In this document: positions 1 to 64,000 of the stretch, in pieces
Layout of the letters: each line of letters opens with the position of its first letter
Position numbering within the stretch: position 1 is the first letter of the stretch
Assembly: GCA_942490825.1 (NCBI GenBank)
Contig: CALNYG010000005.1
Location: forward strand, 262,240 to 326,239
Source: Candidatus Moraniibacteriota bacterium
GTDB taxonomy: Bacteria > Patescibacteriota > Minisyncoccia > Moranbacterales > GCA-2747515
Length of the DNA: 64,000 bases
Direction of reading: 5' to 3'
The notes under the pieces: model-generated
Seen by the model: the letters and a program-made list of their open reading frames with translations, nothing else
Database searches by the model: none
What the model was told of the DNA's origin: nothing
Made by a program: the position numbers and the translations under genes

Positions 1-130
1 TGTGGATAATATTGTTTCGAGGAAAAAAGAGATTGTTCCTGTTTTTGAGAGGTTTTTGAATAAGTAGATTTTTAGATTGATAGAATGTAGACAGTTATAC
101 TTGTAGATGTTAAATTAGGTACTTTATTGT

Positions 131-263
131 GTCATTCCCGGCTGGAGCGTAGCGGAAGGAAAGGGAATCTAGGAGAGTTAAGCTTGAAGTTTATAAATTA
201 ACTTTAGTTTATATTAAAATTTAAAGTTTTGCTAACCTGGATCCCCGCCTACGCGGGGATGAC
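131..263 (+). repeat. NPE variant (CCCGCCTACGCGGGG type)
   Basis: Left end GTCATTCCCG, NPE-like spacer TTAAAATTTAAAGTTTTG, right-end hairpin ATCCCCGC-CTAC-GCGGGGAT, then GAC. Confidence 0.7.
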
Positions 264-301
264 ATGCGGGAGGGTAATTGATAATTTTTGAAATTAAATT
301 T

Positions 302-775
302 ATGGAAGAGAAAAATATTGAGAAAAAAGAGGTTGTGAAAAGTGAGACTCAAGAAATTAAAAGACCTTGGCAGGGAAATTTTTTATTAGGATTAATTCCA
401 TTTGGTTTATTCTTAATAATTATATTTAATTTTAACTTATTACAAGAAATTTCAAGAGGTAATACAAGAATAATAGTAATACCATTAGTAGAAATTTTAG
501 TTATAGTATTTATTTTTGGTATTAATGCTTTATTGGGATTATTAAATGGTTTGCGATGGTCAGTGATAACAACAATTGCTTTTTCTATAATATTTATAAT
601 TGAGGCAATTTTTAAATTTATTAATATATTTTTTGCGAGCGGTAATTTTCGAGTTTATTTTATGGAGGATCTTTTAATTTTTGTATTAATAGTATTATTT
701 TATCTTTGTATTGTATATTTTAGTTTAAATTGTCTAAAACATCCATTTTATAATCAGAAAAAAGTTCAAAAATAA
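302..775 (+). CDS. hypothetical multi-pass membrane protein
   Basis: ORF 278..775 with in-frame ATG at 302. Product is mostly hydrophobic helices (LLGLIPFGLFLIIIF, IIVIPLVEILVIVFIFGI, FVLIVLFYLCIVYF). No family recognised. Confidence 0.55.
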   Translation: MEEKNIEKKEVVKSETQEIKRPWQGNFLLGLIPFGLFLIIIFNFNLLQEISRGNTRIIVIPLVEILVIVFIFGINALLGLLNGLRWSVITTIAFSIIFIIEAIFKFINIFFASGNFRVYFMEDLLIFVLIVLFYLCIVYFSLNCLKHPFYNQKKVQK

Positions 776-780
776 AGTTC

Positions 781-822
781 AAAAAGCCCGTGCGGCGAGC
801 CTGCCTATCGGCAGACAGGCAC
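781..822 (+). repeat. Box-A repeat, filled form
   Basis: AAAAAGCCCGTGCGGCGAGC-CTGCCTATCGGCAGACAGGC-AC. Begins 6 nt after the stop of the 302..775 ORF and ends 65 nt upstream of tig. Confidence 0.9.
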
Positions 823-887
823 AATTAATATTTTCAAGTTTAAATAAATTAAATAGTTTAAAAATAATTAAGTAAAATAATAAAAAC

Positions 888-2183
888 ATGAGTTACACAA
901 TAGAAAAAAAAGAAGGACAAGTAATAATCGAGATTAAAGTTACTTGGGAAGAAGCAAAAAAAGATTTTGATAAATTAGTAAAGGAAGCAAGTAAAAATGT
1001 TTCAGTGAAAGGTTTTCGAAAGGGAAGTGTTCCGGCTGATGTAGCAGAAAAACAAGTTGATAAAACAATGATTATGTCTCAAGTAGCGGAACAGAGACTT
1101 AGTGCAGAATATGCAGCGGCAGCGAAAAAAGAAGATTTAAAAATTGTAGGAATGCCAGAGGTTGAAATGAAAAAATTAGCAGAAGGAAATGATATTGAGG
1201 CAACTTTGAAAATTACTTTGATTCCAGAAATTAAATTGCCAAAAACTTGGGAGAAAGAAATCGGTAAAATTAATAAAAAATTAGCTGGCAAAAAAGTTGA
1301 GGTAACTGAAAAAGAGATTGATGCAGAAATTGAAAAAATAGCTGATAGTCGAGTGGAACATAAAGAAGTTAAGCGAGCGGCAAAGAAAGAGGATCATGTA
1401 AAAATTGATTTTACAGTTAAACAAGCTGGTGTGATTATTGAAAATGGCACAAGCACAGATCACTCATTAGTTTTAGGTAAGGGAGTTTTTATTCCTGGCT
1501 TTGAAGAAGAAGTTCTTGGTATGAAGGCAGGTGATGAAAAAACTTTTTCATTGAATTTTCCTGAAAAATATCATGCAGAACATTTGGCTGGAAAAGAAGC
1601 TACTTTTGACGTGGTTTTGAAAGCAGTTGAAGAAAGGGTTATGCCGAAAATCGATGATGAGTTTGCAAAGTCATTAGGTGATAAATTTAAGACTTTGAAA
1701 GAGTTTAAGGAGAGCTTGAAAGAAAATATGGTTAAGGAAAAAGAAAAGGCTAACGAGGAGGAAAAAAGTAAAAATTATTTAGATTCTATTATTGATAAAT
1801 TGGAAATAATTTTGCCAGAGCAAATTGTTAAAAGTGAATTGGAAAGAATGATTGGTGAATTTAGTCAGCAAATTAGTGCGAGCGGAATGACTCTTGAAGA
1901 ATATTTAAGTAAGATTGGGAAAGAAAAATCTGATCTTGAGAAAGAATGGCGAACTGATGCTGAGAAGAGAGTGAAAAGTGCGATGGTTTTGGAAGAACTA
2001 GCGAAAGAACTCGAGGTGGAAGTTCCATCTGCTGAAATTGAGGAGGAGATGAATAAGACTTTATCGATGTATAAAGGTGTTAAGGATTTGGATAAAAATA
2101 TTGATATGCAGCAGCTTTATGCAATTACTCAGGGAATTTTGAGTAATAAGAAAGTATTTAGTGTTTTGGCAGAGATGAAGTAA
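888..2183 (+). CDS. tig: trigger factor
   Basis: 431 aa. N-terminal ribosome-binding region with GFRKGSVP motif, central FKBP-like part (GKGVFIPGFEEEVLGMKAGDEKTF) and a helical C-terminal domain. Lies upstream of clpP as in many bacteria. Confidence 0.9.
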   Translation: MSYTIEKKEGQVIIEIKVTWEEAKKDFDKLVKEASKNVSVKGFRKGSVPADVAEKQVDKTMIMSQVAEQRLSAEYAAAAKKEDLKIVGMPEVEMKKLAEGNDIEATLKITLIPEIKLPKTWEKEIGKINKKLAGKKVEVTEKEIDAEIEKIADSRVEHKEVKRAAKKEDHVKIDFTVKQAGVIIENGTSTDHSLVLGKGVFIPGFEEEVLGMKAGDEKTFSLNFPEKYHAEHLAGKEATFDVVLKAVEERVMPKIDDEFAKSLGDKFKTLKEFKESLKENMVKEKEKANEEEKSKNYLDSIIDKLEIILPEQIVKSELERMIGEFSQQISASGMTLEEYLSKIGKEKSDLEKEWRTDAEKRVKSAMVLEELAKELEVEVPSAEIEEEMNKTLSMYKGVKDLDKNIDMQQLYAITQGILSNKKVFSVLAEMK

Positions 2184-2233
2184 TTATAAAAAATTTTTAA
2201 TTTACAAATTTTCAATTTTCAAATAGTGCAACA

Positions 2234-2398
2234 TGTCATTCTGAACCTGCCTTTGTCGGCAGACAGGCGTAATAATTTTTATGAAATAAAAATTATGTAG
2301 TGAAGAATCCCAGTAAGTTTTTCTGATGATTTAGTTTTAAAGTTTCGTGATTTTCTGTGGGGGATTCTTCATTTCGCTACGCTATATTCAGAATGACA
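2234..2398 (+). repeat. nested-palindrome element (NPE) with GC mini-palindrome insertion
   Basis: TGTCATTCTGAAC | CTGCCTTTGTCGGCAGACAGGC | hairpin ATAATTTTTAT-GAA-ATAAAAATTAT | GTAGTGAAGAATCCC | spacer | GGGGGATTCTTCAT | ... TTCAGAATGACA. Confidence 0.9.
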
Positions 2399-2523
2399 GA
2401 AAATTTATAAATTCCTTAAATTAAAGATTTGTTTTGGCAAGTCTTTACGAATAAGAAATTTAATTTGTTAATTTTTGAAATGTTTAAAAAATATTTTTTA
2501 AACATTGAAATTTTTTGAAACGT

Positions 2524-3117
2524 ATGACTAAACCAACAAATAATTATATTATTCCAACTGTGATTGAGAAGAGTGGGAATATTGAGCGGGCTTATGATAT
2601 TTATTCTCGTTTGTTAAAAGATCGGATTATTTTTATTGGATCAGCGATTGAGGATTCAATGGCAAATACGGTAATTGCTCAACTTCTTTTTTTGGAGTCT
2701 CAAGACTCTAAAGAAGATATTAAAATTTATATTAATTCTCCTGGAGGTTCAGTGAGTAGTGCTTTGGCGATTTATGATACGATGCAATATGTGAAAGCGG
2801 ATGTTTCAACTATTTGTATTGGAATGGCGGCATCTGCGGCATCTTTGTTGTTGTCATCAGGTGAAAAAGGTAAGCGATTGATTTTGCCGAACGCGGAGGT
2901 AATGATTCATCAGGTTTTAGGTGGTGCTCAGGGACAGGCGAGTGATATTGATATTCAAGCTAGACATATTTTGAAAATTAAAGGTAGGTTGAATAAGATT
3001 TTGGCTAAACATACGGGCAAGACTGTGGCTCAGGTTGAGAAGGATTCTGATCGTGATTATTATATGAGTGCGGATGAGGCGAAGAAATATGGGATTGTTG
3101 ATAAGGTTATAAAATAA
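2524..3117 (+). CDS. clpP: ATP-dependent Clp protease proteolytic subunit
   Basis: ClpP signatures: [28 protein letters not shown] (catalytic Ser), MIHQVLGG (His). ATG at 2524 is in frame with the TTG-started track ORF 2515..3117. Confidence 0.95.
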
Positions 3118-3188
3118 TTTTCAATCCCCGATAGGACTCGAGGACATGCTTACGAATTTTCAACCTGCCTGCCGGACAGGCGGGTTTC

Positions 3189-3218
3189 AAAAAAGCAAGA
3201 TTTATTTCTTGCTTTTTT
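3189..3218 (+). terminator. rho-independent terminator-like hairpin after clpP
   Basis: A-tract, stem GCAAGA (3195-3200) / TCTTGC (3207-3212), then T6. The same hairpin sequence recurs after ddl at 23482..23510. Confidence 0.6.
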
Positions 3219-3233
3219 GTTTAGTGAATTTTT

Positions 3234-3253
3234 GTGCTCGCCGCACGGGCTTT
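3234..3253 (-). repeat. Box-A repeat, empty form, inverted orientation
   Basis: GTGCTCGCCGCACGGGCTTT, directly after the clpP terminator hairpin. Confidence 0.9.
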
Positions 3254-3338
3254 GAAATTTTGAGTTTGACTTCTTCTTCTTCTGATACGGTTGAATTGTT
3301 AGAGACGTTAACATTAATTGAGTTCAGCGGAGGAAATA

Positions 3339-3755
3339 ATGTTTGATTTTCTTAAAAAGAAAGTTTTGGCGAAGTGTTGTAATGTTCAAATTCCGATTAA
3401 AGATAAGATTTCTGCTTTTGGAAAAGAGATTACAACCGAGGTTCCCGTAAAAGACGGAAAAACATTGTATTGTCATAAATGCCTAGGAAAGATGGTGATA
3501 AAGTGTGCATGGTGTGGAGGAGTTATTTTTATTGGTGATCCGATAACTCTGTATTCGCCAGTCAAAAAGGATTTTGAAATTCCAGAACATGCCGTTATTT
3601 ATAAGGAAAAACCTTTGCAACTTATTGGTTGTTTGCGATGGGATTGTGCGGAAACTGGCGCTGATCGGATGGGGTTTTGGCTTCCGCCAGGTAAAGTGGA
3701 AAGAGTTAGGGACCCTTCAACAAAGTGTGTCCATCGCCCATTTAACCTTTCTTAA
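3339..3755 (+). CDS. Cys-rich hypothetical protein (putative zinc-ribbon)
   Basis: GGAGG 6 nt upstream of the ATG at 3339. CxxC-type pairs (CHKC...CAWCGG, CLRWDC). The last ~46 nt of the ORF lie inside the left inverted repeat of the IS256-family element. Confidence 0.55.
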   Translation: MFDFLKKKVLAKCCNVQIPIKDKISAFGKEITTEVPVKDGKTLYCHKCLGKMVIKCAWCGGVIFIGDPITLYSPVKKDFEIPEHAVIYKEKPLQLIGCLRWDCAETGADRMGFWLPPGKVERVRDPSTKCVHRPFNLS

Positions 3756-4996
3756 TTTTATTAAAATATTTAAAATTAGAAACAGGATATTTCATATAAT
3801 TTTTTTCTTCAAACTCCTTAATAACCATAAATACATAGTCCAATAATCTTTCGGGAGATTCAAATGATAATTTATTCTTTGTAGTTTTTCTAATTTGCCT
3901 ATTCAAATTTTCAATTGAATTAGTTGTATAAATCATTCTTCTTACTCGAGGATTGAATTTAATATATGTAAAATAATATTCAATTTCTGTAAAATGATTT
4001 TTAAAATTTGGATATTTTGTTTTCCATTTTTCTAAAAAATTATTTACTTTTTTCAAGGCTTTTTCAATTGTATCATTTTCTTCAAAATTATTAAATATTT
4101 CTTTTAAATCTTCTCCTATTTCTTTTTTATCTTTCGGTCTTGTTTTGTTTAAAATATTTCTTTGTTTATGAACTACGCACTTTTGAAATTCTCCTTGGGG
4201 ATATATTTCTAAAAATACATTTTCTAAATTTTTTAATCCATCAGCTACAAATAAATCTATTTGTTGAACACCTCTTTTTTCTTTTAATTCTTGCAATAAT
4301 TCTTTCCAAAATTCTGCTGATTCGGTTGGATTTTGACTTAAACAAAGCAATTCTCGTCTATTATCTTCTCTTACTCCAAAAGCAATAAATACACCTTCCT
4401 TAGCGTATTCATCACCTCTTCGCACAGTAATGAAAATTACATCTCCATAAACAACTTTGTAATGTTTTTCTAATTTGGAATTTTGCCAAGCTATTCTAAA
4501 TTTATTAAATACTTTTGCTAAATTAGATATCTTAGCAGGAGACATGTTTTCTTCAAAAATTTCATTTAAAAATTCATTAATGTCATTGGAAGTCATTCCT
4601 TTTTTATATAAAGATAAAGCTATTTCATCTACTTTTTCTCTGTTAATTTTAAAAGTTCTAGTGTTGCTGGAGAGAATAATCCTGTTCTAGTTCTTGGAAT
4701 ATGAACAAGTAATGAGTTTTTTGATAATGAATTCATAGCTCTTCCGTATGATCCATTTCCTTTATCTTTTTTAGTTTTATTAATATCTTCTAAATACTCA
4801 TCTCTTTCTATTAGCATTAAGGTTTCTATTGTTTTTCCTATGAATTTATCCATGGATAAATCATCTAGATTTTCTCTTAAGTTTTTTATGTTTTTTTCTA
4901 ATAATTCTTCGGTTCTATTTTTCTTGTCTGACATGATTTTATTATTAAATTTATTAATTTAATTTTACTATCAGACACAATTTTGTGAAGGGTCTC
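3709..4996 (-). mobile_element. IS256-family insertion sequence (~1.29 kb)
   Basis: Imperfect terminal inverted repeats: GGGACCCTTCAACAAAGTGTGTCC (3709..) versus the reverse complement of the right end, GAGACCCTTCACAAAATTGTGTCT (..4996), 18 of 23 matching. Encloses a Mutator/IS256-type transposase. No target duplication was recognised. Confidence 0.8.
3742..4934 (-). pseudogene. IS256-family (Mutator-type) transposase, split by one frameshift
   Basis: ORFs 4629..4934 (GNGSYGRAMNS...IPRTRTGLFSP) and 3742..4596 (YKKGMT upstream in frame, VVYGDVIFITVRR, LFVADGLKNL, QKCVVHKQRN) are collinear with IS256 transposases. They join if the A5 run (plus-strand T5, 4633-4637) were A6. Confidence 0.85.
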
Positions 4997-4997
4997 T

Positions 4998-6569
4998 TTA
5001 TTCTTCAAAAATAGACAATAAACTTTCACCTTGCATTTCAGCTGGTTGTTCAATTTTCAATAACTCTAAAATAGTAGGAGCAACATCACTTAAAATACCT
5101 CGGATAGAAACCTGTTCATTTAAAATTTCTTCTTCAGTTTTTCTTCGATGATTGTCAGGGGCAACAAACCAAAGGGGTACAGGGCTTGTATTATGTTGAG
5201 TATCGACTTCATGAGTATATGGATTTTCCATTACTTCAATATTTCCATGATCAGCGGTAATTAGCATACAACCGCCATTATCTAATACGATAGCACTCAA
5301 ATCTTTCATGCTATTGTCTAAAACCCGAGCAGCTTCCTTGGCAGCCTCTTGATTTCCAGTGTGGGCGATCATATCGGCATTAGCATAATTTACTAAAATG
5401 AAATCATACTTTTCTTCTGTAACAAATTGAATAATTTTTTTAGTTATTTCTTCAGCTTGCATTTCTGGTTTTTCATCAAAACTTTGCACGGATTTAGATG
5501 GAATTACTACATGATCTTCTCCTGGCCAAATTTCTTCACCACCACCATTAAAAAAATAAGTAACATGAGCATATTTTTCAGTTTCAGCAATACGCAACTG
5601 TGTTAAATTATTTTTACTTAGTATTTCACCTAAGCTATTAGTTTTTTCAATTGGTGGAAAAGCAACTAAAGCAGAAAATTCGTCATCATACTGAGTCATA
5701 GTTGCAAAGGTAATATTGGGTTTACTAGGCGCATCAAACTTATCAAAATCTTTTTCAATGAAAACTTGAGTTAATTGACGAGCGCGATCTTCTCTAAAAT
5801 TTATGTAAATAATACCGTCACCATCCTTAATTTTTGTAAGAGGCTCATCTTTTTTGTTAGTTAAAATTATCGGTTCTAAAAACTCATCAGTGACATTTTC
5901 TTTATAGGAATTTTTTATTAGTGAAAGTGGATTGGTAGTTTTTTTGCCTTCTCCATTAACTAACATTCTATAGGCCTTTTCGGTACGTTCCCAATTATTG
6001 TTTCGATCCATTGCCCATTGACGACCGACTATAGTGGCAATTTTTCCAGCACCAATTATTTCAAGTTCTTCAGTTATCTCTTTATAGACTCGAGTAAAAG
6101 CTGTGGGAGAAGAATCTCTTCCATCGGTAAAGCAGTGGATGAATATATTTTTAATGCCATTGGACTTAGCTATTTTTACTAGCTCGTATAAGTGTTCTCG
6201 GCTAGAGTGAACATATCCATCACCAACCAAGCCTATTAAATGTAAGCTTCCTTTATTCTTTTTTACATTTTCAAAAACTTCCATAAAGACAGGATTAGTT
6301 GCAAAGGTCCCATTTTGGATGGAAAGAGAGATGCGAGGAAAGTTTTGGTAGACGATTCGTCCTAATCCTAGTGTCATGTGACCTACCTCGCTATTTCCAG
6401 GTTTTCCCCAAGGCAATCCAACAGAAATTCCTGAAGCTTGTAAGGCGATCATCGGGTAATTATTTTTTAGAATATCAAAAGTTGGTAAATCGATCTGATT
6501 GGTAACATTAGCGTTAGAGGTGTTTATGCCCCAGCCATCTAAAACTATTAATATTATTGGTCGATACAT
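4998..6569 (-). CDS. gpmI: 2,3-bisphosphoglycerate-independent phosphoglycerate mutase
   Basis: 523 aa. iPGM motifs LIVLDGWG, GNSEVGHMTLG, FTDGRDS, NYANADMIAHTG, ADHGN. Confidence 0.95.
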   Translation of the reverse strand: MYRPIILIVLDGWGINTSNANVTNQIDLPTFDILKNNYPMIALQASGISVGLPWGKPGNSEVGHMTLGLGRIVYQNFPRISLSIQNGTFATNPVFMEVFENVKKNKGSLHLIGLVGDGYVHSSREHLYELVKIAKSNGIKNIFIHCFTDGRDSSPTAFTRVYKEITEELEIIGAGKIATIVGRQWAMDRNNNWERTEKAYRMLVNGEGKKTTNPLSLIKNSYKENVTDEFLEPIILTNKKDEPLTKIKDGDGIIYINFREDRARQLTQVFIEKDFDKFDAPSKPNITFATMTQYDDEFSALVAFPPIEKTNSLGEILSKNNLTQLRIAETEKYAHVTYFFNGGGEEIWPGEDHVVIPSKSVQSFDEKPEMQAEEITKKIIQFVTEEKYDFILVNYANADMIAHTGNQEAAKEAARVLDNSMKDLSAIVLDNGGCMLITADHGNIEVMENPYTHEVDTQHNTSPVPLWFVAPDNHRRKTEEEILNEQVSIRGILSDVAPTILELLKIEQPAEMQGESLLSIFEE

Positions 6570-6722
6570 TTTTATTTTTTAGATTTAATATTTATATTTT
6601 AACATATTTAAATAGATATGTAGATTTGAAGTGTTTTATAATGTTAAAAGTAAACGTGATATACTCTAAATAGTATAATTCTAGCTATATATAAAGCTAT
6701 TATTTATTAGTTTATTTGGCTA

Positions 6723-6751
6723 TTGACTTATTTTTCATAATCTTCTATTAT
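6723..6751 (+). promoter_or_regulatory. sigma70-like promoter upstream of rplS
   Basis: TTGACT (6723-6728), a 17-nt spacer, then TATTAT (6746-6751), about 105 nt upstream of the rplS start. Pattern match only. Confidence 0.35.
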
Positions 6752-6856
6752 AAATAAAGTAAGATTCTGATAAATTGAGAGAAATGACTGTGAGTTTTGT
6801 TCCGATTTCTTGATAAGAACCGTCTGAATCTCTTTTTATTTTTTATTTAAAATTAT

Positions 6857-7357
6857 ATGCAAAAAACAGTAGTAGAATTTAATCAAACTCAAAGAGGGGA
6901 AAAAATGGACATTAGAGCTGGCGATGTAGTTAAAGTTCACAGAAAAATTAAAGAAGGTGATAAGGAGCGTATTCAGATTTTTGAAGGAATGGTTATTGCT
7001 GTTAAAGGTGGACAAAGTAGTTCACAGATGATTACAATAAGAAAAGTTTCTAATGGATTTGGTGTGGAAGTTATTGTTCCAGTTATATCTCCAAGTATTG
7101 AAAAGATTGAAATAATAAAAAGAGCAAAAACTAGAAGGTCAAAGTTATATTTTATTAGAGATAAGGCAACTAAGGCTTTACGATTCAAGTTTTCTAAAGT
7201 TGAACAAAAAAAAGAAGAAGTTGTTGAGGAAATTAAGAAAGAGGTTGAGGAAGTAGCTGAAGACAAAAAAGAGGTTGTAGAAGAAAAAGAAATAAATTTA
7301 TATTTTAGAATTTTTACGCACGCCCAGATGGTGGAATTGGTATACACACTAGGTTGA
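6857..7357 (+). CDS. rplS: 50S ribosomal protein L19 with Lys/Glu-rich C-terminal extension
   Basis: L19 core: RAGDVVKVHRKIKEGDKERIQIFEGMVIA...KRAKTRRSKLYF. As assembled, the ORF has no stop before tRNA-Leu and ends at a TGA inside its anticodon loop. Confidence 0.9.
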   Translation: MQKTVVEFNQTQRGEKMDIRAGDVVKVHRKIKEGDKERIQIFEGMVIAVKGGQSSSQMITIRKVSNGFGVEVIVPVISPSIEKIEIIKRAKTRRSKLYFIRDKATKALRFKFSKVEQKKEEVVEEIKKEVEEVAEDKKEVVEEKEINLYFRIFTHAQMVELVYTLG

Positions 7358-7406
7358 GGGCCTAGGCTCCTATGGGGGCGTGCGGGTTCGAGTCCCGCTT
7401 TGGGCA
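7322..7406 (+). tRNA. tRNA-Leu (anticodon GAG)
   Basis: Manual cloverleaf: acceptor GCCCAGA/TTTGGGC, D stem GTG/CAC, anticodon stem CTAGG/CCTAG with loop TTGAGGG, 16-nt variable arm, T arm GCGGG-TTCGAGT-CCCGC. CCA not encoded. Confidence 0.9.
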
Positions 7407-7453
7407 CAGTGTGGTATAATGGTTTGTAAGTTAGTTTTAAAATAAAAAAGTAG

Positions 7454-7527
7454 GCACGCTTAGCTCAGTTGGTTAGAGCATCTCGTTTACACCGAGAGGG
7501 CCGGGAGTTCGAGTCTCTCAGCGTGCA
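7454..7527 (+). tRNA. tRNA-Val (anticodon TAC)
   Basis: Acceptor GCACGCT/AGCGTGC, D arm GCTC-AGTTGGTTA-GAGC, anticodon stem TCTCG/CGAGA with loop TTTACAC, T loop TTCGAGT. Confidence 0.9.
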
Positions 7528-7546
7528 CATTGAAAAATTAAGGAAA

Positions 7547-7618
7547 GCCGAGGTAGCTCAGTGGTAGAGCAAAGGACTGAAAATCCTTGTGTCGAGAGTT
7601 CAATTCTCTCCCTCGGCA
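7547..7618 (+). tRNA. tRNA-Phe (anticodon GAA)
   Basis: Acceptor GCCGAGG/CCTCGGC, D arm GCTC-AGTGGTA-GAGC, anticodon stem AAGGA/TCCTT with loop CTGAAAA, T loop TTCAATT. Confidence 0.9.
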
Positions 7619-7637
7619 CAAAAATTAGGCTGACAAC

Positions 7638-7712
7638 GGGACCATAGCTCAGCGGTAGAGCGCACGGCTCATAACCGTTTGGTCACAGGTTCGAATCCTG
7701 TTGGTCCCACCA
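7638..7712 (+). tRNA. tRNA-Met (anticodon CAT); elongator Met or lysidine-modified Ile2 not distinguishable
   Basis: Acceptor GGGACCA/TGGTCCC (G1-C72 pair, so not an initiator), anticodon loop CTCATAA, T loop TTCGAAT. The only tRNA of the cluster with CCA encoded. Confidence 0.85.
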
Positions 7713-7789
7713 TTTTGCAAATCCAGCAAATTTCCCTCCGGTCGAACTTCGACTGGACAATGTTCACATCTTTTAAAAAAATGGATAAA

Positions 7790-7860
7790 GCGGGGTTAGT
7801 ACAGTGGTAGTATACCTCCTTGCCAAGGAAGAGGCGCGAGTTCGATTCTCGTACCCCGCT
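7790..7860 (+). tRNA. tRNA-Gly (anticodon GCC)
   Basis: Acceptor GCGGGGT/ACCCCGC, anticodon loop TTGCCAA, T arm GCGAG-TTCGATT-CTCGT. Confidence 0.85.
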
Positions 7861-7900
7861 CAGAAAGGCTAATTTAGATAGTTTATTATCAGAAAATTAT

Positions 7901-8227
7901 ATGACTTTAAAAGAAGTAAAAGATAATATTATAAAATTTATCTCTGGATCAGATTTAGTTCCTAGAGAGCTTTTAGAAGTACATGATTATTTTCGCTTAA
8001 ATAAGGCAATAAATTTTGAATTTCATGAGGAGAATGGAGGAATAATGGCAGTTAGTAAAGACTTTAGACATGGTTCGATTGTAACATTTGGAAAAAATTA
8101 TAAAGATTTAGATGAAAAAATAAAAGATGCAATTCTTACATCTTTTGATTTACCATCTGCTTATAAAAATGAAGCGAGTATTTATAATAAGGATATTAAT
8201 AGTAAAAAAGAATATGTCCTTGCTTAG
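7901..8227 (+). CDS. HicB-like (UPF0150) antitoxin-type protein
   Basis: ATG at 7901 lies downstream of tRNA-Gly; the track start 7820 is inside the tRNA. The segment FHEENGGIMAVSKDFRHGSIVTFGKNYKDLDEKIKDAILTSF resembles the HicB N-terminal fold. The 3' end overlaps the next ORF by 14 nt. Confidence 0.5.
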   Translation: MTLKEVKDNIIKFISGSDLVPRELLEVHDYFRLNKAINFEFHEENGGIMAVSKDFRHGSIVTFGKNYKDLDEKIKDAILTSFDLPSAYKNEASIYNKDINSKKEYVLA

Positions 8228-8464
8228 TGACTTACCTGGATTTATAAAAAAGAAAAATTTTATAAAAGCATTAAAAAAAATGATTTTATAATAAATAAAA
8301 AAGGTGGAAAAGGCGGGCATTTTAAAGCCACTTTCAAAAATGAAAAGTCAATTACATTACCATCATCTGGTTTTGAAAAGTATCAACTAAAATATATTAT
8401 AAAGCAGATTGAATTAATTACTAATGGAGCGGTAACTTGGAATGACATAAAAAATAAATTATAA
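8214..8464 (+). pseudogene. HicA-like mRNA-interferase toxin, frameshifted in an A8 run
   Basis: Frame 1 gives MSLLSDLPGFIKKKNFIKALKK. The -1 frame continues NDFIINKKGGKGGHFKATFKNEKSITLPSSG..YQLKYIIKQIEL, matching the HicA pattern (K/G-S-H...V-P). The frames join if A8 (8273-8280) were A9. Each piece is below the 60-aa cut-off of the track. Confidence 0.45.
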
Positions 8465-8552
8465 TATTTTTATATTCTAGCTATACTATAAAAAACTACC
8501 TTATTAATTTAAGATAGTTTTTTTATTGACTTGATTTGTGTTAAATAAAAAT

Positions 8553-8948
8553 TTATTTTTTCTGACATTTTTCACATCGGCAACCTTTTCCTTTTATAAG
8601 ATCTTCAAAATATTCTTCTCCGTAATCAAAAGTTAATTCATCGCCAGTTGATATTTTTTTCATGGCGTAAATCATGATATGTTTGTCGTCTTCGATAATG
8701 GCTTCGCAATTAGGTTTGCAAGAATGGTTTAAGTAGCGAGCTTTGTGTTTTCGATCTGTTCCGTCTAATACCCATTTTTTATTTAAAGTGAATAGATATA
8801 ATCCGCCTTTTTTATCTGCTTTTTCATGTGAAATTTTTTTGCCAGTGTATTCTATTATGAAATCTCCTGCTTTAAAATCTTTTTGAGCAAAGAGTCCTAA
8901 ACCAGTTGCTGATTTTTTGACTGCCCAGTTTCCATTCTTTTTTTTCAT
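8553..8948 (-). CDS. SET-domain protein (putative protein-lysine methyltransferase)
   Basis: 131 aa. SET signatures ARYLNHSCKPNCEA and ELTFDYGEEYF, plus post-SET Cys cluster CRCEKCQ. Confidence 0.85.
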   Translation of the reverse strand: MKKKNGNWAVKKSATGLGLFAQKDFKAGDFIIEYTGKKISHEKADKKGGLYLFTLNKKWVLDGTDRKHKARYLNHSCKPNCEAIIEDDKHIMIYAMKKISTGDELTFDYGEEYFEDLIKGKGCRCEKCQKK

Positions 8949-8996
8949 GGTTTTTTGATTTGTGAGTATTTAATTATTTTTAAAATGATTATTTGC

Positions 8997-9025
8997 GTAG
9001 TGAACGGTTTGAAACCGTTCACTGC
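8997..9025. repeat. GTAGTGAACGG hairpin (family G), copy 1
   Basis: GTAGTGAACGG-TTTGAAA-CCGTTCACTGC, about 50 nt upstream of the SET gene start. Near-identical copy at 22196..22224 and a related palindrome at 48072..48099. Confidence 0.75.
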
Positions 9026-9078
9026 TTAAATTTTTATGTTTGAAATGATGTGGCGAATTTGAATATTTACTTTCGGTT

Positions 9079-9100
9079 AAAAAGCCTGTGCGGCGAGCAC
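9079..9100 (+). repeat. Box-A repeat (AGCCYGTGCGGCGAGCAC), empty form
   Basis: AAAAAGCCTGTGCGGCGAGCAC followed by a T-tract. Lies between the rluD-like stop and the SET start, both on the minus strand. Confidence 0.85.
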
Positions 9101-9141
9101 TTTTTTATTTTCTCTTTTATTTATTTTCCAACTTTTTAATT

Positions 9142-10179
9142 TTACTTATTTTTTCTTAAATTATCAAGTGTTTCCTCAAAATAGTTTGGAAGTGGTGCTG
9201 AGAAAGAATATTTTTTGTCATTCAAAGTAAACTCTATTTTTGCAGAATGTAGGAAAAATTTTTGGTGTTCATTGGTTATTGAATCTGTACATAGGGTTTT
9301 GTGGATTTTTTTGTAATAACGATGATCATTAATTAGTGGATGTCCTAAGTGAGATAGGTGAATTCTGATTTGATGGGTGCGACCAGTTTTTGGTTTTGCT
9401 TCTAAGAGTGAAATTCGAATTTTACCTTTATTTTTGTCTGTGTCAGATTCTATAAAAAGTTTTTTTAGATTTACAGCATCTCTATCATCTGTTGTTTTGT
9501 GGGGAAATGTAAATTCTTCGATAACTTCATATTCAGTTTGAGCATCTCGGGATTGACCACTGAATTTTCCTTGAGCGATTTTTTGTTTTTTGTGAGAAGT
9601 GGTTTTGGCAATTGGTAAATTGATTATGCTTGATTTTTTATCTAATTTCCCCCATGCTAAAGTTATGTAAGTTTTTTGAACTTGTTTGTTTTGAAATGCT
9701 TTTTTGAGTTCTTCGAAACTTTTGTCATTTTTTGCAACTATCATTAGCCCGCTGGTATCTTTGTCTAATCGGTGAACTATACCTGGACGTTCCCAATTTT
9801 CTCCAACGTTTTTTAAATTGGGATTTAAACTTATTAAAGCATTTACTAAAGTTTCGTTTTTATTGATTGCACTGGGGTGAACTTGTAGTCCTGCTGGCTT
9901 ATTGATTATGTAAAAATCATCATTTTCGAAAACGATGTCTAATTTTATTTTTGTATTTGGTTCTAATTCTGTAGATTTTTCGTGGATGTCTAATTTTATT
10001 TCATCGTTTATTTTTAATGAAATACTGGGTTTGGTCTTTTTGTTGTTTAGTAAAATCTTGCCTTCTTTTATAAATCGAATGATTTCACCACGAGAAAAAT
10101 TATCTACTTGATTACAGATAAATTTATCTAATCTTTTTCCAATTCCTTTTTTTTTAGTTATTGTAAAATTATGTTTCAT
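9142..10179 (-). CDS. rluD: RluA-family 23S rRNA pseudouridine synthase (RluD-like)
   Basis: S4-like N-terminus (KRLDKFI...SRGEIIRFIKEGKILLN), catalytic HRLDKDTSG, and GRTHQIRIHL. Confidence 0.85.
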   Translation of the reverse strand: MKHNFTITKKKGIGKRLDKFICNQVDNFSRGEIIRFIKEGKILLNNKKTKPSISLKINDEIKLDIHEKSTELEPNTKIKLDIVFENDDFYIINKPAGLQVHPSAINKNETLVNALISLNPNLKNVGENWERPGIVHRLDKDTSGLMIVAKNDKSFEELKKAFQNKQVQKTYITLAWGKLDKKSSIINLPIAKTTSHKKQKIAQGKFSGQSRDAQTEYEVIEEFTFPHKTTDDRDAVNLKKLFIESDTDKNKGKIRISLLEAKPKTGRTHQIRIHLSHLGHPLINDHRYYKKIHKTLCTDSITNEHQKFFLHSAKIEFTLNDKKYSFSAPLPNYFEETLDNLRKNK

Positions 10180-10514
10180 GTTTTGAATTTGTGATGGGTT
10201 AAGTTTTGATTTGTTAGTTCAAGCTTGCAGATTGAAATATTTGGTTCTCTTTATAAACAATAGCTTAATTATTGTGTTTTGTGAAATTTTTTAATTTTAT
10301 TTTATTCTGAATTTATTTTAGAGTTTGAGATTAAGTAAAGTTTTATTTAAAACTGAGATCCTGAATAAATTATTTTATTTTTTTATAAAAAACAAAATAA
10401 TTTTTCAGAGCTTGCACTCAACTTGATTGGGTGATGACATGGTGTGAGAGGTTTTTGAATAAAAGTGATTCTAAAAAATATTATTTATGTTATAATAAAT
10501 ATAATACAAAATAA

Positions 10515-12563
10515 ATGTCAAATTTTTTAAATAAAAACAAATTTAAAAATAAATTTTTTAGGGTGGCTATAAAGGCGCTTGTGTTTTCTGTTTTCTGCTT
10601 TTTCTTTCTTTATAACGTTAATTTTGTAGAGGCTGAGAGTTGTGTAGTGCCTAAAGATTGTAAAAAATCTACGGATACATGTGTTCAAGGACAGTGTGTT
10701 GATGAAGATGGTACAGATTATAGCAAACAATCTCGTACTAAGCTTGATAAAGCGTGGGATCTTTTTACTAATCCAATAGATTCAACTCTTCTTGCTATTT
10801 TAGAGGGTATGAGCTGGCTAGTAAAAGCTGCAGTTTTTTTGTTTGAAATAGCAGTTAATCCAGAACTTTTTAATAAATTGTTTAGGGACAGTGGTACGAC
10901 TTTGTATGAAATGTGGGGCTTTATTAGAGATTTTCTTAATATTTTCTTTATTTTGATTTTGCTTTTTAGTGCTTTTGCGACTGTTTTTCAGGTTTCTAAA
11001 TATCATATTCAGAAGATTCTTTTGTCGGTAGTTTTGATGGCTCTTTTGGTTAATTTTAGTTGGACTATTACTAGGATTATTATTGATCTTAGTAATGTTA
11101 CGATGTATTTTTTTATTGATGAAATGTTGCTTGGCTCCGGTGAAACTACTGCAAAAATAGGTGCTTTATCAAATTTAAGTGACATAATGGTTCCAGGGGA
11201 TTTTTCAAAGGTGGCAGGTGCAAAGGATACTACATATCTTTTGTTGGCTATTACGGTTGTTTTTATTTTTGGAGTGACTTTATTGGCTTATGCTGGGGTT
11301 TTATTAATTAGGGTTATTGCATTGGTTTTATTATTGATTTTTTCTCCTGTTGGTTTTGTGGCAGCGGCTTTTCCGTCTACTAGTAAGTATGCGTCTCAAT
11401 GGTGGGATGCTTTGTTTAAATATGCTTTTAGTGGTCCGACTTTGATTTTTATGTTGGTGGTGGCGATTAAGATGCTAGAGGCAATTGGTGGGAGTGGAAT
11501 TGGTGAGAATGAATTGAGGAGTATAATAAGCAAAGAAGGACTTGAAAATAATCTTAATAATATGGCGGAAAGTATTGCTCTTTTTACGATTCCGATTATG
11601 ATTCTTTGGACGGCTTTGATTACGTCGGGGAAGGCGGGGGATGCTGGTTCTGCTTGGGTTTCTAATAAGATGCAGGGATGGAGCAAAAAAACTGGAAAGT
11701 TTGTTGGAAAATATGGAAAGAAAGGCGTTGTGGGAGGCGTTGTGGGAGGCGTTGTGGCAACTGGCAGGGGCGTAGATTTTGCTACGGCAAAAATTAGTAA
11801 GGATCCTACAAATAGACCATTTGCAAATTTATCAGGTACTTTTCAGGGAGTTAAGCAGAGAGGTAAAGATGTTTGGGCTGGCATGGAGAGAGAGCGACAG
11901 GCTCAAGTTGATACTATGAAAGCGGGGGCTATGGGGGCTTTAGGTGATAAGACAGCAATACAGAGGCTTGAGGATACAAAAATAGCTGAAGTGACGAAGA
12001 AGCATAAAGAGGAAGGCGTTAGTACTTCGATTTTAGCTGATAGATTGAAGGACGCTAAAGGTTCGGAATATAAAGCTATAGTTAAAACATTAGTGGATAG
12101 AAAAGACTTAAATAAAGAAGATAATGAAAAGTTATCTGAGGCGATTGGTAAAGTTAAAACAGTTGATGGTAAGGCGGATGAGAAAATGCAAGGAGCAATT
12201 ATTAAGAAGCTTTCTGATTCTAGAAATGGTCATCTTGCTATTAAGGAACTTGAGAAATTTTACAATGATCCAGATTCGAGAAGGGAGATTACTGATGCAA
12301 CAACAGGATTAAAAAGAAATGCTACCGCTGATGAAAATATGAAAGAGGCTACAAAAGTTATTATAAGTAGATTAGATAATGCAGGTATAGCAAAAAATAG
12401 TGAATTATTAAAGCAGGCTCTTCCAGGTTCTGGAGCCGCTAATCAATCGTATTTAAGAAATAGGATTAAAGATAGGATTGCATCTCCAAAAGTCTTAATT
12501 GATGTTCAAAGTAAAATGACTAGCAGAGAGGATTTTAGAAATTTAGGTGGAATTGTTACATAA
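10515..12563 (+). CDS. large polytopic membrane protein with Cys-rich N-terminal ectodomain and helical C-terminal tail (VirB6/TrbL-like topology, tentative)
   Basis: 682 aa. Signal/TM segment, CVVPKDCKKSTDTCVQGQC motif, about 6-7 TM helices, G/V repeat KKGVVGGVVGGVV (15-bp tandem at 11724-11757), then a ~250-aa charged tail. Confidence 0.6.
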   Translation: MSNFLNKNKFKNKFFRVAIKALVFSVFCFFFLYNVNFVEAESCVVPKDCKKSTDTCVQGQCVDEDGTDYSKQSRTKLDKAWDLFTNPIDSTLLAILEGMSWLVKAAVFLFEIAVNPELFNKLFRDSGTTLYEMWGFIRDFLNIFFILILLFSAFATVFQVSKYHIQKILLSVVLMALLVNFSWTITRIIIDLSNVTMYFFIDEMLLGSGETTAKIGALSNLSDIMVPGDFSKVAGAKDTTYLLLAITVVFIFGVTLLAYAGVLLIRVIALVLLLIFSPVGFVAAAFPSTSKYASQWWDALFKYAFSGPTLIFMLVVAIKMLEAIGGSGIGENELRSIISKEGLENNLNNMAESIALFTIPIMILWTALITSGKAGDAGSAWVSNKMQGWSKKTGKFVGKYGKKGVVGGVVGGVVATGRGVDFATAKISKDPTNRPFANLSGTFQGVKQRGKDVWAGMERERQAQVDTMKAGAMGALGDKTAIQRLEDTKIAEVTKKHKEEGVSTSILADRLKDAKGSEYKAIVKTLVDRKDLNKEDNEKLSEAIGKVKTVDGKADEKMQGAIIKKLSDSRNGHLAIKELEKFYNDPDSRREITDATTGLKRNATADENMKEATKVIISRLDNAGIAKNSELLKQALPGSGAANQSYLRNRIKDRIASPKVLIDVQSKMTSREDFRNLGGIVT

Positions 12564-12577
12564 AATAATTTATAAAA

Positions 12578-13825
12578 ATGGATAATAAAAATCAAAAAAA
12601 ATATTTTCCAATGTTGGCAGGAGGGAATAGTTTTGAAGATTATGAAAAATTACGTTCTCTGCCAAAAAAAATACAAGGAATTTTGCTTTCTGAAAAGATC
12701 ACCGATTTTATCTATGGTGCGTCACAACGCTATAATTTAGACGATACAAAAACAGAAGAATTTTCACGGACAGTGCGACAATATTTTTTCAATGAAATCC
12801 AAGACGGACAGTTTGCCAGAAAAATAGCAGAACTTTGCAATACATCAAATGAATCAGGATTAGAAATATTAAACTCCATAAAAAATATCCGACCAGAATC
12901 AGAAGTAAAACCAAAAAGAAATTTAGTAACTGGACAAGCATACACACCCACACAATCAATAAATTTCTCAAATAATTTTCCAACAAATAACAGAGGCGTT
13001 TCTTCCACACAATCACGAGCAAAACAATCAATAAAACCACAAAATAGATTGAGTAGCACAACACCACAAACATCAAATATAGTTCAAGTTCCAATCAGAA
13101 AAGCCCTAAAATTATATCCAAAATTAGAATCACAAACATTAACCAAAAGTCCAATCGTATCCAAACCATTTCTTAAACCAGTAAAACCAACAATAAAAAA
13201 CTGGTTGACAATTTATGAAGAATTGATGGGCGTTAGTAAAAAAGGAGCGATGGAAAGAGGAAATTTTCTTTTTCATTCAGAGGCAACAAAAAATTTACCA
13301 ACAGATGAGCGACAAAAGTTAGCACAGGTACTTAAGTCAGCTGATGATAGCTCAAATTTAAAAATTGATACGACTAATGGAGATATCATTTTTACAATTC
13401 TAGCTATTGAGAAAAAGTTGCCAGTTAACAAATCAGTTGAAAAAAGTTTTTCACAACAAACAAATCCTGTTAAAAATACAATTCCATCTCAACAATCAAG
13501 TTCTAATATTTTATCTCAAGATAAAAAAAATGATTCTATTGATCAAAATCAGAAACAATCAAGTGTGAGTCCGACTAGTGATTTTAAACAAAAAGAAAAT
13601 AAGGAAAATTTTCAGTTTCAAAAAAATGGTTTTGGTAGTTTGCAAAAGGGTGATGGTCTAAATAATTTTGCTAGTAAGTTAGTAAATGAAAATGCTGGAG
13701 ATATGGGAAGTGAAGACTTTAATATAGCACAACAAAAAAATAAATCTTTAAGTTCCTCAGATAATTCTGAAGAAAATATTAGCTTTACTTCCAGACATAT
13801 TTTGCCGAAAGAGAAGCAAGAATAA
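12578..13825 (+). CDS. hypothetical protein with Q/S/N/P/T-rich low-complexity regions
   Basis: 415 aa. Starts 14 nt after the preceding membrane protein gene, so probably co-transcribed. No family recognised. Confidence 0.55.
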   Translation: MDNKNQKKYFPMLAGGNSFEDYEKLRSLPKKIQGILLSEKITDFIYGASQRYNLDDTKTEEFSRTVRQYFFNEIQDGQFARKIAELCNTSNESGLEILNSIKNIRPESEVKPKRNLVTGQAYTPTQSINFSNNFPTNNRGVSSTQSRAKQSIKPQNRLSSTTPQTSNIVQVPIRKALKLYPKLESQTLTKSPIVSKPFLKPVKPTIKNWLTIYEELMGVSKKGAMERGNFLFHSEATKNLPTDERQKLAQVLKSADDSSNLKIDTTNGDIIFTILAIEKKLPVNKSVEKSFSQQTNPVKNTIPSQQSSSNILSQDKKNDSIDQNQKQSSVSPTSDFKQKENKENFQFQKNGFGSLQKGDGLNNFASKLVNENAGDMGSEDFNIAQQKNKSLSSSDNSEENISFTSRHILPKEKQE

Positions 13826-13980
13826 TTTTTTATTTTAGAGGGAACTTGAGAATGTTTTTTTGCACATGTGAGTAAATATATTTTCAAATAATATAGCTTG
13901 TTATTTTGAGTGGAATAAAATTTTTGTAAAAATTTTATGTAATGAAGAATCTTAATAAGTTTTTCTAATAATCCCAGATA

Positions 13981-14259
13981 TGTCATGCTGAAAGATATAA
14001 GTTGTTCAAGGGGGTAGTGATTGAATACAAACCTGCCTGTTCGGCAGACAGGTTAATCTATTCAGTATCTGCATCTTAAGTTTAAAGAAAATTGAAGGTA
14101 TATCTTTCTTCCGAGATTCTGAATAAATATTTTTTTAAATATTTTTCAGGATTACATGGGGAGAAGTTTGAATGTAATTTAGAATTTTTGTGATTCTCTG
14201 TAGGAGATTCTTCACTTCATAAATTTATCTGCGATAAATTTATTACGTTCAGAATGACA
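13981..14259 (+). repeat. nested-palindrome element (NPE), extended copy
   Basis: Left end TGTCATGCTGAA, right end GTTCAGAATGACA. Carries a GC mini-palindrome (14032-14052), a CTGAATAAAT...ATTTTTCAG hairpin, the inner arm GAGATTCTTCAC and hairpin B ATAAATTTATC-TGC-GATAAATTTAT. Confidence 0.8.
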
Positions 14260-14330
14260 GGCAATTTGTTAGGATCGGCATTTTTTGGTATTTGAAATAA
14301 AGTGTTTGATTTGAAAAAATTCTTTTGGTT

Positions 14331-14352
14331 AAAAAGCCCGTGCGGCGAGCAC
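14331..14352 (+). repeat. Box-A repeat, empty form
   Basis: AAAAAGCCCGTGCGGCGAGCAC then TTTTTATTTT, 54 nt upstream of the xth start. Confidence 0.9.
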
Positions 14353-14405
14353 TTTTTATTTTAAAATAATAGGTTATTTAGATATTTTTTAAAGCAATTA
14401 AATTT

Positions 14406-15203
14406 ATGAAAATTATTACTTGGAATGTTAATGGGTTGAGGGCTGTGGAGCGTAAAGGTGAAATTCAAAAGTTGGTTGAGAATGATGATCCTGACTTTTT
14501 ATTTTTGCAGGAAATCAAAGGACGAAAAGAACAATTTTCTGAATTTTTGACGGAGAATGAGGCTTACTCACAGTTTTATCATAGTGCGGAAAAAGCGGGA
14601 TATTCGGGGACTGGAATTTGGGCGAAAAAGTCTTTTTTGAAAAAATGTGGGGATGTTAGTTTCGATACTGAAGTTCCGAAAAATCCAGTGGTAGATGAAG
14701 GGAGGATTTCTCATTTGTCTTTTTTGTTTAACAAAAAGAAGTATCATTTACTTTCTATTTATTTTCCGAATGGTGGCAAGAGCGAAAAGGCTTGGGCGGA
14801 AAAATTGATTTTTTTTGATGAGGTGTTAAACTTTATGAATCAGTTGCGAGATGAGGGTGGTGAAGTGATTGTTGGTGGAGATATGAATGTGGCTCATCGT
14901 GAGATTGATTTGGCTCGATCGAAAGCGAATGATGGAAGGATTGGTTTTCATCCTGATGAGCGGGCATGGGTTGATCGTGTTTTGGAAAATGGTTGGGTGG
15001 ATGCTTGGCGGAGTGAAAATCTTGAAGTTGAAGATGTTTATTCTTATTGGGATGTGAAGTCGAGGGCGAGAGATAGGAATGTTGGTTGGCGGATTGATTA
15101 TTTTTTTATTGATAATAAGATATTGGGAAAGATTGAAAATGTTGAGTATTTGAAAGAGCAGATGGGGTCGGATCATTGTCCGTTGATGTTGGAAATCAGT
15201 TAG
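14406..15203 (+). CDS. xth: exodeoxyribonuclease III
   Basis: 265 aa. Motifs TWNVNGLRA, FLQEIK, GGDMNVAH, SDHCPL. Confidence 0.95.
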   Translation: MKIITWNVNGLRAVERKGEIQKLVENDDPDFLFLQEIKGRKEQFSEFLTENEAYSQFYHSAEKAGYSGTGIWAKKSFLKKCGDVSFDTEVPKNPVVDEGRISHLSFLFNKKKYHLLSIYFPNGGKSEKAWAEKLIFFDEVLNFMNQLRDEGGEVIVGGDMNVAHREIDLARSKANDGRIGFHPDERAWVDRVLENGWVDAWRSENLEVEDVYSYWDVKSRARDRNVGWRIDYFFIDNKILGKIENVEYLKEQMGSDHCPLMLEIS

Positions 15204-15246
15204 TTAAAAAGTCGAAAGTAATTTTTAATTTTCAAATAGTGTAATT

Positions 15247-15577
15247 TGTCATTGCGAGGAATGACCGTAGGGAATGACGTGGTAATCCCAGTAAGTTTTC
15301 CTGATATTTTAATTTTAAAGTTTTTAGTTTTGAAACGTTTCGGAATCAGTGGTCTTCGACACACTAATTCCGGCAGTAAAAAGCTTTTAGTTTAGAAACG
15401 TTTCGGAATCAGTGGTCTTTGACACACTAATTCCGGTAGTAAAATTAATCTATCTGGTATCCAGAAAATATTAGAAAATAACTAAGGTTAAAAGTTTGGC
15501 TATAGTCTTAAAATTTCCTAGATTCCGGATAAATTTTGTATTTTTTTACGAAAAACAAAAAATTTTCCGGAATGACA
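15247..15577 (+). repeat. composite NPE-type repeat block
   Basis: Starts with the mini-hairpin TGTCATTGCGAGGAATGAC, then the NPE spacer (AATCCCAGTAAGTTTTCCTGATATTTTAATTTTAAAG), two tandem Hp-C units, and ends TTCCGGAATGACA. Confidence 0.75.
15322..15444 (+). repeat. Hp-C hairpin module, 63-bp tandem duplication (2 units)
   Basis: Unit TTTTAGTTTNGAAACGTTT-CGGAATCAGTG-GTCTTYGACA-CACTAATTCCG. Hairpins at 15341-15372 and 15404-15435. Confidence 0.9.
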
Positions 15578-15648
15578 AATGGGGAGGTAATAGAAAATTT
15601 ATTTTTTGTAATGGTGCAGTAGATTATAATTTAAACTTAAAAATAATT

Positions 15649-16247
15649 ATGGCAAAAAAGCGGGTGCGACATCATGTTAATCCTTTGAGCGATTTAACAG
15701 AATATTCTTTTTCTGGATTTGAAAATGATAATCCAGTTATTATTGACGTGGGGGCGGATCATGGTGAATTTACTGAGGGTTTGTTGGATAAATTTGGTGA
15801 GGAAAAAAACTTTATTGTTTTTGAAATTCGTAAACCTTTGGCGGAAAAGTTGAGGCAGATGTTTTCTGATCATAAAAATGTGGTTGTTTTTGATGGTGAT
15901 GCAAATCGTAATTTTGAAAATATTGTTCGACCTTACTTGAAAAAAAATAAAGTGGAAGAAATTTTTGTTAATTTTCCTGATCCTTGGTTTAAGTCTCGAC
16001 ATCATAAAAGGCGTTTTATAAATGAAAATTTTTGCAGTCAATTAAAGATTGGATGCCGAGTTCTACGACGTGGATTTTTCAAACTGATCAAAAAAAGCTT
16101 TTTGAGGATACTTTGGAGGTTTTAGAAAATGTTGGGATTGATGACATTGAGTTTTTTGATGAATCGCCGTATGACTTGCAAACTAAGTGGGAAAAGGCTA
16201 AGCTTAAGGAAGGTTTGGAGATTAATCGGATGAGGTTTAGGTTTTAG
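15649..16247 (+). pseudogene. trmB: tRNA (guanine-N7)-methyltransferase, frameshifted in a T5 run
   Basis: MAKKRVRHHVNPL, IIDVGADHGEF, VNFPDPWFKSRHHKRRF. After ENF the homologous sequence (LQSIKDWMPSSTTWIFQTDQKKLFEDTLEVL) continues in the -1 frame (track ORF 16032..16247). The frames join if T5 (16029-16033) were T6. Confidence 0.8.
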
Positions 16248-16301
16248 TGCTTTGACAGTTAGATTGGTGGATGAGTAGATTTTTTGTAAATTTTTTAGAT
16301 A

Positions 16302-16616
16302 TGTCATTCCGGAAATTTTTTAAGTTTTTTGTAAAAAAAATTTAAAAAATTATCCGGAATCTAGGAATCTTTAAGATTAATGATAAACTTTAAATTTTAT
16401 GTTTGTCTGAGATCATCCAATCAAGTTGAGTGCAGGCTCTGAATAAATTATTTGATTTTTCTGCAAAAAACAAAATAATTTTTCAGGATGACATGACATG
16501 AAAAGAGGTTTGAATGTAATTTTAAAGTTTTGTGATTTTCTGTGGGGGATTTCTGTCTGCCCTGTCTGCCGACAGGCAGGCGACAGGCAGGCGACAAAGG
16601 CAGGTTCAGAATGACA
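16302..16616 (+). repeat. composite NPE-type repeat block
   Basis: Begins TGTCATTCCGGAA, an inverted copy of 15508-15577. Contains the CTGAATAAATTA...AAAATAATTTTTCAG hairpin, the NPE spacer, a duplicated GC mini-palindrome cluster (16553-16604), and ends GTTCAGAATGACA. Confidence 0.8.
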
Positions 16617-16678
16617 GGATAATTTATCGGGATTTTCTGATTACGGTAATATGACAAATTTTAGAGTTTCTTTCAGTT

Positions 16679-16700
16679 AAAAAGCCCGTGCGGCGAGCAC
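16679..16700 (+). repeat. Box-A repeat, empty form
   Basis: TTTCAGTTAAAAAGCCCGTGCGGCGAGCAC then TTTTATTTTTT, 28 nt upstream of the engB start. Confidence 0.9.
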
Positions 16701-16727
16701 TTTTATTTTTTAAAATGATGAAATTAT

Positions 16728-17351
16728 ATGGATATTAAAAATGCGAAATTTATTCGGGGGGTTATTGGTTCTCATAATTTGTTGGTGGATGAAAAACCGC
16801 ACATTGCTTTTATTGGGCGATCGAATGTGGGTAAATCTACTGTGATTAATATGTTGGTGAATCAGCGTAAATTGGTTAAGTCTTCGAGTACGCCTGGAAA
16901 GACTCGACAGATTAATTTTTTTATGATTAATGAGAAGGTTTATTTTGTGGATTTGCCGGGGTATGGTTATGCGAAGATTTCTCAAAAGGATCGGGAGAAA
17001 ATGCGGAAATTGATTTTGTGGTATTTTATTAGTGGTGAGGCTCCGATTAAGAAGGTTTGTGTGATTGTGGACGCGAAAGCGGGGTTGCGTGATTTTGATC
17101 GGGAAATGATTGATGTTTTGACTGAGTATGATATTCCGTTTGTGATTGTGGCGAATAAGATTGATAAGTTGAATCAGAAGGGTTTGCATAAGTCTTTGAC
17201 TGAAATTCAGGAGGAGGTTGGTGATTGGGCGGAGGTTTTTCCGATTAGTGCGAAGACTGGGAAGGGGAAAGATAAATTGTTGAAGGGGCTTTTTCGGGGG
17301 GTTAGTTTTATTGAGGTTGATGAAAATGGTGATGAGATTGTGGAGGAATAA
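16728..17351 (+). CDS. engB: ribosome-biogenesis GTPase YsxC/EngB
   Basis: G1 GRSNVGKST, G3 DLPGYGY, G4 NKIDK, G5 ISAKTG. Confidence 0.9.
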   Translation: MDIKNAKFIRGVIGSHNLLVDEKPHIAFIGRSNVGKSTVINMLVNQRKLVKSSSTPGKTRQINFFMINEKVYFVDLPGYGYAKISQKDREKMRKLILWYFISGEAPIKKVCVIVDAKAGLRDFDREMIDVLTEYDIPFVIVANKIDKLNQKGLHKSLTEIQEEVGDWAEVFPISAKTGKGKDKLLKGLFRGVSFIEVDENGDEIVEE

Positions 17352-17400
17352 TTTTTTGTAATATTGTTTTTGGAGCGGTTAATTTTTTAAAAATAGTTTT

Positions 17401-18081
17401 ATGAAAAAAGTAATTTTGGTTTTTAGTTTAATTCTTTTTTTAATTCTTTCTTATAATTTATATAGAGTTTTTGGCGGAGGAAGAAAATCTTGTTTTTCTG
17501 ATGAAATGACAGATGATTGTTATTTTTTAAAAGATAAATTCAATGTTTATTATAAAGTCGTTGAGGGAAAGGGTAGTCCTATGCCAAGTGTAATTATGGT
17601 AAAAGGAGTTGATACAGAGACATTTGAAGTTTTAGGTCGTTATTTTGGAAAAGATGAAAAATTTGTCTATGGATGTTTTGATTGGTCAGATGTAAATGGA
17701 CGTACACAAATAAAATGTAGAAAAGTTGAGAATGTGGATTTAGAAAGTTTTGAGAGTATAAATGATTATTATGTAAGGGATAAAAATAACGTGTATTATT
17801 TGAAAAATGAAGATAAAATTGGTGTGATTGAAAATGCAGACAGTAGTAGTTTCCAAGTTTTGGATAAAAGTTTAGCTAAAGACGAAAATAATTTTTATCA
17901 TAAAGGAAAGAATATAGATCATCATTTAGATATAAGCTCAATTGAGATTATAGATTCTTATGCGATAAGAGATAAAAATTATTGTTATTTTTATTCTAAG
18001 GATACACAGAGGTATGAAATTGATAGTATGTATAAATGCAATAAGGAAAAAGAATTTCCGACAGGAGTAATTAGTCTTTAA
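17401..18081 (+). CDS. DKNYY-repeat secreted/membrane-anchored protein
   Basis: N-terminal TM segment. Repeated DKNxVYY / DKNYCYF motifs with F(E/Q)VL spacing, typical of the DKNYY family. Confidence 0.7.
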   Translation: MKKVILVFSLILFLILSYNLYRVFGGGRKSCFSDEMTDDCYFLKDKFNVYYKVVEGKGSPMPSVIMVKGVDTETFEVLGRYFGKDEKFVYGCFDWSDVNGRTQIKCRKVENVDLESFESINDYYVRDKNNVYYLKNEDKIGVIENADSSSFQVLDKSLAKDENNFYHKGKNIDHHLDISSIEIIDSYAIRDKNYCYFYSKDTQRYEIDSMYKCNKEKEFPTGVISL

Positions 18082-18604
18082 CTTTCAAAACCTCTTCAAT
18101 AAATCCTTGAATGAGTAATTCTTTCGCATCACTTTTTGAAACACCACGGGACATCAAAAAATAAAGCTGATCTTTGTTCAAATCAGAGATGGTAGCCGAG
18201 TGAGAACATTTTACATCGTTGGGTAAAATTTCCAATTGAGGTAGAGTTGTAACTTTTGCATCATCGCTGACAGTTAAATTTTCATTTTTCAAACTAGCTT
18301 TAGTTTTCTGAGCTGGTTTTTCTATTTTAATTTTTCCTTCATAATTAAGTTGGGATTTATCATCGAGAACAGTTTTGATTAAAAGATGACTTTCTGAATT
18401 GGGTTGTTTATGTTGCTGAATAGTTTTTAAGTTAAATTTATTGTTTTCTTTTCCTTGATATAAACCAAAGATAAAAACTTTGGCTTTTTCGCATTTTATA
18501 GAAAAAGTTATTTCACCGTTTTTGTTTTCGAAATAGAAAATGTGTTTTCCTGGTTTGGTAATGGTGTAGGTTTTTTGGTTGTCTTTGGTGATGTTTTTAA
18601 ACAT
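18071..18604 (-). CDS. sufD: short SufD-like Fe-S cluster assembly protein
   Basis: 177 aa. The C-terminal segment CSHSATISDLNKDQLYFLMSRGVSKSDAKELLIQGF matches the conserved SufB/SufD C-terminus. Lies downstream of sufB. Confidence 0.7.
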   Translation of the reverse strand: MFKNITKDNQKTYTITKPGKHIFYFENKNGEITFSIKCEKAKVFIFGLYQGKENNKFNLKTIQQHKQPNSESHLLIKTVLDDKSQLNYEGKIKIEKPAQKTKASLKNENLTVSDDAKVTTLPQLEILPNDVKCSHSATISDLNKDQLYFLMSRGVSKSDAKELLIQGFIEEVLKVKD

Positions 18605-18666
18605 TTTTTTAGATAATTTAAAATTTTAATTGAATTTTTAATTATAGAATTTCAAATAGTACAATC

Positions 18667-18829
18667 TGTCATTCTGAACGAAGTAATATTTTCGTTAGAA
18701 AATTTTACGTAGTGAAGAATCCCCTTAGACTTTTCTGATAATTCAATTTTTAAAGTTTTGTGACTTTCTGTGGGGGATTCTTCACTGCATAAATTTATCT
18801 GCGATAAATTTATTACGTTCAGAATGACA
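18667..18829 (+). repeat. nested-palindrome element (NPE), canonical copy
   Basis: TGTCATTCTGAAC; hairpin A GTAATATTTTC-GTTA-GAAAATTTTAC; GTAGTGAAGAATCCCC; ~50-nt spacer; GGGGGATTCTTCACT; hairpin B; CGTTCAGAATGACA. Sits between sufB and sufD. Confidence 0.9.
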
Positions 18830-18872
18830 GGAGACTTTTAGGATTTTAGAAAACTTTTAAATTATGTATCAT

Positions 18873-18890
18873 AGCCCGTGCGGCGAGCAC
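18873..18890 (+). repeat. Box-A repeat, empty form
   Basis: TATGTATCATAGCCCGTGCGGCGAGCAC, 10 nt from the sufB stop codon (minus-strand gene). Confidence 0.9.
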
Positions 18891-18899
18891 TTTTATTTC

Positions 18900-20294
18900 T
18901 TACCCAACAGATTTTTTCATTTCTAAATTAATTAATCTGTATAACTCTACTGAATATTCTAGCGGAACTTTGCGAATTATGGAATCGAAGAAACCGTTTA
19001 CGATCATGGATTGAGCTTCGTCTTTGGTTAAACCGCGAGACATTAAGTAAAACATTTTATCTTTATCGATTTTTTCGGTGCTGGCTTCGTGGGCGATAAT
19101 TGAGCTTTTGTTTTCTTGATTTATTTTTGGGTAAGTATCTGATTGGGAAATATCGTCAAAAATTAAAGCATCACATTGGGTGTAATTTGATGAATTTTTT
19201 GCTCCTTTTTTTATATCAACTAATCCGCGGTAACTGGATCTTCCGCCATCTTTGGCAATAGATTTATTGATAATTTTTGATTTTGTATTTGGTGCAAGAT
19301 GGATCATTTTTCCGCCCGTGTCTTGATGTTGATTTTCTCCAGCGAGTGAAATTGAAAGCAATTCACCTTTGGCGTTTTCTCCAGTTAAGAGTATAGCGGG
19401 ATATTTCATGGTTACGGCTGATCCGATGTTGCAATCGGTCCATTCAACTTTTGCATTTTTTTCCGCTCGAGATCTTTTGGTTACTAAATTGTAAATATTG
19501 GTGCTCCAATTTTGAATTGTTGTATAACGAACACTGGAATTTTCTAATGCAAATATTTCTACGACAGCGGCGTGTAGGGAATTGGTTGAATAGGTTGGAG
19601 CAGTGCAACCTTCGATGTAATGAATGGATGAATTTTTGTCGGCGATGATTAAAGTTCTTTCGAATTGTCCAAAGCGTTCTTGATTTATTCTGAAATAGGC
19701 TTGAAGTGGTAGTTCTACTTTTACGTTTTCGGGAATGTAGATAAAAGTTCCACCTGACCAAACGGCAGTGTTTAAAGCGGCAAATTTGTTGTCGGTTGGT
19801 GGGATTAATTTTCCAAAATATTTTTTTACAATGTCAGGATATTTTTTTATGGCAGTGTCCATGTCGCAGAATATTACGCCTTTTTTTTCTAAATCTTTTT
19901 GAATGGATTCGTAAACTACTTCACTTTCGTATTGGGCGGAAACTCCAGAGAGCCATTTTTTTTCGTGCTCAGGTACGCCGATTGCTTCGTAAGTTTCTTT
20001 GATTTCGGTGGGGAGTTCTTCCCAGGATTTTTTCTTTTTGTCCGTGGCTTTTAAAAAGTAAGTGATTTCGTCAAAATTTATTTTAGATAAATCTGGTCCC
20101 CATTTTGGTAATTTCTTTTCTTGGAAAATTTTATAGGCGTTTAGTCGGGATTCTTTCATCCAGCTATCTTCTTGTTTGTAATCACTGATTGATTCGACTA
20201 CTTTTTTGTTTAATCCTTTTTTGATTTTATGAAAAGCGACTTCTGGTTTGGAGAAGTTGTGGTTTTGGTTGAATTGGAGGTCTTTTCTAGGCAT
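18900..20294 (-). CDS. sufB: Fe-S cluster assembly protein SufB
   Basis: 464 aa. Conserved SufB blocks: GVSAQYESEVVY, FERTLIIADKNSSIHYIEGCTAP, HEASTEKIDKDKMFYLMSRGL. Confidence 0.95.
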   Translation of the reverse strand: MPRKDLQFNQNHNFSKPEVAFHKIKKGLNKKVVESISDYKQEDSWMKESRLNAYKIFQEKKLPKWGPDLSKINFDEITYFLKATDKKKKSWEELPTEIKETYEAIGVPEHEKKWLSGVSAQYESEVVYESIQKDLEKKGVIFCDMDTAIKKYPDIVKKYFGKLIPPTDNKFAALNTAVWSGGTFIYIPENVKVELPLQAYFRINQERFGQFERTLIIADKNSSIHYIEGCTAPTYSTNSLHAAVVEIFALENSSVRYTTIQNWSTNIYNLVTKRSRAEKNAKVEWTDCNIGSAVTMKYPAILLTGENAKGELLSISLAGENQHQDTGGKMIHLAPNTKSKIINKSIAKDGGRSSYRGLVDIKKGAKNSSNYTQCDALIFDDISQSDTYPKINQENKSSIIAHEASTEKIDKDKMFYLMSRGLTKDEAQSMIVNGFFDSIIRKVPLEYSVELYRLINLEMKKSVG

Positions 20295-20318
20295 ATCTTG
20301 AAAATTTATTAATTCTTT

Positions 20319-21396
20319 TCCATAAATTCTGCATTATTTATTCCTAAAATAAAGTATGGATTATCTGAGTCTTTTCTTTTCATTATAATCCAATAAGACT
20401 TGTCTAAAATAATATTCTTTGATTTTTTTCACTTAATTCTTCTACATCAACTAGTATTGCTGCTTCATTTTCAACTCTTGCACCTTTTTCATCCATGTTA
20501 AATTTAATATTCTCAAACATTGCATCAATTATATATGTTTTAAAGTCATTATTAGCTAAAGATTTACCAATCATTTCTTTATAGTCTCTGTGCATATTTA
20601 AAGAAATTTTTGGAGCTTTAAAGGTATCAATATCATCCATCCCAATTGAATGATTTTCATTTTTATTTATATTTTCAATTATATTAACAGGACTACTCAT
20701 ATCAAAACCTTTTGCTAAAAATAATTCATCCTCATCATTTTTTAAATTTAATTTTACAATAAATTTATCATCATTAGTATAATCAATAATCATTACGTTA
20801 TCTTTTTGTTTTTCTTGAGCCGTAAAACCTTTTACATTTTTTCCATTAAACATTAGGCTATTTGTTTTTTCAAAGGTTGTTAAATACTGGACTTCTTTCA
20901 AATAATAAGCATAAGAAATAATGTCTTGAGGTTCTAAATCTAAATCTAGATCATCAAAACTTTTAGTAGGAAATTTCTTTTTTGATTCAATATTTATTTC
21001 TTCAATTGTTTTTTGTCCATAGCCACTTTTTATATAATAACTCGCTTCATCTAAATCCTTTTTTGTAAAAATTGGATCATTAAATTTATCAGTCATTTCT
21101 AATGCTACTTTATCATTGGTGTCTAATTTAATTTTTTCTTTTATTACATTTTCACTTAAATCTGTCCAGGCTAAATTCATCGCCCCAGCCCAAACATAAT
21201 TTCCTTTATAATCACTTCCTAAATAATTTTCTTTTATGTCAACATTTAATTTATTTTCTTGAGAATCTTGAGTTTGACTTTGAACAGTAATTTCCTTGTT
21301 TATTTTTTCACTTTCATTTATTTTATTTTCATTATTTTTTACATTTCCACAAGCTGATAAAACAAAAGCTAAAATTAAAAGCGATGATATTTTCAT
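20319..21396 (-). pseudogene. serpin-like lipoprotein, frameshifted in an A7 run
   Basis: Lipobox LSAC-G. Serpin-like strand/hinge region FKAPKISL...NMDEKGARVENEAAILV. The expected C-terminal strands (ILDKSYWIIMKRKDSDNPYFILGINNAEF) are in the -1 frame downstream of the plus-strand T7 run at 20423-20429. Family call is by eye only. Confidence 0.45.
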
Positions 21397-21444
21397 TATT
21401 TTTTATTTAAGTATTTATAAAATTTAAAACTTAGTATTTTTTTA

Positions 21445-22164
21445 TTATAATTTATCAAACCCTTCTTTTTCTATTTTTTCTATTAATTTAAAATCTCCTT
21501 CTTTTATAATTTTACCATCTTTTAAGATTAAGACGTGATCGGGTTTCAACTTTTTAAAAATTTTGTTTTGGTGGGAAATTATTACTAAAGTTTTTTTGGT
21601 ATTTTCAATAAACTTTTTTAGAAAAGTAGAAATTGTTTTTATTGCATCGACGTCAACTCCGGTGTCGATTTCGTCGAGGAAAATATATTTTGGATCGAGG
21701 ATTGCCATTTGTAATAATTCCATTTTTTTTCTTTCACCACCACTGAAGTCTTCATTTAAAGATCTGTCTAATAATTCTTCGGGAATTTTTAATTCTTCAG
21801 CGTAGTGATTTATTTTCTCTAGTAACTCTTTGGTGGGTAACGATTTTTTTCGAGTGGCTGCACGTAAAAGTTGTTTTATGGTTACGCCTGAGATTTCTGG
21901 GGGGGATTGCATGGATACGAAAATTCCTTGGTCGGCTCGTTGGTTTGGTTCAAGATTTTTTAGGGATTTTTCGTTTAGGGTTATTTTGCTTTCTTGGGAA
22001 ATTTTGAAATTTGAATCGCCCATGATGGCTTTTACTAAAGTTGATTTTCCGCTTCCGTTTATGCCCATGACGGCATAGATTTTTTGTTTTTGAAAAGATG
22101 TGTTGATATTTTCAAGTATGGTTTTTTTGTTGACTTTGACGGTTAGGTTTTTTATTGAAATCAT
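21445..22164 (-). CDS. sufC: Fe-S cluster assembly ATPase SufC
   Basis: Homology starts at MISIKNLTV (ATG at 22164). Walker A GINGSGKST, signature FSGGERKK, Walker B IFLDEIDTGVD. The 94-codon upstream extension of the track ORF overlaps ddl and repeats and is rejected. Confidence 0.95.
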   Translation of the reverse strand: MISIKNLTVKVNKKTILENINTSFQKQKIYAVMGINGSGKSTLVKAIMGDSNFKISQESKITLNEKSLKNLEPNQRADQGIFVSMQSPPEISGVTIKQLLRAATRKKSLPTKELLEKINHYAEELKIPEELLDRSLNEDFSGGERKKMELLQMAILDPKYIFLDEIDTGVDVDAIKTISTFLKKFIENTKKTLVIISHQNKIFKKLKPDHVLILKDGKIIKEGDFKLIEKIEKEGFDKL

Positions 22165-22195
22165 AAGTGGATTGTTAGGTTTTGATAAGTTTTGT

Positions 22196-22224
22196 GTAGT
22201 GAACGGTTTGAAACTGTTCACTAC
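22196..22224. repeat. GTAGTGAACGG hairpin (family G), copy 2
   Basis: GTAGTGAACGG-TTTGAAA-CTGTTCACTAC, 32 nt upstream of the sufC start. Confidence 0.75.
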
Positions 22225-22320
22225 GAGAATTGTTGTGTTTCTCACAATGATACGTCTTCTTTTATTTAAAGGGTTTTTGGGGGAAATGTCAAACTGATTT
22301 TTAGATATTACAGATAAAGT

Positions 22321-22345
22321 CCAGCCTTCGGATTCCGAAGGCTGG
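22321..22345. repeat. 25-nt GC-rich palindrome
   Basis: CCAGCCTTCGGATTCCGAAGGCTGG in the divergent sufC/ddl intergenic region, about 50 nt upstream of ddl. Confidence 0.7.
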
Positions 22346-22395
22346 ACTTTGGGTTTGTGGTAGAATAAAAGCGTAATTATTTTAAATATAATTTT

Positions 22396-23445
22396 ATGAA
22401 AAAAATAAATCTTGCAGTAATATTCGGAGGGAAATCTGGAGAGCATGATGTTTCGCTTTCATCTGTTCGAGGAGTAATCAAATCACTCAACCAAGAAAAA
22501 TACAACATCCAATATTTAGCTATAACCAAATCAGGTGAATGGTTGGCTGGTCAAGAGGCTGAAGAATATTTAAAATTAACTGAAAAGTTTTCAACTACAG
22601 GTGACGAAGTAGATAATTTTATTTCACAAAGTCAAAAAAACGGATTGCAAAATTTAATCGACAAAGAAATCGATGGTGAAAAAATTGATGTTGTTTTGCC
22701 GATTTTGCACGGACCTTTTGGAGAGGATGGAAAGTTGCAGGGAATGTTGGAAATAATTGATTTGCCTTACATTTTTTCAGAACCTTTGGCACATGCGATT
22801 GCTATGAATAAACCGAAAGCTAAAATTATTGCGGAACATGCGGGAGCTTTGACGGCAAATAGTTTTTCGTTTAATAAAAAGGATGAGCTTGATATGAATG
22901 AAATTATTGATGAGTTAGATTTTCCAATTGTGGTGAAGCCAGCGGAATTGGGTTCGTCAGTGGGGATGAGTATTGCGAAAAATAAAGAGGATTTGGAAAA
23001 AGGAATTGAAAAGGCGTTTGCGGTGGATGAGAGTATTATTTTGGAGAGATTTATTTCTGGTCGGGAGATGACTGTTCCAGTGGCGGATATTAAAAAACCT
23101 GAAGCGGTGGCGGTTACGGAAATTATTGCGAAAAAGGCGGATTGGTATGATTATGCGTCGAAGTATGAGGAGGGTGGTAGTCGGCATGTTTGTCCTGCAG
23201 AAATTCCTGAAGAGGTTGCGGAGAGAATGAAAGAAGATGCAGTTAAAATTTTTAAGGCAATTGGTTGTCGGGATTTGGCTCGAGCTGATTTTATTTATGA
23301 TGAAAAAAATGATCGAATTTATTTTTTGGAAATTAATACGATTCCTGGAATGACGCCAACGAGTTTGGCTCCGGAAGCGATTTTGAAAAGTGGTTTGTCA
23401 TTGGGTGATTTTTTAAATAAGTTGATTGAGAAACGTTTGGGTTAG
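22396..23445 (+). CDS. ddl: D-alanine--D-alanine ligase
   Basis: 349 aa ATP-grasp protein. Motifs GGKSGEHDVSL, HGPFGEDGKLQG, VKPAELGSSVG, EINTIPGMT. Confidence 0.95.
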   Translation: MKKINLAVIFGGKSGEHDVSLSSVRGVIKSLNQEKYNIQYLAITKSGEWLAGQEAEEYLKLTEKFSTTGDEVDNFISQSQKNGLQNLIDKEIDGEKIDVVLPILHGPFGEDGKLQGMLEIIDLPYIFSEPLAHAIAMNKPKAKIIAEHAGALTANSFSFNKKDELDMNEIIDELDFPIVVKPAELGSSVGMSIAKNKEDLEKGIEKAFAVDESIILERFISGREMTVPVADIKKPEAVAVTEIIAKKADWYDYASKYEEGGSRHVCPAEIPEEVAERMKEDAVKIFKAIGCRDLARADFIYDEKNDRIYFLEINTIPGMTPTSLAPEAILKSGLSLGDFLNKLIEKRLG

Positions 23446-23451
23446 TTTTAA

Positions 23452-23475
23452 AACAAGGGGTCATGACCCCTTGTT
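23452..23475. repeat. Pal-E perfect 24-nt palindrome
   Basis: AACAAGGGGTCATGACCCCTTGTT, 7 nt after the ddl stop. Related copies at 26483..26506 and 31208..31231. Confidence 0.9.
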
Positions 23476-23481
23476 CATTTT

Positions 23482-23510
23482 AAAAAGCAAGATTTACTTC
23501 TTGCTTTTTT
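23482..23510 (+). terminator. rho-independent terminator-like hairpin after ddl
   Basis: AAAAAGCAAGATTTACTTCTTGCTTTTTT, the same module as 3189..3218. Confidence 0.6.
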
Positions 23511-23525
23511 GTTTTGTTAATTTTT

Positions 23526-23569
23526 GTGCCTGTCTGCCGAATAGGTAGGCTCGCCGCACGGGCTTTTTT
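23526..23569 (-). repeat. Box-A repeat, filled form, inverted orientation
   Basis: Reverse complement reads AAAAAAGCCCGTGCGGCGAGC-CTACCTATTCGGCAGACAGGC-AC. Confidence 0.9.
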
Positions 23570-23594
23570 GAATTTTAGTTTTTTACAAATTTTC

Positions 23595-23818
23595 TGTCAT
23601 TCTGAACCTGCCTTTGTCGCCTGCCTGTCGGCAGACAGGGCAGACAGGCGGATTTATTTTTTTGTTAAAAAAATAAAGAAGTGAAGCCTGCCTGTCGGCA
23701 GACAGGAATCCCTCACAAAGCATCACAAAACTTTAAAATTAAAATAGCAGAAAAATTTACAAGGATTCTTCACTACATAATTTTTCATTACATGAAAAAT
23801 TATTTCGTTCAGAATGAC
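23595..23818 (-). repeat. nested-palindrome element (NPE), inverted copy with three GC mini-palindrome insertions
   Basis: Ends TGTCATTCTGAAC / GTTCAGAATGAC. The spacer is the reverse complement of the canonical spacer. GC palindromes at ~23606-23650 (two, overlapping) and 23687-23706, the latter splitting the inner arm GTGAAG|AATCCC. Confidence 0.85.
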
Positions 23819-23838
23819 GGGTTGTTCTGCCTGTTTTT

Positions 23839-24153
23839 TTAACTCAAGATGAGTTGTAAATTATTTTTTGTGGAATATTTTTTTAGTACATCTTTTATTA
23901 TTTCTTTTTCATTGGTGGAAATTTTTATTTCTTGGATGCTGGCGGTTCCGCGGATTTTTAAAAATACGCCGCTGTCTAAGTCTGTTATTTTGATTGCGTG
24001 TTTTCCGCTTTTTATTCCGTGTTTAATAAATCCAACGGAAATTTTTTTAACGTTGGGGTTTTTGTGAAGTAAGTCTACGATTTTTTCAGCGGCGGGGATT
24101 ATGGTTGTGTGGCGTCCTTTTATTTTTCCGCCTTGTCGGTGTCCTTTTGACAT
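23839..24153 (-). CDS. small basic hypothetical protein, partner of the HEPN-motif protein
   Basis: 104 aa, starts 2 nt after the stop of the upstream gene. Contains GRHTTIIPAAEKIV...VKKISVGFIKHG...FLKIRGTASIQEIKI. Possibly DUF2103-like; that is memory only and unverified. Confidence 0.55.
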   Translation of the reverse strand: MSKGHRQGGKIKGRHTTIIPAAEKIVDLLHKNPNVKKISVGFIKHGIKSGKHAIKITDLDSGVFLKIRGTASIQEIKISTNEKEIIKDVLKKYSTKNNLQLILS

Positions 24154-24155
24154 GA

Positions 24156-25451
24156 TTATTTTTTCTTTGAACTTATTCTTTTTGTAGAAGTTTTTTTGGG
24201 TTTTACAGTTAACTTAAAGTCATAGTCTAAAGTATCCTCCTTTAAATTATAATCTTCTTTATAGATTTTTTTGAAAATTTCTTTGAATTTTTTACTTTTC
24301 CTTAATTTTGAAAAAAGAGGAGCTGTTCTATATGCAGTTTTGTCTATATATTTACTTTCTTTGCCAATTTTTTCCATGAGTGATAATGCTTTTTTATTAT
24401 TACCTAATATAGTTTCTTTTGCTAAATTAAAATCATTTGCAGTTTCACTATTTCTCCAGTCAATGTCATTTAGTATTTGAGCCGCAATTTTTTCTTGATT
24501 ATTTAATTTTTTTGAAAGAGCTTTATTTATTATGAATAAGTTTTTAGTATTTACATTGGAACGCTTCATAGACTTCTCCGTTGCAAATTCTAATAAAACA
24601 TCTGCAAGTTGATAGTTTTCTTTTTCTATTAATTTATAACAAATATCGTTATTTAAGTTAGTATCTGCTAAATCAATTTCTTTAGGTTTTAATTTTCTCC
24701 ATATAACATGCGTCAGTTTAGTTCCTACTTCAAATAAACATTCATAAGAAGATTTTAAATAATCTGCACTTATCTCTAATTTATCTCCAATTTTATATTT
24801 TTTATCAATGATTATTCCATGTTCTTTGCAGTTAGTTATATATTGACTGCTAATTTTTCCTCCGCAATGAGCGAATAAATTTCTTCTTTCAGTTATTTCA
24901 ATGAAATCTTTCCAAGATGAAAAACTTCTTAAAGTTTGTATATCTAGTTTTTTTTCAAGCCATACAAAATGTTCTTTATGATTATTTCTTAAAACGCTCT
25001 CAATTTCTTTTTCTATCATGTAATTCTTTGCTTCTTTTATACTTTTTAATTTTGCTAGTGATGAGAAATTTAGGCTTTTTTCAGAGCTATTTAATATTTC
25101 TGGTTTTAGATGTAATATTATTTGTATTGTTTTGTAGATAAAGGCATCAAATTGACTAACCAAAGAAATTAGAGAGCTTGCTGGAATCACTTTAAATGAT
25201 GCTTTTGTAATATCAATATCTTTTTTTATTTTTTTGTAATGGTGAATATCTTCACGTTTTAAAATAAATGATTTTGAGGTTTTTTTCTGTGCTTTTTTAT
25301 CTATAAAGTCAGACATTTTACTGTAATTTGTTTTTTGAGTTACTGCAGTTAAACCCATTGTTAAATCCAGTGAATTTTTTAAACTATCAATATTATCAAT
25401 GAAATTATTCAGATTTTCTTCAAAGGGATTAACTTTCGCTTTTTTATTCAT
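24156..25451 (-). CDS. HEPN-motif protein (Abi / RiboL-PSP-like), putative RNase-type defence or toxin component
   Basis: 431 aa. An R-x4-H motif sits in a helical context (FIEITERRNLFAHCGGKIS), with a helical-repeat C-terminal half. A/T-ending codon usage typical of the accessory genes here. Confidence 0.55.
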   Translation of the reverse strand: MNKKAKVNPFEENLNNFIDNIDSLKNSLDLTMGLTAVTQKTNYSKMSDFIDKKAQKKTSKSFILKREDIHHYKKIKKDIDITKASFKVIPASSLISLVSQFDAFIYKTIQIILHLKPEILNSSEKSLNFSSLAKLKSIKEAKNYMIEKEIESVLRNNHKEHFVWLEKKLDIQTLRSFSSWKDFIEITERRNLFAHCGGKISSQYITNCKEHGIIIDKKYKIGDKLEISADYLKSSYECLFEVGTKLTHVIWRKLKPKEIDLADTNLNNDICYKLIEKENYQLADVLLEFATEKSMKRSNVNTKNLFIINKALSKKLNNQEKIAAQILNDIDWRNSETANDFNLAKETILGNNKKALSLMEKIGKESKYIDKTAYRTAPLFSKLRKSKKFKEIFKKIYKEDYNLKEDTLDYDFKLTVKPKKTSTKRISSKKK

Positions 25452-25547
25452 GCCTTCTATATAATTAAAGTTTATTATTTCAATTATAACATTCTTTCAA
25501 TTCAAGAATGTGCTAAAATACACACAAGACTAAAAATAACAATATTT

Positions 25548-26156
25548 ATGCATAGCACAAAAAAAGCAGTAATTTTCGATTTTGATGGAGTGATTGCGGA
25601 CACCTTTGAATTTCATCGGGAGCATTTTAAGGAATATCTTGATGTTTCGCTATCAAAAAAAGAATATCAAGATTGGCAAAGAGGAAATGTTTATGATGGA
25701 AAAGGAAAAGTCAGTAGCGAGGATTTAATTCGATATTTTAAAATGATTGTGGAAGATCATAAAAATGTTAAAATTTTTCAAGGAATGAGTGAATTAATAA
25801 AAAAGTTGAAGGATGATTATGATCTTTTTATTGTTACTTCTAGTAGTGATATTAATACAATAAACTGGCTAAAAAAAGAAAATATTTTTGACTGTTTTAT
25901 GGAAATTTTAGGTGTTGAGTTTGATAGATCTAAAGTTGTTAAGCTTAATCATATTCTTGAAAAATATGAATTGGAAAAAGATGATGTTTTGTTTGTGACG
26001 GATACTTCAGGGGATGTTTTTGAGGCGAATAAGGTTGGGGTTAAATCGATTGCGGTTACTTGGGGTTTTCATGATCGGGAGATTTTGGCGGAGAGTGAGC
26101 CGTTTGCTTATGTGGATAATGTGGAGGAGCTTGGTCGTAAAGTTGAAAGTTTGTAA
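25548..26156 (+). CDS. HAD-superfamily hydrolase (phosphatase, subfamily IA-like)
   Basis: Motif I FDFDGVIADT, motif II VTSS, motif IV FVTDTSGDV. Confidence 0.85.
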   Translation: MHSTKKAVIFDFDGVIADTFEFHREHFKEYLDVSLSKKEYQDWQRGNVYDGKGKVSSEDLIRYFKMIVEDHKNVKIFQGMSELIKKLKDDYDLFIVTSSSDINTINWLKKENIFDCFMEILGVEFDRSKVVKLNHILEKYELEKDDVLFVTDTSGDVFEANKVGVKSIAVTWGFHDREILAESEPFAYVDNVEELGRKVESL

Positions 26157-26233
26157 AGTTTTAAATTAATTTTTAATCCCCAATGAGGCTCGAGGACATG
26201 TTTACGAATTTTCAATTTTCAAATAGTGCAACC

Positions 26234-26395
26234 TGTCATTCTGAACGAAGTAGAATTTTCGTTAGAAAATTTTACGCAGTGAAGAATCCCAGTAAGTTTT
26301 TTTGATATTTTAATTTTAAAGTTTTGTGACTTTCTGTGGGGGATTCTTCACTTCATAAATTTATCTGCGATAAATTTATTACGTTCAGAATGACA
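26234..26395 (+). repeat. nested-palindrome element (NPE), canonical copy
   Basis: TGTCATTCTGAAC; GTAGAATTTTC-GTTA-GAAAATTTTAC; CAGTGAAGAATCCC; spacer; GGGGGATTCTTCACT; ATAAATTTATC-TGC-GATAAATTTAT; CGTTCAGAATGACA. Preceded by TTTTCAATTTTCAAATAGTGCAAC as in copies 2234 and 18667. Confidence 0.9.
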
Positions 26396-26439
26396 GGTTA
26401 AATAATGGTAAAATTGTAGAGGTTTAAAATTTTAAACCT

Positions 26440-26461
26440 AAAAAGCCCGTGCGGCGAGCAC
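26440..26461 (+). repeat. Box-A repeat, empty form
   Basis: AAAAAGCCCGTGCGGCGAGCAC, preceded by the 20-nt palindrome AGGTTTAAAATTTTAAACCT. About 60 nt upstream of xseA. Confidence 0.9.
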
Positions 26462-26482
26462 TTTTATTTTTTTAAATAATTA

Positions 26483-26506
26483 AACAATGGGTCATGACCT
26501 ATTGTT
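26483..26506. repeat. Pal-E palindrome variant
   Basis: AACAATGGGTCATGACCTATTGTT, 15 nt upstream of the xseA ATG. A symmetric T/A change relative to copy 23452 keeps the pairing. Confidence 0.85.
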
Positions 26507-26521
26507 TAAAGAGAATAAATT

Positions 26522-28138
26522 ATGACAATTTTACAAAAACTAACAGATTGGCAAAAGGAGAAGGCTCGAATCGAAGGGTTGGAGGGTTATATGGTTTTGC
26601 CGTTTAAATCTTTGCAGGAAATTTCTCGAACTTTACCTAAAGATGATGTAGAGCTTTTGGCGGTTAAGGGAGTTGGTCCAGTCAAGGTTCGAAAGTATGG
26701 TCGGGATATTTTGAATATTGTGGCGGGAAAGGACGTTGAGCAAAATAATTTTTCGCAGGGTATTCGGGAGTTGGCGGGAGATTCTTTTGATGATGCGGAT
26801 GTGATTAATAATTTTTTAGGAACTGGTGGAAGTGATGAGATTGAGAATAATTTTTTTTCGGGGAAAATTGATTTGGAAAATGAGTCGGTTTTTAAGGATG
26901 AGAATAATTTTGAAAATGATGTTGATAATTCTAAAAATAAAATTGATCCAGAAACAGGGGAAATTTTAAATTTTGAAAATGATGCACTTTCAGTGAGCGA
27001 GGCTTTGGATGTTTGTAATGCTTCTTTGATTCAGAATAGATTGCGAGTTCAGGGTGAAGTTATGAGAATTGATTCTCGTGAGCGAGTAATTTATTTTACT
27101 TTGAAAGATGATGAGGATGGGAGTGTGGTGAGTTGTTTGATTTTTCGTAATAATTATGAGTTGAGCGGGGTTTCTTTGACAGAAGGGATAGAAGTTATCG
27201 TGGAAGCGACGGCGGAAATTTATAAGCCGACAGGGCGATTGAGTTTAAAAGCGAGCAGTGTTGAGTTGGCAGGAGAAGGTGCTTTGAAAAAAGCTTATGA
27301 AGACTTGAAGAAAAAATTAGATCAGGGGGGTTTATTTTCTTCAGAGCGAAAAAAGGAGATTGAAAAATTGCCCCAGAGAATTGGTTTGATTACTTCTCGG
27401 GATGGGGCGGCGATTGGTGATTTTACGACTAATTTGGGAAGCTATGGTTTTAAGATTGTTTTTTGTCATTCGAGTGTTGAGGGGCAAAAAGCGGTTGCTG
27501 AAATTTTGTCGGCGTTGAAAATTATGAGTGAACGGGATTTAGATTTGTTAGTTATTGTGCGAGGTGGTGGGAGTATGGAGAGTTTGCAGGCTTTTAATAA
27601 TGAGAAAATTGTGAGGGCGGTGGCGGATTTTTCTGTTCCGGTGATTGCGGGAATTGGTCATGAACAGGATGAGACTTTGACGACTTTGGTGGCGGATGTG
27701 GGTGTTTCGACTCCAACGGCTGCGGCACGAATTGTTCGGGAAAGTTGGGATTTAGCGAAAGAAAATATTGGTCAGCAGGAAAATTTTTTGTTGAGTTCTT
27801 TTGAAAATATTTTGCTAGATGTTAAAAATAAATTGAAAGATGGTTCAGAAATTATGACGGGATTTTTTGAACGGGTTAATGATGACTTTGAAAATAAATT
27901 GAGCAGTTTAAAAAATTGTTTTGATAAATTAGGTTTTCAAATTAAGGAAATAAAAAGTGGGGTTAATTTTTCAGAAAAGTTTTTGCAACAAAATAATCCT
28001 GAGAGACAGTTGAAATTGGGTTATTCGATTGCTCGAGATGAAAAAGGGGATATTATTCGAAGTGTCAAGGACGTAAATAAGGACGATAAAATTGATTTGC
28101 AGTTGGGTGATGGAAAAGTGAGCGTAAAGGTTAAATAG
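26522..28138 (+). CDS. xseA: exodeoxyribonuclease VII large subunit with N-terminal HRDC-like domain
   Basis: aa ~155-538: OB fold plus ExoVII_L blocks (RIGLITSRDGAAIGDF, LVIVRGGGS, PVIAGIGHEQDETL). aa 1-70 resemble an HRDC/HhH module (LTDWQKEKARIEGLEGYMVLPFKSLQEISRTLP...LLAVKGVGPVKVRKYG). An acidic linker lies between them. Confidence 0.9.
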   Translation: MTILQKLTDWQKEKARIEGLEGYMVLPFKSLQEISRTLPKDDVELLAVKGVGPVKVRKYGRDILNIVAGKDVEQNNFSQGIRELAGDSFDDADVINNFLGTGGSDEIENNFFSGKIDLENESVFKDENNFENDVDNSKNKIDPETGEILNFENDALSVSEALDVCNASLIQNRLRVQGEVMRIDSRERVIYFTLKDDEDGSVVSCLIFRNNYELSGVSLTEGIEVIVEATAEIYKPTGRLSLKASSVELAGEGALKKAYEDLKKKLDQGGLFSSERKKEIEKLPQRIGLITSRDGAAIGDFTTNLGSYGFKIVFCHSSVEGQKAVAEILSALKIMSERDLDLLVIVRGGGSMESLQAFNNEKIVRAVADFSVPVIAGIGHEQDETLTTLVADVGVSTPTAAARIVRESWDLAKENIGQQENFLLSSFENILLDVKNKLKDGSEIMTGFFERVNDDFENKLSSLKNCFDKLGFQIKEIKSGVNFSEKFLQQNNPERQLKLGYSIARDEKGDIIRSVKDVNKDDKIDLQLGDGKVSVKVK

Positions 28139-28210
28139 ACAGACAATTAGAATTGTAAAATTGTTTATTTTTTGTGTTTCGAAATTTAGGTGGTTTTTAA
28201 AAATTGTTTA

Positions 28211-28256
28211 TTTAGAAACGTTTCGGAATGAGTGGTCTTCGACACACTCATTCCGG
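28211..28256 (+). repeat. Hp-C hairpin module, single copy
   Basis: TTTAGAAACGTTT-CGGAATGAGTG-GTCTTCGACA-CACTCATTCCG. A G/C pair replaces the C.A mismatch of the 15341 copy. Confidence 0.9.
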
Positions 28257-28295
28257 TTAGTTGATAATTATAATTAAAAAGTTAAATTTAAAAAT

Positions 28296-28499
28296 ATGAA
28301 AAAAGATGATAAAAATTTGAGTGAGTCTTTGAAAGAACTTGATGGAATTGTGGATTGGTTTGAGGAGCGAGATGAGGTTGATGTTGAGGGTGGTTTGGAA
28401 AAAGTTAAGGTTGGGGTTAAATTGGTTTCTGAAATTAAAAAACAGTTGAAGGATGTGGAGAATGAGTTTGAGGAGGTGAAGAATGAATTGAAAAATTAG
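28296..28499 (+). CDS. xseB: exodeoxyribonuclease VII small subunit
   Basis: 67-aa acidic helical protein (LEELDGIVDWFE...) immediately downstream of xseA. Confidence 0.8.
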   Translation: MKKDDKNLSESLKELDGIVDWFEERDEVDVEGGLEKVKVGVKLVSEIKKQLKDVENEFEEVKNELKN

Positions 28500-28569
28500 T
28501 GACTTCTAAGGGCTGTTTTTAAATTGGTCGTGTGGTAATTTTTTTGGAATAGTTAAATTGTTTAATTTT

Positions 28570-28627
28570 AGTGTGGATTAAATTAAAAGTTTTGTGTACC
28601 TAGTTTCCCGCCTACGCGGGAATGACA
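28570..28627 (+). repeat. right-half NPE variant (CCCGCCTACGCGGG type)
   Basis: AAAAGTTTTGTGTACCTAGTTTCCCGC-CTAC-GCGGGAATGACAT, matching 215-266 of this window (ATCCCCGC-CTAC-GCGGGGATGACAT) with a compensatory C-G to T-A change in the stem. Confidence 0.75.
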
Positions 28628-28825
28628 TATTTAATTTCTGAGAACTTAATTTTTTAAGGTTTTACATCGAAAGAATATTTAACAACTCTCGATTTGAATA
28701 CCTCGCTTTCGAGCGAAGTAATAAAGTAACAAAATCAGAACTTTGTTTCAAGGATGCTTATTTGATTATAAAAACCATTTCAAAATAACGAGGTGGTTTT
28801 TTATTTTTAAAAAATACTTTCAGTT

Positions 28826-28868
28826 AAAAAGCTCGTGCGGCGAGCCTGCCTGTTCGGCAGACAGGCAC
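28826..28868 (+). repeat. Box-A repeat, filled form
   Basis: AAAAAGCTCGTGCGGCGAGC-CTGCCTGTTCGGCAGACAGGC-AC, 75 nt upstream of the oxidoreductase alpha gene. Confidence 0.9.
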
Positions 28869-28942
28869 TATTATTTTTTTGAAATATGTTATAATAAAAA
28901 TATCAAATAGAAAGAAACAAAACAAAAAACAAATTTAAAAAA

Positions 28943-30646
28943 ATGAATAAAACTTTTAAAAAAGATTTTACTATTGTGGTTGCGGGGCAGGCGGGACAAG
29001 GGATTCAGACGGTGGCTAAAATACTTTCTCATATTTTAAAACTTTCGGGATATCATGTTTTTGTAACACAAGAATACATGTCTCGGGTGCGTGGTGGAAT
29101 AAATTCAACTACCATTCGAGTTTCTGATCAACGACGCAATGCACAAGTTTCTAAAATTGATCTTTTTGTATCTTTAGATTCAACAACTTGTCATCATTGT
29201 TCACGAAGATTTTCTTCAGAGACTTTATTTTTAGGGGAGAAAAATTTAGCTGATAAAAATCAGGGATTTTTAAAAGTGGATTTTTTAGAAATTGCTAATC
29301 GAGTGGGGAATAGAATTTTTGCAAATACGGTGGCAGTCGGGTCTATTTTGGGATTGATGGATGTTAATGAAGATATTGCAAAAAATTATATAGGAGATTT
29401 TTTTTCTAAAAAAGGTGAAGAGATTGTAGAAAATAATTTAGAGGCTTTTCAAATTGGTTATAAAAATGGAAATCACTTGGCTTTTTCGAATGATATTAAT
29501 TTTGATTTCAAGGAAAATCAGGAGATTAAAGATGATGTTTTTCTTTCGGGTGCGGAGATTGTTGGTTTAGGTGCATTGACTGGAGGTTGTAACTTTTGTT
29601 CGTCTTATCCGATGTCACCGTCGACGAATGTTTTAAATTTTTTGGCAAAGCATGGAAAGGAAAATGGTGTGATTGTTGATCAGGCGACTGATGAGATTGA
29701 AGCGGTGAATATGGTTTTGGGGGCTTGGTATGCGGGTGGGCGTGGTTTGGTGAATACGGCTGGTGGTGGATTGGCTTTAATGTGCGAAACTATTTCTTTG
29801 GCGGGGATGACGGAAACGCCTTTGGTTGTTCATGTGGCGGGTCGTCCTGGTCCGGCGACTGGGTTGCCGACTCGGACAGCACAGGAGGATTTGAATTTGG
29901 TTTTGTATGCTGGGCATGGTGAATTTATGCGGGCTATTTTTTCTCCGGGAACGGCGATGCAGGCTTATGAATTAATGGTGAAGGCTTTTGATGTGGCGGA
30001 TAATTTTCAAGTTCCTGTTTTTGTTTTGACGGATCAGCAGTTTATGGATTCTTTATTTTGTATTGAGCGGAATGATTTTGTGGTGCGGTTGAGTGATAAT
30101 AATATTGTGAAAACGGAGGAGAATTATAAGCGTTATGAATTGACTGAGTCGGGAATTAGTAAGCGAGGCGTTCCGGGTTGGGGCGAGGGTTTGGTTTGTG
30201 TTGATGGTGATGAGCATGATGAGGAAGGTCGGATTACTGAGGACATGCAGTTTTTGAGGAAGAAAATGATGGACAAGAGATTTTTTAAACGGAAGGAATT
30301 GCTTGAGGAAGTGGCTTTGATTCCGACGACGGAGAATTTTGAAGAGAGCGAAAAAGTGATTGTTTGTTGGGGTTCTAATTTTAATGTGGTGAAAGAGGCG
30401 ATTGAGAAATCGGGACGGGATGATTTGGGATTTGTGCATTTTTCTCAGCTTTTTCCTTTTCATGAAGAGACGAAAGAGATGTTTTCTGGTGATAGGGAAT
30501 TTATTATGGTGGAGAATAATGCTTCGGGTCAGATGGCGGATTTGATGGAGAGGGAATTGAAAGTTAGGATTGAGAAAAGGATTTTGAAGTTTAATGGGGA
30601 GCCTTTTTGTGTGGAAGAATTGAGGGATAGATTTGTAGATATTTAG
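28943..30646 (+). CDS. korA: 2-oxoacid:ferredoxin oxidoreductase, fused gamma-alpha subunit
   Basis: 567 aa. N-terminal gamma-type domain (IVVAGQAGQGIQT), then the alpha domain (CSSYPMSPST, AGGGLALM, GRPGPATGLPTRTAQ). Confidence 0.9.
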   Translation: MNKTFKKDFTIVVAGQAGQGIQTVAKILSHILKLSGYHVFVTQEYMSRVRGGINSTTIRVSDQRRNAQVSKIDLFVSLDSTTCHHCSRRFSSETLFLGEKNLADKNQGFLKVDFLEIANRVGNRIFANTVAVGSILGLMDVNEDIAKNYIGDFFSKKGEEIVENNLEAFQIGYKNGNHLAFSNDINFDFKENQEIKDDVFLSGAEIVGLGALTGGCNFCSSYPMSPSTNVLNFLAKHGKENGVIVDQATDEIEAVNMVLGAWYAGGRGLVNTAGGGLALMCETISLAGMTETPLVVHVAGRPGPATGLPTRTAQEDLNLVLYAGHGEFMRAIFSPGTAMQAYELMVKAFDVADNFQVPVFVLTDQQFMDSLFCIERNDFVVRLSDNNIVKTEENYKRYELTESGISKRGVPGWGEGLVCVDGDEHDEEGRITEDMQFLRKKMMDKRFFKRKELLEEVALIPTTENFEESEKVIVCWGSNFNVVKEAIEKSGRDDLGFVHFSQLFPFHEETKEMFSGDREFIMVENNASGQMADLMERELKVRIEKRILKFNGEPFCVEELRDRFVDI

Positions 30647-30788
30647 ATAATTGGATTTGTAGAGAAAAGGCAGTGTCTTGTCTTTGGATAGTGTAAGATT
30701 AAATTTTCAATTTACGAATTTTCAATTTTTAAACAATTTTTAATGATTAAATTTTGAAATGTTTTAGTGAAGATATTTTTTTACAAAT

Positions 30789-30827
30789 AAAAAATGACCC
30801 CTTTCGTATTGAAATTAAAAGGGGTCG
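30789..30827 (-). terminator. terminator-like hairpin downstream of the small lipoprotein gene
   Basis: Minus strand reads GACCCCTTTT...AAAGGGGTC followed by ATTTTTT. Confidence 0.55.
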
Positions 30828-30833
30828 TGGGTG

Positions 30834-31049
30834 CTACGGTGCTACGTAGTGGATGCCGTATTGATCGGCTCGAGTTTCAAGTTGACGTCTCTCTCCTCTA
30901 AGTTGACGTCCTCGCTCAAGCTCGTATTGATACTGTGCCTCTATACGAGCAGCTCGTGCATTTTCTCGTTTTAAGGCTTGTTGATAAGCACAGCCAGAGA
31001 TAGAAAAACTAAGAAGAACGAGGAACATGATTAATATTTTTTCCTGCAT
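30834..31049 (-). CDS. small lipoprotein with coiled-coil, compositionally atypical
   Basis: 71 aa. Lipobox ISGC, then an R/E/Q-rich helix. Visibly higher G+C and C-ending codons (TTC CTC GCC TAC ATC CAC) unlike neighbours. Antisense orientation between the alpha and beta oxidoreductase genes. Confidence 0.6.
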   Translation of the reverse strand: MQEKILIMFLVLLSFSISGCAYQQALKRENARAARIEAQYQYELERGRQLRGERRQLETRADQYGIHYVAP

Positions 31050-31152
31050 GAGAATTTCCTTTTTGGAAAAGTTTGAAGAACAATGTTGGAAATTTATTTA
31101 GAGAACATCTCTAAACCAACATCTAAATATATCACACAATAAATAATCTGTC

Positions 31153-31171
31153 AAGCCCGTGCGGCGAGCAC
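31153..31171 (+). repeat. Box-A repeat, empty form
   Basis: CAAGCCCGTGCGGCGAGCAC, 74 nt upstream of the beta-subunit ATG. Confidence 0.9.
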
Positions 31172-31207
31172 TGTATTTCTTTAAAACAAAATAAATAAGT
31201 AAAAATA

Positions 31208-31231
31208 AACAAGGGGTCATGACCACTTGTT
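31208..31231. repeat. Pal-E palindrome variant
   Basis: AACAAGGGGTCATGACCACTTGTT, 14 nt upstream of the ATG at 31245. Confidence 0.85.
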
Positions 31232-31244
31232 CAAAAATAAAAAT

Positions 31245-32114
31245 ATGCAAAACAAAAATAATAAATTCGATGTCAAAGCTAGCGTGGATAATCAATGGTG
31301 TCCAGGTTGCGGAAACTTTCCGATTTTACAAACATTAAAAAAATCTTTGACAGAGATTGATGTGCCTTTAAATAAATTAACTTTAGTTTCAGGTGTGGGA
31401 CAAGCTTCAAAACTTCCGCAGTATTTAAAATGTAATTATTTTAACGGTTTGCACGGGCGATCGTTGCCAGTAGCAACAGGAATTAAAGCGGCTAATCCAG
31501 AATTAACTGTTGTGGTTACGGATGGTGATGGTGGAATTTATGGAGAGGGTGGAAATCATTTGATTCATGCGATTCGGCGAAATCCGAACATTACTCTTTT
31601 TGTGCATAATAATATGACGTACGGTTTGACGAAAGGACAGGCATCGCCAACTTCGCAAAAAGGCTTAGTGACAAAGTTGCAACCAGATGGTGTTTATAAT
31701 GAGCCGATAAATTCTTTGGCGATGGCAATTTCTTTGGGAGCGTCTTTTGTGGCACGGGCGAATGCTGGCGATCCGATTGAGATGCAGAGTATTTTTAAAG
31801 AGGCAATTTTACACAAAGGTTTTTCGATTGTGGATGTTTTGCAACCGTGTGTGGTTTTTAATAAAACGAATACTTACAAATGGTTTAAGGAAAATTCTTT
31901 TTATGTTGAGGATGATTATGAATTGAATGATAAGACAAAAGCTTTCGAAAAAGTTTGTTGTTCAGATAAGTTGGCTTTGGGTGTGGTTTATCGGGATGCG
32001 AAGAAAAAAACTTTTGAGGATTCGATTGGGGTTTACGAACATGATGATCGTCCGTTGCATAAAAGAAGTATTGATTTTTCAGTGGCGAGTAAGGTTTTGG
32101 CGAGTAAAAGGTAG
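31245..32114 (+). CDS. korB: 2-oxoacid:ferredoxin oxidoreductase, beta (TPP-binding) subunit
   Basis: WCPGCGNF, TDGDGGIYGEGGNH, HNNMTYGLTKGQASPT. ATG at 31245 is preferred over the TTG at 31227, which lies inside Pal-E. Confidence 0.9.
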   Translation: MQNKNNKFDVKASVDNQWCPGCGNFPILQTLKKSLTEIDVPLNKLTLVSGVGQASKLPQYLKCNYFNGLHGRSLPVATGIKAANPELTVVVTDGDGGIYGEGGNHLIHAIRRNPNITLFVHNNMTYGLTKGQASPTSQKGLVTKLQPDGVYNEPINSLAMAISLGASFVARANAGDPIEMQSIFKEAILHKGFSIVDVLQPCVVFNKTNTYKWFKENSFYVEDDYELNDKTKAFEKVCCSDKLALGVVYRDAKKKTFEDSIGVYEHDDRPLHKRSIDFSVASKVLASKR

Positions 32115-32166
32115 AATTTATTTAGGCATTATTTAATAAATAATTTAAATTATTAATAAAAAAATT

Positions 32167-32973
32167 ATGAAAAAAATATTTTTTCTTTTGGGAATGTCGG
32201 TTTTTGTTCTTTCTGGTTGTGGAAATAATAATGAAAATCAACAGCAAAAAATCAATGAAGGAAGTAGTGAAAGACAAGCAATGCAAAATAATTCTTCTGA
32301 AGAATATCAAGTTGATTCAAGTGATATGTTAAATTCAGGGAGATTAATTGATAATTTGGCAAAACAGGATTTAAGCGAAATGGAAAAAAACGGTTTAATT
32401 CAAATGCGTGAAGAAGAAAAATTGGCACATGATGTTTATACAAAACTAGGAGAAAAGTGGGGTCAGAAAATTTTTTCAAATATAGCAGATAGTGAACAAA
32501 CTCATACGGAATCAATCAAGGCTTTATTAGATAAATATGAAATTAGTGATCCTGTTAAGAGCGATGAAATAGGTGATTTTACTTCTGTTGAAATGAAAAA
32601 ACTTTATACTGATTTGCTAACTCAAGGTGAAAAATCTTTGGAGGATGCTTTGAAAGTTGGTGCGACAATTGAGGATTTAGATATTAAAGATTTGCAGGAT
32701 TTATTGGAGACAAATGATAATAAAGATATAAAAGTTGTTTATGAAAATTTAATGCGAGGATCTCGAAATCATTTGCGGGCTTATATTCGACAGTTGGAAC
32801 GTAATGGAGCTAACTATTCAGTTCAATATATTTCTCAAGAAGATTATCAAGAAATTATTTCTGGTGAGCAAGAGAAGGGTAGTGTGAATAATAGTGATAG
32901 TCAGAAAAATAAAATTAATGGACAAAGTTCAGGACAGGGTGGAGGTTCTGGTAATAATGGTAAAAATAGATAA
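32167..32973 (+). CDS. ferritin-like DUF2202-type lipoprotein
   Basis: Lipobox LSGC. Two ferritin-like half-sites: MREEEKLAHDVY...ADSEQTHTESI and IEDLDIKDL...RGSRNHLRAY. Confidence 0.75.
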   Translation: MKKIFFLLGMSVFVLSGCGNNNENQQQKINEGSSERQAMQNNSSEEYQVDSSDMLNSGRLIDNLAKQDLSEMEKNGLIQMREEEKLAHDVYTKLGEKWGQKIFSNIADSEQTHTESIKALLDKYEISDPVKSDEIGDFTSVEMKKLYTDLLTQGEKSLEDALKVGATIEDLDIKDLQDLLETNDNKDIKVVYENLMRGSRNHLRAYIRQLERNGANYSVQYISQEDYQEIISGEQEKGSVNNSDSQKNKINGQSSGQGGGSGNNGKNR

Positions 32974-33003
32974 TATTGAAAAATAATATTTCTTAAAAAT
33001 TAA

Positions 33004-33777
33004 ATGATTTTTTTATCGAAAAATAAAATAAACAAAATAATTAACAACAAAATTTTAATTTTGTTGTTAATTTTGTTTATTTTTAAAATAAATTCTGTAA
33101 ATGCTGATTCAGTTGAAGATTCTCAAGCTAAAGTTAGTAAAGAGAGTGTTGTTGCATTAGTTAATTCGGATCGTGCAAAAGAAGGCAAAAAGCAACTTAT
33201 AGAAAATGAAATTTTAGATAGGGTAGCTGAAAGTAAATTGAGTAATATGATCGAAGATGATTATTTTGCTCACACTTCGCCGAAGGGAGTTGATCCGTGG
33301 GAATGGTTTTCTAAAGAGGGTTACAGATTTGAGTATGCGGGGGAGAATTTAGCGATGAATTTTACTAATGCAACAGATCAACATAAGGCTTGGATGGATA
33401 GTTTGGCTCATAGAGAAAATATTTTAAACGAAAATTTTACTGATATTGGTGTGGCGATTCGTGAAAAAACAATTGATGAGAAAATTATTTTAGTTACAGT
33501 TCAAGTTTTTGGAACACCTGAAGAAAAAATATTAAGTTCTCCGAATTTTACGCCACAAACTTTAATGGTTCCTACAGAAATAGTTTATGCTAATTTGGAT
33601 AATGTTGATAATTTAAATTTTAATAAACCAGAAAAAAAACAAATAGTTAAAGGTGAGTTTTCAAAAGCTAATTTTTTAGAGGAAAACCTAATTCAAATTT
33701 CAACTTGGTTTATTTTAATTGCAGTAACAGGATTAATTTTTGGTGTGGAATATAAATTTTTTAAAAAAAATAAGTAG
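33004..33777 (+). CDS. CAP/SCP (YkwD-like) domain protein with C-terminal membrane anchor
   Basis: Signal peptide. CAP motifs FAHTSPKG, YAGENLA, AWMDSLAHRENIL, IGVAI. TM helix near the C-terminus. Confidence 0.8.
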   Translation: MIFLSKNKINKIINNKILILLLILFIFKINSVNADSVEDSQAKVSKESVVALVNSDRAKEGKKQLIENEILDRVAESKLSNMIEDDYFAHTSPKGVDPWEWFSKEGYRFEYAGENLAMNFTNATDQHKAWMDSLAHRENILNENFTDIGVAIREKTIDEKIILVTVQVFGTPEEKILSSPNFTPQTLMVPTEIVYANLDNVDNLNFNKPEKKQIVKGEFSKANFLEENLIQISTWFILIAVTGLIFGVEYKFFKKNK

Positions 33778-33900
33778 TGATTATTATGTTTTTACTATTT
33801 AGTCGTGGTTGAGGGCTTTACATATCTTCATAGCTAATTTATAATAAGGTTTAACTAGCAAATTTTGGATAAGTAGTCATTTAGCAAATAAAAACATAAT

Positions 33901-36900
33901 ATGAATCGAAAGTACATACGAAAAATAACAACAGGTTTTTTTATTTTTATATTTTTAATGAATTCTGTGCCTTTGTCAGTTTGGGCAATGGTGAGTGAAG
34001 GGGTTGTTGATGATAAAAATGTTGAAAAAGAGAATGTTGTTGTTGATGAAAAATTAGAATTATCTGACGAGAAAATTCCTGAAGTAGATGAGAAAGATAA
34101 AAACGAAGAGAAATCAGTTGAAAAAGATATTGCTGAAGAAATTAAAGATCCTAAAGACTCTGATGGTGGTGAAAAAGTAGTAGAGGAAGATGTTGTTGAG
34201 GATTTTAATGAGAGTGTTAAAAAAGACTCTGATGAAACGGAAAAAGACACCGAAGAACAATTTTCTGAAGAGATTGAAGAGATTGAAGAGATTGAAAAAA
34301 CTGAAGAAACTGAAAAAACTGAAGAGGCTGTAGCTGATGTTGATAAGAATGAAGAAGAAGTAATTGAATTAGATGAAGATAATACTGAATTGGAGACAGT
34401 GACTGAGGATATTGAGAAAGTAGAATTACCTTTAGAATCTGAAAAAGAAGAATTAATTGAAACTACTGTTGATACAGTTAAAGAATTGAATGAGGTAAAA
34501 AAATCTGAAACTTCTGAAGATTCCAAAGAAGAAAAAACACACAATAAAGTTGATTATGAAGTAGAATATTCAGACAATGAGGATGGATCAGTTAGTTTTG
34601 AGATTGATAATAAACAGATCGAAGAAAAAGGAAAAGTGTCTTTTGAATATAAAGATACAGGTTTTGAAGTTGTTTTTTCTGAAATTGAAGAAAATGGAAT
34701 TTTGACTATTAAAGAAATTAAACTTTCTAAAAAAGAAGTCAAAAAATTGAATGCGGTGAGTGATGTTGCTTACGATGTTACTTTAGTTGATGAAAATGGT
34801 GATGAAATTGAAAATGGTACTTTTAAATACGATTTAGTTTTTCCAGTTGAAAATGCTGAAGATAAAAAAGCTAATGTTAAATATGCGGATAATTTATCAG
34901 ATTTAGTTGAGGGTAAAGATGTTAATAATACAGATGAAGATAAGACTGAGGTTAAAGATGATAAAATTGTGGTTGAGGATTTGGATCACTTTACTATTTT
35001 TGTAGCAACTACTCCTGATCCAGATATAAACAGTGTGTTGTTAATTAACGAATTTTTAGTAGATCCAAGCGGAGCAGATAAAGAGTGGGTAGAGTTTTAT
35101 AATAATACAGATTTAATGCTTGACGTTTCAGATTGGTATTTGTTAGATTCAACGGGAACAAAAAGGTTTATTACTTCTTTAGGTACTATTAATGCTAGAG
35201 ATTTCGCAGTGTTAGAAACAGGAGAAGGCTGGCTAAATAATAAGGGCTCTGCTGGATGGGAAACTGAAAGTATTTCTATTTTTGATGACAAGGATATATT
35301 AGTTGATAAGGTTTATTTTAATGATACAATCGGATCTGAAATTGATAATTATCCTTTAGAAGATCAGTCTGTGGGTAGAATTGAAGATGGTGGAAATGAT
35401 TGGGTTTTGTTTGATGTGGATGAAACTACTAAGGGAAAAGGTAATGTACCAACAGGAAAAATTATTTTTACATCTTATGTTTGTTCTGATAGTTTCGCTG
35501 CAGGAATAACAGACTCTTCAACAAAAAACAATTTCAAGCCAGATGTAAATGGAAATGTTAGCGGTGACTTAAGAAGCGAGTGCTCTTTAGTTGGTGGATA
35601 TAACATTGGTCATGGTGATGATGCAACTAGTTTACCTATTCCAGAAACAGGAGTGTCAGTAGGAAAAATTGATGGGAGTGGCGTCTTGGAGGTTGAAGTG
35701 GAAGCTAGAAATGATAAATATGTTTTTGGTCAATTAGATAAAAATGATAAGTGGATTGGATATGAGGATGCTAAAGTTTATAGCGATGAGGTTTTAGGTT
35801 TTGCGTGTACAAGCTCTCCTTCAGGTGGGCTGAGAGATAATAATGCAGAGGCTTTTGTTGTGAAAGCAGGAGAGACTACTTATTGCAATTTGTATGTAGC
35901 AGATGTCATTCTACCAGTTCCAGAACAAACTGGTTACAATCAGGATGATGGTGATGATTATGCAATACCAATTCATCCAAATGAAATTTCTTGCAGTAAT
36001 GAGGCTACAAATATAAATGGAGTTTCTGTTCATTGGACTGATGTCGTTACGGGAAATGTTAATGAATCTGTTTTGAAATATCAAAGACAATATTCTACAA
36101 ATGGAGTTAGTTGGAATGGTTCTGAAATCTATACAAATCCATATACAAATTACAGATCTTTTGGTGGTGGTGCTGGAAATGAAGGAATTTATTATTCTCG
36201 TGTAAGAACATTTATTGATGAAAATAATGATGGTCAATATAATGTTGGAGAGAAATTTTCTGAATGGAGTAATGTTTGTGATATTACTTATGATGCAACA
36301 GCTCCAAATGTGTGGGTTGACGGTTTAAGAAATATAGATGATAATACTCCACAATTAACAGGAACAGTTAACGATCCTGATGCGGTAATCGTAGTTAGTG
36401 TTGATGGAATAAGTTATCCAGCGGTAAATAATGGAGATAACACCTGGACTTTAGCAGATAATACTATTTTTCCAGCTTTAAATGATGGTATTTATGATGT
36501 TGTTGTATCTGCAACAGATCTTGCTGGAAATGTTAGATATGATGAAAGTATTAGTGAATTAAGCATTGATACAACACCTTTGACAATAACTTTAGAAAAT
36601 CCGAACGATGGAGATGTTGTTAATGGAGAAATTGATCTTAAAGCACTTTGTAGCGAAGAATGTGATTATGTAAAATTTTGGTGGAGAAAAGATGATCAAT
36701 TATACTCAAATGTTTCTCCAGATCGAAGATATCATTATATGTATGATGATGGAACAGAATTTGAATGGACTTTGAATTCACTGAATGCCGAAAGATGGGA
36801 CGAAGATCTAAATTATGTTATGAGTGACGGTAAATATTATCTTTATGTTGAGGGAGAGGATCGTTTTGGAAATAAGGCTAAAAGTGAGGAAGTCTTCGTG

Positions 36901-38610
36901 ATTGTAGATAATACTGATCCTGTAATTACTGTGAATAAGTCAGGTTTAATTAATGATAATTCTCCAGAATTGAGTGGAAAAGTTGATGATATGACTGCAA
37001 CGATTGTAGTTACTGTTGGTGGAAATGACTATGTAGCAACTAATAATGGAGATGGTACTTGGACATTAGCTGATAATAATATTTCACCTGCATTAAGTGA
37101 TGGCGTTTATGACGTTATTGCAGTAGCAACAGATTCAGTGGGAAATGTTGGGATTGATAAAACCGTTGATGAACTGACAATTGATACGACAGCACCAATT
37201 TTGAAAGAAATAAATCCAGTTGATTCTTTGATCAATAATAATGCTCCAGAATATATTTTTAGTTCCGATGAAGAAGGAATTATAGCTTATGGAGGATCTT
37301 GTTCAAGTTTAGTTAGTGAAGCAATTGATGGAGAAAATACAATTAATTTTGAAGAATTGGCAGATGGAGTTTATTCAGATTGTACAATTACTGTAACTGA
37401 TAAGGCTGGTAATACAAGCGATATTTTAAATGTTTCGGAATTTATTATTGATACAGAAAAGCCGACTGCAAGTCAATTAAGTGATAAAATCTTCAATGAG
37501 GGAAATAATACACCTTTGGTAACAGTTGCGGGTAATGATAATTTAGAAGTTGAAACTTTTTGTTTTAGTGTCATAGATCAGAATGGTGATCAATTTTTAA
37601 CGGAGACTTGTGATAGTTCTGGATCAGGCGTGAAATATGGCTGGAATACATTTTTAGGATTGCCAACGATATTTGATACTTCAATGATTCCAGAAGGTGC
37701 TTATACAATTAATTACTATATTAAAGATACAGCTGGTAATGTTAGTGATAATTATTCAGTGGTTTATACTTTAAACAATGTTGCTCCGAGTGTTGAATTT
37801 TCTGTTTCTGATGATGATATCGATGAGGATGATAAGGGTCATTTTAGTGGTTCTTTTACTGATCCTAGCACTAAAGATGCTGGTGATAATGTCTTTGATG
37901 ATTCTGAATGGTATGCAACTATAAATTATGGTGAAGGTGAAGATGTATATTTGGGAACATTTTCAAATGAATCTTCAATTTCTATTCCTAAACATAAGTA
38001 CAAGCATGATGGAGACTTTGTTGCAAAATTAACAGTTTGTGAATCTGATACAAATTTATCTAGTGAAAAAAAATGTACTTCCAAAGAAGTGTCTATTGAA
38101 GTAGATGATAAGAAAGATGATAAGAAAGACGATAATAAAGATGAAAATGATGAAATAGTTATTCCTGTTAATACTTATAATAATTTTATACCATCTTACA
38201 ACGATTCTATTAGTAGTATAGTTGATCAAAACGATGAAGAAGTTCAGGAAGTGATAATAGAAGAAGTTGAAAAATCAAAACCCGTTGTTAAAGTTGAAGA
38301 AAAAAAGCCAGAGGTTAAAGGTATTGTGGCTGGTGAACAGACTTGTCAGAACAAGTGGCCAATATGGGCATGGATCTTGCTTTTATTTGCATTTTTGGGA
38401 ATAACATCTTTGATTGGTTATGGCACAAAAACTAAAGATGAAAATGCTTCAAGTATTTTTTGGCAAGTTGCACTGATGATTGCTGCATTATTAATTTGGT
38501 ATTTCTTTGATGTTTGTCGAGTATTTATTTGGTTCCCGATTTTATCAGTTGTTGGTGGAGCAGTGATAGCAACTGTTTTTTACAAAGAAGAAGAGGTGTC
38601 TCAAAAATAG
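33901..38610 (+). CDS. giant surface protein: acidic repeats + lamin-tail domain + bacterial Ig-like repeats + PKD-like domain + C-terminal TM helices
   Basis: 1569 aa. Signal peptide, E/D/K-rich region, LTD (LLINEFLVDPSGADKEWVEFYNNTDLMLDVSDWYL). Paralogous Ig-like units at ~36291-36590 and ~36907-37200 (DNTPQLTGTVNDPDAVIVVSVDG / DNSPELSGKVDDMTATIVVTVGG ... DTT(A)P). PKD-like end (GDFVAKLTVCESD), then 3 TM helices. Confidence 0.85.
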   Translation: MNRKYIRKITTGFFIFIFLMNSVPLSVWAMVSEGVVDDKNVEKENVVVDEKLELSDEKIPEVDEKDKNEEKSVEKDIAEEIKDPKDSDGGEKVVEEDVVEDFNESVKKDSDETEKDTEEQFSEEIEEIEEIEKTEETEKTEEAVADVDKNEEEVIELDEDNTELETVTEDIEKVELPLESEKEELIETTVDTVKELNEVKKSETSEDSKEEKTHNKVDYEVEYSDNEDGSVSFEIDNKQIEEKGKVSFEYKDTGFEVVFSEIEENGILTIKEIKLSKKEVKKLNAVSDVAYDVTLVDENGDEIENGTFKYDLVFPVENAEDKKANVKYADNLSDLVEGKDVNNTDEDKTEVKDDKIVVEDLDHFTIFVATTPDPDINSVLLINEFLVDPSGADKEWVEFYNNTDLMLDVSDWYLLDSTGTKRFITSLGTINARDFAVLETGEGWLNNKGSAGWETESISIFDDKDILVDKVYFNDTIGSEIDNYPLEDQSVGRIEDGGNDWVLFDVDETTKGKGNVPTGKIIFTSYVCSDSFAAGITDSSTKNNFKPDVNGNVSGDLRSECSLVGGYNIGHGDDATSLPIPETGVSVGKIDGSGVLEVEVEARNDKYVFGQLDKNDKWIGYEDAKVYSDEVLGFACTSSPSGGLRDNNAEAFVVKAGETTYCNLYVADVILPVPEQTGYNQDDGDDYAIPIHPNEISCSNEATNINGVSVHWTDVVTGNVNESVLKYQRQYSTNGVSWNGSEIYTNPYTNYRSFGGGAGNEGIYYSRVRTFIDENNDGQYNVGEKFSEWSNVCDITYDATAPNVWVDGLRNIDDNTPQLTGTVNDPDAVIVVSVDGISYPAVNNGDNTWTLADNTIFPALNDGIYDVVVSATDLAGNVRYDESISELSIDTTPLTITLENPNDGDVVNGEIDLKALCSEECDYVKFWWRKDDQLYSNVSPDRRYHYMYDDGTEFEWTLNSLNAERWDEDLNYVMSDGKYYLYVEGEDRFGNKAKSEEVFVIVDNTDPVITVNKSGLINDNSPELSGKVDDMTATIVVTVGGNDYVATNNGDGTWTLADNNISPALSDGVYDVIAVATDSVGNVGIDKTVDELTIDTTAPILKEINPVDSLINNNAPEYIFSSDEEGIIAYGGSCSSLVSEAIDGENTINFEELADGVYSDCTITVTDKAGNTSDILNVSEFIIDTEKPTASQLSDKIFNEGNNTPLVTVAGNDNLEVETFCFSVIDQNGDQFLTETCDSSGSGVKYGWNTFLGLPTIFDTSMIPEGAYTINYYIKDTAGNVSDNYSVVYTLNNVAPSVEFSVSDDDIDEDDKGHFSGSFTDPSTKDAGDNVFDDSEWYATINYGEGEDVYLGTFSNESSISIPKHKYKHDGDFVAKLTVCESDTNLSSEKKCTSKEVSIEVDDKKDDKKDDNKDENDEIVIPVNTYNNFIPSYNDSISSIVDQNDEEVQEVIIEEVEKSKPVVKVEEKKPEVKGIVAGEQTCQNKWPIWAWILLLFAFLGITSLIGYGTKTKDENASSIFWQVALMIAALLIWYFFDVCRVFIWFPILSVVGGAVIATVFYKEEEVSQK

Positions 38611-38670
38611 TAAAATATTTAACAGATTCAGTAATAAAAAATCACTCATTAATTTGAGTGATTTTTTATT

Positions 38671-38958
38671 TTATAAATTTTCTGGTTTTATTAATTCTCC
38701 TGTTTTTGGATTGTACTTTATGTTGTAAGGTTCTAAAATTCTTGGAATTTTCAGTGGAATTTTTTTTGGAAATTCACCGCCTTGTTGACGATAAGATTCT
38801 GAGTATGTTTTTACCGTCGAAGATATTTTATTCCAAGCTTTTTGAGTATTTTTTTCACTGAAGGTTTTTAAGTTTTGATATTTTATTAATATAAAAATAA
38901 ATATAATAAATGTGCCGAGTACTATAAAAAGGATGTTATTGTAAATAAATTCTTTCAT
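38671..38958 (-). CDS. small membrane-anchored hypothetical protein
   Basis: 95 aa with an N-terminal TM helix. Lies 10 nt downstream of tatD on the same strand. Confidence 0.5.
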   Translation of the reverse strand: MKEFIYNNILFIVLGTFIIFIFILIKYQNLKTFSEKNTQKAWNKISSTVKTYSESYRQQGGEFPKKIPLKIPRILEPYNIKYNPKTGELIKPENL

Positions 38959-38967
38959 GAGATAATT

Positions 38968-39789
38968 TTAAATTTTAAAAGTCAATTTTGCGTTTTTTGT
39001 TGTTTGATTGATAACTTCTTCTGTTTTAATGTTTTTAACTTCAGCAATTTTTTGAGCAACAATTTTAACATTAACTGGCTCATTTCTATCATTGCGGGGT
39101 AGAGGTTTTGGTGTTAAATATGGAGCGTCCGTTTCGATTAAAATATCTTTTAGGTCACAATTTTTGATTAGTTTATCGTAAGATTCTGAATAAGTTACAA
39201 TTCCATTTAATCCAATTTTGAATCCTAAATCTAAAAATTTTTGAGCTGTTTTCCAGCTTCCAATAAAACTATGAATAACACCTATTTGATAATCAATTTT
39301 ATTATTTTCAAAAAAATCATTTAATATTTCTAATAAATCTTCATAGGCATCCCAACAATGAATGATTAAAGGCTTTTTTGTTTCATAAGATATTTTTAGG
39401 AACTCTTCAAAAATTTCTTTTTGTAATTTTTTTAGAGACTCTATTTCGTGACCTTCTTCAAAATGGTGATAATCTAAGCCAACTTCTCCGATGGCAACTA
39501 CTTTATTTTTTTGGGATAGTTCCAAATATTTTTGATATTCAAATTTTTCTACATTATTTTCGTCGCCTAAGCTTTCAATGGGAAAAAGGTGAATGGGGTG
39601 TAAGCCAATAGCTGCATAAACACCTTCTTTATATTTTTGGGCATAGTCGATTGCTCGTTGGCTGGTGCGACTTTCTGATCCGACGTTGATCATCCAAACT
39701 TTTTCTTTTAATGATTTCTTTATTATTTTATCGCCATCATTTTTGAAAGCGTTGAAGTTTACGTGAGTGTGAGTGTCGATTGTTTGCAT
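38968..39789 (-). CDS. tatD: TatD-family metal-dependent hydrolase/DNase
   Basis: IDTHTHVNF, GEVGLDYHH, LIIHCWDA, ETDAPYLTP. Confidence 0.9.
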   Translation of the reverse strand: MQTIDTHTHVNFNAFKNDGDKIIKKSLKEKVWMINVGSESRTSQRAIDYAQKYKEGVYAAIGLHPIHLFPIESLGDENNVEKFEYQKYLELSQKNKVVAIGEVGLDYHHFEEGHEIESLKKLQKEIFEEFLKISYETKKPLIIHCWDAYEDLLEILNDFFENNKIDYQIGVIHSFIGSWKTAQKFLDLGFKIGLNGIVTYSESYDKLIKNCDLKDILIETDAPYLTPKPLPRNDRNEPVNVKIVAQKIAEVKNIKTEEVINQTTKNAKLTFKI

Positions 39790-39878
39790 AGTGTTAGATT
39801 TACGATTTATGAATTAAGAATAGAAATGAGAATTTTAATTAAATTTATCAATGCTTATAATTTACAGGTAATATAACT

Positions 39879-40039
39879 TATCATTCTGAACGAAATAATT
39901 TTTATGAAATAAAAATTATGTAGTGAAGAATCTTAATGAGTTTTTCTGATATTATAACTTGAAAGCTTTGATATTTTTTTAGGAGATTCTTCACTTCTTT
40001 ATTTTTTTTAACAAAAAAATAAATCCGTTCAGAATGACA
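39879..40039 (+). repeat. nested-palindrome element (NPE), canonical architecture with alternative hairpins
   Basis: TATCATTCTGAAC; ATAATTTTTAT-GAA-ATAAAAATTAT; GTAGTGAAGAATCT; spacer; GAGATTCTTCACT; TTTATTTTTTTT-AAC-AAAAAAATAAA; CGTTCAGAATGACA. Confidence 0.9.
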
Positions 40040-40067
40040 GAAAATTTTTGACATTGCGGAATAAAAA

Positions 40068-40862
40068 TTAAGTCAATTCTTTTTCTAATTTTTTCCAATC
40101 ATCGATTGAAAGTTCTTGGGCACGGATATTTTTTTTAAGATTAAATTTCTCAAGAATATTTTCAATATCTTTTTTATCAAGTTGGAGACCGTTGACTAAA
40201 TTATTACATAAAGTTTTTCTTTTTGCACTAAATCCTATTTTAACTATACGAAAGAATTTTTTGTCTTCTTCGGTTTTTTTATTTCTTATTTCTAACTTAA
40301 CTATGGCACTGTCTACTTTCGGAGATGGATCAAATTCTTCTCTTCCTACGGTGAAAAGATAATTTACATCAGCATAATATTGAGCAGAAATTCCGAGGAT
40401 GCTCAATTTTCCAGGTTCGGCTGCGAGGCGTTCGGCAACTTCTTTTTGTACCATTAAAATAATTTCGGTTGGAGGATTTTCTAGTCCGAGAAATAATCTG
40501 ATGATTGGTGCTGTAATATAGTAGGGGATGTTAGCGACTACTTTATATTTTTCAGATTTTAGATTAAATTTTTCAAAGAATTCAACCATGTTTATATTTA
40601 AAATTCCATCGTGAACTATTTCGATATTTTTAGTGTTTTTAAATTTGTCTTTTAAAATTGGAATAAGGCGATTGTCTATTTCAATTGCAATTACTTTTTT
40701 TGATTTTTCGACTAGTGATTCAGTTAAGATTCCTTCACCTGGCCCAATTTCTATTACAGTATCTTCATTTGTTAAATTGGCATTTTTTACAATGTCTTTA
40801 ATAATCTCAGTATTAGTCAAGAAATTTTGCCCGAGTGATTTTTTGTGTTCGAATTTTTTCAT
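40068..40862 (-). CDS. rsmA: 16S rRNA (adenine1518/1519-N6)-dimethyltransferase
   Basis: KSLGQNFL, VIEIGPGEGILT, VANIPYYIT. Confidence 0.95.
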   Translation of the reverse strand: MKKFEHKKSLGQNFLTNTEIIKDIVKNANLTNEDTVIEIGPGEGILTESLVEKSKKVIAIEIDNRLIPILKDKFKNTKNIEIVHDGILNINMVEFFEKFNLKSEKYKVVANIPYYITAPIIRLFLGLENPPTEIILMVQKEVAERLAAEPGKLSILGISAQYYADVNYLFTVGREEFDPSPKVDSAIVKLEIRNKKTEEDKKFFRIVKIGFSAKRKTLCNNLVNGLQLDKKDIENILEKFNLKKNIRAQELSIDDWKKLEKELT

Positions 40863-40970
40863 GATTACAGTTTTAATTTTTTAAATATTGAATGTTCTAC
40901 TTTACACTTAGAATAAAGCAATTTTGTTAAATGTCCAAATTTTTGTAGAGGTTCAAGATCTTAAACCTTG

Positions 40971-41015
40971 AAAAGCCCGTGCGGCGAGCCTGCCTGTTGC
41001 ATGGCAGACAGGCAC
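40971..41015 (+). repeat. Box-A repeat, filled form (enlarged loop)
   Basis: AAAAGCCCGTGCGGCGAGC-CTGCCTGTTGCATGGCAGACAGGC-AC, preceded by the near-palindrome AGGTTCAAGATCTTAAACCT. 88 nt upstream of 41103, in a divergent intergenic region. Confidence 0.9.
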
Positions 41016-41102
41016 AGTATTTTTTTGAAAATAAATTTTTGGACAAAAAAAGTTATTTTGTGATAGAATGAAGACTTATTAAATATATCTTATAATTCTA
41101 GT

Positions 41103-43547
41103 ATGAAACCTAAAGCGGAATGTTTTCACTTTTGTGGATACAAAATTGATTCGGAAAATAAAGAGATTGCTTTTAAATATAAAATAGAATTTTCTAATCG
41201 AGAGCCTCTTGAGTTTGTTGATAAAATGATTTTGCCTGAGGCGACAGAAAAAATTAGAGAGGAAAAATTTAAGATAATTCTTGAGTCTTTGGAAATTATT
41301 TTAGGAATAAGTTATTACAAACTTTATTGTCCTTCAGAAGTTTCTCTTTCGCATGAATTATCTAAAGAGCAGGCGGAATTTTGGAACATTGTTTATAGAA
41401 AGGGTTTGGGAGAATTTTTGTATAGAAATCAATTGGATCCTGAAGGAATGGCTAAATTTCCGTATTCAGAAGTGGAAGTTTCACCAATTTCATTTGAGGT
41501 AAAGAATAAAATTCTTTTGGGAATTGGAGGAGGAAAAGATTCTATTGTTGCTTCGGAGTTATTGAAAGATTTCGATGTTATATCTTTTTTGATTGAAACT
41601 CAAAGAACAGATGAATTGTCTGAAAGTGTTTCTGAAATTATTGGAAATCCTATTTTAAGAATTCGACGAGAATTGGATTCGAAAATATTTGAAAAGCACG
41701 AAGGTTCTTATAATGGACACATTCCTATTTCAGCAGTTTTTGCTTTTACGGGACTTTTGACTTCGGCACTTTATGGTTATAAATATATTGTTGTGGCTAA
41801 TGAGTTTAGTAGTAATTTTGGAAATATTGAATATTGTGGTGAGACGGTGAATCATCAGTGGAGTAAGTCTATGGAATTTGAATTGATGTTACAAGAATAT
41901 ACTAGAAAATTTATAACTCCTGATATTAAATATTTTTCACTCATTCGTCAGTTTAGCGAACTTAGAGTATCTAAAATATTTTCTCAATATAAAAAATATT
42001 TTTCTGTGTTTTCAAGCTGTAATAAAAATGTTCGAATTTACAAAGATCGTCCTGAAACTTTGTGGTGTGGGGAGTGTCCTAAATGTGCTTTTGTGTTTTT
42101 AATGTTAGCTGCATTTTTGAGCGAGAAAGAGCTTTTAAAAATTTTTGGTAAAAATCTATTTGAGGAGAAATCTTTAGTTTCTTTGTTTAATGATCTACTC
42201 GGATTTGGAGAGCTTAAACCTTTTGATTGTGTGGGGACTTTTGAAGAATCGCAAGCGGCTTTATTTTTAGCTTCGGAAAAATTTAAGGATACTTTGGTGA
42301 TAAAAACATTTTTGCCAAAAATTAAAAATCCAGAAAAAATTGTTAAGAAAGTTTTGAAAACTAGCTTTGCATCGACCCTTCCAACACCTTTTCGTTTTTT
42401 AGGAATTGATAATGTTTGTATTTTAGGTTACGGAAAAGAAGGAAAAGTTTCAGAAAAATATATTCAAAAAAATTATCCTGATTTAAAAATAGGAATTTTA
42501 GACCAGAGTTTAGATGAAAATTATTTAGAGAAACAGGAACATTATGATTTGGCTATCAAAACTCCTGGAATTTTGAGAGAAAAAGTTATTATTCCGTATG
42601 TTACAGCAACAAATATTTTCTTTTCTCAAAATAAAAATTTTACAATTGGAGTTACAGGCAGTAAGGGAAAAAGCACGACGACTAGTTTGATTTACGAAAT
42701 TTTAAAAGAAGCTGGTAAAAAGGTTCGCTCAGTGGGAAATATTGGGAATCCAATGTTGGAAATTACTTTTTTCAAAATTGATCCAGAAGAAATTTTTGTT
42801 ATTGAGCTTTCTAGCTACATGTTGGATGATGTTGAATATTCACCGAATATTGCTGTTCTTTTAAATTTATTTCCTGAGCATTTAAATTATCATGGTGATG
42901 CTAAAAAGTATTATAAAGCTAAAAGAAATATATTTAAATTTCAAAAGTCTACGGATTATGCAATTGAACCGCCATTTGCAAACAATTATCTAGTTGAAAA
43001 AGCTGATTTTATTTTACTAGGAAAACACAATAAAGAAAATATTAAAGCTGCTATTGAGGTTGCTAAGATTTTAAATATTGATGATTCTGTTATTGAGAAA
43101 GCTTTGAATAAATTTAAACCATTGTCACATCGTTTAGAGCTTATTGGTAAGTTTAATGATATATATTTTTATGATGATGCAAATGCGGCTATACCAGAAG
43201 CGACTATTGCAGCTATTGAGGCGTTAAAAAATGTTGATACTATTTTTCTAGGCGGGGAAGATCGTGGTTATAATTTTATTGAATTGGAAAAAACTTTGCG
43301 AGATTATAATGTTAAAAATATTGTTTTGTTTCCGGATAGTGGTAAGCGTATGTTAAAGTCTCGAGAGGGTTTTAATATTTTAGAAACGGAGAGTATGGAG
43401 GAAGCAGTTGAATTTGCTTATGAGAATACTGAAAAGGGTAAGATTTGTTTGTTGTCGATGGCGTCGCCGAGTTATTCTTTGTGGAAGAATTTTGAAGAGA
43501 AAGGGGATTTGTTTCAGGATTGGGTTAAGAAATATTCAGATGATTAA
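41103..43547 (+). CDS. murD: fusion protein: N-terminal PP-loop (SGGKDS-like) ATP-pyrophosphatase-type domain (MurL-like?) + C-terminal UDP-N-acetylmuramoylalanine--glutamate ligase (MurD)
   Basis: aa ~425-814 form the Mur ligase: ILGYGKEGK Rossmann, GVTGSKGKSTTTS P-loop, LNLFPEHLNYHG, DDANAA. aa 1-424 contain ILLGIGGGKDSIVASELL (PP-loop) and CGECPKCAF. Confidence 0.85.
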   Translation: MKPKAECFHFCGYKIDSENKEIAFKYKIEFSNREPLEFVDKMILPEATEKIREEKFKIILESLEIILGISYYKLYCPSEVSLSHELSKEQAEFWNIVYRKGLGEFLYRNQLDPEGMAKFPYSEVEVSPISFEVKNKILLGIGGGKDSIVASELLKDFDVISFLIETQRTDELSESVSEIIGNPILRIRRELDSKIFEKHEGSYNGHIPISAVFAFTGLLTSALYGYKYIVVANEFSSNFGNIEYCGETVNHQWSKSMEFELMLQEYTRKFITPDIKYFSLIRQFSELRVSKIFSQYKKYFSVFSSCNKNVRIYKDRPETLWCGECPKCAFVFLMLAAFLSEKELLKIFGKNLFEEKSLVSLFNDLLGFGELKPFDCVGTFEESQAALFLASEKFKDTLVIKTFLPKIKNPEKIVKKVLKTSFASTLPTPFRFLGIDNVCILGYGKEGKVSEKYIQKNYPDLKIGILDQSLDENYLEKQEHYDLAIKTPGILREKVIIPYVTATNIFFSQNKNFTIGVTGSKGKSTTTSLIYEILKEAGKKVRSVGNIGNPMLEITFFKIDPEEIFVIELSSYMLDDVEYSPNIAVLLNLFPEHLNYHGDAKKYYKAKRNIFKFQKSTDYAIEPPFANNYLVEKADFILLGKHNKENIKAAIEVAKILNIDDSVIEKALNKFKPLSHRLELIGKFNDIYFYDDANAAIPEATIAAIEALKNVDTIFLGGEDRGYNFIELEKTLRDYNVKNIVLFPDSGKRMLKSREGFNILETESMEEAVEFAYENTEKGKICLLSMASPSYSLWKNFEEKGDLFQDWVKKYSDD

Positions 43548-43596
43548 TATTTAAATTAAAAACTTGATCATAGAAATTTTTAATTTTATGTATCAT

Positions 43597-43614
43597 GGCC
43601 CGTGCGGCGAGCAC
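43597..43614 (+). repeat. Box-A repeat, empty form
   Basis: TATGTATCATGGCCCGTGCGGCGAGCAC, 78 nt upstream of the glutaredoxin-like gene. Confidence 0.9.
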
Positions 43615-43691
43615 AATTATTTTTTGAAACAAAAATGATTTCATGGTAATATAATCATTGTAAGTAAATAATTCATAAAAACAATAAAAAT

Positions 43692-43940
43692 ATGGCTGAA
43701 ATAACTATTTATTCAACACCAACTTGCGGATTTTGTACTTTGGCGAAGGATTTCTTAAAAGAAAAAGGAGTAGAATTTAAAGAAATTGATGTTTCAGTAG
43801 ATCAAGAAGAGGCACAAAAAATGGTAGACAAAACAGGGCAAATGGGCGTACCAGTAATCATTATCAACAAAGACGGAAAAGAAGACGTTATTGTCGGTTT
43901 TGATCAGGCTCAATTGATGACTATTTTAGGAATTGAGTAG
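43692..43940 (+). CDS. glutaredoxin-like protein (NrdH/YruB type)
   Basis: 82 aa. TPTCGFC redox motif and GVPVI. Confidence 0.85.
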   Translation: MAEITIYSTPTCGFCTLAKDFLKEKGVEFKEIDVSVDQEEAQKMVDKTGQMGVPVIIINKDGKEDVIVGFDQAQLMTILGIE

Positions 43941-43965
43941 TTTTGTTAGATCTAACGTTAAAAAT

Positions 43966-43997
43966 AAAACAAGAGTTTTAATTAACTCTTGTTTTTT
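43966..43997 (+). terminator. rho-independent terminator-like hairpin
   Basis: AACAAGAGTT-TTAATT-AACTCTTGTT followed by T6, 26 nt after the glutaredoxin-like stop. Confidence 0.6.
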
Positions 43998-44242
43998 ATT
44001 TTCTGAAAAAATGGTAAACTATAAAATAGATGGGCAGATCATTAGACATTTAGATTTGCAGAATTATAGATGTGTAGAGACATTGCATTGTAATTCTTAG
44101 GATTGTAAAAAAAGATTTAGGATTTAAGGTTTATGAGAATTTAATATTGATGACTGGTTGCTGATGACACTGATCCAGGAACGTTACGAAACGGGTTGTA
44201 AAACCCGTTCCAGCGAGATTAATTTACTAATTTACTAAAAAT

Positions 44243-45169
44243 ATGTACGATACAATAATTATTGGGGGCGGACCAGCTGGGGTGGCGGCAGGAGTTTACG
44301 CAGCACGTAAGCAAATTAAAACAGCTTTTATTACAGATTCAATCGGTGGACAGTCAATTGTTTCTGATGGAATTGAAAATTGGATTGGAGAATTAAATAT
44401 TCCTGGTGCGATGTTAGCTAAAAAATTGAAAGATCATATTGAAAATTATAAGGATGAAATTGACATAAAATTTCCAGCTCGAACTGATAAAATTGAGAAA
44501 AATGAAGATGGAACTTTTAATGTTTTTGTTGGTGATGAAAAATTAGAAACTAAATCAGTTATTATTTGTACAGGTGGGCGACATCGTCACTTAAATGTTC
44601 CTGGTGAAAAAGAATTTAACGGACGGGGAGTGGCTTATTGTGCTACTTGTGATGCTCCATTTTTTAAGGATAAAGATGTGGCAGTTGTTGGTGGTGGAAA
44701 TAGTGGATTAGAAGCGGTTGTTGATTTGTTGAAATATGCTAATAAAGTTTATTTACTTGATCGTGAAGCAAAAGGCGAAATGAAGGGTGATCCAGCAACT
44801 TTTGAAGAAATTATGGAAAGTGGTAGAGTAGAGGTTTTTTATCAAGCGGATAGTCAGGAAGTTCTTGGTGATAAAATGGTGAGCAGTTTGCGATTTAAAA
44901 ATTTGGATACGGATGAGGAAAAAACGGTTGATGTACAGGGTGTGTTTGTGGAAATTGGGAGTGTTCCAAATAGTGAAATTGTTAAAGATTTTGTTGAGCT
45001 TGATCAATGGGGAAATATTAAGGTTGATGCTAGAAATCAGGCAACGAGTTGTGATGGTGTTTTTGCGGCAGGGGATGTTACGGATTCTATGTTTCGTCAG
45101 AATAATATTGCGACTGGCGATGGGATTAAAGCTTTATTATCGGCTATTGATTATGTGAAGAAGAATTAA
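44243..45169 (+). CDS. trxB: thioredoxin-disulfide reductase
   Basis: GGGPAG (FAD), CATCDA redox centre, GGGNSGLE (NADPH), AAGDV. Confidence 0.95.
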   Translation: MYDTIIIGGGPAGVAAGVYAARKQIKTAFITDSIGGQSIVSDGIENWIGELNIPGAMLAKKLKDHIENYKDEIDIKFPARTDKIEKNEDGTFNVFVGDEKLETKSVIICTGGRHRHLNVPGEKEFNGRGVAYCATCDAPFFKDKDVAVVGGGNSGLEAVVDLLKYANKVYLLDREAKGEMKGDPATFEEIMESGRVEVFYQADSQEVLGDKMVSSLRFKNLDTDEEKTVDVQGVFVEIGSVPNSEIVKDFVELDQWGNIKVDARNQATSCDGVFAAGDVTDSMFRQNNIATGDGIKALLSAIDYVKKN

Positions 45170-45195
45170 TAAATGATCATTTTAACTTCAGATTT

Positions 45196-45531
45196 ATGAA
45201 GTATTTTAGAGATGAAGAAGGGAGTGATTTAAATAAAGACAAGAAAGGATTTCTGGGAAAGATATTGAATTATTTTTTTAGTAATCAAAAATTTGATAAA
45301 ATTTCTGATAAAATTGTTTATTGGTGGATTCAGTTAGATGAAAAAAATAATCCAATAAAAGAAATTGCTTTTGATAAATTTGATGAGTCTCTTTGGATAG
45401 CTCCAATAAACGATGAACGAGGAATTTATACTGATTCTTTTATAACTTTTGAAAATCGTAAAAATGATATTGAAATTGAAAAAAAATTTAAAATAGTTTG
45501 GGATAAATTTATTAAATATAATGAAAAATAA
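45196..45531 (+). CDS. hypothetical protein
   Basis: 111-aa ORF. Its stop overlaps the next gene's start by 11 nt. No family recognised. Confidence 0.45.
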   Translation: MKYFRDEEGSDLNKDKKGFLGKILNYFFSNQKFDKISDKIVYWWIQLDEKNNPIKEIAFDKFDESLWIAPINDERGIYTDSFITFENRKNDIEIEKKFKIVWDKFIKYNEK

Positions 45532-46161
45532 ATTAACAAAAAATCAGCAAAAAAATAATTTTTATAATTCCATTTATTCACGAGATAAGAATAATTTTTA
45601 TTGGGGATTGGAGCCACATGAACTGGTTGTGAAATCAAGTGAAAATTTTCCAGTTAATACAAAAGTTTTAGATTTAGGATGTGGTGAAGGGAAAGATTCT
45701 TTTTATCTGGCAGAAAAAAGGTTTGATGTGACAGCCGTTGATAATTCAGATGTAGGTATCGTTAAGCTTGATAATTTTGCTAAGGAAAAAGGTTTAAAAA
45801 TTAAAACGATAGTTTCAGATCTTGAATTTTTTTAGAAAAGTGTGATAATTTTGATGCGATTTACTGTTGGAACTCTCTTCAGTTTATTGGTAAGGATAAA
45901 GTTTTTTTAGCTATAGATAAAATAAAAGAAAAAACTAATTCAGGAGGGATTAATGTAATAGCATCATTTTTGGCGGAAAATAAAGAGCAAAAAGAGAGAA
46001 TTATGTTAAAATATAAGTATTATTTTGATAAAAGCGAACTAAAAAATCTGTACAAAGGTTGGAATATTATATTCTATGAAGAAGAATTAGGAGGTTGGGA
46101 GACTCACGGAGAGCCAAGGCATAGACATTATAAAGTTAGGATGATTGCACAAAAACCTTAG
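45521..46161 (+). pseudogene. TehB-like class I SAM-dependent methyltransferase, frameshifted in a T7 run
   Basis: VLDLGCGEGKDSFYLAEKRFDVTAVDNS (motif I). After ...SDLEFF the sequence continues in the -1 frame (LEKCDNFDAIYCWNSLQFI...GGINVIASF...GWNIIFYEE...HRHYKVRMIAQKP; track ORF 45970..46161 is its tail). The frames join if T7 (45827-45833) were T8. Confidence 0.7.
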
Positions 46162-46189
46162 ATTTATAATTTAAATTAAAAACAAAAAC

Positions 46190-47182
46190 ATGAAAAAAAT
46201 ATTATTTCTTTTAACATTTGTATTATTAGCTTTTTTTTCATTTTCAATTCAAGCACAAGAATTAGCGCTCTTTAAGTCTGGGGATGTCATAGATACAGTC
46301 ATTCAAAATGCCAAAATAGCAGAATGGACTGGAGATAAAAGTGTTTACATTGTAGAGTTTGAGATTGCTAATAACTTAAGTAAAGATCAAGAAGGAATAA
46401 AATATGCTTTAGAACTTTACAATTCTTCCAAGGAATATGGAAAGTTTTTAGTTGATCAAAAAGTTTACGATGAAACTGTAAAATTAGACCCTGAAGAAAT
46501 GATCTTAAAAAGAGTTCAGTATGATTTTCCAGTTAGTCTTCAGGGAGAATATGAGCTTCAATTATTGATAACAACTGATGATGGCATTGAATTAGATAGA
46601 AAAACTTTAGGTAATATTGGTAGAGATAAGGTAGAAGGAATTTTTATTGATATAACACAGTGTCAGAATAAAATTGGTTTTGAGGAAAATCATATTTTCA
46701 AAGAGATGGATTTGACGGACAACGATTCTTTTGAAATTAGATGTAAAAATTTAAAAAATGTTTCTGATAAAAATTTAAACTTTAATGCTAAAGTTGTTAT
46801 TAGGCAACAGACAAAATTTGGCGAAGTTATTGATGAAAAAGTATTAGACAAGAAAAACTTAAAGCCCAATAAGGAGCAAGATTTTTCTTTTAAAATTCCA
46901 GCGATCAATAAAAGTATATATAAATATAAGGGTGAATTATTCTTAATTAATTCTAATAAGCAAAAAGTATCAAATAGTATTTATTTTAGCTATATGATTA
47001 AGATGGATGAGAATGGGGATATTATTAAGGATCCAAGTACAAGTGAGATTATGGAAATTAATCAGAATGATAGTCAAGAAAATGCTGAAAATTTCTCTTT
47101 TGCAACTATTGTTACTGTAATTTTGACTTCAGCATTTTTGTTAGTGGTCATTTTGATTTTCCGAATGAAGAAAAAAAATTAA
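46190..47182 (+). CDS. secreted hypothetical protein with C-terminal membrane anchor
   Basis: Signal peptide (FSIQAQE), a beta-rich body, and a C-terminal TM segment followed by RMKKKN. Confidence 0.6.
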   Translation: MKKILFLLTFVLLAFFSFSIQAQELALFKSGDVIDTVIQNAKIAEWTGDKSVYIVEFEIANNLSKDQEGIKYALELYNSSKEYGKFLVDQKVYDETVKLDPEEMILKRVQYDFPVSLQGEYELQLLITTDDGIELDRKTLGNIGRDKVEGIFIDITQCQNKIGFEENHIFKEMDLTDNDSFEIRCKNLKNVSDKNLNFNAKVVIRQQTKFGEVIDEKVLDKKNLKPNKEQDFSFKIPAINKSIYKYKGELFLINSNKQKVSNSIYFSYMIKMDENGDIIKDPSTSEIMEINQNDSQENAENFSFATIVTVILTSAFLLVVILIFRMKKKN

Positions 47183-47198
47183 TAAAATAAAAGTAAAT

Positions 47199-47945
47199 AT
47201 GAGTAAGACTATTTATATTGCAATTTTTTTGATGGTGGCAATTCTTGGGGGGTTGTTAACTCTAGCGATTTTAGACGGTGATATTGTTGAAGATGTTGAA
47301 GTTGTAGAAGAAATAATAAAAAAAGAGGACAGTGGTTTAATTGAAAATAATTTTGAGAATGATTTAAAAAATAAAACTTGTAGCATTGATGCTCTAGGAA
47401 ATATTTCAAGTGAGTGCTCTGTTGATGTAAATAATTTGGAAGATGACGTTGTTAGAAAGGATGATAAAAAGAAAGAAATAAAGGAAATTTTTGGAACGAA
47501 AAAAGGAGATTTGGCTTATAATTTTGAGTTGGTTAATTTATCCGGTGAGAAAGTTAAGCTGTCAGATTATCGTGGTAAAAAGCCAGTTATTGTGGAGTTT
47601 TGGAATGCGTGGTGTCATAATTGCCAGAGGGAAATGCCGAAGTTGCAAAAGACTTATGAAAAATATGATGGTAAATTTGAAATCATTGGGGTTAACTTAT
47701 TGCCAAATAAAGATTTTTCAGGCAGTGAAGATTCTAAAGAAGAGATAATTTCTTTTGTTAAAAAATATAAAATAACTTTTCCGATAATTCTTGACGATAA
47801 ACTTTTAGCTGCTAGAAAGTATGAAGTTAAAGCGACTAATCATCATTTTTTGATTAATACGGATGGAACGATTTATGATAGTTTTTTTATTGATTTGGAA
47901 GAAAAAATATTGGAAGATTTTTTGGAGTTTAATGAAATAAAATAA
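47199..47945 (+). CDS. membrane-anchored TlpA/ResA-like thiol:disulfide oxidoreductase
   Basis: N-terminal TM helix. Thioredoxin fold with WNAWCHNCQREMP (CxxC). Confidence 0.8.
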   Translation: MSKTIYIAIFLMVAILGGLLTLAILDGDIVEDVEVVEEIIKKEDSGLIENNFENDLKNKTCSIDALGNISSECSVDVNNLEDDVVRKDDKKKEIKEIFGTKKGDLAYNFELVNLSGEKVKLSDYRGKKPVIVEFWNAWCHNCQREMPKLQKTYEKYDGKFEIIGVNLLPNKDFSGSEDSKEEIISFVKKYKITFPIILDDKLLAARKYEVKATNHHFLINTDGTIYDSFFIDLEEKILEDFLEFNEIK

Positions 47946-47954
47946 GCGGTTAGA

Positions 47955-48058
47955 TTTTAAGACTTTTGTGATTTTCTGTGGGGGACTCCTGTCTGCCGAC
48001 AGGCAGGCTTCACTGCGTAATTTTGTCTGACGACAAAATTACTTCGTTCAGAATGACA
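47955..48058 (+). repeat. right-half NPE with GC mini-palindrome inserted in the inner arm
   Basis: Spacer tail TTTTGTGATTTTCTGTGGGGGA | CTCCTGTCTGCCGACAGGCAGG | CTTCACT; hairpin B variant GTAATTTTGTC-TGAC-GACAAAATTAC; CGTTCAGAATGACA. Confidence 0.85.
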
Positions 48059-48071
48059 GGTGACGTGTGCA

Positions 48072-48099
48072 GTAGGGAACGCACATGTGCGTTCCCTAC
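48072..48099. repeat. 28-nt perfect palindrome (family G-related)
   Basis: GTAGGGAACGCACA|TGTGCGTTCCCTAC. Confidence 0.85.
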
Positions 48100-48159
48100 G
48101 AAATGATATGTAAATTGGATGACAGAAAAGTTTTAGAGTTTCGGAAAATGTTGAATGGT

Positions 48160-48201
48160 AAAAAGCCCGTGCGGCGAGCCTGCCTATCGGCAGACAGGCA
48201 C
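48160..48201 (+). repeat. Box-A repeat, filled form
   Basis: AAAAAGCCCGTGCGGCGAGC-CTGCCTATCGGCAGACAGGC-AC then TTTTTATTTTTT, 45 nt upstream of rpiB. Near-identical to the copy at 781..822. Confidence 0.9.
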
Positions 48202-48245
48202 TTTTTATTTTTTAAAGTTTTAAGATAATTACTAAGATTAAAAAT

Positions 48246-48701
48246 ATGAAAATTTATTTGGGAACGGATCATGCGGGATTTGAGTTGAAGGAAAAAATTA
48301 AGGTTTTTCTTGAAACTGAAATTGATTGTGAAATTGAAGATTTTGGTGCTTTTGAATTTGATGGAGTTGATGATTATCCAGATTTTATTTTTCCTGTGGC
48401 TGAGCAAGTGGCTGAAGATTGGAATAATGGAATTGAAAACTTTGGAATTATTTTTGGTGGTTCAGGGCAGGGCGAGGCGATGGTGGCGAATCGGGCGGAT
48501 GGTGTGCGAGCGACGGTTTTTTATGGCGGTTCAGAAGAAATTATTAAACTTTCTCGTGAGCATAATAATGCTAATATTTTATCTTTGGGGGCGAGATTTG
48601 TTGATTTTGAAGAAGTTAAAGAAATGATTAAATTGTGGTTGGATACGGAATTTTCTGGGGAGGAAAGGCATGAGAGGAGAATTGAAAAAATAGATAGGTA
48701 A
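48246..48701 (+). CDS. rpiB: ribose-5-phosphate isomerase B
   Basis: MKIYLGTDHAGFELKEKI, GSGQGEAMVANR, NANILSLGARF. Confidence 0.95.
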   Translation: MKIYLGTDHAGFELKEKIKVFLETEIDCEIEDFGAFEFDGVDDYPDFIFPVAEQVAEDWNNGIENFGIIFGGSGQGEAMVANRADGVRATVFYGGSEEIIKLSREHNNANILSLGARFVDFEEVKEMIKLWLDTEFSGEERHERRIEKIDR

Positions 48702-48801
48702 ATTATTTAGGCGATTAAGACGGCAGATGATTAGATTTGTAGAGAGATTGTAGTACGATGTTTTGGATTGTGAAAAATGGTGCAATGGAACTAATAATTT
48801 A

Positions 48802-48855
48802 GAGAAAATTGAGAAAATTGAGAAAATTGAGAAAATTGAGAAAATTGAGAAAATT
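48802..48855 (+). repeat. 9-bp tandem repeat (GAGAAAATT) x6
   Basis: Six perfect head-to-tail units, immediately followed by an Hp-C hairpin. Confidence 0.95.
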
Positions 48856-48865
48856 GGTAAAGTTG

Positions 48866-48897
48866 CGGAAGCAGTGGTCTTCGACACACTACTTCCG
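48866..48897 (+). repeat. Hp-C hairpin, single copy
   Basis: CGGAAGCAGTG-GTCTTCGACA-CACTACTTCCG. T-A changed to G-C relative to the 15341 copy (compensatory). Confidence 0.9.
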
Positions 48898-49110
48898 GCT
48901 CAGAGATGCTTGGTTGAATAATAATACCATTTCTAAGTAATTGTTCCTCAGTGATTATTTTTAATAATTAACATTTGCGATGCTTTGTCACAAATAAATA
49001 TTTAAGAATGGGAAAAGGTTAACTGAAAACGGCATAATAAAGAAAAGATTGTAAGGGTATTAAAGGAAATCGGAAAAGTCTCTAACTCTGATATCAAATA
49101 ATTATAATTT

Positions 49111-49551
49111 ATGAATGAAAATAAATGTGATAAAGATTCTGTTTTATGCAGTGCTTATTTATTGGGAATAAGATGTCCTTTTGATGGGAATTCTTATCCT
49201 AAGGAAAAAGCTTTAGAATTAACTAAAAAAGAAAATTTAATTCCGGTTTGTCCAGAACAATTAGGAGGACTAGCAACTCCACGGGATTGGTCTGAGATTA
49301 AAAATGAAAGAGTAATTACTAAAAAAGGAGATGATATTACAGAACAGTATAAAAGAGGAGCGGAGGAGATTTTGAAAATCGCTAAATTATTAAATATCAA
49401 AAAAGCTATCTTAAAACAAAGAAGTCTTTCTTGTGGTTGCGGTCAGATTTATGATGGTACTTTTTCAAAAAATGTTATTGCTGGCGATGGTTTGACTACG
49501 AGATTATTAAAAGAAAACGGGATCGAGGTTATTTCGGAGGAAGATTTATAA
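49111..49551 (+). CDS. DUF523 (YbbK/TudS-like) protein
   Basis: 146 aa. CPEQLGGLATPR and CGCG motifs typical of DUF523. Confidence 0.7.
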   Translation: MNENKCDKDSVLCSAYLLGIRCPFDGNSYPKEKALELTKKENLIPVCPEQLGGLATPRDWSEIKNERVITKKGDDITEQYKRGAEEILKIAKLLNIKKAILKQRSLSCGCGQIYDGTFSKNVIAGDGLTTRLLKENGIEVISEEDL

Positions 49552-49636
49552 ATTTTACAGAATGATTCAAAGATACTATAATTTATTGATGCTAGTTATT
49601 ATGGCTAATTTTCAATAAATAATTAAAAATAAAACA

Positions 49637-50266
49637 ATGAAAATAATACCGACGATTTTGACAAATGATAGTGATAAAGCGTTAGAACAAATTGAGGCTT
49701 TGCGAGGAGTGGCGGATTGGTTGCAAATTGATGTGATGGATGGAACGATGACGGATAGTTCAACTTTTGATTTGTATGATTTAGTGGGGGAAGTGGATGA
49801 TTTTAATATTGAGGTTCACTTGATGGTGAATAATCCTGAAGAATATTTTGATGTTTGTGAAACTTTGGGTGTTGATCGGGTTTATTTTCATTTCGAAGCG
49901 GTGGAGAGTCCGTCTTTTGTTTTGGAGAAAATGGAATATCATGCTTTTGAGCGGGGAATAGTTTTGAGTCCTCAGACTAGCGTTGATTCGATTATTCCTT
50001 ATATTGATGATGTTCAAGCGGTTCAGATTATGACTGTTGTTCCTGGAAGGCAGGGACAGGCTTTTATGTCGGATATGTTGGATAAGGTTGAGGAGGTAAA
50101 AGTTGATTATTCTGATAAATGGGTTAGTGTTGATGGTGGTGTGAATGAGGATAATTTGAAAGAGGTTATTAGCTCGGGTGCTGATGCGGCTGGGGTGGGG
50201 AGTGCGGTGATGGGGGCTAGTGATATTGCAGGAGCTTATGAAGATTTGGTGAAAATGGAGGGGTAG
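49637..50266 (+). CDS. rpe: ribulose-phosphate 3-epimerase
   Basis: 209 aa TIM-barrel. IIPTILT, LQIDVMDG, VHLMV, and a VDGGVN...GADAAGVGSAV phosphate-binding tail. Confidence 0.85.
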   Translation: MKIIPTILTNDSDKALEQIEALRGVADWLQIDVMDGTMTDSSTFDLYDLVGEVDDFNIEVHLMVNNPEEYFDVCETLGVDRVYFHFEAVESPSFVLEKMEYHAFERGIVLSPQTSVDSIIPYIDDVQAVQIMTVVPGRQGQAFMSDMLDKVEEVKVDYSDKWVSVDGGVNEDNLKEVISSGADAAGVGSAVMGASDIAGAYEDLVKMEG

Positions 50267-50352
50267 TTTTTGCTATTGTGTTTTTCGTTTATTTTTGATA
50301 GGTTAAACGTGCTTTAAAAAAGCATTTATTTTAACTTATTATTTTTAGAAAT

Positions 50353-51354
50353 ATGACAAATAAAAAGAATATAATAAAAACAATTTTATTTTCTCTGATT
50401 TTATATGTAGGGATTATTGCTCTGATGTGGGTCGTTTATATATTTAGTAGAGGTTTTGTACTTTATGGATTATTTGATACAAACGGGTGGGGATTTTACT
50501 ACTGGTCTTTAGAGTCATTACTGGGTTTATATTTTTTTCGTATTGTAATGTTTTTTCATTATCTTTTTAGCTTTGTTTTTGCTATCCCGTATTATATTTT
50601 GTATAGAGAATCTATTTTCTATAATTTTAATTTAATTGATGGTATAACTTCTGTTTTATTAAATTTGAGTTTGTTTTTTGTTTCCTTTGTTTCAGTTTAT
50701 TATTTTTTATTTAGAAAAAAAGCTGAAAATAAAAAAGATATAATTATTAAAATGTTTTTATCCATTAAAAAATATTCAGTCTTTTTCGGATTGTTTTTAA
50801 TTATTTTTGCTATTTCCATATTTCCATATTTATTTACTTCTAGTAAAGAAGAAAGAATTTGTGAGAATTCCGTTATCTTAAAAGAAGAGTTTGGTTTTCG
50901 TGTTACTAAGAAAGGAATTTGTGTTCACGGATCATCTAAAAAATATGTGTGTGATAAATATAATATTTCTTGTAAAGATGCAGGGAACAAAAAATTTAGT
51001 TTTGGTGATTGGTATTTAATTGAAGATTTAAATAAGGATGATTTTGATATAAATTTTTTAGAAGAGAAAAGTAATGAAAATTATAGAATTATAGAATTGA
51101 ATATAAAAGAAGAAAAGATTTATATAATTGATTTTTTAAAATTATCAATAGATGATTTGCAAAATATTGATCCAGAAACTTTTCAGTATTTAAATGGAAG
51201 TTATTCAAAAGATAAAAATAATGTATATTATAAAAATGAAATAATTTCAGCTGATCCAGAAACTTTTATTTATGAAAAAGGGAAAGGAAAAGCAACTGGA
51301 AAAGGGCGAGATAAAAATGGAACTTGGATTAAGGGAGCTTTACAGGATAAATGA
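50353..51354 (+). CDS. polytopic membrane protein with C-terminal DKNYY-type domain
   Basis: About 6 TM helices over aa 1-165. The C-terminal part carries SKDKNNVYYKNE and PETF repeats, as in the 17401 protein. Confidence 0.6.
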   Translation: MTNKKNIIKTILFSLILYVGIIALMWVVYIFSRGFVLYGLFDTNGWGFYYWSLESLLGLYFFRIVMFFHYLFSFVFAIPYYILYRESIFYNFNLIDGITSVLLNLSLFFVSFVSVYYFLFRKKAENKKDIIIKMFLSIKKYSVFFGLFLIIFAISIFPYLFTSSKEERICENSVILKEEFGFRVTKKGICVHGSSKKYVCDKYNISCKDAGNKKFSFGDWYLIEDLNKDDFDINFLEEKSNENYRIIELNIKEEKIYIIDFLKLSIDDLQNIDPETFQYLNGSYSKDKNNVYYKNEIISADPETFIYEKGKGKATGKGRDKNGTWIKGALQDK

Positions 51355-51425
51355 AAATAAAATTTTTACGCTGAGGGCGACCACGAGAAATTAATTGCAA
51401 TTCATTTCTACAGGCTATGTATCAT

Positions 51426-51464
51426 AGCCCGTGCGGCGAGCCTGCCTGTTCGGCAGACAGGCAC
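51426..51464 (+). repeat. Box-A repeat, filled form
   Basis: TATGTATCATAGCCCGTGCGGCGAGC-CTGCCTGTTCGGCAGACAGGC-AC, 87 nt upstream of gdhA. Confidence 0.9.
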
Positions 51465-51550
51465 TTTTTAAATTATCTTTAGAAGGGTATAATAAAAGTT
51501 GCAGACTTGTTCTGTAACTTTTTATTTTTTAAAATATTAAAATTAAACCT

Positions 51551-52810
51551 ATGAATAATCCATTTGAAAATGCGATGACGCAATTAAGTAAGGCAATTAA
51601 AATTATTGATCTTGATGAAAGTGTTTTTGAATTATTAAAACAACCGCAACAAATTCATGAAGTGGCTATTCCAGTGAAGATGGACGATGGTTCTTTAAAA
51701 AGTTTTCGGGGTTATCGGGTGCAATATAATAATGCACTAGGTCCGTATAAAGGAGGAATTCGTTTTCATCCGCAGGTGGACATTGATGAGGTTAAGGCTT
51801 TGTCTTTTTGGATGGCGATAAAATGTGCGGTGGTTAATTTGCCCTATGGTGGTGGAAAGGGTGGTGTTGAGGTTGATCCGCGGGAACTTTCTGAGCGAGA
51901 GTTAGAAAGATTATCTCGAGGTTATGTGGAAAAAATGTTTCGACAAATTGGTCCAAATAGGGATATTCCGGCACCGGATGTTTATACTAATCCTAAAATT
52001 ATGGGTTGGATGATGGATGAATATTCTAAGTTGGCGGGTCGAGTGGAGAAGGGTTCTTTTACGGGCAAGGCGGTTGAGGTTGGTGGTATTAAGGCACGAG
52101 GGAGTGCGACGGCGAAAGGTGGTTTTATTCTTTTGGAAAAAATGCGAGAGGATTTGGGGAGGAAGGCGAGTGATATGAGGGTTGCGGTTCAGGGGTTTGG
52201 TAATGCTGGTTATATTTTTGCTGAGTTGGCGTATGAGGCTGGATATAATATTGTGGGTGTTTCTGATTCTTGGGGTGCTGTTTTGAGTGTTAAAGGTGGT
52301 TTGAATCCGAAGGAAATTTTTGGGTATAAACAGAAAAATGGTTCTCTTGAAAATTATGTTGAGGAGTCTAAGAATGGTGATTTTGTTGCGGGGAGTAATG
52401 ATGATTTGTTGATGACGGAGTGTGATGTTTTGGTTCCGGCGGCGATTGAGAATCAGATTAGGGAGGACAATGCTGATGATGTTAAGGCTGATATTATTTT
52501 GGAATTGGCGAATGGTCCGGTTACTCCGGAGGCGGATGATATTTTGAATGGTAAAAATGTTACGGTGGTTCCGGATGTTTTGGCGAATGCGGGTGGGGTG
52601 ACGGTTTCTTATTTTGAGTGGGTGCAGAATTTGCAGAATGTTGTTTGGTCGGATGGGGAGAATGATGAGAGGTTGAGGGGTGTTATGATTGGGGCTTATG
52701 GTGATGTTTTGGTTTGTGCTGGGAAATATGGGATTTGTTATCGGGAGGCTTGTTTTGTTTTGGCGGTTGAGAGGATTGGGGAAGCGATGAAGGGGAGGGG
52801 ATGGGTTTAG
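51551..52810 (+). CDS. gdhA: NAD(P)-specific glutamate dehydrogenase
   Basis: 419 aa. GPYKGGIRFHP, PYGGGKGG, VQGFGNAG. Confidence 0.95.
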   Translation: MNNPFENAMTQLSKAIKIIDLDESVFELLKQPQQIHEVAIPVKMDDGSLKSFRGYRVQYNNALGPYKGGIRFHPQVDIDEVKALSFWMAIKCAVVNLPYGGGKGGVEVDPRELSERELERLSRGYVEKMFRQIGPNRDIPAPDVYTNPKIMGWMMDEYSKLAGRVEKGSFTGKAVEVGGIKARGSATAKGGFILLEKMREDLGRKASDMRVAVQGFGNAGYIFAELAYEAGYNIVGVSDSWGAVLSVKGGLNPKEIFGYKQKNGSLENYVEESKNGDFVAGSNDDLLMTECDVLVPAAIENQIREDNADDVKADIILELANGPVTPEADDILNGKNVTVVPDVLANAGGVTVSYFEWVQNLQNVVWSDGENDERLRGVMIGAYGDVLVCAGKYGICYREACFVLAVERIGEAMKGRGWV

Positions 52811-52815
52811 GTTTT

Positions 52816-52846
52816 TAAAAATCACCGCGGAGCGGTGATTTTTTTG
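52816..52846. terminator. bidirectional terminator-like hairpin; left copy of a 33/34-nt direct repeat
   Basis: TTTTAAAAATCACCGCGG-AGCGGTGATTTTTTT. It recurs at 61611..61641 with one extra G in the loop. Confidence 0.7.
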
Positions 52847-52902
52847 TTTTGGATAATTTCGAGAACGCTGGTATACTAATTAATATACAATTAATTTTTT
52901 TT

Positions 52903-54054
52903 ATGGCTAATTTGAAAGAAAATTTGAAAGAAAGTAGAGCTCAAGGAATTTTATTTGATTTTTTAGAAGACAAAAATGAAATTTGTGATTTAAAAATAAA
53001 AAAAATTAATAAGCCTAATTTTAAATTTAAAAAGGAAAAAGATAATTATTTTCAATTACAAAATCGTAGGTATTTAGGTAATAAATATAAATTACTTGAA
53101 TTTATTGAAGCTATAGTTTCTAAAAAATGTGAGAATGTTAATTCTTTTTGTGATATTTTTTCTGGAACAGGTGTTGTGGGAGAAAGATTTAATAAAAATG
53201 GCACAAAGGTGATTTTGAATGATATTTTGAATGCAAATTATATTTGTTTAAAAACTTTTTTAGAAACAAAAAAAGATATTGAAAAAAAAGTCATTGAGAA
53301 AATAAACTATTTAAATGAATTGAAAATTAATAATGAAAATTATTTCTCCAAAAATTTTGGAGGAAGTTATTTTTCGGTGGAAAATGCAAAAAAAATTGGT
53401 ACAATCCGTGAAAAAATAGAAAAGATTTCAGAAAATGAAAATGAAAAAAGAATTTTACTTTGCTCTTTACTTTATGCAACTGATAAAGTTGCAAACACCG
53501 TTGGTCATTATGATGCTTTTAGAAAAAAACTTGATTCTATTGAGCCTTTAAAATTGTTGGTGCCTAAGATTAATTATTCTAGTAACTTAAATAATAGAGT
53601 ATATAAAGAGGACGCAAATTATTTGATTCGTAAAATATCTTGTGATGTTTTATATATAGATCCTCCTTATAATTCAAGACAATATTCAGATGCTTATCAT
53701 TTACTTGAAAATTTATCAGAATGGAAAAAGCCTAGTGTTGAAGGCGTTGCAAAAAAGATGAATCGTTCACATATAAAAAGTGACTATTGTTTAAAAACAG
53801 CTACTCAAGCATTTGAAGATTTAATTAAGAATGCAAATTGTAAACATATATTATTTTCTTATAATAATACTGGAGATTCTAAACATGGTCGCTCTAATGC
53901 TAGAATAAAAGATGATGATATTATTAGAATTCTTAAGAAGAAAGGAAAAATTGAAATTTTTGAACAAAAATACAGAGCATTTACAACTGGGAAAAGTGCT
54001 AAAGATGGAAATTCTGAAAGAATATTTTATTGTAAAGTAACTAAAAAATCATGA
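52903..54054 (+). CDS. type II DNA adenine methyltransferase (D12-class / COG3392-like), M1 of an M-R-M locus
   Basis: NRRYLGNKYKLL N-terminal motif, FCDIFSGTGVVG (SAM binding), catalytic DPPYNSRQY. ATG at 52903. The stop overlaps the R gene start (ATGA). Confidence 0.85.
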   Translation: MANLKENLKESRAQGILFDFLEDKNEICDLKIKKINKPNFKFKKEKDNYFQLQNRRYLGNKYKLLEFIEAIVSKKCENVNSFCDIFSGTGVVGERFNKNGTKVILNDILNANYICLKTFLETKKDIEKKVIEKINYLNELKINNENYFSKNFGGSYFSVENAKKIGTIREKIEKISENENEKRILLCSLLYATDKVANTVGHYDAFRKKLDSIEPLKLLVPKINYSSNLNNRVYKEDANYLIRKISCDVLYIDPPYNSRQYSDAYHLLENLSEWKKPSVEGVAKKMNRSHIKSDYCLKTATQAFEDLIKNANCKHILFSYNNTGDSKHGRSNARIKDDDIIRILKKKGKIEIFEQKYRAFTTGKSAKDGNSERIFYCKVTKKS

Positions 54055-55880
54055 AAAAACCTTGGTCAATAACAACAACTCTAAGAAATCCTGAAAGATT
54101 GAGAGATTTTTTGGTTGTTTTACAACAATTAGAAGGTCAAGAATGGAATTTGGAGAATCAAAGAAAATATCAAATTCTTCTTATTAAAGAAAGGATTTAT
54201 GGATATGGAAGTGCACAATTTTATAGTGGATTAAGTCAACAACAAATATCTTTAATTGATAATCAGGCAAGAGAAATTTCTTTTGAAAAAGCAGAAGAAA
54301 TTTTTAATGCTAAAAATTATGAAGATCCTGCAATGAGAGGGAGACAATCAATGAATCCTCTTAAAAAGATTGGACTTGCTATTATAAAAAGGGAAAAAAT
54401 ATTAATCACTAGCTTGGGAAAATTATTCTTGCAGGAACATTTTGATTTAGGAGAGATGTTTTTTAGGAGTTTTATAAAATGGCAATTACCAAATCTAGAT
54501 TCAACTGATTATAAATTAGAGAATGGATATAATATAAAACCATTTGTTGGAGTTTTACATTTGATAAACCAAGTAAATAAAAAATCTTTGAAGATTGGAG
54601 AAAAAGCAAAAGGAATTAGCAAACAAGAATTTTCTTTATTTTGTCCAAGTCTTATAAATTTTGGAGATATAGAAAATTATGCTGATAAAATTTTAAAATT
54701 AAGAGAAAAGCAAAAGGGTAAAAATAAACAAGAGCAGAAAAAAGTTTTTGATGATTATAAAAATAGATTTGTTCAAGAATTTTTAGAAACTAGCGATAAA
54801 GAAGAAATTGATAAATTTTTAAAGAATCTTAAAGATTATGGGGATAATGCAATAAGATACTTTCGTTTAACTCGGTTTTTATATATTCGAGGTAATGGAT
54901 TTTATGTTGATTTAGAGCCAAGAAGACAAATTGAAATTAAAAATTTATTAAATTTTGATAATGCAAGTTCCAGAGGCTTTGAAAACAAAGAACAATATTT
55001 AGACTATATAGCAGATATTTCAGAGCCAAGACTTCCATGGGAGTCAAAAGAAGAGTATAAAAAGATTCTTTCAAAACTTATTGAAGATATTAAAACATAC
55101 GAAGAAAAATTAAGTATTAAAACAAAAGAAATTGTAGATTATCAAAGTTTTAGTGAAGAAGAATTGAGAAAATATATTTCGGACTTAAGACAATACAGAA
55201 GAGAATTACAAAATGAAGAAAATCATCAAAAATCACAAGAAATAGAACAAATACGTGATTATATAGAAAATCTAAATAGATTATCTCGTGTTGATAGAAC
55301 TTTAGAAAATAGACCTATTCTTTTAGAAAAATTTTCATCACTAGGATTAAATGCTTTAAATGATGCTTTAAAAATAAAACCAAATTATCCTGTTGGTGAT
55401 GATAATGAGCCTACATTTACAGCTCCTGCAAATACTCCTGACATTGAATGTTATTATGAAAATTTCAATACTGTATGTGAGGTAACAATGCTTAACGGAA
55501 GAGATCAATGGTATAATGAGGGGCAACCAGTAATGAGACATTTAAGAGATTTTGAAAATAAAAACGATGATAAAAAATCATATTGTTTATTTATTGCTCC
55601 AAAAATTCATAGAGATACTCTAAATACTTTTTGGACATCAGTAAAATATGAATATGAGGGAGCAAGACAATGTATAATTCCTTTTACAATCAATGATTTT
55701 GTAAGTCTTTTAAAAATTCTTGTTGAAATTAAAAAAGAAGGAAAATTTTTAACACATGGGGAAATTGCTCGCTTGTATGATGAAATTATCAATACATCAA
55801 ATGATTTTTCTGATTCAAGTGAATGGTTAAATGAAATTCCAAATACAATTAATTCTTGGCAAAAAAGTATCAATTTTTAA
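54051..55880 (+). CDS. AlwI-family type IIS restriction (or nicking) endonuclease
   Basis: 609 aa. Recalled Nt.BspD6I/N.BstNBI/MlyI/PleI sequences are collinear: WSITTTLRNPER start, NAIRYFRLTRFLYIRGNGFYVDLEP, and catalytic region PDIECYYENFNTVCEVT...QPVMRHL...YCLFIAPKI. Comparison is from memory, not a search. Confidence 0.75.
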   Translation: MKKPWSITTTLRNPERLRDFLVVLQQLEGQEWNLENQRKYQILLIKERIYGYGSAQFYSGLSQQQISLIDNQAREISFEKAEEIFNAKNYEDPAMRGRQSMNPLKKIGLAIIKREKILITSLGKLFLQEHFDLGEMFFRSFIKWQLPNLDSTDYKLENGYNIKPFVGVLHLINQVNKKSLKIGEKAKGISKQEFSLFCPSLINFGDIENYADKILKLREKQKGKNKQEQKKVFDDYKNRFVQEFLETSDKEEIDKFLKNLKDYGDNAIRYFRLTRFLYIRGNGFYVDLEPRRQIEIKNLLNFDNASSRGFENKEQYLDYIADISEPRLPWESKEEYKKILSKLIEDIKTYEEKLSIKTKEIVDYQSFSEEELRKYISDLRQYRRELQNEENHQKSQEIEQIRDYIENLNRLSRVDRTLENRPILLEKFSSLGLNALNDALKIKPNYPVGDDNEPTFTAPANTPDIECYYENFNTVCEVTMLNGRDQWYNEGQPVMRHLRDFENKNDDKKSYCLFIAPKIHRDTLNTFWTSVKYEYEGARQCIIPFTINDFVSLLKILVEIKKEGKFLTHGEIARLYDEIINTSNDFSDSSEWLNEIPNTINSWQKSINF

Positions 55881-55895
55881 TTCCTATAAAAAATT

Positions 55896-56663
55896 ATGAA
55901 AAAAAATATTATCTACAACGGAGATTGTACAGAAGTACTAGCCAAGAAAATTCAAGAAAATTCAATTGATCTCATTTTTGCTGATCCTCCTTATAATCTT
56001 TCTGGAAATGGCTTGCATTGGAAAGGAAGCAAAACAGGTGGAGACTGGTTTATGGTAAATGAAGAATGGGACAAAATGACAGCTCCTGAATATATGCAAT
56101 TTACAAGAAAATGGATTGCAGGTTGTCATAAAGCACTAAAAGATAACGGATCAATCTATATCGCTTGTAGTTATCACAATATTGGAGAAGTGATGATTGT
56201 TTTAAAACAACTCGATTATAAAATTAACAATATCATTACTTGGTACAAAACAAATGCAATGCCAAATATGACAAGAAGAGTTTTTACTCATGCAACTGAA
56301 TTTGTAATTTGGGCAGTTAAAGGGAAAGGCTGGACTTTTAATTATGAAAAAATCAAAGAAATTAACCCAGAAAAGCAAAAAGACGGAAGTTTAAAACAAA
56401 TGAGAGATTTTTGGGAAATGCCTTTAGTTCAAGGAAAAGAAAGATTAAGAAGAAAGGATGGAAAGGCTTTACATCCGACACAAAAACCAGAAGAAATGTT
56501 AAAAAGAATTATTTTAGCAAGTTCAAATGAGAAAGATGTTGTTTTAGATCCTTTTATGGGAAGTGGGACAACTGCTTTTATTGCTAAAAAATATAAACGT
56601 AATTTTATAGGAATCGAAAGTGATAAAAAATACGTAGAAGCTGCAAGAAAAAGATTGAAATAG
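55896..56663 (+). CDS. beta-class N6A/N4C DNA methyltransferase (CcrM/M.HinfI-like), M2
   Basis: IFADPPYNL near the N-terminus, IITWYKTNAMPN, HPTQKPEEMLKRII, DPFMGSGTTA. Confidence 0.9.
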   Translation: MKKNIIYNGDCTEVLAKKIQENSIDLIFADPPYNLSGNGLHWKGSKTGGDWFMVNEEWDKMTAPEYMQFTRKWIAGCHKALKDNGSIYIACSYHNIGEVMIVLKQLDYKINNIITWYKTNAMPNMTRRVFTHATEFVIWAVKGKGWTFNYEKIKEINPEKQKDGSLKQMRDFWEMPLVQGKERLRRKDGKALHPTQKPEEMLKRIILASSNEKDVVLDPFMGSGTTAFIAKKYKRNFIGIESDKKYVEAARKRLK

Positions 56664-56724
56664 TTAGTGTGAATTTTGTAATTCTTCGATTCTTTATTTA
56701 TAAGACGAAAAATTAATTTTCCAC

Positions 56725-56778
56725 AAAAATAAAAAAGCGAGAATATAACATTCTCGCTTTTAAATAGTTAAATAATTC
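56725..56778. repeat. 54-bp perfect direct repeat (copy 1) containing a bidirectional terminator hairpin
   Basis: AAAAATAAAAAAGCGAGAATATAACATTCTCGCTTTTAAATAGTTAAATAATTC, identical to 61779..61832. Stem GCGAGAAT/ATTCTCGC. Sits just 3' of the MacB-type permease gene. Confidence 0.95.
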
Positions 56779-56785
56779 AAAAAAC

Positions 56786-58009
56786 CTATTCGTACCTCAA
56801 CGCCTCAATCGGATTCAACCCAGCAGCCCGCCTAGCAGGATAATAACCAAAAACAACACCAATAACCGTAGAAACACTAAAAGAAAGCACTATCGAAAAA
56901 CCAGAAACCTCAGTCGAAGTCACACCAAACCTATTCAAACCATAAGCAATAATAATCCCCAAAACAATCCCAATCACCCCACCAACAAAAGTCAAAATAA
57001 TCGCTTCAAATAAAAATTGCTGTTTAATATCCGCCTGATTCGCACCGATAGATTTTCTCAAACCAATTTCTCTGGTTCGTTCCGTAACATTAGTTAACAT
57101 CATATTCATAATCCCAATCCCACCAACAACCAAAGAAATTCCCGCCACTGCTCCCAAAAGAATAGTTAAAGCTCCTGTAATTGAAGAAGTCATTTCAATA
57201 ATATCAGCTTGATTACGAATATTAAAATCAGCATTTTCTACATTTTTAATTTTATGTTTTTTTAATAAAAAAGCGGTAATTTCTTCTTCAGCTAAATCCA
57301 TTTGTTCCTGATCATTTATGCTCACTCCTATGGATGATAAATATTTATTTCCAGAAAAATATTGTTGATAAGTTGTTAACGGTATATAAACCGTTTCGTC
57401 AGCATTTCCAAAACCACCACTACCTTTTGATTTACTTACTCCAATTACTGTAAAGTTCAAACCTCCGATACGAATTTTTTTACCGATAATATTATTTTCA
57501 CTTTCGCCAAAAAGTTCAGTTTTTACGTCTGGTCCAATCACTATAACTTTAGATCTTTTCGAAACATGAACATCGCTGATGAATGAACCATTGGCAATTT
57601 CTATATTATTAACTTGAGAATAAGAACTGGTAACTCCATTTGTGGAATATTGCATATTATTTCCATTGGCAATTAATTGTTCATTTCCTGAAGAAATTGG
57701 GGCAATGGCTTTAATATTTTTTATTTTTTTTTCAATTGCATCGGAATCTTCAATGGTTAATGATTGGGATGATCCACTTGAACGAGCTCCGCCACCGAAA
57801 CTTTTTTGTTGCCCAGGTTGGATGGTTAATAAATTTGATCCAATTGATTGGATGCTTTCTTGAATAGATTTTTGAGATCCATTTCCAATAGCAATCATTA
57901 CAATCACAGAGGCAATTCCAATAACTATGCCTAAAATAGTTAAACTAGTTCGGGCTTTATTGGAAACTATTGCCATGTGAATTTCTGAAAATAAGTCGGA
58001 AATTAGCAT
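56786..58009 (-). CDS. MacB/FtsX-type ABC transporter permease
   Basis: 407 aa. N-terminal TM helix, a large periplasmic domain, and a C-terminal FtsX 3-helix bundle (REIGLRKSIGA). Confidence 0.9.
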   Translation of the reverse strand: MLISDLFSEIHMAIVSNKARTSLTILGIVIGIASVIVMIAIGNGSQKSIQESIQSIGSNLLTIQPGQQKSFGGGARSSGSSQSLTIEDSDAIEKKIKNIKAIAPISSGNEQLIANGNNMQYSTNGVTSSYSQVNNIEIANGSFISDVHVSKRSKVIVIGPDVKTELFGESENNIIGKKIRIGGLNFTVIGVSKSKGSGGFGNADETVYIPLTTYQQYFSGNKYLSSIGVSINDQEQMDLAEEEITAFLLKKHKIKNVENADFNIRNQADIIEMTSSITGALTILLGAVAGISLVVGGIGIMNMMLTNVTERTREIGLRKSIGANQADIKQQFLFEAIILTFVGGVIGIVLGIIIAYGLNRFGVTSTEVSGFSIVLSFSVSTVIGVVFGYYPARRAAGLNPIEALRYE

Positions 58010-58108
58010 ATTTTTTTAGTGAATTAATATATTAATGGATTCGTAGAGATTTTTTAATAAAACATTTATACTGAAATTTTGCATTAAACTTTTTTTAAAA
58101 AATAGTAT

Positions 58109-58240
58109 TGTCATCTTGAATATAGTGATAGGAAATTGATACTTGTCCGTTAAAGTACAGTGGGGAATGATTTAGAAGATTTTTTATTTTATATAAACTT
58201 TGAGATTTCTTTGCTCTGCTATTCTCCAGTCGAAATGACA
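58109..58240 (+). repeat. degenerate NPE-like element inside the ABC operon
   Basis: TGTCATCTTGAA ... CGAAATGACA ends with diverged interior. Occupies the 299-bp gap between the ATPase and permease genes. Confidence 0.55.
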
Positions 58241-58308
58241 ATGGGGGAGGTTTTTAAAGTAGTCTAATTTTTTTATTTTTTTATTTTAAATTAAAATTAT
58301 TTTTAAAT

Positions 58309-58998
58309 TTAATTTGTAACTTTTTTTCGATCTTCTACAATTTCGCCGTCACGAATTACTATAACTCGATCTGTAAAATCAGCCACTTCATTCTCATGAG
58401 TAATTAGAATTATGGTGTGTCCAAATTCTCGATTTAATTTTTTAAAAGTATTTAAAACAAATTTACCAGTTTTTGTGTCCAAATTTCCAGTGGGTTCATC
58501 AGCTAAAATTATAGATGGATTATTTACTAAAGCTCGAGCGATAGCCACTCTTTGCATTTGACCACCAGAAATTTCATTGGAATAATGATCCCAACGATCC
58601 TCTTTTAAATGAACTGATCGTAAAGCATTTTGAGCAATTCCTTTTCTTTTCTTTTTTGGAGTTTCACTATAAATTAAAGGCAACATTACATTTCTTAAAA
58701 CTGTTGCTCTTGGTAATAAATTAAAGGCTTGAAAAATAAAACCAATTTTCTTATTTCTGATTTCTGATAATTCATCTTCGCTTAATTGAGAAACATTTTG
58801 TCCGTTCAAATGATAAGTTCCTTCAGTTGGTTTATCTAAAGCACCTAAAATATGCATTAAAGTTGATTTGCCACTTCCGGAAGGTCCCATGATAGAAACA
58901 AACTCTCCTGCTTTAATGTCTAAAGATATACCTTTTAAGGCGTGAGTTTCATTGCCTTTAGTTCCATATGTTTTTACAATATTTTTACATTTAATCAT
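58309..58998 (-). CDS. MacB/LolD-type ABC transporter ATP-binding protein
   Basis: Walker A GPSGSGKST, Q-loop, signature ISGGQMQRV, Walker B ILADEPTGNLD. Confidence 0.95.
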   Translation of the reverse strand: MIKCKNIVKTYGTKGNETHALKGISLDIKAGEFVSIMGPSGSGKSTLMHILGALDKPTEGTYHLNGQNVSQLSEDELSEIRNKKIGFIFQAFNLLPRATVLRNVMLPLIYSETPKKKRKGIAQNALRSVHLKEDRWDHYSNEISGGQMQRVAIARALVNNPSIILADEPTGNLDTKTGKFVLNTFKKLNREFGHTIILITHENEVADFTDRVIVIRDGEIVEDRKKVTN

Positions 58999-59003
58999 AT
59001 TTT

Positions 59004-60137
59004 TTATTTTGGTCGTCGATTACCTCCGGTTTTTATTGGAATAATTGAACCAGAGTTATTTGAGGATTTTTCTTCTTGTTTGGAAAAGTTATTTTTCATA
59101 GTCGTTATCTCGGTAATAGTGAAAACTTTTTCTCCTTCAGTAATTCCACTTTTTATTTCAATAGTTACATCATCGCTTAAGCCAGTCTCTACTTCTTGAC
59201 GTTGTCTTTCACCATTTTCATTTTCAATAAATACAATTGATTTATCACCTCGTCCAGTTTTAACAGCGTCTATTGGAATAACAATTACATCTTCTACTTT
59301 TTCAATTTCAATTTCTACAGAAACACTCATTCCAGGTTTTAGAAATTCGCTAGGGGAGTCAAAAGAAATTTCTACATCATAGGTTACGACACCTTGCTCA
59401 ACTTCTCCAATTGTATCAATTTTATTCACCTCTCCTTCGGCAGTTACTCCGTCCAAGGCGTCAAAAGTTAGGCTGGCTTTATTGCCGACTTTTACTTTAG
59501 CCGCATCCACTTCATTTAAAGAAATAATTGCTTTGACATCGTCTGTAATAACACTAGCTAAAACATCACTCCGTGAAATGGAATCACCAGCCTCTACATT
59601 TAATCCAGTTACAGTTCCATCAAATGGAGCTTTGATAATATAATCTTGTAAATCTTCATAAGCTTTATTTAAAGATATTTTACTTTGAGCTAATGAATTT
59701 TCTTCGAGTTGACGAGCATATTTATCATCTTTAGTTTTAGTTCTAAACCGACGTTCAGTTTGTTTTAATTTTATTGCAGCTGATTTATAGCTTAATTCAG
59801 CTTCTTGAGATTTTTTTTGAGCTTCGCTACTGTCTAAAATGGCAATGACTTGATCTTTCTTCACTTCTTCATTATTTTCAACTTTTACAGCAGTTATGTC
59901 TAAACCATCACCAGCGATTTGTGGTTGTAAGTCGACTTGGCTTCCGGCGTGAACTTGACCTATTCCACTGACGGATATTTCGATATTTCCTTTTTCGGCT
60001 ACTATTGTTTGAGGGATTACTTCAATATTTTCGGTTTGATTCTTTTTATAAAAATAAAAAGATATTCCACTTATAATTAAAATAGAAATTATGGCAAGCC
60101 ATTTATGATTTTTTATTTTCTCAATAATTTTTCTCAT
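59004..60137 (-). CDS. HlyD/MacA-family periplasmic adaptor protein
   Basis: N-terminal TM helix, lipoyl/barrel-sandwich halves flanking a coiled-coil hairpin, and a beta-barrel. The gene ends 5 nt before the ATPase gene start. Confidence 0.85.
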   Translation of the reverse strand: MRKIIEKIKNHKWLAIISILIISGISFYFYKKNQTENIEVIPQTIVAEKGNIEISVSGIGQVHAGSQVDLQPQIAGDGLDITAVKVENNEEVKKDQVIAILDSSEAQKKSQEAELSYKSAAIKLKQTERRFRTKTKDDKYARQLEENSLAQSKISLNKAYEDLQDYIIKAPFDGTVTGLNVEAGDSISRSDVLASVITDDVKAIISLNEVDAAKVKVGNKASLTFDALDGVTAEGEVNKIDTIGEVEQGVVTYDVEISFDSPSEFLKPGMSVSVEIEIEKVEDVIVIPIDAVKTGRGDKSIVFIENENGERQRQEVETGLSDDVTIEIKSGITEGEKVFTITEITTMKNNFSKQEEKSSNNSGSIIPIKTGGNRRPK

Positions 60138-60433
60138 TATTTAATTTTTTTAAAAGTTAATTTATTGTTAATTATAGTATAATAGTAGTACGTAATCAAA
60201 GCAATAAAGTTTTCATTTTTTTGTCGGTTTCTGAATATAAATATAATATTTTGTAAATTAATTATTTTTATAATTTTTTATTATCATTCAAAATCTTAAA
60301 ATTTAATTAAAACTATAAATTTTACTTTATTTTTAATTTTTAATTTGAAAACTTTTTTTGTTGATTTCGTACTATAATATAAGTAAAGGTCGCACTGATT
60401 AATTTATAATTTAGTTAAAATAAATTTTGTATT

Positions 60434-60700
60434 ATGAAAAATAAAAAAGTTATTATTACGGTTGTGGGGATATTGGTTATTTTGAGTTTATCGATTTTTA
60501 TTTTTAAAGATAAAAGAGAAGCGAATAATCTTGATGATAAAATTCAACAAATTGAAGAAAGGGAAAATTCACGTCAAATAAATCAAATGAAGGGAAACGC
60601 TGATAAAATTGAAGGAGTTGAGGATGAAGTTATTAAAATAGATGTAACTGAAAGTGCACTTGATGATGATCTTGATGAATTGGAAAATTTGGAGTTTTAA
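60434..60700 (+). CDS. small membrane-anchored acidic hypothetical protein
   Basis: 88 aa with an N-terminal TM helix and an acidic tail. Confidence 0.45.
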   Translation: MKNKKVIITVVGILVILSLSIFIFKDKREANNLDDKIQQIEERENSRQINQMKGNADKIEGVEDEVIKIDVTESALDDDLDELENLEF

Positions 60701-60754
60701 GGTTTGTAATTTTAAACGTTTCTAAATTGGTTATAAAACCAGTTCCTGTGAGAT

Positions 60755-60909
60755 GTTATTCTGAACGAAGTATTTTTATTGTTAAATAAAAATATGCAGT
60801 GAAGAATCTTAGTAAGTTTTTTTTGAACTTAAATTATTGAGATGTACTGCTTGAGATTCTTCGTTTCATAAAATTTTCTAACGAAAATTTTATTACACTC
60901 AGAATGACA
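60755..60909 (+). repeat. nested-palindrome element (NPE), canonical architecture, diverged ends
   Basis: TGTTATTCTGAAC; TATTTTTATT-GTTA-AATAAAAATA; CAGTGAAGAATCT; spacer; GAGATTCTTCGT; ATAAAATTTTC-TAAC-GAAAATTTTAT; ACTCAGAATGACA. Confidence 0.85.
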
Positions 60910-60941
60910 GAAATTTTAAAATATTAATTAGTTAAAATAAA

Positions 60942-61589
60942 ATGTTTATGAAAAATTATTTTGATAATAAATCGTATGCGATTGTAACGGGTCAAATTTT
61001 TTCTTTGGCTTTATTGATGGCGATGGCGAGTTTATTTTCTTCTGTGTCTTCAGTTGAGGCTCAAGAAGTGGATTCTGAAGTTGAGTCTATTAGGGATGAG
61101 ATAAAGGGTTTACGTGATAAATTTAAGGAATTGAAAGCTCAGGTTGACAGTGGTGAGATTACAAAAGAAGATGCTCAAGAAACTTGGCAGAAGCTTGTGT
61201 ATGAATTGCGAGATAAAAAAGATGAAGTTTTTGATGGAAAAATGGAGGGGTTGGAGGAGCGTTACACTGAATTGAAAGAAAATAATCCTGAGTTGGCGGA
61301 GAGGTTTAAGGCACGGATGGATGTTGTTCAGGAGCGTCGTCAGGAGAGAATTGCGAATCGTAAAGAGATTAGAGAGATGATGGAATCTGGTGATGCTACG
61401 ATAGTGGAAGCGAGAGAAATTCGTATGGAAAATCATCGGGAAAATTTAGAAGAGAAGAAAACGAATGTGCAGAAAAGAAAAGAGGAAGTAAAGACAAATG
61501 TTCAAGAGAGACAGGGAAATAGTCAGGAAGTTAAAGAGGCGAGACAAGAAAATATGCGGGGAAATGGTAATGGTGGAAGAGTTGAATAG
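60942..61589 (+). CDS. secreted coiled-coil hypothetical protein
   Basis: Signal peptide (..SSVEAQE), then an E/K/R-rich helical sequence. Confidence 0.55.
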   Translation: MFMKNYFDNKSYAIVTGQIFSLALLMAMASLFSSVSSVEAQEVDSEVESIRDEIKGLRDKFKELKAQVDSGEITKEDAQETWQKLVYELRDKKDEVFDGKMEGLEERYTELKENNPELAERFKARMDVVQERRQERIANRKEIREMMESGDATIVEAREIRMENHRENLEEKKTNVQKRKEEVKTNVQERQGNSQEVKEARQENMRGNGNGGRVE

Positions 61590-61610
61590 GACTAGTTTAA
61601 TTTGGGATTT

Positions 61611-61641
61611 TAAAAATCACCGCGGGAGCGGTGATTTTTTT
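61611..61641. terminator. bidirectional terminator-like hairpin; right copy of the 33/34-nt direct repeat
   Basis: TTTTAAAAATCACCGCGGGAGCGGTGATTTTTTT. Confidence 0.7.
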
Positions 61642-61778
61642 ATGGAAATTTTATTTTTTTATTTTAAATCTTCTTTATTGTTCCTTTATTTTCAAATAAA
61701 TTTACAAAAGCAAGTTTTTTAAAATTTTATTTTTTTAAATATTTATTGTTTAAAAATATTTTAATCGAGTTTTTTTTA

Positions 61779-61832
61779 AAAAATAAAAAAGCGAGAATAT
61801 AACATTCTCGCTTTTAAATAGTTAAATAATTC
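61779..61832. repeat. 54-bp perfect direct repeat (copy 2) containing a bidirectional terminator hairpin
   Basis: Identical to 56725..56778. Sits just 3' of the MsbA-type exporter gene. Confidence 0.95.
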
Positions 61833-61845
61833 GAATAGCCTAAAA

Positions 61846-63609
61846 TTAATCTACTTCACCAACTTTCTGCAAACTCAGAAGTTTAGCATAAATACCACTT
61901 CTATTTTGAGAAAGTTCTGAGTGATCACCTTCTTCAGCAATCTGACCATTTTCAATAACAACAATTTTATCCGCTTTCTTAATCGTACTCAAACGATGGG
62001 CAATAATAATTGTTGTACGACCGTGACTAATTCGTTCCATCGCTTCTTGAATCAATCGTTCACTTTGCGAATCAAGACTACTAGTCGCCTCATCAAAAAC
62101 CAAAATTCTTGGATTAACCAATAACGCCCTTGCAATTCCTAATCTCTGTCGTTGACCGCCAGAAAGTTTTACGCCTCGTTCGCCAACTTTAGTATCATAA
62201 CCATCAGAAATTTTTTGAATAAACTCATCAGCATTAGCCATTTTAGCCGCAGCTTGAATTTCTTCGAAACTTGCTTCCGGTTTAGCATAGGCAATATTTT
62301 CAGCAACGGTTAGGTCGAAAACTTCCACTTCCTGGGGAACGATTGCCATAAATTTACGAAATTTATATAAATCATATTCTCGCAAATCTTTTCCGTCTAA
62401 GAATACGCCTCCAGAACTGGGATCATAATGTCGATAAATCATTCTGGCTAAAGTGGTTTTCCCTCCTCCGGATGGACCAACCAATGCTGTTACGCATCCA
62501 GAATTAATAGTAAGATCTATGTTGCTCAGGGCTTTTTCTTTGGTTCCGGCATACATAAAATCTACTCCACGAAACTCAATTTTACCAACGACTTTTTTCG
62601 GTACAAATCCATCCTTAGGATTTTTGATATCGATTGGGGTATTTAACAGATTGATAAGTCTTTGAACTCCTTCTCTTCCTTCGGCAAGTTTATCGTAAAA
62701 TCTAGATAGTCTGTAAAGTGAAAAATAAGATTTTTCAGAAAGTGTGATTACAAAAATTAATGTACCGACACTAATTTGAGCACTTGCAATTAAGTAAATT
62801 CCAAGTAAGAGAGTTGCACTTCTTCCAAGGTCAATGATTAAATTTCTACTAAGATTTACTTTGCGAATGTAAGCCCATTCTTTTAATTCATTATTTTTGA
62901 TGCCTTTTTTTATTTTAGAAAAATCTTCAACTTCAGCATCTTCTTTAACAAATGATTTTACGGTATTGATATTAATAATAGACTGTATCATTTTTCCAGA
63001 AGCAACTTCATATTCCTTGAATCGTTTTTTTCTGATGGGATGTACTTTTTTATTAACTAAAAAAGTAACCCAAATAAATGTTGGAGCAAAGAAAAGAGTT
63101 GCTGCACCAAGTCGCCAATCAGTAACAAATAATACTATAAGTGTTACGCTCAGCTGAAATATTGTAGGCATGAGTTCAAAAACAAAATTACCCATAAATT
63201 CAACTAAATTAAACACTCCTTTTTCAATCTTGATAATTTTACCTCCGGTGTTTTCGCTTTCGTGATAGCTAAGGGAAAGTTTAACTAACTTTTTATGAGC
63301 TTTTATAGGAAGATAAAATTCAATATCAAGCATCATCTTAAGGATCGTCTTATTACTAAAGTAATCAACTAAAGACTTAGTTTGTTCGCTTAAAAACATT
63401 AAGGCAATTAAAGTGATTACGGCAAAAATTTCTTCAGTGCTAAACGTTATGATTTTATCAATGATAAGTTTCAATAAGTATGGACCAATAAGAGCAACTA
63501 GCTCAAATAAAATTATCAGCATTAAGATCTTTTTGAAATTTTTTTTCGATGGGGAAAGAAGGTCCCAAAGGTTTAGCCAAAAGTTATTTTTTTCACTGGT
63601 TTTTTTCAT
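61846..63609 (-). CDS. ABC exporter, fused permease/ATPase (MsbA/type I exporter-like)
   Basis: 587 aa. Six-TM domain. Walker A GPSGGGKTT, signature LSGGQRQRL, Walker B LVFDEATSSLD. Confidence 0.9.
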   Translation of the reverse strand: MKKTSEKNNFWLNLWDLLSPSKKNFKKILMLIILFELVALIGPYLLKLIIDKIITFSTEEIFAVITLIALMFLSEQTKSLVDYFSNKTILKMMLDIEFYLPIKAHKKLVKLSLSYHESENTGGKIIKIEKGVFNLVEFMGNFVFELMPTIFQLSVTLIVLFVTDWRLGAATLFFAPTFIWVTFLVNKKVHPIRKKRFKEYEVASGKMIQSIININTVKSFVKEDAEVEDFSKIKKGIKNNELKEWAYIRKVNLSRNLIIDLGRSATLLLGIYLIASAQISVGTLIFVITLSEKSYFSLYRLSRFYDKLAEGREGVQRLINLLNTPIDIKNPKDGFVPKKVVGKIEFRGVDFMYAGTKEKALSNIDLTINSGCVTALVGPSGGGKTTLARMIYRHYDPSSGGVFLDGKDLREYDLYKFRKFMAIVPQEVEVFDLTVAENIAYAKPEASFEEIQAAAKMANADEFIQKISDGYDTKVGERGVKLSGGQRQRLGIARALLVNPRILVFDEATSSLDSQSERLIQEAMERISHGRTTIIIAHRLSTIKKADKIVVIENGQIAEEGDHSELSQNRSGIYAKLLSLQKVGEVD

Positions 63610-63680
63610 AGTTTTTTCCTTTAATAATTAACTATTTTTTTCAATAAACTGCCTTAAAATGTTATTTTAGATCAGAAGAT

Positions 63681-63710
63681 AAAAAATCTCGGCTTATGAT
63701 CTAGCCGAGA
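63681..63710 (-). terminator. terminator-like hairpin
   Basis: Stem TCTCGGCT/AGCCGAGA (63687-63710), followed on the minus strand by T6. Overlaps the stop codon of the peptidase fragment. Confidence 0.5.
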
Positions 63711-64000
63711 CAGTTTTTTGAAAAGTTTTGATTTTATTTCTAAGAAAATTTAAATAAAAATTCATCAAACTTACAAAAACCACCTTGCTACAAGCACTTT
63801 GAGCTATTACATTGGAATAGACTACTCGAGGAGCATCCGGAATATCTAGTTCACGACTACGATACACTTGAAAAGCATGGCCTGCTTCATGCGTTAAAAC
63901 ATCAATATCACCTGATGTTCCATTAAAATTAGAAAAAATAAATGGTGCTTTATAATCCTCAATAAAGGTAAAATAGCCGCCACTCTCTTTCCCCTTTTCG
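63694..64000 (-). CDS. M3-family oligoendopeptidase (PepF-like), partial at window edge and apparently truncated soon after the HExxH motif
   Basis: Minus-strand translation: ...GKESGGYFTFIEDYKAPFIFSNFNGTSGDIDVLTHEAGHAFQVYRSR.... Only about 60 further codons follow before the stop at 63694-63696, and they look unlike the expected family C-terminus. Confidence 0.55.
   Translation of the reverse strand, partial: EKGKESGGYFTFIEDYKAPFIFSNFNGTSGDIDVLTHEAGHAFQVYRSRELDIPDAPRVVYSNVIAQSACSKVVFVSLMNFYLNFLRNKIKTFQKTVSARS

Follow-up and report, generated by a model that had tools for sequence, protein, structure and literature searches.

Is a GC-rich hairpin of only 20 to 24 nt, which occupies some copies of a bacterial repeat and is missing from others, a mobile piece of DNA, and which enzyme could move it? 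The question arises from a 64-kb stretch of DNA of a Candidatus Moraniibacteriota bacterium (hereafter the window, i.e., the whole stretch that was analyzed), which has 31% GC, is 83% coding, and shows a GC skew that is strongly positive up to ca. 56 kb. The window also contains a tRNA cluster, and homologs of its trigger factor and MurL assign it to Candidatus Moranbacteria within the Patescibacteria/CPR. An earlier note, made from the bare letters of this stretch, had described a small palindrome that interrupts six of the 14 copies of a repeat called Box-A at a single point as well as several nested palindromic elements (NPEs), and had read these filled and empty sites as the mark of a mobile or copy-pasted element.

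A short hairpin within other repeats

A motif search of the window recovered every copy and loop variant that had been described before. We counted 13 copies of the core GGCAGACAGG, of which 10 lie on the plus and 3 on the minus strand, and a relaxed search with a 16-mer that allowed up to three mismatches gave 17 strand-matches where 0.02 would be expected. Besides split outer copies and one variant, the window has 12 complete hairpins of the form CCTGCC-loop-GGCAGACAGG. The 20-nt core of the element reads CCTGCCTGTCGGCAGACAGG, and the loop variants lengthen the unit to up to 24 nt, with TGTC, TGTTC, TATC, TATTC, TTTGTC, and TGTTGCAT all found among the complete copies. The hairpin starts with CCTG and finishes with CAGG, yet calling it a palindrome is too simple: the plus strand folds into a 5' CCTG tail and a 6-bp stem, while the complement forms an 8-bp stem that includes one G·T pair. 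All 12 complete hairpins are intergenic despite the high coding density of the window, and every copy lies within a Box-A or NPE-type repeat module. Rfam at its gathering score recognized only tRNAs in the window and relaxed searches gave nothing but generic hairpin matches far below threshold, leaving the hairpin without a family, and we found no publication that contains the 20-mer.

Box-A (GTGCGGCGAGC) is present in 14 copies in the window compared to 1.08 expected. The six filled cores, at 790, 23559 (minus strand), 28835, 40979, 48169, and 51431, all carry the hairpin at GAG/CAC (the slash marks the insertion point), just as the earlier note had it, and the other eight read GAGCAC without interruption. 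NPEs are nested palindromic elements of ca. 160–225 nt, nine of which lie in the window and five of which contain hairpins. The features are as follows:

800..819, plus strand: hairpin with loop TATC, within the Box-A at 781-822, at GAG/CAC
2246..2267, plus strand: hairpin with loop TTTGTC, at the outer site (TCTGAA/CG) of the NPE at 2234-2398
3164..3184, no strand assigned: variant hairpin CCTGCCTGCCGGACAGGCGGG, standing in place of ca. 40 nt of AT-rich spacer at the orthologous site of relative L121
14032..14052, plus strand: hairpin with loop TGTTC, in the loop of an NPE-variant module (ACAAA/TTAATC); homologous L121 module empty
16553..16604, minus strand: nested cluster of the form L-L-[L-R]-R, in which two split outer copies enclose a complete copy at 16561-16580; a truncated NPE is joined to the cluster
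23529..23549, minus strand: hairpin with CCTACC and loop TATTC, in a minus-strand Box-A; empty in the paralog at 3229-3246 and in an ortholog-type copy of L121
23607..23648, plus strand: self-nested pair at an NPE outer site, the outer copy (TTTGTC) being split at TGTCG/GCAG by a complete inner copy at 23620-23639
23687..23706, plus strand: hairpin splitting the NPE inner arm GTGAAG/AATCCC; this NPE has no insert in its right arm (23762-23773)
28845..28865, plus strand: hairpin with loop TGTTC, in the Box-A at 28835
40989..41012, plus strand: hairpin with the 8-nt loop TGTTGCAT, in the Box-A upstream of murL; orthologous Box-A of L271 empty
47988..48007, minus strand: hairpin in an NPE right arm, with the same target and relative orientation as the copy at 23687; orthologous NPE of L271 empty
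48179..48198, plus strand: hairpin with loop TATC, in the Box-A upstream of rpiB; orthologs of L271 and L274 empty, with an exact 20-nt gap
51441..51461, plus strand: hairpin with loop TGTTC, in the Box-A at 51431; the orthologous spacer of L271 is just 10 nt long and has no Box-A
43602..43612, plus strand: empty Box-A core (example); orthologous site of L271 also empty
3236 (minus strand), 9088, 14340, 16688, 18878, 26449, and 31159: starts of the remaining empty Box-A cores

A trivial explanation of the two states would be that filled and empty Box-A copies are two old families that have evolved separately, or that the inserts are an artefact of assembly or sequencing. The upstream modules speak against the former. 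Subgroups are defined by the modules cTTTcRGTTAAAAAGCCC (one filled and three empty members), TATGTATCATAGCCC (one filled, two empty), and TGTAGAGGTT...AAACCT (one filled, one empty), and a composite of Box-A and terminator is filled at 23559 and empty at 3246. Since filled and empty members thus occur in every subfamily, these are not two old families. The earlier note had named two outcomes that would refute its reading, of which the first, two such families, fails for this reason and the second, a motif equally frequent outside repeats, fails within the window, where no copy lies outside a repeat. The hairpin partly resembles Nextera ends, and we rejected a sequencing-adapter artefact because its copies have acquired mutations, depend on their context, and are also found in long-read chromosomes as well as in isolate genomes and other assemblies from many laboratories. 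With the orthologous sites described below being empty and no evidence found in favor of either, we consider old families or an artefact to be practically ruled out.

Empty orthologous sites in related genomes

The comparison of orthologous Box-A and NPE copies that the earlier note had proposed was possible with loci of several relatives, i.e., L121 and L122 (trigger factor 78% identical), L271 (MurL 88%), and L274 (MurL 84%), with no strain-level relative included and hence no polymorphism within a population seen. Upstream of murL, the window has a filled Box-A and L271 an empty one, and the promoter-proximal flank that follows the insertion point hardly differs between the two. Upstream of rpiB, the Box-A of the window is filled as well, while L271 and L274 each have an empty copy, with a gap from GAG to CAC of exactly 20 nt. 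Between ahpC and rpiB, the window has an NPE whose right arm is filled at 47988; this arm is empty in the L271 ortholog as well as in paralogs within the window. In addition, the module that is filled at 14032 reads ACAAA/TTAATC without interruption in the homologous module of L121. Three orthologous sites and one homologous module are therefore empty in relatives, which supports the reading of the filled sites as products of a mobile or copy-pasted element.

Across the contigs of the relatives (47.8 kb), all ten Box-A copies are empty, and the hairpin was not found at all where ca. nine copies would be expected at the density of the window. The empty sites together with this absence indicate that the element invaded this lineage after the split from these relatives; judged from the aligned sequences, precise loss in every relative would be far less parsimonious. 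We consider it very likely that the hairpin is a copy-pasted module that was inserted precisely and in a lineage-specific manner after the split from relatives of 78–88% protein identity. The variant at 3164..3184 is set apart from these cases, because it replaces a spacer of ca. 40 nt and is therefore not a clean insertion.

Exact junctions, nesting, and spread within the genome

The junctions of the inserts are ambiguous by 2 nt (GC) in Box-A, by 1 nt at NPE sites and in self-nesting, and not at all at 14032, where ACAAA/insert/TTAATC can be aligned with the empty L121 module in only one way. Exact junctions with 0–2 nt of ambiguity imply that the inserted unit is exactly CCTGCC...GACAGG and that it came without target duplication. 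A 2-nt duplication of GC at the junction, which the earlier note had brought up, is hence not general, and we rejected it on the grounds that the unambiguous junction at 14032 shows none. The orientation of the hairpin relative to its host module is fixed in 11 of 11 cases (six of six in Box-A, three of three at TCTGAA/CG, and two of two at GTGAAG/AATCCC), with the three minus-strand hairpins following the orientation of their host modules. Hairpins are also nested into the loop of other hairpins at TGTCG/GCAG, once at 23607-23648 and twice at 16553-16604, and nesting at the same point was found in a metagenome-assembled genome (MAG) of Actinomycetota (L011).

Loop variants differ by class of site. 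Box-A copies never have TGTC, NPE outer-site copies always have TTTGTC, and NPE inner-site and nested copies always have TGTC. This clustering suggests that much of the spread within the genome consists of hitch-hiking with the host repeat or of short-tract gene conversion, and part of it is probably of this kind rather than fresh transposition. It could even be argued that homology-driven copying is all there is, i.e., that one or a few ancient insertions were spread by duplication of host repeats and gene conversion and that the hairpin has no transposition activity whatsoever. The site-specific loops, the constant orientation relative to the host, and the confinement of all window copies to repeats would fit this well, and all three NPE outer-site copies share TTTGTC as hitch-hiking predicts. 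However, the window alone contains at least five unrelated classes of sites (Box-A, two NPE sites, the loop of another module, and the hairpin's own loop), and a separate founding insertion is still needed for each of them. Furthermore, orthologous Box-A copies that had earlier been empty were filled in situ, where the flanking homology that Box-A copies share with each other amounts to just ca. 17 and 10 nt.

A second way to dispense with a dedicated enzyme would be microhomology-guided template switching during replication, in which a stalled strand copies another hairpin from its first to its last base and then returns. Most sites do have 1–2 nt of junction ambiguity (G on the left, C on the right), and the hairpin is a strongly structured sequence within DNA of 31% GC. 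Nevertheless, the boundaries of the insert are identical to the nucleotide in every context, and the junction at 14032 lacks any microhomology.

The same 20-mer in other phyla and in viral contigs

We scanned one genome per species (596 Gb) with the pattern CCTGCCN{4,8}GGCAGACAGG and obtained at least 120 matches. As the 16 fixed bases of this pattern would be expected to match ca. 1,400 times by chance, the count is compatible with chance and it is the loops and contexts of the matches that are informative. Among the genome-scan matches listed, 45 of the 76 with a four-nucleotide loop have TGTC, compared to 1 in 256 by chance, and the TGTTC, TTTGTC, and TATC loops of the window recur as well. 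The carriers among these listed matches include cultured Flavobacteriia and Cytophagia, the cyanobacterium Sphaerospermopsis NIES-73, and MAGs of Saccharibacteria, Falkowbacteria, and Levybacteria, with Galbibacter, Winogradskyella, Flavobacterium, Gaetbulibacter, and Sphaerospermopsis being represented by isolates. The exact 20-mer itself is found in Bacteroidota isolates, one cyanobacterium, other lineages of the Candidate Phyla Radiation (CPR), and viral contigs. In IMG/VR, we found 30 copies on 23 stretches where less than one would be expected, while neither GenBank phages (2.3 Gb) nor PLSDB plasmids (7.3 Gb) contain a single copy of the 20-mer. A metagenome scan with GTGCGGCGAGCCTRCC was uninformative, because the matches listed (at least 120) are all chance matches on contigs whose GC content rounds to 50–80%.

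Unlike in the window, copies elsewhere mostly lie in unique DNA and one is located within a phage gene. The claim that every copy sits inside another repeat therefore holds for the window and has to be given up as a property of the element. Immediately before the insert, 43 of 75 copies (57%) have a G and 81% have a purine, and the flanks form a perfect inverted repeat of at least 5 bp around the insertion point at 15 of 83 sites compared to 14 of 498 controls. In Bacteroidota and Falkowbacteria, hairpins recur 10–13 nt after the GTCA of palindromic units of the GTCAyyCyGAr type, which mirrors the NPE outer site of the window, and some copies elsewhere reside in tRNA-like fragments, with the hairpin in D-, T-, or variable loops.

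When the positions of the C·A mismatch were freed in the scan, the version with the mismatch was found on 23 stretches and better-pairing versions on only 4, with just one of the three possible better-pairing versions being found at all. The predominance of the mismatch version implies that it is a specific sequence that is conserved, and more than the ability to form a stem. With this C·A mismatch conserved, the 20-mer is present in several phyla and in phage contigs, and it occurs there as clean insertions, too. A process that senses only structure, such as the template switching discussed above, would not be expected to produce a conserved mismatch or identity across phyla, and together with the junctions this makes template switching an improbable source of the inserts.

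The mismatch also bears on the idea that the hairpin is a functional module, kept by selection because it strengthens terminators or stabilizes transcripts, and that its recurrence reflects selection instead of mobility. Box-A without the insert is predicted to fold with -5.7 kcal/mol (z -0.3), while the filled stem reaches -13 to -16 kcal/mol directly before a T-run, and several copies elsewhere are found at the apex of terminator-like stems. A terminator-strengthening role of the hairpin in Box-A is therefore plausible. However, the conserved version is the less stable one with the mismatch, and copies are also present in NPE arms, in each other, in tRNA fragments, and within coding sequence. 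Selection would moreover leave the arrival of the 20-mer without an account, and function and mobility are compatible with each other. We thus give little credence to selection for function as the whole explanation.

Insertion into a phage tail-tube gene

A clean insertion into a coding sequence was found on a prophage in a Bacillota MAG from termite gut (L145), whose tail-tube gene is broken after codon 14 by the 20-mer. Removal of exactly 20 nt restores the open reading frame, and the N-terminus that results is colinear with those of eight homologs. In the paralog L275, whose flanks are ca. 25% diverged, an identical 20-mer is inserted at the very same nucleotide, and a third paralog, L277, is empty. 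At a flank divergence of ca. 25%, the chance of identity at 20 of 20 nucleotides is ca. 0.003, which argues for recent insertion with a preference for this site. Translational bypass of the insert was considered and rejected, since there is no matching pair of take-off and landing codons.

These paralogs also count against homology-driven copying as the sole process, as do identical 20-mers in wholly unrelated contexts across phyla. Taking this together with the separate site classes of the window, we regard it as unlikely that the hairpin has spread by homology alone, even though this remains the strongest of the rival explanations. As a whole, the data are in our view best explained, if with only moderate confidence, by an ultra-small non-autonomous insertion module that resembles both the small dispersed repeats (SDRs) of cyanobacteria and the repeats associated with Ssn nucleases (see below).

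Small GIY-YIG genes as candidate partners

Such a module would depend on an enzyme encoded elsewhere, and none of the obvious candidates was found close by. The 56 open reading frames of the window include no gene for a Y1/HUH transposase, reverse transcriptase, integrase, or GIY-YIG protein, and the only mobile or defense genes are a pseudogene of the IS256 family and an AlwI-type restriction-modification system. The ends of the neighboring IS256-like element are unrelated to the hairpin and were rejected as its source. No RAYT or IS200-type TnpA was detected among the open reading frames of the window or by tblastn, using an approximate query sequence, in ca. 1.2 Mb of hairpin-bearing loci. 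Clustering of open reading frames of at least 120 amino acids near hairpins revealed no recurrent neighbor, but this cut-off excludes the GIY-YIG genes of 80–92 amino acids that we describe in the following.

In hairpin-bearing loci of other organisms, six of seven small open reading frames with a GIY-YIG domain (PF01541) lie within 306 nt of a canonical hairpin. Five are free-standing genes of 80–92 amino acids, while those of L062 and L026 are domains of similar length in longer open frames. A hairpin flanks the small GIY-YIG gene in five loci (L107, L027, L062, L106, and L130), and the cases are distributed as follows:

Galbibacter orientalis (L107, with a GIY-YIG gene at 6506-6754): two tandem units, with a hairpin 21 nt before the start codon
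Bacteroidetes MAG: one
Thermodesulfobacteriota MAG: one, inside an hsdS gene
Saccharibacteria MAG: one
Viral contig: one

The five loci are independent, and their flanking proteins are only 27–53% identical to each other while the hairpin is identical. We estimate P ~2e-4 for this proximity, with the tandem pair counted once and uniform placement within each locus assumed. Several of these cassettes sit in tRNA-like fragments that carry the hairpin, and the nearest solved structures to the neighboring GIY-YIG proteins are those of UPF0213 proteins. No small GIY-YIG gene flanked by the hairpin was found in the window or in the loci of its relatives, and a search for related loci with a GIY-YIG alignment returned only the query and two unrelated high-GC genes.

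A small GIY-YIG nuclease is the best candidate partner of the hairpin, but this is an inference from other genomes without data on insertion, binding, or cleavage. The mobilizing enzyme of the hairpin is unproven, and a mobilizing activity of the GIY-YIG protein can only be suggested tentatively. In the mechanism that we propose, the mobile unit would be a single-stranded DNA hairpin that is handled in trans by an enzyme specific for both its structure and its sequence. This enzyme may be a small single-domain GIY-YIG nuclease of the Ssn/UPF0213 type, which we prefer because its genes are flanked by the hairpin in other genomes, with a Y1/HUH enzyme as an alternative. Insertion would be completed by host ligase or replication, and a hairpin that has once entered a repeat would spread largely as this host repeat is duplicated and as its paralogous copies undergo short-tract gene conversion. 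Taken in full, i.e., as one sequence-defined 20-nt hairpin that is truly mobile across CPR, Bacteroidota, Cyanobacteria, and phages and inserted as single-stranded DNA by small GIY-YIG nucleases of the Ssn/UPF0213 type in trans, this scenario is conceivable, though we would not bet on it at present.

Relation to known repeats and significance

The hairpin belongs with very small hairpin repeat modules, and what is surprising about it is the exact identity across phyla combined with clean insertions. The SDRs of Nostocaceae comprise eight families of 21–27 nt that insert precisely within other repeats (Elhai et al. 2008, Genome Res 18:1484, as described in the citing papers PMC5861425, PMC4390886, and PMC3116915), e.g., SDR5 between nucleotides 3 and 4 of HIP1 (same sources). 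SDRs share with the hairpin the very small size, the precise insertion in repeats, and the lack of a known enzyme, and the hairpin meets the SDR criteria of size (20–24 nt), precise insertion within repeats (exact junctions), and nesting (into itself). SDRs were reported from Nostocaceae only, whereas the hairpin is found in CPR, Bacteroidota, a cyanobacterium, and phage contigs.

Another close parallel are the NTS/SRM hairpin repeats (CGTCATTCCCGCG...CGGGAATC). As single-stranded DNA, they are bound and cut by Ssn, a group of small GIY-YIG nucleases that consist of a single domain (Chenal et al. 2025, PMC11893778). An Ssn gene usually has its own repeats as flanks, and both are found across many phyla, with the multiplication of the repeats left unexplained (PMC11893778). 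Like the hairpin, these are oriented hairpin repeats of 20–50 nt that occur in many phyla and flank small GIY-YIG genes, which in the case of the hairpin holds for the five loci of other genomes, and the hairpin often lies 10–13 nt past the GTCA of SRM-type units. However, SRM sequences vary between taxa while the hairpin is identical across phyla, and Ssn is known as a nuclease alone, with no joining or transposition activity demonstrated. Using the SRM pattern HGTCWYN(0-2)YYVSBRHN(0-5)WNVSBRGN(0-2)RNCYNB, we found two exact matches in the window (237-264 and 28600-28627) where 0.02 would be expected. An SRM-like unit with an expanded loop is present at 131-170, and the ends of NPEs, too, look like SRMs whose loops are expanded. 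The hairpin itself gave no match to the SRM pattern, with or without Box-A flanks.

By definition, REPs are palindromes that carry a tetranucleotide tag, GTAG or CGTC, at one end (PMC3733652). Such a tag is absent from the ends of the hairpin, whose flanks are variable except for the G at position -1. REPs and REPINs, which are mobilized by RAYT (Y1/HUH) transposases whose genes they often flank, are similar to it as GC-rich extragenic hairpins of ca. 20 nt with an important mismatch that are non-autonomous and thought to move as single-stranded DNA, but REPs are specific to species or genera and their proposed mobile unit is a doublet, the REPIN, whereas the hairpin is single. It also falls outside the definition of MITEs by terminal inverted repeats and target-site duplication, given the lack of a duplication at 14032 and at most 2 nt of ambiguity elsewhere. 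Fungal mitochondria harbor GC clusters, ultra-short invasive elements, and "byp" elements, i.e., short GC-rich hairpins that have invaded AT-rich genomes and are found nested and in genes. These are organellar and eukaryotic, differ in sequence, and in some cases have short target duplications.

The hairpin is one of the smallest mobile DNA modules seen. A clean insertion of 20 nt bears on the size limit of mobile DNA, since it is below the size of REPINs and MITEs and matched only by the little-studied SDRs, whose mechanism has been open since 2008. Identity across phyla and the conserved mismatch imply recognition by a conserved protein that travels horizontally, to which the small GIY-YIG genes flanked by the hairpin offer a handle. 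Should the hairpin indeed be mobile and inserted by a GIY-YIG enzyme, it would be the smallest known transposable unit and the first evidence of how Ssn-type hairpin repeats multiply, and thereby a possible account of the expansion of Ssn-associated repeats that was left open before (PMC11893778). Cultured carriers including Galbibacter orientalis DSM 19592 and Flavobacterium undicola open a route to experiments. On a more practical level, the hairpin splits genes and tRNA-like sequences and gives rise to spurious open reading frames (with peptides like RPVCRQAG), so that MAG annotation is affected.

Ssn-related motifs and nested palindromic elements

Hairpin repeats of the SRM/NTS type, which are cut by the small single-domain GIY-YIG ssDNA nucleases known as Ssn (Chenal et al. 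2025, PMC11893778), are represented in the window itself, where the published Ssn-related motif has two exact matches (TGTCATCCCCGCGTAGGCGGGGATCCAG and TGTCATTCCCGCGTAGGCGGGAAACTAG) vs 0.02 expected. At the window's start, a further SRM-like unit, whose loop is expanded, makes up an inverted pair:

131-170, plus strand, SRM-like unit with expanded loop
237-264, minus strand, exact SRM match
28600-28627, minus strand, exact SRM match

That a CPR genome contains NTS repeats of the Neisseria type suggests that an Ssn homolog is encoded elsewhere in the genome from which the window derives. The window also contains nine nested palindromic elements (NPEs) of ca. 160-225 nt, truncated or variant forms among them:

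2234-2398, NPE
13981-14259, NPE
16481-16616, NPE
18667-18829, NPE
23595-23819, NPE
26234-26395, NPE
39879-40039, NPE
47956-48058, NPE
60754-60909, NPE

Their layout runs TGTCATTCTGAAC, hairpin, GTGAAGAATCCC ... GGGATTCTTCAC, hairpin, GTTCAGAATGACA, and they resemble SRM-type units arranged head to head and expanded in the loop, i.e., REPIN-like elements. Relatives also carry NPEs, both at syntenic and at other sites.

In a termite-gut MAG and viral contigs (L119, L126, L128, and L142), related GC-rich hairpins are densely nested in each other (e.g., CCCGCCTGCCGGCGGGCAGG and CCTGCCTACCGGTAGGCAGG), which suggests that CCyGCC...GGCrGG modules form a broader superfamily.

GIY-YIG genes beside tRNA-like fragments

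At hairpin-bearing loci elsewhere, small GIY-YIG genes were found in tRNA gene neighborhoods, adjoining truncated tRNA-like fragments that carry the hairpin in the D-loop, T-loop, or variable region:

L107 (Galbibacter orientalis), 6380-7220
L027, 7300-7800
L130, 1-420
L001, 2000-2080
L021, 900-970

In Galbibacter orientalis, an intact tRNA-Leu is preceded by two tandem copies of a unit composed of a tRNA-Leu 5' fragment, the hairpin, and a GIY-YIG gene.

Box-A and other repeats

Comparison of the window with syntenic contigs of relatives (L121, L271, and L274) showed that the Box-A core AAAGCCCGTGCGGCGAGCAC is kept at orthologous positions between species of 78-88% protein identity, with drift in the sequence on either side (e.g., window 9088, 26449, and 43602). 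At murL, where the intergenic region is divergent, a -35/extended -10 promoter follows the Box-A copy at a distance of ca. 25 nt. This makes it probable that Box-A serves a function, as a protein-binding site or a terminator, and is more than a mere repeat.

Several other sequences recur. The perfect or near-perfect palindrome AACAAGGGGTCATGACCCCTTGTT repeatedly adjoins Box-A copies, and a module of ca. 45 nt, CAATCCCCGATAGGACTCGAGGACATGCTTACGAATTTTCAA, lies directly after clpP and, although non-coding, is ca. 95% conserved with L121; part of it recurs upstream of the 26234-26395 NPE. The hairpin CGGAATCAGTG-GTCTTCGAC-CACTAATTCCG belongs to a 63-nt repeat family with four window copies, two of them in tandem:

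23454-23473, 26485-26504, and 31210-31229; L121 ca. 13140, palindrome
3120-3163 and 26181-26215; L121 12597-12640, module
15317-15442 (tandem), 28200-28262, and 48842-48904, 63-nt repeat

Hairpin read as coding sequence

At L275, which holds a paralog of the tail-tube gene in the termite-gut Bacillota prophage L145, the hairpin insertion is annotated as coding sequence, since the database protein P0242 (1501-2031) uses an alternative TTG start from which translation runs through the hairpin (MGYDRPVCRQAG...). At L145 (7869-8439), an internal Met is the start of the annotated protein. Protein databases are likely contaminated by hairpin-derived peptides such as PVCRQAG.

Mobile and restriction genes of the window

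3742-4934, minus strand, IS256-family (Transposase_mut) gene broken into two ORFs
52849-56663, AlwI-type restriction endonuclease between D12-class and N6/N4 DNA methyltransferases

In L121, the orthologous spacer between clpP and iPGM lacks the IS256-family element altogether. GC skew flattens at ca. 56 kb, just past the AlwI-type restriction-methylation block.

Follow-up and report, generated by a model that had tools for sequence, protein, structure and literature searches.

A putative HEPN-type RNase gene, probably inserted beside a resident DUF2103 gene in a Patescibacteria genome

HEPN domains are recognized by an Rx4-6H motif in which a polar residue (N, D or H) follows the arginine, together with an upstream Ex3[KR] motif (PMC3710099). 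The stand-alone Abi-type HEPN RNases include AbiD/F (Abi_2), RiboL-PSP-HEPN and ApeA (PMC3710099), and DS-11 (CBS plus HEPN), described with DefensePredictor, is a validated one-protein defence of the sensor-plus-HEPN type (PMC13092281). A further HEPN protein, PADLOC PDLC03820 'RTasHEPN', is listed under the defence-associated reverse transcriptases (DRT).

We compared with these systems a locus in a 64,000-nt stretch of the genome of a Candidatus Moraniibacteriota bacterium (contig CALNYG010000005.1; the window), in which a preliminary description had proposed a two-gene cassette of the toxin-antitoxin or abortive-infection kind, bordered by repeats. Both ORFs were present in the ORF list and the sequence at the sizes given there (431 and 104 aa), on the same strand and 2 nt apart, the TAA stop codon of the large ORF (24158-24156) being followed by 2 nt and then by the ATG of the small one at 24153. 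Upstream, the large ORF is flanked by 96 bp of divergent promoter region; downstream of it comes the small gene. Overall, we favor the reading, with a probability of roughly 60%, that the two ORFs are unrelated genes joined by insertion, the large one being foreign and likely coding for a single-protein RNase of the HEPN type. The pair and its junctions comprise the following features.

24156..25451, minus strand: large ORF, 431 aa, the horizontally acquired part, in which a HEPN-like core stands between a long N-terminal helical hairpin and a TPR-like C-terminal half
23839..24153, minus strand: small ORF, 104 aa, DUF2103 protein, a resident conserved Patescibacteria gene
24166..25472, no strand: window-specific segment of ~1.3 kb, from blastn and alignments against the relatives L081 and L088
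25483..25491, minus strand: TGTTATAAT, extended -10-like element, 31 nt upstream of the large-ORF ATG, from the alignment with L088

The small protein matched DUF2103 (Pfam PF09876) with 32.0 bits against a gathering cut-off of 22.4 (E 1.2e-7, model positions 4-85 of 98), so that the profile check placed this partner in a family, while the large protein was left without any in Pfam, NCBIfam or PHROGs. Across Patescibacteria, the small protein is 60-84% identical; 47 further homologues were found with 58-84% identity, 43 of which carry a precomputed PF09876 match, and an alignment of 29 DUF2103 sequences contained 27 invariant columns. Its composition (pI 10.2; 18 K, 5 H and 9 G) agreed with the Lys/His/Gly-rich basic protein described earlier. 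Pfam labels the family a 'predicted metal-binding protein'; the Patescibacteria members have no cysteines, and a Cys-based metal site is therefore excluded. A profile search of PDB sequences with the small protein returned nothing. In this Moranbacteria-like (Patescibacteria) genome, the gene stands in the block sufC-ddl-DUF2103-[variable slot]-HAD hydrolase-xseA-xseB, where it is resident, conserved and syntenic.

The large gene occupies the variable slot of that block, and its composition sets it apart, with a GC content of 24.7% and a GC3 of 16.4% versus 34.9% and 34.3% for the small gene, which resembles its neighbors ddl, xseA and sufC. The accessory-type codon usage previously ascribed to the whole cassette thus held for the large gene, while the small one is native-like. 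In the relative L081, the gene order is the same with 79-88% DNA identity on both sides, and the slot holds a beta-helix/NosD gene; in L088, the slot is 71 bp of spacer, the gap from HAD to DUF2103 being 146 bp with no gene between. Homology of the window to these relatives ends at about 25472 and about 24166, and the final codons and stop of the large ORF lie within sequence matching the resident DUF2103 5' leader of a relative. From these alignments, an insertion junction is the best explanation of the 2-nt spacing. The element TGTTATAAT falls inside a stretch common to L088, whose equivalent, TGCTATACT, is located ~86 nt upstream of the DUF2103 start, and it may serve as a promoter. About 1.3 kb of foreign DNA, scarcely longer than the ORF itself, would thus have landed between a conserved promoter-like region and the DUF2103 start codon, and from an insertion at this place it follows that the large gene and DUF2103 are probably co-transcribed by accident of position. 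The comparison with relatives illustrates that an insertion junction can create tight gene spacing, and the slot, seen empty, beta-helix-filled and HEPN-filled in related genomes, offers a natural experiment on how accessory genes enter compact Patescibacteria genomes.

These data bear directly on the proposed module, that is, a HEPN toxin translationally coupled to a small basic antitoxin or partner in a toxin-antitoxin or abortive-infection system. The shared strand and the 2-nt gap speak for it, as do the small partners that are common for HEPN toxins (PMC3710099), the proposal of a DUF2103-like domain as an effector in conflict systems (Menshen) and the link of DUF2103 to type III CRISPR loci (both PMC12065111); given that proposal, a local functional link between DUF2103 and the large gene retains a small probability. 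However, co-occurrence of the two families, set beforehand as a check on the pairing, was not observed: the DUF2103 gene was found in none of the 80 loci encoding large-protein homologues (tblastn best E = 5), and a large-protein homologue stood beside DUF2103 in none of six distinct Patescibacteria contexts (within L081-L091). Moreover, the DUF2103 gene stays put when the slot is empty or holds another gene, the compositions of the two genes differ, the small protein is far better conserved (58-84%) than the large one (at most 59% identity), and the sequence at the junction corresponds to the resident 5' leader. Joint accessory mobility was not seen either, since the large gene alone is missing from relatives and low in GC. 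The module is therefore very improbable, and the cassette claim was abandoned. Taken as written, a 'HEPN + small basic protein' pair would enter catalogues as a spurious system.

The repeats around the pair were compared across the window, and the following elements were recorded.

23596..23818, no strand: MITE-like dispersed element with terminal inverted repeats GTCATTCTGAAC / GTTCAGAATGAC, from repeat comparison
23619-23639 and 23686-23706: two copies of the 21-nt palindrome GCCTGCCTGTCGGCAGACAGG, nested in the MITE-like element
23548..23567, plus strand: GC-rich hairpin GGCTCGCCGCACGGGCTTTT, a dispersed repeat resembling a terminator, downstream of ddl
26235..26394, no strand: second MITE-like copy, between the HAD hydrolase gene and xseA

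Repeats do lie left of the pair, at 23524-23818, as had been reported, while none was found on its right side (25452-25547). The MITE-like element, roughly 160 nt long, has at least four full copies in the window, the 21-nt palindrome has six, and the GC-rich hairpin has 13 within 3 mismatches versus 0 expected; in L081, the syntenic intergenic region lacks the MITE-like element of 23596..23818. The repeats beside the pair belong to elements dispersed genome-wide and do not mark its borders. Mobile-element borders were accordingly rejected, with copies scattered through the window and none in the right flank of the pair. A composite transposon in which the two MITE-like copies would enclose DUF2103-HEPN-HAD was rejected as well, since DUF2103 and HAD are ancestrally adjacent. 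An Rfam scan of 23300-26600 gave nothing credible.

We next consider the large gene by itself, an accessory gene acquired horizontally, whose family is very large and has no name. Clustering at 50% identity left 5,772 representatives (about 5,800 clusters), and at least 392 homologues are on record without a Pfam domain, bearing, where they are named, the name 'hypothetical protein' only; Pfam, NCBIfam and PHROGs scans of the large protein itself gave no family. We found homologues in 203 species genomes, among Bacteroidota, Acidobacteriota, Cyanobacteriota, Planctomycetota, Patescibacteria and further phyla, and on three cyanobacterial plasmids, where one lies directly downstream of a type I R-M system. 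Seven IMG/VR contigs, among them prophage-like ones, encode a homologue, which in one of them lies near a CI-like repressor, in another near an integrase and in a third near a Mu-F head protein; none of 50,697 phage records encodes one. The single BFVD match, an uncharacterised 311-aa siphovirus protein (E 1e-4, TM 0.71), gave no functional lead.

No conserved partner gene was detected, as ORF clustering placed no neighbor family in more than five of 80 homologue loci. The 118 immediate neighbors matched 120 Pfam families, none of which was matched by more than three neighbors; some are Abi_2/AbiD, Pycsar-type TIR, type II methyltransferases, Zeta toxin, capP and PDC-S35, and the majority have ordinary metabolic or housekeeping functions. 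In raw neighbor counts, any enrichment in defence islands thus appears modest. Alternatively, the large gene could be a toxin of the conventional kind, ORF clustering having missed its antitoxin, a neighbor that is small, fast-evolving or non-coding: short unclustered ORFs adjoin the homologue in many loci, and BLAST clustering at E <= 1e-5 overlooks very divergent small proteins and is blind to RNAs. Nevertheless, there is no room for such an antitoxin here, between the 96-bp divergent promoter region and DUF2103, neighbor orientation and spacing vary freely across the homologue loci, and the Rfam scan was devoid of a credible match. We regard a missed antitoxin as improbable, and a gene acting without a partner is the preferred reading.

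The AlphaFold2 model of the 431-aa protein was all helical (pLDDT 86.9, pTM 0.84) and could be divided into three parts, the second of which contains the two candidate motifs.

25107..25427, minus strand: helical hairpin, residues 9-115, two long helices (9-53 and 66-115) in the AlphaFold2 model
24690..25040, minus strand: HEPN-like core, residues 138-254, helices 138-154, 158-169, 180-196, 202-210 and 229-254, with clustered invariant charged residues
24261..24686, minus strand: TPR-like alpha-solenoid, residues 256-397, eight short helices in pairs in the AlphaFold2 model
24987..25001, minus strand: [E/D]151-x3-R155, second HEPN motif (Ex3[KR]), with the invariant H158 coming next
24867..24884, minus strand: R190-N-L-F-A-H195, Rx4H motif with a polar residue right after R, read from the sequence

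The repeat-like C-terminal half recognized in the first reading of the sequence was borne out by this model, and in the predicted fold the solenoid may act as a sensor or partner-binding domain and the hairpin as a dimerisation or scaffold element. Matches to known repeats were below significance: NCBIfam TPR_END_plus gave E 0.017 and 15 bits, below its cut-off of 32, Pfam gave no TPR match, and the top Foldseek matches of the full model in the PDB were TPR/SNAP/CSN4/Rap/NprR-type repeats, none significant (E 0.2-1.7).

The R-x4-H signature (ERRNLFAH, residues 188-195) had been noted after a long helical region as typical of HEPN proteins, and it proved invariant and placed at a helix end. In shuffles of the 431-aa protein, Rx4H arose in 19% and R[NDH]xxxH in 2.9%; the motif is thus weak evidence in a single sequence, and its weight comes from R190, N191 and H195 being invariant in 120/120 homologues only 35-59% identical to the query. 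Position 151, on predicted helix 138-154, is E or D in 119 of the 120, and R155 and H158 are each present in all. Together with D102, which sits on the second hairpin helix and is invariant in the 120 sequences, and E185, these residues make up the invariant charged block D102, R155, H158, E185, R190, N191 and H195, a pattern that appears typical of a catalytic site. In the AlphaFold2 model, R190-x4-H195 lies at the C-terminal end of helix 180-196 and is followed by a loop and the long helix 229-254; a motif at the equivalent position, in HEPN helix 3, is described in PMC3710099. The family thus shows an Rx4-6H motif, a polar residue after the arginine and an upstream acidic Ex3[KR].

Among 5,027 PADLOC models, RTasHEPN was the only one matched, by 11 of 28 family members with 12-22 bits (best E 2.9e-5, query E 0.023), always on one segment (profile positions 40-99 of 148) and in the same register in all 11. 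Pfam HEPN_RiboL-PSP matched one of the 28 members (E 0.019). No curated HEPN model was significant for the query, Pfam giving 0 hits at E <= 1, and a profile search of PDB sequences with the large protein returned nothing. By Foldseek against the PDB, neither the full model nor the isolated core found a HEPN structure (E > 0.2, TM ~0.2), and the separately predicted core (residues 60-258) yielded non-significant helical-repeat, globin or phycobiliprotein noise only. Kinship of the core with Abi_2 was not supported by hhalign (probability 0.07%), for which the Abi_2 profile was built from homologues of a neighbor's protein and both profiles were shallow (Neff about 2.4-2.8).

Alternatively, the large protein might be no nuclease and serve as a helical scaffold or as a receptor or regulator of the TPR type (RRNPP-type or adaptor-like), its conserved polar residues binding a ligand or partner. 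That no HEPN model or structure was matched significantly, that the best structural neighbors, themselves non-significant, were TPR/SNAP/Rap/NprR-type repeat proteins, and that Rx4H appears in 19% of shuffles all agree with such a function. Set against this are the invariant charged block kept in 120 homologues of 35-59% identity to the query, the presence of both HEPN motifs in the right order and at the right helix position, the single register of the weak RTasHEPN matches, and the absence of any DNA-binding or other output domain detectable with Pfam and NCBIfam. We therefore hold a non-nuclease function to be unlikely, though well ahead of any antitoxin-based scheme.

As judged from its sequence, the large gene is most likely a stand-alone defence gene of the sensor-plus-RNase kind. 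R190, N191 and H195 of the core, with [E/D]151 and R155, would form a metal-independent RNase site. Like the sites of other HEPN enzymes, it would come together in a dimer, which the N-terminal long helical hairpin would mediate. The C-terminal TPR-like solenoid would keep the enzyme off until a trigger such as a phage protein is bound; the infected cell would then be arrested by RNA cleavage, in the manner of abortive infection. The family is covered by no model of Pfam, NCBIfam, PADLOC or PHROG. It is conceivable, and we put it forward tentatively, that this family constitutes an antiphage system so far unrecognised, made of one protein whose divergent HEPN RNase is gated by a TPR-like sensor. 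With the pair dissolved, the candidate that remains is a one-gene family, widespread and unnamed, in which a putative sensor domain of the repeat type accompanies a probable HEPN RNase site. If it is a defence gene, a common single-protein system has been missed by current defence finders, and if the antiphage reading is true, minimal defences reach even the ultra-small, episymbiont-type Patescibacteria with their reduced genomes.

Among known systems, the stand-alone Abi-type HEPN RNases share with the large protein the R-N-x3-H at a helix end with an upstream [E/D]-x3-R, an all-helical core, and a single gene of patchy horizontal spread that is sometimes near R-M or defence genes. In contrast to them, the query has no Pfam HEPN-clan match and the Abi_2 hhalign comparison was negative; the 115-residue helical hairpin in front and the 140-residue TPR-like solenoid behind are absent from the Abi-type HEPN families. 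The predicted combination of HEPN with TPR-type repeats in one polypeptide is a design that the large protein shares with known proteins, whereas membership among them was not supported: the Pfam scan of the query was empty at E <= 1, hence no LA2681 or DUF4209 model was matched, and no TPR-encoding neighbor recurs (no family in more than five of 80 loci). RTasHEPN is the only defence model with any similarity, and the matched region spans both motifs, while the flanking domains differ and the best 25 of the 120 neighbor Pfam families include no reverse transcriptase. DS-11 differs in its sensing domain, which is CBS and not TPR-like, and is likened here by proposed logic alone, namely, control of a dimeric HEPN RNase by a regulatory or sensing domain of the same polypeptide.

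The two reading frames lie where the preliminary description had placed them, and the TAA of the large ORF is followed, after 2 bases, by the ATG of the small ORF:

24156..25451, minus strand: large ORF, 431 aa (ORF reading)
24867-24884, minus strand: R190-N-L-F-A-H195 motif in the large ORF (sequence reading)
23839..24153, minus strand: small ORF, 104 aa, DUF2103 (ORF reading and Pfam)

The GC content and GC3 of the large gene are 24.7% and 16.4%; those of the small gene are 34.9% and 34.3%, in the same range as ddl, xseA, and sufC. Synteny with relatives carrying DUF2103 decided whether the two genes form a pair.

Content of the variable slot between the HAD hydrolase gene and DUF2103
Window: 431-aa HEPN-like gene
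L081 (Moranbacteria MAG, GCA_023133275.1; DUF2103 83% identical to the window's): 353-aa beta-helix/NosD-like gene
L088 (DUF2103 78% identical to the window's): empty; HAD and DUF2103 are divergent neighbours, 146 bp apart

The window and L081 share the order xseB-xseA-ORF-HAD-[slot]-DUF2103-ddl-...-sufC-sufBD with 79-88% DNA identity on either side of the slot, and no L081 DNA identity was found across window positions 24166-25496. Alignments to the relatives confined the window-specific segment to about 24166-25472. Upstream, the sequence shared with L088 includes TGTTATAAT (25491-25483), an extended -10-like element whose L088 counterpart, TGCTATACT, stands upstream of DUF2103 with no gene in between, and the final codons and stop of the large ORF (AAG AAA AAA TAA) fall within GAAAAAATAAT, which also serves as the DUF2103 leader in L081. 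Since the flanks on both sides match resident sequence of the relatives, the 2-nt "coupling" can be read as a putative insertion junction. From a short A-rich sequence, we infer that the incoming reading frame would continue into the resident DUF2103 leader until the first stop.

Other differences from L081 were seen nearby. In L081 a 193-aa gene (2488-3069) separates the HAD hydrolase gene from xseA. The window has apparently lost this gene or had it replaced, since the same interval there (26157-26521) measures only 365 bp, filled by one MITE-like element and one hairpin repeat. A 330-aa ORF (20404-21396, minus strand) with a lipoprotein-like N-terminus has a GC content as low as that of the HEPN-like gene (GC 24%, GC3 13%), and L081 homology is broken across it; it is probably another acquired gene.

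The repeats that had been taken to flank the pair are dispersed intergenic elements and do not delimit it. A 21-nt palindrome, GCCTGCCTGTCGGCAGACAGG, occurs in 6 copies in the window; a GC-rich hairpin, GGCTCGCCGCACGGGCTTTT, in 13 copies within 3 mismatches (0 expected); and a MITE-like element of ~160 nt with GTCATTCTGAACG termini and terminal inverted repeats CCTGTCATTCTGAACG / CGTTCAGAATGACAGG in at least 4 full copies scattered through intergenic regions:

782-801, 3235-3254, 9080-9099, 14332-14351, 16680-16699, 23548-23567, 26441-26460, 28827-28846, 40971-40990, 48161-48180, and others besides: hairpin
18668-18828, 23596-23818, 26235-26394, 39880-40038: MITE-like element, the second copy with two nested 21-nt palindromes
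2235, 14246, 16603, 48045, 60755: solo ends of the MITE-like element

Repeats occupy the convergent ddl/DUF2103 spacer of the window and are absent from the equivalent spacer in L081. The hairpin, often found at gene ends and near-identical to one in L081, looks like a terminator or REP-type repeat that this lineage has in common.

With each species represented by one genome, 203 genomes from many phyla were found to encode a relative of the large protein. Among 80 homologue loci with 6-kb flanks, the small protein was absent from all (tblastn best E = 5); ORF clustering recovered one family present in 79 loci, namely the homologue itself, the next commonest family occurring in 5, and the immediate neighbours (n=118) matched 120 Pfam families, each by at most 3 neighbours. 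Conversely, six distinct DUF2103 contexts yielded no large-gene homologue. The two genes were thus not found together elsewhere, an outcome that the preliminary description itself had named as refuting its reading, and these data, with the synteny, indicated that the proposed two-gene cassette is not a real unit. Neighbours of the homologues were mostly ordinary genes, with occasional defence genes (AbiD, Pycsar-type TIR, methyltransferases, capP, and PDC-S35). In a Pedobacter MAG (L025, 4744-5781), ddl lies directly upstream of the homologue, and in the window it is two genes from the large gene; this arrangement is probably coincidental, as the 80 loci and the window provide only these 2 cases.

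The small protein matched Pfam DUF2103 at 32 bits (curated cut-off 22.4). Its homologues (95-117 aa, 58-84% identical) bear, where a taxon is named, the names Moranbacteria, Pacebacteria, or generic Patescibacteria. Their alignment of 29 sequences has 27 invariant columns, a far tighter conservation than in the large protein, whose best homologue is 59% identical. Patescibacteria DUF2103 is extremely conserved (MSKGH.xGGK...HTTxIP...GFIKHGI...KIRGTASIQE; window 23839-24153) and lacks cysteine, despite the Pfam family name "predicted metal-binding". A conflict-system effector role has been proposed for a DUF2103-like domain (PMC12065111). In three Patescibacteria contexts that otherwise differ (L081, 3835-4896; L089/L090, 4400-5878; L091, 7321-8288), DUF2103 has a beta-helix/NosD-domain gene a few kb away at most; this recurrence may be fortuitous or reflect a loose association.

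The large gene represents a new, unnamed family: neither Pfam nor PHROGs contained a match to the protein, its NCBIfam match was below threshold, and its homologues carry no Pfam domain on record and go by "hypothetical protein" wherever a source gives a name. When 1.84 billion representative sequences were searched with a profile, 5,772 clusters scored E ≤ 1e-3, of which 1,990 reached E ≤ 1e-30. Three cyanobacterial plasmids bear copies, and on one of them the gene immediately follows a type I R-M system. A fourth plasmid, Crinalium pCRI9333.02, holds what looks like a pseudogene remnant of the family (L086, 4001-4216): this unannotated stretch shares 51% identity with residues 183-255, the motif region, and adjoins a RelE/XRE pair and a Tn3 transposase remnant. 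Of seven IMG/VR contigs with a homologue, one has a CI-like repressor nearby, another an integrase, and a third a Mu-F head protein; deposited phage genomes yielded none. In one contig (L092, 3774-5297) the Mu-F-like head protein gene lies two ORFs upstream of the homologue, and the C-terminus of its product weakly matched a CdiA_C-type toxin domain (E 5.8e-5; 23.6 bits, under the Pfam cut-off of 26.6).

The HEPN-type signature ERRNLFAH occupies residues 188-195. Rx4H arose in 19% of shuffles of the large protein and R[NDH]xxxH, a stricter pattern, in 2.9%; in one sequence alone the motif is weak evidence. The motif is nevertheless real, because R190, N191, and H195 are invariant in 120 divergent homologues (only 35-59% identical to the query), as are D102, R155, H158, E185, T187, and G198. 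The AlphaFold2 model is confident and all-helical (pLDDT 86.9, pTM 0.84). In it a long hairpin (9-115) is followed by a core (138-254) and by eight shorter helices arranged in pairs (256-397), and the Lys-rich tail is disordered; the C-terminal half weakly suggests a TPR-like domain. Of the features that Anantharaman et al. (PMC3710099) list for HEPN domains, the core shows Rx4H, a polar residue directly after the R, an upstream [E/D]x3R (residue 151 acidic in 119/120, R155 invariant), and, in the model, a helix-end motif followed by a loop. Among 5,027 PADLOC models, RTasHEPN alone matched, hitting 11 of 28 family members at the same segment (profile positions 40-99; best E 2.9e-5). However, Pfam HEPN models gave only a RiboL-PSP match in 1/28 members (E 0.019), the family profile matched no PDB sequence, Foldseek retrieved no HEPN structure, whether queried with the full model or with the core alone, and hhalign against an Abi_2 profile was negative. 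The core is thus HEPN-like, and superfamily membership is probable.

The best-supported reading is that the large protein would act as a stand-alone sensor-plus-RNase of the abortive-infection kind, since the invariant residues look catalytic, there is no partner gene, the distribution is mobile and patchy, defence genes occasionally adjoin homologues, and the validated one-protein CBS-HEPN defence system (PMC13092281) offers a precedent. The HEPN site would be dimeric, and binding of a trigger by the TPR-like domain would release it from an inactive state. The family would gain in interest if it proved to be a common defence system so far missed; it most likely belongs to a known kind, the single-protein HEPN nuclease with a repeat-type regulatory domain.

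Follow-up and report, generated by a model that had tools for sequence, protein, structure and literature searches.

The intergenic DNA of the window, by which we mean the whole 64-kb stretch analysed, part of a Candidatus Moranbacteria (Patescibacteria) genome, carries one family of ~160-bp elements, represented by six full copies, about five partial or composite copies and three copies of sister subfamilies. Taken as a whole, the evidence makes it probable that each element pairs two REP-type hairpin units of the CGTC/TGTC-tagged superfamily in inverted orientation, in the manner of REPINs or of the dRS3-RS-dRS3 (NIME) units of Neisseria. Element DNA accounts for 3.9% of the window's length and for 22.6% of what is non-coding in it. 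All copies are intergenic (2,475 bp, none of it in ORFs), and they occupy 13 of the window's 29 intergenic gaps of at least 100 bp. About 17 of 21 oriented copies are on the G-rich strand, an orientation bias confounded with gene orientation. With up to two mismatches allowed, TGTCATTCTGAAC has 17 matches in the window against 1.8 expected, and GTGAAGAATCC, with up to one mismatch, has 12 against 0.95 expected; ten ends carry TGTCATTCTGAAC exactly, and one further end (23807–23819) has the CGTC tag.

A covariance model, R1, was built from 11 full copies and run against the window with a match cut-off of E≤1. Plus-strand matches lie at 2234–2398, 18667–18829, 26234–26395, 39879–40039 and 60754–60909, a minus-strand match lies at 23595–23819, and partial pieces are matched at 13899–14073, 14112–14259, 15285–15346, 16450–16584 and 47888–48058. 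Three copies listed in the initial annotation (131–263, 28570–28627 and 58109–58240) have no R1 match at E≤1 and are classed here as sister subfamilies, all of undefined strand. The first two share the tag and have other unit types (ATTCCC..GGGAAT, ATCCCCGC..GCGGGGAT): 131–263 is a doublet of an ATTCCC...GGGAAT unit and a ATCCCCGC-GTAG-GCGGGGAT unit, and 28570–28627 is a fragment with a terminal dRS3-like unit, TGTC-ATTCCCGC-GTAG-GCGGGAAA on the minus strand. The third, a degenerate copy at 58109–58242, has ends of the TGTCAT...ATGACA type.

The copy at 26234–26395 illustrates the architecture. Its left REP unit (26234–26291, plus strand) consists of TGTC, a basal stem ATTCTGAAC/GTGAAGAAT, linkers GAA/GCA, a distal hairpin and a CCC tail; the distal stem of this unit is hairpin A, GTAGAATTTTC GTTA GAAAATTTTAC (26250–26275, plus strand). 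An asymmetric AT-rich spacer, the core (26290–26340, plus strand), follows and sets the orientation of the element; the Moraniibacteriota MAG GCA_023133275.1 shares it in conserved form with the window, and R1 scores the core-defined strand ~60 bits above the opposite one. The right REP unit (26339–26395) lies on the minus strand, where it reads TGTC-ATTCTGAAC-GTA-ATAAATTTATC-GCA-GATAAATTTAT-GAA-GTGAAGAAT-CCC, with hairpin B, ATAAATTTATC TGC GATAAATTTAT, as its distal stem (26355–26379, given on the plus strand). The order of parts on the tag strand is the same throughout: TGTC, basal stem, a 3x3 GNA/GNA internal loop, distal stem and a CYC tail. The basal stem spans nine positions, begins AT...AT and includes a conserved tandem G·A/A·G mismatch; the distal stem is AT-rich, 10–12 bp long and closed by a loop that mostly has G first and A last. 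Tails are CCC, CTC or CTT, often followed by A; they are C-rich and none is CCA. The window copies carry a 25–31-nt insert (linker-hairpin-linker) in the REP loop. Two such units face each other around a ~50–55-nt conserved asymmetric spacer, tags outward, exactly the layout that had been proposed from the letters alone (outer inverted repeat, hairpin A, inner inverted repeat, asymmetric spacer of ~50 nt, hairpin B).

About four unit types are found, combined as heterodimers, and the two units differ in type in every copy where both could be parsed. As a result one type serves as the left unit here and as the right unit elsewhere, which gives the appearance of swapped hairpins. The initial annotation had called the stems unrelated between copies; this overstates the case, since they fall into about four related AT-rich types, each with its own 3-nt linkers. 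Pairing is nearly complete in both hairpins (99.1% in A and 99.2% in B), and both partners have changed at 7 of the 10 pairs of A and 6 of the 11 of B. None of 500 shuffles reaches the observed values, and slid controls are 42–56% paired.

The remaining copies show how much the element can vary. Of the other full copies on the plus strand, that at 2234–2398 has a GC-rich palindrome nested at about 2247–2269 and a right unit without a distal hairpin, those at 18667–18829 (between sufB and sufD) and 39879–40039 (between tatD and ksgA) are antisense to both neighbours, and that at 60754–60909 is diverged, its spacer and outer repeats decayed and both distal hairpins still perfect. A right half-copy at 47954–48058 (plus strand) contains a GC palindrome at 47988–48007. 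The copy listed at 13981–14259 exists, but its true start is 13899 (13899–14259, plus strand), and its spacer is split by a different, nested element of ~180 bp (13980–14157), which we call family 2 and which itself holds a GC palindrome at 14032–14052. The listed copies at 15247–15577 and 16302–16616 are mosaics in which only 15247 to about 15327 and 16495–16616, both on the plus strand, belong to the family. The former represents the left side of a copy, its left unit being a variant (TGTCATTGCGAGG...GTAATCC) that recurs at 4739–4895 of L180, a relative's locus; other repeats lie beyond it, up to 15577. The latter is the right part of a copy, with GC palindromes at about 16541–16603 in place of the distal hairpin; 5' of it lie a TGTCATTCCGGA unit (16302–16370) and the right end of a family-2 element, up to 16494.

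Two motifs accompany the elements. To the left of the focal copy is TTTACGAATTTTCAATTTTCAAATAGTGCAACC (26201–26233, plus strand), which also stands left of the copies at 2234, 15247, 18667 and L180 4739, and which occurs without a doublet at L180 2410–2460; a scan of this left-flank motif for sigma-70-like promoters scored no site. To the right is the 15-mer GCCCGTGCGGCGAGC (26445–26459, plus strand), followed by a T-run. This separate intergenic motif often lies 40–110 bp downstream of elements. It occurs 14 times in the window where 0 occurrences would be expected, 12 times on the plus strand, and is found in relatives too. We rejected it as a terminator, its stem being merely 4–5 bp, its fold weak and its z-scores unremarkable.

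Comparison with close relatives at orthologous spacers, a check that the initial annotation had suggested, reveals that copies are gained and lost. The copy between ddl and the DUF2103 gene is common to the window and L180 and absent from L181; a copy between xseA and xseB is present in L180 and not in the window; and the window, but not L180, has one between xseA and the gene for a HAD-family hydrolase. The sufD-sufB spacer holds the ~160-bp family in the window and a family-2 element in L181 and L183. The sequences flanking the copies show no direct target duplications. Among the relatives compared, no clean pair of filled and empty sites was obtained for the 160-bp element, since the regions that lack it have diverged too far. 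As a side observation, these repeats are likely break points of MAG contigs, and L183 ends inside one.

The minus-strand full copy at 23595–23819 is the ortholog of L180 656–819 with exact insertions at two sites within the element, one of them (23608–23649) itself nested and the other at 23687–23706. What was inserted is a GC-rich palindrome of 20–21 bp, without target duplication, and the orthologous pair also shows a compensated C-G to T-A change in place. For this palindrome alone, a comparison suggests itself with the small dispersed repeats (SDR) of Nostoc (Elhai et al. 2008, a study cited in PMC3116915). These are reported to be similarly tiny and, like the palindrome, to enter other repeats and hairpins at precise sites with no target duplication; sequence and host differ.

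The initial annotation did not recognise the element as a REP, but its ends fit the CGTC/TGTC-tagged superfamily described in 2013 from five phyla (Di Nocera, De Gregorio & Rocco, BMC Genomics 14:522, PMC3733652); the superfamily includes Neisseria dRS3/NIME and Rickettsia RPE-4/6 (Di Nocera 2013, PMC3733652). The paper describes an unpaired tag (CGTC, TGTC or CCTC allowed), a stem of 8–9 bp with complementary A-T at positions 1 and 2, a loop of 4–5 nt with exceptions noted, and an unpaired 3-nt tail, mostly CCA; the units are mostly inverted dimers, heterodimers being common, with often conserved spacers of 20–100 bp, are intergenic and have no dedicated transposase (PMC3733652). Measured against this description, our elements agree in tag, in the 9-position AT...AT stem, in inverted heterodimers, in the conserved spacer, in intergenic placement, in the lack of a transposase (over 64 kb of genome plus the fetched loci) and in their occurrence in several distant phyla. 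They differ in the loop, which is a GNA triloop in minimal relatives and a 25–31-nt loop hairpin in the window copies, and in the conserved tandem G·A mismatch of the basal stem. Patescibacteria are outside the five phyla listed there, and the match of our units is at the level of the superfamily.

Close known systems also include the Neisseria repeats and the REPINs. dRS3 repeats, 20-bp ATTCCC-N8-GGGAAT sequences, flank 50–150-bp RS segments, typically in arrays (PMC1797815). The Neisseria dRS3 unit is CGTC-1, and its repeats form mosaics with other repeats, as here; in the window just 131–263 and 28604–28627 are dRS3-like, whereas the main family has an ATTCT...AGAAT stem with a long insert or distal hairpin rather than ATTCCC-N8-GGGAAT. 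NIMEs (neisserial intergenic mosaic elements), stated as not seen outside Neisseria (PMC1797815), are long GC-rich arrays by surface-protein genes, whereas the window copies are mostly single doublets by housekeeping genes. In REPINs, two inverted REPs plus a spacer are the replicating unit and singlets are decayed doublets; the doublet folds as one long hairpin or a 'clover', and new copies arise in or next to existing ones (Bertels & Rainey 2011). The unit of two inverted REPs plus a spacer is REPIN-like here as well, but REPINs have a GTAG tag and a single-copy RAYT flanked by the same REPs, whereas our elements have a TGTC/CGTC tag and no RAYT was found in the window.

Correia/NEMIS, ERIC, RUP and BOX elements are alike in being 100–200 bp long, intergenic, multicopy and bounded by terminal inverted repeats. 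Correia elements have one fixed sequence and a duplicated TA target; here there is no duplication, the hairpin ends are modular and covary, and no similarity to Correia/NEMIS, ERIC, RUP or BOX is seen, so the initial judgement that the element is none of BOX, RUP, ERIC and Correia holds on both sequence and context. Integron attC sites, whose RYYYAAC...GTTRRRY boxes mark cassette ends arrayed by integrase, were also considered and rejected: both TCTGAAC and GTTCAGA have two positions that depart from the consensus, and the copies are scattered among housekeeping genes, with no cassette array or integrase in the window. A literature search with the exact end motifs returned only unrelated primers.

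Beyond the window, the minimal unit is a 25-nt sequence with a GNA triloop that is nearly unchanged across many phyla and covaries internally. The fetched loci contain 231 minimal units, 223 of which have GA/GA at the two middle stem positions; loops are three nucleotides long in 203 of the 231, and 188 of these 203 are GNA. Among 96 distinct GTCAT-N17-ATC 25-mers, covariation is found at the five free pairs, at a score that 0 of 500 shuffles reach. Together with the pairing of hairpins A and B, this supports the earlier suggestion that structure is kept while sequence changes. The unit occurs in 114 genome loci (Bacteroidota, Chloroflexota, Patescibacteria, Ignavibacteria, Calditrichota, Acidobacteriota and others) and in 65 metagenome loci, mostly GC-rich relatives, which served for a test of heterodimers; the metagenome scan yielded no further Moranbacteria copies. 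It is also present on 11 viral contigs, in places as head-to-tail arrays with a 30-bp period, and matches unannotated spots on cyanobacterial and Phocaeicola plasmids; the full element had no match in plasmid and phage collections. In other taxa, 22 of 116 elements have two hairpins, always unlike each other, and distal hairpins stand at the equivalent place in other phyla, their composition matched to the base composition of the host.

Mixed elements clarify how the ends are built. In 16 of 24, the right end has ATTCT/AGAAT, whereas the left end can pair with itself through another stem (ATCCT/AGGAT, ATTCC/GGAAT, ATGCT/AGCAT or ATTGC/GCAAT). Each end stays complementary to itself even though it mismatches the other end, and the initial annotation's 'outer' and 'inner' inverted repeats make better sense as paired halves of a single REP stem, one such stem per end.

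An improbable alternative is that the element acts as structured RNA, as the gene of a small RNA or as a 3'-UTR element working in cis, and that selection on this RNA keeps the helices of its cloverleaf. The focal copy does fold into a four-way structure (z ~-10), both hairpins carry compensated changes, the asymmetric spacer is conserved between two genomes, and 14 of 21 copies are sense and lie just downstream of a gene. The fold, however, is as good as DNA as it is as RNA, and the minus strand folds equally well; 6 of the 21 copies are antisense within operons; copies come and go at housekeeping loci of close relatives; and insertions of 20–180 bp are tolerated in spacer and stems. On the core-defined strand, G·T pairs exceed A·C (16 versus 7), but these counts are not independent, 9 of the 16 G·T pairs falling at two columns, where the copies may have inherited them in common instead of acquiring them independently. 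The element has no promoter-like site upstream of it and no T-run directly after it. At the gathering thresholds of Rfam 15 only tRNAs pass in the window, and a permissive search yields, at best, hairpin models of plant miRNAs that score 36 bits where 94–211 would be required; the Rfam comparison that had been suggested for the element thus returns no family match. Moreover, the purine-rich mismatch and loop features, G·A and GNA, belong to the tag strand of each unit, so that the two units of a doublet carry them on opposite strands. Recognition of the units as DNA, one by one, explains this arrangement better than a single functional transcript would. The conserved spacer, the left-flank motif and the G·T excess nonetheless leave room for a role at the level of RNA.

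There is also a slim chance that the elements are a fixed scaffold into which hairpins A and B, as independent mobile palindromes, were separately inserted, a process that would account for their variation. Small palindromes do insert, as the initial annotation had supposed: ortholog comparison documents exact insertion of GC-rich 20–21-bp palindromes into elements and elsewhere, and several of these adjoin GAAC/GTTC, the same site as hairpins A and B. The supposition does not extend to the AT-rich hairpins themselves, which are not free inserts: in the window they never occur outside elements and always sit at a fixed site between 3-nt GNA linkers. The linkers, moreover, go with the hairpin type, the hairpins take the same position in other phyla, and the orthologous pair shows compensation in place.

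Equally slight is the probability that the units are not transposing DNA but sites that host or phages maintain, either for attachment or recombination by a site-specific recombinase or for a nucleoid or replication protein. The near-identity of the 25-nt unit across phyla and its presence in phage contigs would suit such a role, and in Neisseria filamentous prophages integrate into dRS3, for which a role as recombinase target has been proposed (PMC1797815). Covariation within the unit, however, points to a folded single strand and not to a duplex binding site, the window copies have neither an integrase nor a prophage beside them, and the copies are dispensable between relatives; among the scanned ORFs of the phage contigs with tandem units, none is a recombinase. 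Finally, a classical MITE, an IS deletion derivative with 25-nt terminal inverted repeats (TGT...ACA) served by a DDE transposase elsewhere, would explain the TG...CA ends with their long terminal inverted repeats, the 50–300 bp that separate nearly all left-right end pairs and the multiple intergenic copies, but is very unlikely given that no copy shows a target-site duplication, no longer protein-coding version was found among the 114 loci, the ends covary as hairpins and may differ in type, and single units form head-to-tail arrays.

What speaks against the reading as mobile doublets is that no mobilising enzyme turned up. As first observed, the window has no transposase with matching ends, the only such gene present being a split IS256-type one, and a single-copy RAYT gene with the same REPs on both sides is likewise missing from the 64 kb. 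Units in the fetched loci have no transposase beside them, and a tblastn search of 1.3 Mb of loci with two approximate queries, a weak test, gave no significant Y1/RAYT-like ORF adjoining units; one Y1-like fragment (L041 1–393) lies 4.8 kb from the nearest units. An autonomous form of the element was sought and rejected: left-right end distances in the 114 loci are nearly all 50–300 bp, and the small number of ORFs with units on both sides are ordinary genes.

We propose that the units are non-autonomous selfish DNA. A putative trans-acting enzyme would recognise them in the folded single-stranded state, probably at the replication fork, and they would be copied without target duplication. 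Perfect stems could be kept by enzyme recognition, by intrastrand template-switch correction of palindromes, or by both, and any role for the host, such as a 3'-end RNA structure, would be secondary. A bolder idea, which we hold only tentatively and consider unlikely as it stands, is that one kind of enzyme, spread across phyla, takes the 25-nt TGTC unit with its tandem G·A and GNA loops, nearly invariant from Chloroflexota to Patescibacteria and phage contigs, as its substrate and copies such units as folded single-stranded DNA with no duplication of the target. If this were true, the variable distal hairpins would act as modules of specificity or immunity, and CPR genomes of ~1 Mb with 23% of their non-coding DNA in such elements would be the simplest place to find the enzyme by co-occurrence.

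The unit is far more widespread than the 2013 description reports, reaching Patescibacteria, Chloroflexota, Acidobacteriota, Calditrichota and phage contigs, and conservation attaches to a precisely defined hairpin, with purine mismatches, on one strand. A new modular feature is the variable distal hairpin grown in the REP loop in several lineages, with differing units mixed as heterodimers. For a reduced CPR genome, giving up about one-fifth of its scarce non-coding DNA to repeats, as in this window, is at odds with strict streamlining, and its small gene set makes such a genome a tractable test case in which to search for the partner enzyme.

The outer motif TGTCATTCTGAAC matches the window 17 times against 1.8 expected (at most two mismatches), and the inner motif GTGAAGAATCC 12 times against 0.95 expected. 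Reading the copies bears out the layout proposed in the initial annotation: an outer inverted repeat, an AT-rich hairpin A, an inner inverted repeat, an asymmetric spacer of ~50 nt, the inner repeat, an AT-rich hairpin B and the outer repeat. The observation is real and well described. A covariance model (R1), built from an alignment of 11 full copies (A1) and run on the window, finds full copies at 2234-2398, 18667-18829, 26234-26395 (the focal copy), 39879-40039 and 60754-60909 on the plus strand and at 23595-23819 on the minus strand, with partial pieces at 13899-14073, 14112-14259, 15285-15346, 16450-16584 and 47888-48058. Most of the copies listed initially are thus recovered, in full or in part, but three are unmatched, and we class these together as sister subfamilies: 131-263 and 28570-28627, which carry the same tag (TGTC or CGTC at the unit start) with other stems (ATTCCC..GGGAAT and ATCCCCGC..GCGGGGAT), and the degenerate 58109-58240. 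The focal copy is predicted to fold into a four-way structure (-36.6 kcal/mol, z = -9.8 as DNA; -61.4 kcal/mol, z = -10.2 as RNA), and its opposite strand folds equally well (z = -10.1). The elements total 2,475 bp, 100% of it outside ORFs; they make up 3.9% of the window, or 22.6% when only its non-coding DNA is counted. Of the 29 intergenic gaps that are 100 bp or longer, 13 contain them.

The window has a G+C content of ~31%, a GC skew that is strongly positive along its full length, and housekeeping genes including tig, clpP, xthA, trmB, engB, sufBD, ddl, xseA, ksgA, tatD and 2-oxoacid:ferredoxin oxidoreductase. XseA and XthA both have their best named relatives in Candidatus Moranbacteria/Moraniibacteriota. 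Three syntenic relatives were compared: L180 (XseA 90% identical to that of the window), L181 (MAG GCA_023133275.1; XthA 82%) and L183 (XthA 78%). The sole transposase in the window is a split IS256-type (Mutator family) gene at 3742-4934 on the minus strand; its division into two ORFs of 284 and 101 aa suggests that it is probably inactive. The tRNA m7G methyltransferase gene trmB (15649-16247) has an apparent frameshift near 16100-16125, with its C-terminal part in another frame up to 16247, which points to a pseudogene or to an error in sequencing. A restriction-modification cluster (52849-56663; D12-class adenine methylase, AlwI-family endonuclease and N6/N4 methylase) has the hairpin AAAAATCACCGCGG(G)AGCGGTGATTTTT just upstream (52817, also at 61612) and the hairpin AAAAGCGAGAATATAACATTCTCGCTTTT just downstream (56733, also at 61787).

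The initial annotation treated the outer and inner inverted repeats as distinct features. When 185,579 species genomes were scanned for GTCATTCTGAAC-N(120-150)-GTTCAGAATGAC, 114 loci were recovered, spread over many phyla (Bacteroidota, Chloroflexota, Patescibacteria, Ignavibacteria, Calditrichota, Acidobacteriota, Hyphomicrobiales and others), with the general form GTCATTCTGAAC-[optional hairpin]-GTGAAGAATC-[variable core]-GATTCTTCAC-[optional hairpin]-GTTCAGAATGAC. The simplest elements have only the 25-mer GTCATTCTGAAC-GNA-GTGAAGAATC at each end, and this unit folds on itself, ATTCTGAAC pairing with GTGAAGAAT. Across all fetched DNA, 223 of 231 units have G·A/A·G at both middle stem positions and the loop is 3 nt long in 203, being GCA, GAA, GTA or GGA in 188 of those 203. 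For covariation we took every GTCAT-N17-ATC 25-mer (A3; 96 distinct sequences, chance matches included), a choice made against circular selection. The five free Watson-Crick pairs covary; for example, U-A, C-G and G-C all occur at pair 6-22, and A-U (n = 35) as well as G-C (n = 22) at pair 11-17. None of 500 shuffles matched the covariation score, and pairing was 69%, compared with 24-40% in slid controls. When metagenomes were scanned with the right end alone fixed and the left end free, 16 of the 24 elements with a differing left end had lost the match to the right end, yet kept a self-complementary left end (ATCCT/AGGAT, ATTCC/GGAAT, ATGCT/AGCAT, ATTGC/GCAAT). Because the units are self-complementary, covary and occur in elements with mixed ends, the outer and inner repeats are the two halves of a single stem at either end, and two such hairpin units in inverted orientation make up the element. 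Two fetched viral contigs (L188, 9663-9747; L190, 6763-6847) have copies of the minimal 25-nt unit arrayed head to tail at contig ends, with a 30-bp period; L190 also codes for phage capsid and portal proteins.

Hairpins A and B were originally said to differ in sequence while preserving structure, and the alignment of full copies agrees: 99.1% of cells are paired in A and 99.2% in B, with both sides changed at 7 of 10 and 6 of 11 pairs, and whole-structure pairing values were reached by 0 of 500 shuffles. Each unit, in its own tag orientation, reads TGTC - ATTCTGAAC - GNA - distal stem - loop (mostly G..A) - distal stem - GNA - GTGAAGAAT - CYC. There are roughly four types, with linkers constant within each: X (GTA-ATAAATTTATC...GAA), Y (GGA-TTTATTTTTTC...GRR), Z (GAA-GTAGAATTTTC...GCA) and W (GAA-ATAATTTTTAT...GTA). 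One type may stand on either side, X being the right unit in the copies at 26234, 18667 and 14259 and the left unit in another fetched locus (L109); the apparent hairpin swap therefore reflects heterodimers drawn from a small pool of units. Among 116 elements from other taxa, both units bear a hairpin in 22 and a single unit does in 32; the base composition of these hairpins is like the host's, and the two hairpins of any one element are always unlike (identity 0.14-0.62). That A and B are separately inserted palindromes is rejected: in the window these AT-rich hairpins lie in elements and nowhere else, hairpins in other taxa are host-like in composition, and the ortholog pair 23595-23819/L180 656-819 shows a compensated C-G to T-A change in one hairpin tip. 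The same three observations make them distal extensions of REP stems.

The initial idea of a scaffold receiving small palindromes holds for a different object than hairpins A and B: small palindromes do insert in elements, as exact gains relative to orthologs. The copy at 23595-23819 is its L180 counterpart with CCTGCCTGT(T)CGGCAGACAGG inserted exactly at two sites within the element, 23608-23649 (itself nested) and 23687-23706; a third lies just outside (~23528-23548), and none of these insertions has a target duplication. The 21-mer palindrome is also an exact insertion at window 14032-14052 relative to L181 and at L180 2434-2454 relative to the window, and further GC-palindrome sites in the window are 800-819, 16541-16603, 28845-28865, 47988-48007, 48179-48198 and 51441-51461. 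By these comparisons, the GC-rich palindrome of 20-21 bp acts as a very small mobile insertion. Its preferred sites are the GAAC/GTTC corner in REP units and the position directly past the GGCGAG(C) of a separate 15-mer. This 15-mer, GCCCGTGCGGCGAGC, has 14 copies in the window against 0 expected, 12 on the plus strand, at 786, 3236(-), 9084, 14336, 16684, 18874, 23549(-), 26445, 28831, 31155, 40975, 43598, 48165 and 51427. Every copy is intergenic, a T-run usually follows, and the motif is kept in L180, L181, L183 and the Moraniibacteriota MAG. It folds only weakly, with a C·A mismatch when read on the plus strand and a G·U in its place on the minus strand, and could be a terminator, uptake sequence or binding site.

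Elements differ between relatives. The ddl-DUF2103 copy is common to the window and L180 and missing in L181; L180 has a copy between xseA and xseB where the window has another repeat; and the focal copy, between a HAD-family hydrolase gene and xseA, has no counterpart in L180. The sufD-sufB spacer holds a ~160-bp family 1 element in the window and a TGTC-ended 'family 2' element (ATGTCATGCTGAAAGATATAA...TTTTTCAGGATGACAT, ~180-190 bp) in L181 and L183. Family 2 is also nested in the spacers of two family 1 window copies (13980-14157 and ~16371-16494, right end 16494) and lies at ~10850-10975 and ~13785-13960 in L181 and 11233-11256 in L183. The L183 contig ends inside this last TGTC-ended repeat, which suggests that short-read assemblies of CPR genomes break at these elements. 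No direct repeats occur at any element flank, and no fetched locus has a protein-coding version. An imperfect palindrome, TTTAGAAACGTTTCGGAATSAGTGGTCTTCGACACACTMATTCCGG, around GGAAT...ATTCC occurs in the window at 15325-15440 (two tandem copies) and 28215-28265.

With orientation set by the spacer, 14 of 21 copies run in the sense direction of the upstream gene, 6 lie antisense inside operons and ~17 are on the G-rich strand. In the few cases that tell GC skew and gene direction apart, skew was followed in four and the gene in one. These orientation counts are only suggestive. Each unit has its G·A mismatches and its GNA loops on its own tag strand, so a doublet has them on opposite strands in its two units; individual recognition of the units as DNA would fit better than one functional transcript.

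Di Nocera et al. (2013; PMC3733652) defined a REP superfamily tagged CGTC, often TGTC, with 8-9-bp stems whose first two positions are A-T, 4-5-nt loops and a 3-nt tail close to CCA, occurring mostly as dimers with conserved 20-100-bp spacers, heterodimers being frequent and already known; it spans five phyla, includes Neisseria dRS3 and Rickettsia RPE-4/6, and is described there as without an associated transposase. Compared with that description, the window units share the tag, stem, dimers and lack of a transposase, but differ in loop length, and their C-rich tail resembles CCA without being identical to it. Two window fragments carry units like dRS3 (ATTCCC-N8-GGGAAT), which flanks the 50-150-bp segments of NIMEs (PMC1797815). 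REPINs (PMC3116915) share the doublet logic, but their tags are GTAG and a RAYT is their partner; a weak search saw no RAYT in the 64-kb window or beside units in the fetched loci. In the literature searched, we found no report of REP-type repeats in Patescibacteria and no relevant paper with the exact motifs. The elements are a variant within a known kind of repeat, not a new kind; what is new is the host lineage, together with the distal-hairpin extension with its modular heterodimers (also in several other phyla), the unit's tandem G·A/GNA signature and the nested 20-21-bp palindrome. We favour the view that the elements would spread as folded single-stranded units copied by a putative trans-acting enzyme.
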